Assembly: GCA_964510585.1 (NCBI GenBank)
Contig: CAZECW010000005.1
Coordinates: 1-10,936 of the forward strand
Length of the DNA: 10,936 nt
DNA from: an uncultured archaeon
GTDB lineage: Archaea > Asgardarchaeota > Jordiarchaeia > Jordiarchaeales > Jordiarchaeaceae
Reading direction: 5' to 3'
Under the pieces are notes generated by a model. It ran no database searches. It was not told the origin of the DNA and saw only the letters and a program-made list of their open reading frames with translations. The first letter of the stretch is position 1, and every line of letters begins with the position of its first letter. The translations under genes were made by a program, and so were the position numbers. This document shows, piece after piece, positions 1 through 10,936 of this stretch.

Positions 1-251
1 CCAGTATGCGTCGGCTGAAAAATATCATTATCTGTTACGAACCTAAAATCATAATAAGTACCGCACAGAGGGCACCGCCGCAAATCATGCGATTCATCGA
101 ACCACTGAACCATTTCCAATTCGCGGAATGCATCTGGAAAATGTTCATCCTCATCAAAATCAACAAACAGAGCTTCACCTAACCTCTCACATATCGGACA
201 AGAAACAGTTTTATTCATATGATTATTATCGCTAATTACCTTATTATCCAT
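1..251 (-). CDS. Partial (runs off the left edge) small Zn-binding protein with two CxxC pairs; not in the ORF track
   Basis: Manual translation of the minus strand from ATG 251 (alternative ATG 218): MDNKVISDNNHMNKTVSCPICERLGEALFVDFDEDEHFPDAFRELEMVQWFDESHDLRRCPLCGTYYDFRFVTDNDIFQPTHT..., with no stop before position 1. CPIC and CPLCG form a Zn-ribbon-like pair. Confidence 0.6.
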   Translation of the reverse strand, partial: MDNKVISDNNHMNKTVSCPICERLGEALFVDFDEDEHFPDAFRELEMVQWFDESHDLRRCPLCGTYYDFRFVTDNDIFQPTHT

Positions 252-550
252 TATCCCAGAGAGAGAAATTCAAAAAAGAATCATAAATAATAATCGTAAG
301 ATGAAAAACTCGACAAATCATGCTTCCTTAGCGCTCTTACCATTGGAATCACGCTCAGCTTCACAAAGTAAATGACGCAGCCAAATAAATCCACATCTGA
401 AATCCTCATTGTTATATTTAGGTAAGGTTTCAATTTTGAAAATCAATTGTTCAAACGTGTTTTTTAAAAATTGTATGAGTGGAAACATTACAAAGTGGTG
501 TTTGGATGGATTTCTTCTGGTGAAGAGTTAATGGGCTTCTGTATTGTAGT

Positions 551-1903
551 TCATCCCATCATGCCTCCGCCGCCTCTTTCTCGATAAGCGTAGGACTTGG
601 TCCAACTTGTTTGGCCTTTAATGGAAATAGATTTCGGTGGATTCAAAGCGTGGAATTCGTCTGTTTTTGGTTTGCACACATCTTCAAATATGCATTTACC
701 ATCAAAGGTTTTTAGCAAATTGTCACCTCTTAAAAGTAGTTTTCCATTTTCTCGAGGCAATTGGGAGGAATTTATTTGACAGGGTAAAAATCTTCTTTTA
801 GGCTGAGCAGGTATTCTCTTTCCGCTTATTCGACAGTTTATGCAATTTTTGAGTTGTGCACCGAAGTGGTAGAATACATGACCGTTTTCGCATTTGTATT
901 CTACTACATTATCGTCGCAGTATTCGCGTCCAATACGGTAAAGTAGAAAATCCATCTGGCAGGGTGATGAAGGTGCTGTGGATGGGTCTAATCTAATCCA
1001 TTCTTCCCATACTTTTCTCCAGGCTTTGGCGTTCATTTCATCGATGTGGGTATACTGATAACAGAAAATGTCCAAAAAACTGGATAGTAGAGGAATGTCT
1101 GTCTGCAGGATACGAGTTCTTAAGGCTAGTTTCATGGTATTAATATCGCTGGCAACATCTATTTTGTCAAAATTTTGTAATTTGGGCCACACTGCCAATT
1201 CCACCATGTCTCGTATGAACATGTTAGCCTTCTTTAGTCCATAACCCATGTTGGGAGTGTTCACCAGCGCTGCCCTAATTTGTACAGCGTCGTTATTGAA
1301 AATTTTTGCTATTTCGTATGCGGATATATTTCTTTGTAGTAAGAAAAGGGCGGCATTTTTGGCAAAATCTAGTCGTTTATCGGTTTGGGACAAGCGTGTC
1401 ATGCCTAAAAATTTCAAAAAATCATCAGGGTTTTCAAAAATCTCCTTGGCGTCAAATCTCGTAGGATCCTGAAAATATCTCCCAAATTGATTTTCGGGCG
1501 GGCCTCTAAAGTCTTGATTAGCTGTGAAAAATCTAACTTGGGCGATGGCTTGAGGCGGTAAACCTAATGTTTGATGGGTAACTCCAAGTATCTGTCTTCC
1601 ATATTTTCTTATAGCATTTGAAAGAGCTTGCGCAGCTAATCTCGATTGGTTCTCGTCTATTCTTGCATTTAATATCTCTTTGTGATTCGCTTCCCAAAAT
1701 TTATGGAATTCCGAAAAGTATTGAAGTTCCTCTCCTTGGAACGTGGTAGTGCCTATACCTTCGTATGTCTGAAAAAAATATTCATTTAACTTTTCCAGAA
1801 AACGCTGAGCCAATTGAACCTCGGTAAGTTCAGTCCAAGAAGAGGGTAAGGATATTCCAATTCTTTGGTTTATCTCCTTTATAAATTTTATAAAATTTCC
1901 CAC
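551..1903 (-). CDS. EndoIII/Nth-like HhH-GPD superfamily DNA glycosylase-fold protein (450 aa) with probable Fe-S cluster and inserted Zn ribbon
   Basis: The HhH motif LVNTPNMGYGLKKANMF aligns to E. coli Nth LPGVGRKTANV (K224 = catalytic K120). DVASDINTMKLALRTRI aligns to IAVDTHIFRVCNRTQF (D253 = D138). LYRIGREYC and KCIFEDVC align to Nth LILHGRYTC and SCIIEDLC. The GTG start is 1 nt after the upstream TGA, with a GAGGGGG SD-like sequence upstream. Confidence 0.8.
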   Translation of the reverse strand: MGNFIKFIKEINQRIGISLPSSWTELTEVQLAQRFLEKLNEYFFQTYEGIGTTTFQGEELQYFSEFHKFWEANHKEILNARIDENQSRLAAQALSNAIRKYGRQILGVTHQTLGLPPQAIAQVRFFTANQDFRGPPENQFGRYFQDPTRFDAKEIFENPDDFLKFLGMTRLSQTDKRLDFAKNAALFLLQRNISAYEIAKIFNNDAVQIRAALVNTPNMGYGLKKANMFIRDMVELAVWPKLQNFDKIDVASDINTMKLALRTRILQTDIPLLSSFLDIFCYQYTHIDEMNAKAWRKVWEEWIRLDPSTAPSSPCQMDFLLYRIGREYCDDNVVEYKCENGHVFYHFGAQLKNCINCRISGKRIPAQPKRRFLPCQINSSQLPRENGKLLLRGDNLLKTFDGKCIFEDVCKPKTDEFHALNPPKSISIKGQTSWTKSYAYRERGGGGMMG

Positions 1904-1904
1904 C

Positions 1905-3521
1905 TCAACGATTCCCCCTCTTTAATGTGAATATTAATAGGTAGCGGTGTATGATCTCTAAGTTTTTGTTGCCTGAGGGCGTTTTGGCAGAGTTTTCTTT
2001 GTTATCAGGAGTAACTATAACAATTTCTTTTATTTTAAACTCATTAAAAGTTGACATCTCCTCCATTATGCTAACACCAGTAGGATGCACTAATCCATTA
2101 ATTCGAACATCCTTTGTATCTATGACTAAAAAACCCTCAGGAGCAAGAAAACTCCTTGCCTCCTCAACGATTTTTTTAACAGCTCCTAAATATGCTTTAA
2201 TATTCTCTTGTCCAAGTTTTTTAGGATGAGACAAATACACAAGAGATGGAGCAAAATTTGTTTTAACATTAAATTTTTCATTAGCGCCATTGAAATTAAT
2301 CTCCAAATATTGGCTGTCTGAAGCTAGAAATCTTCCAATCAAATTACGTTTTATTTCTTCATCCATTTCCTCTTGTGGCAAAATCCACACCGTAGTGGTC
2401 TCAAGATTTTCTCTTCTGAGCCCACTTATTTTTCTAACAACGGCTTCGTAATGAAAAACATCACATTCGGAGGAATAATTTATGCCTGCATTTTCCTGTT
2501 CTGGTTTCTCAAAAATAGGTAAATACTCGTGTGCCAAGAGTAAGAAGTTATACTTAATACTTCTATCGTACCAAAAGCCGGTCGTTTTACAATTATGTTG
2601 ACGTTTAATAACCAACTCCTTCAACACAAACCCCGCATCCAGAAAAACCCTAATAGTTCGAAAACCGATTGGAACCACCTGTTTCTGCTTCCTTGTATCC
2701 CCTATGAGAATTGTACATTTCCCCCCCGGCTTAAGCACCCTATAACTTTCACGAGCAACCTTACCTATCTCCACAAGGAAATCTTCAATCTTAAACTTTG
2801 ACAAGTCCCCCTCAACCTTGGAGCTATAATTTATTATCCCCGCATAGGGAGGATGCGCACATATCAAATCAACGCTTCCATCCGGAATACCTGACAAATC
2901 CCGCGCATCACCAACAGCCACCTCAGGTTCATACACCCGAAAACTTTCAAGAAGCGGCTTTGAATCAAAATTGAGATTTTCCCTCGTTAAACCAATAGCA
3001 GCCGGATTTATATCCCTAGCAATACATCTCCTACCCAAAAGTTTAGCTTCAACCGCTGTTGTTCCACCACCCACAAAATAATCAAGCACTACTTCCCCGG
3101 GCTTGCTATACTTAAGTATCACATTTCTCGGAATATAAGGAGACCAATTCCCCCTGTATCTCCCATCATGAGTCGCCCAATCTCCCCTCTGCTTAAAACT
3201 CCAAACCGTCGTAGTTTCCTCCCTAAACTTTCTCGGAGCCCAATACTTTACCTTCTTAGGCCTTTTCAGAACCGAAATATTAATACCATATGCTTCAGTT
3301 ATGATTTCTTGTAATTGCTTGAAGGTAATTCCGTATATTGCCCCTAAATCTGGATCAGGCATCCCGCTTTCCTTTGCCTTAAGCACAGCGTTTCTAAACG
3401 TTCCCTCCCCATGAACGTTCCTTATATGCTCACCGAGATTCTCCTCTACCACCACATCGCAAACAGGACACTTTCCATTATGATATAACTGGGTAGCTGT
3501 ATTTCTCATTTCACTAACCAA
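1905..3521 (-). CDS. N4-C/N6-A amino-methyltransferase (N6_N4_Mtase-like, HPPY type) with N-terminal C2H2 finger + HTH and a degenerate C-terminal MTase duplicate (538 aa)
   Basis: Motif I VLDYFVGGGTT (aa 145-155), motif II RDIN, GDAR, motif IV DLICAHPPY (aa 218-226) and RVLKPGG. N-terminal C18-x2-C21...H32-x4-H37. Aa 373-533 repeat the MTase scaffold without its catalytic motifs. The TTG start has GAAGGAG 6 nt upstream (3528-3534). Confidence 0.9.
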   Translation of the reverse strand: MVSEMRNTATQLYHNGKCPVCDVVVEENLGEHIRNVHGEGTFRNAVLKAKESGMPDPDLGAIYGITFKQLQEIITEAYGINISVLKRPKKVKYWAPRKFREETTTVWSFKQRGDWATHDGRYRGNWSPYIPRNVILKYSKPGEVVLDYFVGGGTTAVEAKLLGRRCIARDINPAAIGLTRENLNFDSKPLLESFRVYEPEVAVGDARDLSGIPDGSVDLICAHPPYAGIINYSSKVEGDLSKFKIEDFLVEIGKVARESYRVLKPGGKCTILIGDTRKQKQVVPIGFRTIRVFLDAGFVLKELVIKRQHNCKTTGFWYDRSIKYNFLLLAHEYLPIFEKPEQENAGINYSSECDVFHYEAVVRKISGLRRENLETTTVWILPQEEMDEEIKRNLIGRFLASDSQYLEINFNGANEKFNVKTNFAPSLVYLSHPKKLGQENIKAYLGAVKKIVEEARSFLAPEGFLVIDTKDVRINGLVHPTGVSIMEEMSTFNEFKIKEIVIVTPDNKENSAKTPSGNKNLEIIHRYLLIFTLKRGNR

Positions 3522-3562
3522 GATTTACTCCTTCAATAAACCGTGAAACTTATTATACACCC

Positions 3563-3582
3563 TCAATTGAATATAAATTTCT
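3563..3582 (-). promoter_or_regulatory. Putative archaeal BRE/TATA promoter of the MTase-glycosylase operon, with an adjacent 8-bp palindrome
   Basis: The minus strand reads AGAAA-TTTATAT (3582-3571), immediately followed by the palindrome TCAATTGA (3563-3570), about 50 nt upstream of the TTG start. The AT-rich context makes a chance match possible. Confidence 0.4.
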
Positions 3583-4137
3583 AATGCCTTTTAAATATTT
3601 ATAAGCCTCGCATAACTCTCCTCATAGAAAAAACAGAATATACGCTTTATTATTTACGAACAAGATGATAAACCTAAGAAAAAAAGTCCGAAAAAAAGGT
3701 TGGCGTTCTTCCACCACAAGGTAGAATTGCCGGGCACAAATTCGAAACTTTACCAATCGTTATCTTAGCAAACAATTTTTCACATCTTACACTTTTGGAA
3801 ATATGGAGTGTTTTATAGATTCCTCTTGAGGACCATTTTGCAACTTATCTTTAAAACCAACTCAGCGATGCTAAATTATGTTAGTCTCTACTCCCAGCAT
3901 TACTAAAATCAGCGAACAATAAGCTTTTTCGATGTTAAAAAGAAAAACATGGAGGAAAGGGTAACCAAAAACTTACACCATCAATGCAACCAAAACAGGA
4001 CGAAAACCTATCCCCGCACATAAGACACAATTTCTTTCACTCATGTTCACAAACAGATAGATATTGTACATCTGGGAAAAGAGCCTCTTTGGAGGAGTTT
4101 AAATTTTACAAAGCAAAATATACCTGGGGTTCTTAAA

Positions 4138-5061
4138 ATGCAAAAAACCACAAATTACCGGCAAATGGAGGAAATCACAGAAGAAGACTACAAAAAATTT
4201 GTTAGCCAGAAAAAAGAAATCATCCAAAATGATGGCGACAAAAAATACAAAATCAGAATCGGTGAAAAAAGAACCATAAATGAGCTCCAACCCAAAAATT
4301 TTAACCCAGAGACAACCACAGTTTGGTCATTCCCAAACAGAGGAAACTGGGCAACACACAAAGGAGATTTCAGAGGAAACTTCGCCCCCCAAATACCCCG
4401 AAACCTAATTATAAAATACTCCAAAATCGGCGAAACAGTCCTAGACCAAATGTGCGGCTCAGGCACCACCCTAGTAGAGTGTAAACTGCTGGGACGGAAT
4501 GGAATAGGTGTGGATATCAACTATGAACACATTATTCTTACCAGAGACAGACTATCATTCAACTTGGATTCTCAAAATACAGATAATAAAACCTTGCAGA
4601 AAACATTTGTGGGAGACGCAAGAAACCTAAACCTAATACAAAATGAATCAATAGACCTAATAGTAACTCATCCTCCATACGCTAATATTATACCCTATTC
4701 TAAGGACGAGGTTAATGGCGACCTTTCAAAAATAGGAAATGTTAGACAATATCTCGAAGAAATGAAAGTTGTTGCCACAGAATGCTTCAGAGTTTTAAAG
4801 CCCAATAGGTATTGTTGCATAATGGTCGGTGATACAAGAAAGAAAGGATACTATGTTCCGATAGCCTTTGAAGTCATGCAAGTTTTTCTAAACACCGGTT
4901 TTCTGCTCAAAGAGGACGTAATAAAACATCAATGGCATTGCAAGAGTACAAAGTACTGGCTTGAAAAATCAATTCAACACAATTTTTTACTCATAATGCA
5001 CGAACACATATTTGTTTTTAGTAAGCCAAAAAGAAAAGAAAATTTGGGTTTTTTCTGCTAA
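4138..5061 (+). CDS. Second HPPY-type N4-C/N6-A amino-methyltransferase, paralogous to 1905-3521 (true start possibly ATG 4165, MEEITEEDY)
   Basis: ETTTVWSFPNRGNWATH...RGNFAPQIPRNLI, motif I VLDQMCGSGTT, VDIN, GDARNL, motif IV DLIVTHPPY (aa 173-181), RVLKP and HEHIFVF. It aligns end to end with aa 101-340 of the 538-aa MTase. Confidence 0.92.
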   Translation: MQKTTNYRQMEEITEEDYKKFVSQKKEIIQNDGDKKYKIRIGEKRTINELQPKNFNPETTTVWSFPNRGNWATHKGDFRGNFAPQIPRNLIIKYSKIGETVLDQMCGSGTTLVECKLLGRNGIGVDINYEHIILTRDRLSFNLDSQNTDNKTLQKTFVGDARNLNLIQNESIDLIVTHPPYANIIPYSKDEVNGDLSKIGNVRQYLEEMKVVATECFRVLKPNRYCCIMVGDTRKKGYYVPIAFEVMQVFLNTGFLLKEDVIKHQWHCKSTKYWLEKSIQHNFLLIMHEHIFVFSKPKRKENLGFFC

Positions 5062-5421
5062 TCGGTTAATTTTCGGGAATTAAATGAATTCACCCCTGGG
5101 TTTCAGAAAACACAGAGGGTAATCCAATCAATCTTATTAATTGGCAACCAATTTTCTATCAATTTGGGTACTAATACTATTTGGTTACTACTGGATTGTT
5201 TTTTTGTATGAAACTTAAATCATCATCCTGACGAGTTAAATTTGTTTCATCAACCCCTTTTTCCCGGTTTATTCTTTTTCCGTTTATGGAAGTTGGCTTT
5301 ACCTCTATTTGATAATTAGGAAAAATGAAACAAACCAAATTCAACATTGCCAAGTTTTTAGTTTTTTCTTTATTCCTATTTTTGACGGATATTTCAAAAT
5401 CGGGGAAGTTATTGGGAGGGA

Positions 5422-7140
5422 TCAGATTGTTGTTATTTGTAGTTTTCTTTTTGTTGTTTGTATTTGTGTGTCTGTGCTGGTTTCGATTATTGCTCTTACT
5501 TTGTTTTCTCTTATTTGTGTGATGTTTAGGTTTGTTCTTATTTTTCCGCTACTTATTTTTATGGTTGTTGCGTTTGCTATTTCTGTTGAACATTTTTTGG
5601 GTAGGCGGAGTAGCATTACTGATTTTAGTGTGGGGTGCCATGCCTTAACCATTATTTGGTTTTGTTGTTCTGTTGTTTGTAGTATGTACATGGTTTGGGC
5701 GTAGGGTTTGGGGCATTTCGGGATTGGAGTGAAACTTTCTATTTTTAGGGCTTTGTCCAGCGGAGCTTTTGTTTGGTCTTGAAGTTCTTCTTCTGGTAAT
5801 ATTTCTCCCAGTTTTTTCATTATTGTTTCAGTTACTTCTTTGTCTCGCAGTTTACAGTAGTTTTGGAGGCAGTGTGCGGCTTCTGTTTTTGCGGCTAGGG
5901 GTGCTTCCAGCTCTAGTATGGCTTCAAATATTTTGGGTGGATGTGTTGTGTTTCCGAGTGTGTGGAGGTCCTGGGCTGCGTTTAATAAGTATTCTGGATC
6001 TGCGTCTGGGGGTAGGGGTTGTCCTGTTGCTGCCAGTATTAGGTTTTGTATTTGTTTTATTTGGGGTGTGGTTACTGTTGTTTTTTGTAGTATTTGGTTT
6101 AGGGTGTTTTGGGCTTTTTCTATTTCTTGGTTGGCTAGTTGAATTATTGCCATTAGTGCTAGGGTGTTTTCCAGGTTTTCTGGGGTGTGTGCTGGGTATA
6201 GTCCGAGGGCGTTTGTTATGTTTTTTTGTGCTTCTTGGGATTTTCCTTGCTCTAGGTTTTTGGCTGCGGTGCGGATTTGGGCTTGGAACATTTTTTGTTG
6301 GAATATTATTTGTAGTGGATGGTGGGTTTCGGGTGTTAGTTGTTTTGTTTTTTGTGTTAGTTGCCATGCGATTTCTGTGGTTAGGTTTTCCAGTTCGCTG
6401 GGTTCCTCTGTTTGGCTGAGTTTTTTCAGTAGGTTTGGGAGTGGTTGTAGTATTGTGAGTTCTTTTTCTTGGTTTTTGTCGAGTTCTTCGTCGTTCATTA
6501 TTTTTTGTAAGGCTTGGTTTATTCGGGGTGGTAGGGTGGGTATTTGTGCTGTTTTTTGTACTATTTGGCGAGTTGTTTCCAGTATTTTGTGGATTATGGG
6601 CGAGATGGAGCGTCCGGCTCTCAGTCTGTATTGGAGGAAGTAGCTTGCGGTTTCTGTTGCTGTGAGTAGGAGTTGGTTTCTCTGTTTTTGGGTTGGTGCC
6701 TTTGAGGCTACTGTGCTTAGGAGGTTGAAGGGTTTAACTATGTGTAGTTGGGGGCTTTTCAGAATGTTTGTGACTGTTTCTTCGATGCCCTGGTCGTCTG
6801 TTACGATGTGGGTTTCCTCTTGTTCAGAAAACTTTTTGGCGAGGTATAAGACTTCTATGTCTGTTTCACTTTTTTCAGCGGATATGTAGCCTCTTTTTGT
6901 GGCTTCCCTTTTTATGTTTTTAAATTCTGGCTCGCTTATGTTTACTTGTTCCGCTTTGTCTATGAACAATTTCACTTTTTCGATGGGCAGTCTGCCTTGA
7001 TCAACTTCGTGTAGCACTGATTGTGTGGTGTAGATTCCTGTGTTTTCCTGTTTGAGTATGTTTCTTATTTCTTGGAGTTGGTCTATGTTGTTAGTGTTTT
7101 CCAGGGCTATGAAGAAGTTTGCGTCGAATACTAGGTTCAA
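5422..7140 (-). CDS. PIN-domain nuclease with long helical (TPR-like) middle region and beta-rich (OB-like) C-terminal domain (572 aa)
   Basis: PIN acidic residues are intact: VFD6ANFF, SVLHE45, SETD94IEVL and IVTD115D116. Amphipathic helical repeats follow (e.g. LEQGKSQEAQKNITNALGL, QLANQEIEKAQNTLNQI), then an alternating hydrophobic beta-strand C-terminus. The TTG start is 9 nt after the upstream TGA with a GAGGGA SD. The TPR and OB assignments are inference. Confidence 0.8.
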   Translation of the reverse strand: MNLVFDANFFIALENTNNIDQLQEIRNILKQENTGIYTTQSVLHEVDQGRLPIEKVKLFIDKAEQVNISEPEFKNIKREATKRGYISAEKSETDIEVLYLAKKFSEQEETHIVTDDQGIEETVTNILKSPQLHIVKPFNLLSTVASKAPTQKQRNQLLLTATETASYFLQYRLRAGRSISPIIHKILETTRQIVQKTAQIPTLPPRINQALQKIMNDEELDKNQEKELTILQPLPNLLKKLSQTEEPSELENLTTEIAWQLTQKTKQLTPETHHPLQIIFQQKMFQAQIRTAAKNLEQGKSQEAQKNITNALGLYPAHTPENLENTLALMAIIQLANQEIEKAQNTLNQILQKTTVTTPQIKQIQNLILAATGQPLPPDADPEYLLNAAQDLHTLGNTTHPPKIFEAILELEAPLAAKTEAAHCLQNYCKLRDKEVTETIMKKLGEILPEEELQDQTKAPLDKALKIESFTPIPKCPKPYAQTMYILQTTEQQNQIMVKAWHPTLKSVMLLRLPKKCSTEIANATTIKISSGKIRTNLNITQIRENKVRAIIETSTDTQIQTTKRKLQITTI

Positions 7141-7149
7141 AGCGTTCCC

Positions 7150-8997
7150 TCATTTGAGTGTTATTTTTTGGTTCCATTCCTGTTTTTCAAGTTCGGGTTC
7201 AAAGCTGGCTACAATTAGTTGGCGAACACCTGTGGATTCCAAGTAGTCTTTGAGGATGCTGTATATTATTTTCCTTCTTTGTGGGTCTAGATGGTAGGCT
7301 GGCTCATCTAGGAGGATGAAGTCTGGTTCCCCGATGGTGGAGGCCATGGCGAGTCTGACTGCTAGGAAGAGTTGTAGTTTTTCCGCTCCGCTTAGCTGGT
7401 AGGCGGATAGGCTTATTTCTGGGGATGCCAGTTGGGGTACAAATTCTTCGTCCCAATTCACGGACCAGATTCCCGGCTTGAAATTGGCCATTATTCCGGC
7501 GGCTTTTTGTTTTACTTGGACTAGTTTTTCTTCCCGCAGCCGCTTAACTGTTCTTTGTAGGGCCTCCAACATTGTAGTTATGACAAATTCTTGGTGGGCT
7601 AGGCTTCTTACTTCTTTTTCCAATGTGGCGGCGGATTTGGATGAGGCTTCCACCATGGCTTCCATAAGAATTATGTCCTTTCTTATTGCTTCTTTTTCAG
7701 CTTGTTTTTGTTCAATCTGTGACTTTATTTCCCTCAGTGTGGATTTGAGCTTGTCCTGATTTTTTGGCTGTTTTGCCGGGAACTGTTTGTCGAGGTTGGA
7801 TTTTTCCTCATTTAGTCTTCTGAGTTCTTCAAAAATTATCTCCATTTCTCTTCTCTTTGCCTGCAGGTCACTGAGGCTAATTTCTAGAGTTTTCCTTTTT
7901 TCCTCTGTTTTCTCGTATTCTTTCTCAGATTCCTGTAATTCTTTCTGGAGTTTTTGGAGGGTTTCTGAAAACTCACCGCGTATCCTTTTTATGTGTTCAG
8001 GGGTTAGCGGCTGGTTGCAAAGGGGGCATCTGTCTCCAGCTGTCTCCAATTTTTGCAGCTTCTCATTGCCATCCCTAATCCCACTTTTTAGAGCTGAAAT
8101 TTTGGAAAGCATTTCCTTCTCTTTACCCCTTTGTTCCTGGATTTCCTGCTCCGTCCTTCTAATCGCAGCTTCGAGCCTTTCTTTAGGTGCCTCTTCCCCC
8201 TTCAAACCAATAACAAGTTGGTCTAACCTATTTTTACTCCCCATCACTCTCTGTTCAATATCAGTAATTCTCTCTAGGATACTTGAAGCTTCCTGAACAG
8301 TGTTCTGCTGGGCTAATAATTCTTCAATTTTAGAGGTAACATTGCTTAATTTGTTTTCCAGGTCTTCCCTGCTTTTTTCCAAGTCCCGTTTTTCGGGAGA
8401 AGGCATCTTGGTTTCCTTAAGTTCCCTCCTTAAGCTTTTTAGTTCGCGGCTTTTTTCTTTAGAGAGACTGTTCACCGATTCTATGAGTGTTATGATTTTG
8501 TCCATTTGGAGCATTTGATCTATCTCGGATAGGACTTTACCGCTGGGACTCTGGAGAAATTCGTAGATGTCCCCCTCCTTCATATAAATGGTTCTCAAGA
8601 AGTATTGGGTTCCAAAACCTAAAATTTCACTTAGCCTTTTATTTACCTCCTCTGGTCCAGATGCTATCTCAGTGGGCTGCTCTCCATTCTTGGAGGAGTA
8701 AAGGTAGGCTCTCTCACTCACCTTTTTTTCTCCGGATATGTAGCGGCGTACAAGATACTCACAGCCATCCTTGGATACGAAGCTCAGTTCAATGCAGGCT
8801 TCGCCTGACTTAAACCTTCTAAAATTTAGTAGACTTTGCTTCTCGGATGGCTCTCCGTTGAGAGCGTAAAAGATGGCTTGCAAAATGCTGGTTTTACCTG
8901 AAGCGTTTGGGCCGTAAATGAGGTTTAAGCCTTCTTTAAACTCGAACACCCTCTCTTCATAGTTTTTCCAGTTCTGCAGGCGAACACTAGAAATCAT
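7150..8997 (-). CDS. Rad50/SbcC-like SMC-family ABC ATPase with Zn hook (about 615 aa; start ATG 8997 preferred to the track's 9012)
   Basis: N-terminal ISSVRLQNWKNY, Walker A GPNASGKT, coiled coils flanking a central CPLC hook (8017-8028), signature LSGAEK, Walker B FILLDEP and D-loop HLD. SD GAGGGGGG lies upstream of ATG 8997. Confidence 0.92.
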   Translation of the reverse strand: MISSVRLQNWKNYEERVFEFKEGLNLIYGPNASGKTSILQAIFYALNGEPSEKQSLLNFRRFKSGEACIELSFVSKDGCEYLVRRYISGEKKVSERAYLYSSKNGEQPTEIASGPEEVNKRLSEILGFGTQYFLRTIYMKEGDIYEFLQSPSGKVLSEIDQMLQMDKIITLIESVNSLSKEKSRELKSLRRELKETKMPSPEKRDLEKSREDLENKLSNVTSKIEELLAQQNTVQEASSILERITDIEQRVMGSKNRLDQLVIGLKGEEAPKERLEAAIRRTEQEIQEQRGKEKEMLSKISALKSGIRDGNEKLQKLETAGDRCPLCNQPLTPEHIKRIRGEFSETLQKLQKELQESEKEYEKTEEKRKTLEISLSDLQAKRREMEIIFEELRRLNEEKSNLDKQFPAKQPKNQDKLKSTLREIKSQIEQKQAEKEAIRKDIILMEAMVEASSKSAATLEKEVRSLAHQEFVITTMLEALQRTVKRLREEKLVQVKQKAAGIMANFKPGIWSVNWDEEFVPQLASPEISLSAYQLSGAEKLQLFLAVRLAMASTIGEPDFILLDEPAYHLDPQRRKIIYSILKDYLESTGVRQLIVASFEPELEKQEWNQKITLK

Positions 8998-9217
8998 CGG
9001 AACCCCCCTCAAATAGGCAATTTAACTCAGCCTCAACTTCAATGTTGGAGGATGAAAGATAATTCTTAACGAAATCTATAATTTTACACAGTTCTTCTTG
9101 GGAAAGACTATGTTCCTCTTGGAATTCGGATTTTTTGCCTCTCTTTGCCTGTTTCTCTGCAAGGATTGCTTTGAGTTCTTCCTCAAATATTGCTACAACT
9201 ACATGGATGGCGGACAT
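8987..9217 (-). CDS. Small acidic helical protein (76 aa), first gene of the SMC-PIN operon (the track starts it at GTG 9226)
   Basis: MSAIHVVVAIFEEELKAILAEKQ...LSQEELCKIIDFVKNYL... is amphipathic and helical. Its TAG (8987-8989) overlaps the SMC start by 11 nt, and AGGTG lies upstream of ATG 9217. Confidence 0.65.
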   Translation of the reverse strand: MSAIHVVVAIFEEELKAILAEKQAKRGKKSEFQEEHSLSQEELCKIIDFVKNYLSSSNIEVEAELNCLFEGGSDDF

Positions 9218-9270
9218 GTCCCCCACACCTACTTCATAATCCTAAAGAAAAATTTACTTTCAACACCACT

Positions 9271-9288
9271 GTTTATACATAATTTTCA
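9271..9288 (-). promoter_or_regulatory. Possible BRE/TATA promoter for the small ORF-SMC-PIN operon
   Basis: The minus strand reads TGAAAATTATGTATAAAC, about 55 nt upstream of ATG 9217. The match is weak and the region is AT-rich. Confidence 0.3.
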
Positions 9289-9462
9289 CAAATCAAGGTA
9301 ATAAAATTTTGGAATAAAAACAAACAACACGACCACAGCAGAACAGCACCTGAAAGAGTGGCGAATAAGGGTAAACCAGAAACACTATAAACCGAGCACG
9401 TCCAAAAATTCTTTTGATTTTCACACAATAATTCTTTTGCTATGATTAAAGCATCTAGGCTA

Positions 9463-9558
9463 GTGGTTACTCCATCTGCCTCTTCGGCTGAGCTGCTTCC
9501 GGGTGGTTCCTTAAAGCCTGTGCATCTACGTGGGGGGCATAAGGCAGTTATTCACCCT
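9463..9558. ncRNA. GC-rich structured intergenic island; candidate ncRNA or IS200/IS605 right-end (omegaRNA-like) relic
   Basis: GC content is visibly higher than in the AT-rich flanks. Complementary pairs CTGCCT(9476-81)/AGGCAG(9542-47) and GGGTG(9501-05)/CACCC(9553-57) are mutually pseudoknotted, and there is an alternative hairpin GCCTGTGC...GCATAAGGC (9516-9545). The minus strand ends GGAAGC...TCAGCCGAAGAGGCAGA...GGAGTAACCAC. Confidence 0.3.
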
Positions 9559-9653
9559 AAATATCTTAAAAAAATCAAACAAATACTTCAATTTTTTGGA
9601 CGTGCTCTCCTTAAAGGAAAGATAAATAAACAAAATTAAATAAAAAATTACTA

Positions 9654-10643
9654 GTGGTTAAAGTGATAAAAAGTTTGGAGATTAGGAATTTTAAATCAAT
9701 AAAGTTTCTGGATATAAATTGTAGGAGGATAAATATTTTTATAGGTGAGCCCAATACCGGGAAATCAAATATTTTGGAGAGCTTGGGAATTTTTTCCTAC
9801 GGGGCTTATGGGTCTTACGCGCTTAATGGTATTAGAGATTTCGTAAGGTTAGAGAGAATGAGTAACTTATTTTATGATGAAAATTTAGATGAAAAAATAG
9901 AAATTAAATGTGATGGTAAAAAATTTGAGATGGAATTTAAAAATGGTAAATTCCAAGGAGTATTCCGCGAGGGGGATAAAGAATTAGGGAAATTTGATTA
10001 CGATTATTCGGGAATGGGTTTTGTTCCTAATCTTAGTTCTGTTTCTTCGTTTAAATTTTATAGATTCACCATTTTAAAAAAATTCGAAATAAAAGATTCG
10101 GAATTTCTTTTACCACCCCTCGGAAGGAATCTATTATCAGTTCTTATGACTCACAAAGAGTTAAAATCTACTGTTAGCCAGATTTTTGAACCATTTGGTT
10201 TAAGATTAGTTTTCAAGCCTCAAGAGGAGAAAATAGAGGTATTAAAGGAACAGGAAGATGTTTTTATCGCCTATCCATACTCCTTAGCTTCTGACACGCT
10301 TCAAAGAATAATTTTTTATCTTTTAGCAGTCAATTCTAATAAAGATTCTATCCTAGTATTTGAAGAACCAGAAGCACACGCTTTTCCCTACCACACAAAG
10401 TTTCTTGCCGAAAAAATTGCCTTGGACAAAAACAATAATCAATACTTTATCTCCACACACAACCCCTATTTTCTCCTATCAATCATAGAGAAATCCTACA
10501 AAGAAGATGTAGGGATCTTCGTAACATATTTTAAAGAGTATCAAACGAAAGTCAAGCTATTAAGCGAAGAAGACATCGAAGAAATAATGAACCTAGAGAT
10601 AGACGTCTTCTTCAACGTTGAAAGATTTTTGAATAAAGAATGA
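9654..10643 (+). CDS. AAA_15/AAA_21-type ABC-superfamily ATPase (OLD/PARIS-AriA-like class); start possibly GTG 9663 (MIKSLEIRNFKS)
   Basis: IKSLEIRNFKS N-terminus, Walker A GEPNTGKS (aa 31-38), degenerate signature SLASDTLQR, Walker B LVFEEPEAH and H-loop ISTHNP. Confidence 0.9.
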   Translation: MVKVIKSLEIRNFKSIKFLDINCRRINIFIGEPNTGKSNILESLGIFSYGAYGSYALNGIRDFVRLERMSNLFYDENLDEKIEIKCDGKKFEMEFKNGKFQGVFREGDKELGKFDYDYSGMGFVPNLSSVSSFKFYRFTILKKFEIKDSEFLLPPLGRNLLSVLMTHKELKSTVSQIFEPFGLRLVFKPQEEKIEVLKEQEDVFIAYPYSLASDTLQRIIFYLLAVNSNKDSILVFEEPEAHAFPYHTKFLAEKIALDKNNNQYFISTHNPYFLLSIIEKSYKEDVGIFVTYFKEYQTKVKLLSEEDIEEIMNLEIDVFFNVERFLNKE

Positions 10644-10798
10644 TCTGTCTCCTGTGGAAGAGGAGAAAAGAAGAGCGAGCATCAGGGAGGGCTACTGCCA
10701 TTTGTCGCGTAAGTACTCTAGAATAGAGGCAGTGCTTAAAGAGTTACAGGAAGAAGAGGGACACCCTGCCAAGTATAAATCCAATAAGTCAAAATTTA

Positions 10799-10936
10799 CA
10801 AAACCTTGGCGAGAAAGCCCCCGACTTTAGTCGTGGGGATGAATCGCCAGAAAGTTTATTTGAAAGTATGGTATATAAATAGTTGTTGGTAGCTGAAGGG
10901 TTTGGCTTGGGCTTAAGAGGCTAAACAGGACGCAGC
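10799..10936 (+). mobile_element. Left end of an IS200/IS605-family element (continues beyond the window)
   Basis: TTTA|CAAAACCTTGGCGAG-AAAG-CCCC-CGAC-TTTA-GTCG-T-GGGG-ATGAATCGCCA contains an imperfect subterminal hairpin (10818-10838 with a bulged T), preceded by AAAG and enclosed by a TGGCGA/TCGCCA stem (10807-12/10844-49). This matches the ISHp608 left-end architecture as recalled (CAAAAC...AAAG-CCCC...TGGGGAT). There are no terminal inverted repeats or target duplication, as expected for the family. Confidence 0.8.
10872..10879 (+). promoter_or_regulatory. TATA box inside the IS left end
   Basis: TATATAAA with purine-rich GAAAG upstream; the predicted start is about 10898-10903, where a 9-bp hairpin begins. 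Confidence 0.45.

Follow-up and report, generated by a model that had tools for sequence, protein, structure and literature searches.

What does a Rad50-like zinc-hook ATPase do when it is encoded between a tiny protein and a PIN nuclease, with no Mre11/SbcD phosphoesterase gene beside it? The question is raised by a stretch of 10,936 nucleotides from an uncultured Jordiarchaeaceae archaeon, analysed here over its whole length and referred to as the window. A sequence-only reading had proposed that it carries a tightly coupled minus-strand operon of three genes, either a Lamassu-like or repurposed Rad50 defence system or an Mre11-independent end-processing complex. The anatomy was recovered as proposed. 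The genes for the small protein, the ATPase and the PIN protein are co-directional and run from 9217 to 5422 (Table 1), with an 11-nt overlap between the stop of the small gene (8989-8987) and the start of the ATPase gene (8997-8995), and a 9-nt gap from the ATPase stop (7150) to the PIN start (7140). SD-like purine-rich runs can be read 5' of all three starts (GGTGTGGGGG, GAGGGGGG and GAGGGA), and the AT-rich leader contains a TATAAA-like box about 55 nt 5' of the small gene's ATG, a putative promoter element. The suggested absence of an adjacent Mre11/SbcD gene also holds, with Pfam finding no Metallophos gene within the window.

Table 1. Positions of the three genes, the leader and the main protein features within the window
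Feature	Coordinates	Strand	Details and basis
Small-subunit gene	8987..9217	-	ATG start; 76 aa, acidic, without known family
ATPase gene	7150..8997	-	ATG start; 615 aa; Rad50-derived zinc-hook ABC ATPase
PIN-TPR-beta-domain nuclease gene (predicted)	5422..7140	-	TTG start; 572 aa
Candidate leader/promoter region, non-coding, travelling with the cassette	9218..9336	-	blastn homology and AT-rich sequence
Walker A GPNASGKTS, aa 29-37	8887..8913	-	Alignment; G29, G34, K35 invariant
Q-loop position, Glu141 replacing Rad50 Gln	8575..8577	-	E in 15/15 triad ATPases
Zinc hook CPLC, aa 324-327	8017..8028	-	C324, P325, C327 invariant; Rad50_zn_hook above cut-off
H-loop position, Phe599 replacing switch His	7201..7203	-	F/Y/L in 15/15 triad ATPases
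PIN domain, aa 1-146, with D6, E45, D94, D116	6703..7140	-	Domain model, Foldseek, alignment
TPR-like alpha-solenoid, aa 151-454	5779..6690	-	AF2 all-helical; Pfam TPR_19 5.9e-5, below cut-off
C-terminal beta domain, aa 484-563, possibly OB-like	5452..5691	-	AF2 strands, low confidence, pLDDT ~50-76

The ATPase matches the Pfam families AAA_23 (2.6e-20), SMC_N (2.3e-15) and Rad50_zn_hook (1.2e-8; 35 bits, cut-off 24.3), and its nearest solved structures in a PDB search are the archaeal Rad50 heads of M. jannaschii and P. furiosus (5e-25). Its signature motif is LSGAEK and its Walker B is LLDE; some triad members have DD instead, and both forms are common in Rad50 and permitted in LmuB, the Lamassu ATPase, for which Walker B is defined as hhhhD[Q/S/T/E] in short systems and hhhhDD in long ones. 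Two other positions set the clade apart in the alignment. At the Q-loop position all 26 Rad50/SbcC-type rows have Gln rather than the Glu of the triad, and at the H-loop position every Rad50/SbcC row and each of the 14 LmuB rows has His. ABC ATPases that lose this His are known to be crippled. In LmuB a Walker B change from Glu to Gln has been read as low hydrolysis (PMC10586767) and, given this parallel, we read the clade-wide triad substitutions as marking a low-hydrolysis switch; judged by these residues, the triad ATPase is probably slow at ATP hydrolysis.

The same genome holds a canonical nurA-herA-mre11-rad50 cluster (C118) and an SbcCD-like pair (C191), so the window ATPase is a third Rad50 paralogue and not the only Rad50, as the sequence-only reading had allowed it might be. 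All of the genome's Metallophos matches lie outside the window, including that in C118 beside the true rad50. With NCBIfam Rad50 the window ATPase reaches at best 139.6 bits, the cut-off being 700; this is a weak test for Asgard sequences because the genome's true Rad50 (182.6 bits) also falls below that value. In a tree built by a quick method, with only the PDLC03859 subtype of LmuB sampled, the 15 triad ATPases group as a clade of their own (SH-aLRT 98), placed among the archaeal Rad50s and separate from the LmuB clade (SH-aLRT 100). Whilst the triad ATPase is clearly derived from the Mre11-Rad50/SbcCD lineage, keeping its zinc hook, Walker and signature motifs, the triad differs in having no phosphoesterase, no Q-loop Gln, no H-loop His and a shorter coiled coil (615 versus 676-900 aa). 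This incomplete catalytic set and the lack of an adjacent Mre11/SbcD speak against membership of the housekeeping Mre11-Rad50/SbcCD systems.

The proposal that the third gene encodes a PIN nuclease with intact acidic residues is borne out by the fold model and by the invariance of D6, D94 and D116 in an alignment of 14 family members. The Pfam match to PIN_6 is sub-threshold (E 0.002, below the gathering cut-off). The domain model has a pLDDT of 93.8 and its Foldseek matches are HARP/PRORP (3.5e-4), NOB1, VapC, SMG6 and Utp24, with a probability of 1.00 against HARP, NOB1 and VapC; a profile search of the PDB returned HARP (0.004) and Nob1 (0.02). The predicted PIN fold, with its conserved acidic residues, belongs to the VapC-like group near PIN_5/PIN_6, and as modelled it comes closest to PIN enzymes that cleave RNA, namely HARP (a protein-only RNase P), Nob1 and VapC. 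The AF2 model of the full-length protein has a pLDDT of 73.5, and the best AFDB match is a 585-aa 'PIN domain-containing protein' that aligns end to end (3.7e-16). Foldseek matches to the solenoid are TPR proteins, and AFDB matches to the beta-domain part include TTC5-OB, cold-shock and S1 proteins, which tentatively suggests an OB-like fold.

The 76-aa protein had no match in Pfam, PADLOC or NCBIfam, and its low-confidence Atlas model has a pLDDT of 0.52; in hhalign comparisons neither the Mre11 C-terminus nor LmuC, represented by one verified sequence, proved similar to it. Homologues of 65-89 aa are nevertheless encoded directly upstream of the ATPase at all 11 loci of our contig set (profile E 8e-35 to 1.4e-7), and one was found upstream at 12 of the 16 triad loci of the Asgard sample.

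The triad is a conserved operon confined to Asgard archaea; of the 400 Asgard genomes sampled, 16 have it, from 8 of the 85 genera, with constant gene order. All 11 full-length ATPase relatives in the contig set keep the small-ATPase-PIN order, and the arrangement recurs in 15 of the 16 triad genomes of the Asgard sample, with the PIN gene directly downstream of the ATPase; the sixteenth has a divergent 672-aa protein with an ITDDVGI motif at that position. The conservation of the PIN gene beside the ATPase, a check named by the sequence-only reading, holds wherever the ATPase clade occurs, and the ATPase and PIN trees resolve the same subclades, which points to co-inheritance. The module is absent from two of the six genomes of the window's own genus. 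In Jordarchaeia, blastn homology delimits a cassette of about 3.9 kb (9336..5430) whose flanks differ in each genome: homology starts at window position 9336, 9320 or 9228 (L014, L018 and L022, respectively), with unrelated sequence beyond. The regions that hold these cassettes are variable and contain many toxin-antitoxin and methyltransferase genes, the neighbours including HicAB, HepT/MNT, N6/N4 methyltransferases and an AAA_15 ATPase; in Jordarchaeia the module acts like a mobile cassette housed in variable surroundings of the defence type. Of the three proteins the PIN protein is the slowest to diverge within Jordarchaeia, and the ATPase and small protein are discordant with it: identities for L018 are 58% (ATPase) and 53% (small protein) versus 84% (PIN protein). 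The Heimdall-group loci have no obvious defence island around the triad, and at four independent Heimdall/'Promethearchaeati' loci a protein of about 900 aa with UvrD and PD-(D/E)XK/Cas4 parts is encoded directly upstream on the same strand.

The PIN-TPR family itself occurs in 225 of the 400 Asgard genomes, for the most part as a stand-alone gene among housekeeping genes. Its neighbours there include an ABC transporter, an RNA methyltransferase, MobB, IF-2B and HMG-CoA reductase, syntenic in several Asgard families, and the gene is near-universal and single-copy in several (f9, 127/135; f21, 19/22; f23, 14/14). Most triad genomes contain no family member besides the triad copy, and Freyarchaeum deiterrae has an intact PIN-TPR gene without the ATPase. 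The family is wholly absent from one 99%-complete genome of the window's genus and from each of the five genomes sampled in the sister family, and is therefore dispensable in those lineages.

We favour a reading in which the three genes form one Asgard-specific functional module, an independent counterpart of Lamassu (LmuABC) and RloC that is a member of neither and has defence as its output; we hold it tentatively, with slightly less than even confidence. We infer that the products form a complex in which the Rad50 paralogue, with Walker A and B, signature and zinc hook retained and the Q-loop Gln and H-loop His lost, would bind ATP and sense DNA ends or structures, probably dimerising through the hook and acting as a slowly hydrolysing switch more plausibly than as a repair motor. 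With the upstream-encoded small subunit it would gate the PIN-TPR nuclease encoded downstream. Given that the closest relatives of the PIN domain cut RNA, the nuclease would be likely to cleave RNA and so arrest a cell that is infected or has suffered DNA damage. For this module and its defence role we counted the strict linkage, co-inheritance, sporadic distribution and cassette behaviour, the separate housekeeping Rad50s, the clade-wide substitutions, the RNase-like PIN domain, the discordant Jordarchaeia divergence and, as a precedent, the sensing of DNA ends by Lamassu (PMC12663957). Against it we counted the breadth of the PIN-TPR family, unlike that of a typical suicide effector, the usually sole triad copy, the Freyarchaeum gene without an ATPase, the Heimdall loci outside obvious defence islands and an effector that is never exchanged. 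Defence is thus the leading reading, unproven because the PIN-TPR family is so widespread and mostly stands alone among housekeeping genes, with repair or nucleic-acid processing as a serious rival.

The end-processing alternative of the sequence-only reading stays alive through the UvrD-PD-(D/E)XK protein upstream of the four Heimdall-group loci. Here the Rad50 paralogue would tether or recognise ends, the PIN-TPR protein would be a structure-specific nuclease in place of Mre11, and the UvrD-PD-(D/E)XK protein would resect in some lineages. An ATPase that branches off from Rad50 and keeps its zinc hook intact would suit such an accessory machine, the small protein is placed and sized much like the Rad50-binding tail of Mre11/SbcD, albeit without detectable similarity to the Mre11 C-terminus, and DNA flap nucleases are known from the PIN-like superfamily (PMC5499597). 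Heimdall loci without defence neighbours and a PIN family as broadly conserved as expected of a cellular enzyme point the same way. However, the nearest PIN relatives are RNases and not FEN-type DNA nucleases, the missing H-loop His and Q-loop Gln speak against a hydrolysis-driven repair motor, the module is rare and patchy, the genomes that have it keep canonical Mre11-Rad50, and the Jordarchaeia cassette moves among toxin-antitoxin and methyltransferase genes; we consider repair rather unlikely. The near-universal, single-copy and syntenic occurrence of PIN-TPR in several Asgard families could also mean that it is an Asgard-wide RNA maturation or decay enzyme; the ATPase and small protein would then do no more than modulate it or localise it, unconnected with defence or DNA ends. 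The closeness of the PIN domain to the processing enzymes Nob1 and HARP agrees with this, as does the triad copy being the usual sole family member. The family's absence from the same-genus and sister-family genomes does not, nor do an ATPase derived from DNA-binding Rad50 and a mobile cassette in defence-type surroundings, and this explanation seems to us distinctly improbable.

That the locus is a true, divergent Lamassu (LmuABC/ABC-3C) with a new PIN effector is the least credible of these explanations, and we give it very little weight. The PADLOC LmuB model PDLC03859 matches the window ATPase over its full length (120 bits, 3.5e-35), but the match is non-specific, since the genome's own Mre11-linked Rad50 (114 bits) and SbcC-like paralogue (125 bits) score alike; the model also matches housekeeping Rad50 of control archaea, and true LmuB scores 340-460 bits. 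No solved LmuB was among the PDB matches to the ATPase, PADLOC LmuA models did not match the window PIN protein or two relatives, hhalign against a verified LmuA gave E 0.32, and the small protein, at 76 aa versus about 160 aa for LmuC, had no PADLOC LmuC match. Family membership is largely refuted by these scores together with the tree, the active-site changes and the gene order; what survives of the label 'Lamassu-like' is a resemblance in logic, and no described system was matched in PADLOC or the compared literature.

That resemblance to Lamassu (LmuA-LmuC-LmuB; DdmABC; ABC-3C) is considerable. Both comprise three genes. The ATPase is in each case a coiled-coil protein of some 600 aa that derives from Rad50/SbcC and in many instances carries a CxxC hook; the triad ATPase has one CxxC, like LmuB of the short or long type (PMC12663957). 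The gene immediately before that of the ATPase is small, as LmuC before LmuB, and the nuclease domain is N-terminal and followed by a long extension, an arrangement shared with LmuA. Both have an altered ATPase active site hinting at slow hydrolysis, and both are sporadic and found in variable regions. Yet LmuB carries the Walker B change (DQ) and keeps the H-loop His, whereas the triad has DE or DD and changed Q- and H-loops. Lamassu has been traced to bacterial SbcCD (PMC12663957), whereas the triad ATPase sits among archaeal Rad50s. Reference Lamassu loci run A-C-B, and the triad runs in what would be C-B-A order at every locus examined. The conserved C-terminal docking domain of LmuA is a bundle of five to six helices (PMC12663957), in contrast to the predicted TPR solenoid and beta domain, PIN is not among the reported Lamassu effectors, and those effectors are modular, unlike the PIN-TPR partner, which is of the same family at all triad loci.

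PARIS AriAB, Septu/retron PtuAB and Gabija GajAB likewise couple an ABC/SMC-family ATPase sensor to a nuclease, and Gabija shares the UvrD helicase that is added at the Heimdall triad loci, but these systems have no zinc hook, PIN-TPR partner or small subunit, and PADLOC matches of the triad ATPase to PARIS/Septu/Gabija-type models are generic and confined to its N-terminal ATPase part. Among these systems, published accounts describe degradation of host tRNA by retron-Eco7 PtuAB and neutralisation of PARIS by a virally encoded tRNA. RloC is the best functional precedent for a Rad50-like DNA sensor leading to RNA cleavage: its ATPase resembles Rad50, possesses a coiled coil and a zinc hook, responds to DNA and controls an RNase, and hook mutations activate the nuclease (PMC3458546). 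The comparison extends to the shared ABC fold. RloC, which is bacterial, has its ATPase and an anticodon-nuclease (ACNase) domain in one polypeptide (PMC3458546), whereas the triad consists of three archaeal proteins with a PIN-TPR nuclease, and no anticodon-nuclease or HEPN family was among their Pfam matches; with the parts in separate genes and no such domain, the triad does not have the RloC architecture. It may be that Asgard archaea reinvented the principle common to Lamassu and RloC, a hydrolysis-disabled Rad50 paralogue and a tiny adaptor sensing viral or broken DNA ends and unleashing a PIN RNase. We regard this fuller version as doubtful but, if true, the RNase would have been recruited from an otherwise conserved, stand-alone Asgard nuclease family.

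The three genes lie on the minus strand of contig C5, which the window spans entirely (10,936 bp) and which belongs to a 3.78-Mb Asgard MAG; the assembly has no 16S rRNA gene, and the labels on close protein homologues read Jordarchaeaceae or Freyarchaeum. Direct reading of the sequence bore out the arrangement first proposed, with an 11-nt overlap between the small gene and the ATPase gene, a 9-nt gap between the ATPase and PIN genes, and purine-rich motifs ahead of all three starts. The ATPase is likewise of the Rad50/SbcC zinc-hook type, as had been claimed: it matches Pfam AAA_23 and SMC_N as well as Rad50_zn_hook, which exceeds its cut-off, and carries Walker A, a CPLC hook, an LSGAEK signature and an LLDE Walker B. 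Rfam gave no match anywhere in the window, and a search for terminal repeats bounding the cassette found none.

Coordinates of the features discussed in the text
Feature	Position	Strand	Details
Small protein gene	9217..8987	minus	76 aa, ATG start
ATPase gene	8997..7150	minus	615 aa, ATG start
PIN protein gene	7140..5422	minus	572 aa, TTG start
TPR-like helical region	residues 151-454 of PIN protein
Beta domain, possibly OB-like	residues 484-563 of PIN protein		low-confidence model
Homology shared by Jordarchaeia cassettes	window 9336..5430
Inverted repeat	window 9385-9408 / 9593-9616		24 nt, 83% complementary
AAA_15/AAA_21 ABC ATPase	window 9654-10643	plus	329 aa
N6/N4 DNA methyltransferase	window 4138-5061	plus
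N6/N4 DNA methyltransferase	window 1905-3521	minus
ORF beside methyltransferases	window 551-1903		450 aa, no family
SbcCD-like pair	G000 (source genome) C191:1-3512 (L003)
UvrD + PD-(D/E)XK/Cas4 gene	L038/L050 1225-3921 (L038 coordinates)	triad strand
UvrD + PD-(D/E)XK/Cas4 gene	L051 2927-5659	triad strand
UvrD + PD-(D/E)XK/Cas4 gene	L052 2037-4739	triad strand
UvrD + PD-(D/E)XK/Cas4 gene	L049 4-924	triad strand
Small gene and truncated ATPase	L020 6793-8701
Stand-alone PIN-TPR gene	L036 5575-7569
Repeated PIN-TPR gene end, Freyarchaeum deiterrae	L011 10612-10788
Degraded PIN-TPR fragment, Freyarchaeum deiterrae	G039:C1:2611633-2611995		49% identity, stop codons

The surroundings of the cassette have features of their own. 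The inverted repeat flanks a 184-nt intergenic segment, in which Rfam recognises nothing, between the triad and the divergently oriented AAA_15/AAA_21 ATPase gene. This protein has PADLOC matches (AriA, 1e-18; NsnB, 2.9e-17; GajA/OLD-type N-terminal), and no nuclease partner for it was identified up to the contig end; it is possibly a second defence ATPase. The two methyltransferases match PADLOC MTase_II (1.9e-85 and 6.5e-96) with no restriction enzyme recognised, and their homologues flank the cassette at another locus, L014.

The window ATPase is not the only Rad50 of this genome. On contig C118 we found consecutive genes for NurA, a HerA-type DUF87 ATPase, Mre11 (NF041029, 5e-31) and a 676-aa Rad50, which is the separate canonical locus that the sequence-only reading had proposed to look for, and on C191 an SbcD-like gene precedes that for a zinc-hook protein of 847 aa resembling SbcC/Rad50 (sbcc, 1.2e-58); the window protein is therefore a third paralogue. 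The suggestion that it belongs to a Lamassu-like family was not supported by comparison with these relatives. The PADLOC LmuB model PDLC03859 spans the window ATPase end to end at 120 bits, and we rejected this match as an identification of LmuB because the genome's own Rad50s score alike (114 bits for the Mre11-linked protein, 125 bits for the C191 paralogue). Rad50s of control archaea are also matched, and genuine LmuB proteins of Pseudomonadota, located in verified LmuA-LmuC-LmuB operons, reach 340-460 bits; one reference locus that we checked gave LmuA 2.5e-53, LmuC 2.4e-14 and LmuB 450 bits. The closest solved structures by sequence are archaeal Rad50 heads (5e-25), with LmuB/DdmC and E. 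coli SbcC absent from the matches at E <= 0.001. In a maximum-likelihood tree of 55 sequences, built by a quick method and with one LmuB subtype, 15 triad ATPases formed a single clade (SH-aLRT 98) among archaeal Rad50s and the 14 LmuB sequences a clade of their own on a long branch (SH-aLRT 100). Three members of the neighbouring Rad50 clade were checked, of which one adjoins Mre11 and the other two have MCM, FtsZ or ribosomal genes as neighbours. The small protein showed no sequence signal to either LmuC or the Mre11 tail, and both identities were set aside. True Lamassu membership is very improbable, and the module represents an offshoot of archaeal Rad50 that arose separately and has a fixed PIN-TPR partner.

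The active site of this offshoot is itself distinctive. In our alignment, the 26 Rad50/SbcC-type rows have Q in the Q-loop, DE in Walker B and H in the H-loop, whereas the 15 triad ATPases have E, DE or DD, and F, Y or L at these positions. ABC ATPases generally require the H-loop histidine for hydrolysis. The 14 LmuB rows, for which the Q-loop was not aligned, keep this histidine and have DQ in Walker B, a substitution read in the literature as giving slow or absent hydrolysis (PMC10586767). Judging from these residues, the triad clade is probably hydrolysis-poor by a different route from that of LmuB, and the Q-loop and H-loop substitutions argue for a switch or sensor and against a repair motor.

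Conservation of the triad is strict where it occurs. A DNA-level search using one genome per species returned 11 full-length archaeal relatives of the ATPase, in Jordarchaeia/Freyarchaeota, Heimdallarchaeota (two complete genomes included) and 'Promethearchaeati', all 11 with an upstream gene of 65-89 aa (at L055 the called ORF has 140 aa) and a PIN-family gene downstream. The clade is present in 16 of 400 Asgard genomes (8 of 85 genera), 15 of them with an adjacent profile-detectable PIN-family gene; in the sixteenth, G357, an ORF of 86 aa and an ATPase of 658 aa are accompanied by a 672-aa protein keeping a D...ITDDVGI motif. Since the ATPase and PIN trees share subclades, the genes have been inherited together. 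Within Jordarchaeia the cassette recurs at 56-88% (SMC) and 71-95% (PIN) identity between differing flanks, which include HicAB plus methyltransferases, HepT/MNT and FAD oxidases. One cassette, L018/L048, is discordant relative to the window (ATPase 58%, small protein 53%, PIN protein 84%) and its genes differ in tree position, which suggests that the cassette halves have recombined or that the small protein and ATPase evolve faster. At a single locus, L020 of Asgardarchaeia, the gene downstream is a different one; this was considered as evidence for a swappable effector and rejected, as the locus is apparently a decaying copy: the small gene has 27% identity, the 566-aa ATPase is C-terminally truncated and without Walker B, and a 198-nt gap leads not to a PIN gene but to proteins with hydrophobic-looking N-termini. 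A match labelled 'bacterium' (L057) was also discarded, its ATPase being split and its partners absent.

Turning to the PIN-TPR protein, Foldseek of the whole chain against the PDB returned generic TPR matches only, so the PIN domain, in which Pfam PIN_6 is sub-threshold, was modelled alone. The model (pLDDT 93.8) resembles HARP protein-only RNase P, NOB1, VapC toxins, SMG6 and Utp24, a family profile searched against the PDB matched HARP and Nob1, and D6, D94 and D116 do not vary among 14 diverse relatives, bearing out a PIN fold with intact acidic residues, as had been claimed. A prediction of the complex from the whole ATPase, the small protein and residues 264-572 of the PIN protein, run without controls, gave no answer (score 0.00) and is evidence neither way.

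The family extends well beyond the triad. Its profile detects members in 225 of 400 Asgard genomes, usually in single copy, and near-universally in some families (f9, 127/135; f21, 19/22; f23, 14/14). These copies are solitary, in housekeeping surroundings that are themselves conserved. Most genomes with a triad have no family member besides the triad copy. Globally the family is small, with 198 clusters at 50% identity among 1.84 billion representatives. The stand-alone proteins (for example L036, L041 and L045 in f9; L037, L040 and L044 in f21; L042 in f23) are uncharacterised, with PIN, TPR and C-terminal beta domains in about 600-680 aa and an invariant Asp triad, and, to judge from Atlas feature matches, Thermoplasmatota may have similar proteins of about 625 aa. 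The complete genome of Freyarchaeum deiterrae has an intact 581-aa orthologue, whose homology begins exactly at the start codon, and neither the ATPase nor the small gene; the orthologue adjoins a DISARM-like cluster and toxin-antitoxin genes. The last ~180 nt of this gene are repeated ~860 bp downstream, flanking a 209-aa gene, and a third, degraded fragment lies elsewhere; the gene's 3' end is possibly a site of recombination or insertion.

What might such a module do? Our leading interpretation, which we hold tentatively, is a DNA-sensing switch, in which the Rad50-like ATPase would sense DNA and turn on the RNase-like PIN nuclease. This fits the patchy distribution, the mobility of the cassette and the defence-type neighbours in Jordarchaeia, together with the retained canonical repair genes, the apparently disabled catalytic loops and the RNase-like PIN domain. 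The stand-alone, widespread PIN-TPR family complicates a defensive role: a protein found lineage-wide and coupled to a Rad50 paralogue in a minority of genomes is not a swappable toxin.

That breadth of conservation instead speaks for an Mre11-free end-processing complex, as does a linkage seen at four Heimdall-group loci (hosts Heimdallarchaeota or 'Promethearchaeati'), where a ~900-aa UvrD plus PD-(D/E)XK/Cas4 helicase-nuclease fusion lies directly upstream of the triad on the same strand, possibly as a four-gene operon, and the remaining neighbours are not defence genes. We rank this second and think it rather unlikely. The stand-alone proteins may be a conserved Asgard RNA-processing nuclease, and the ATPase and small protein could then regulate such a housekeeping enzyme, an option that we place third and consider improbable. 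Both alternatives of the sequence-only reading, a sensor driving a PIN effector and an Mre11-independent complex, therefore stand; membership in Lamassu is largely refuted.

The architecture matches no system described in PADLOC, in the Lamassu census and review, where PIN is absent from the reported effectors, or in the PIN superfamily catalogue, nor do two surveys of Asgard defence, in their main texts, describe it or mention any SMC-type system. Reports of Lamassu itself extend to just seven archaeal genomes, and no Asgard archaeon is among these (PMC12663957). As a defence system, the triad would represent convergent exaptation of repair machinery in the lineage closest to eukaryotes; as a complex for repair or RNA processing, it would instead define an Mre11-free Rad50 machine and offer a first functional handle on a PIN-TPR family that over half of the Asgard genomes sampled contain. 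Either is directly testable through the clade-specific Q-loop and H-loop substitutions and three small, separable proteins. ATPases of the SMC/Rad50 type that sense foreign DNA recur in immunity, as in Lamassu, Wadjet, RloC, human Rad50 and Smc5/6. The triad is an independently derived example of a known arrangement, a Rad50/SMC-like ATPase coupled to a nuclease. Were it a DNA-sensing switch, its functional analogues would be Lamassu and especially RloC (PMC3458546).
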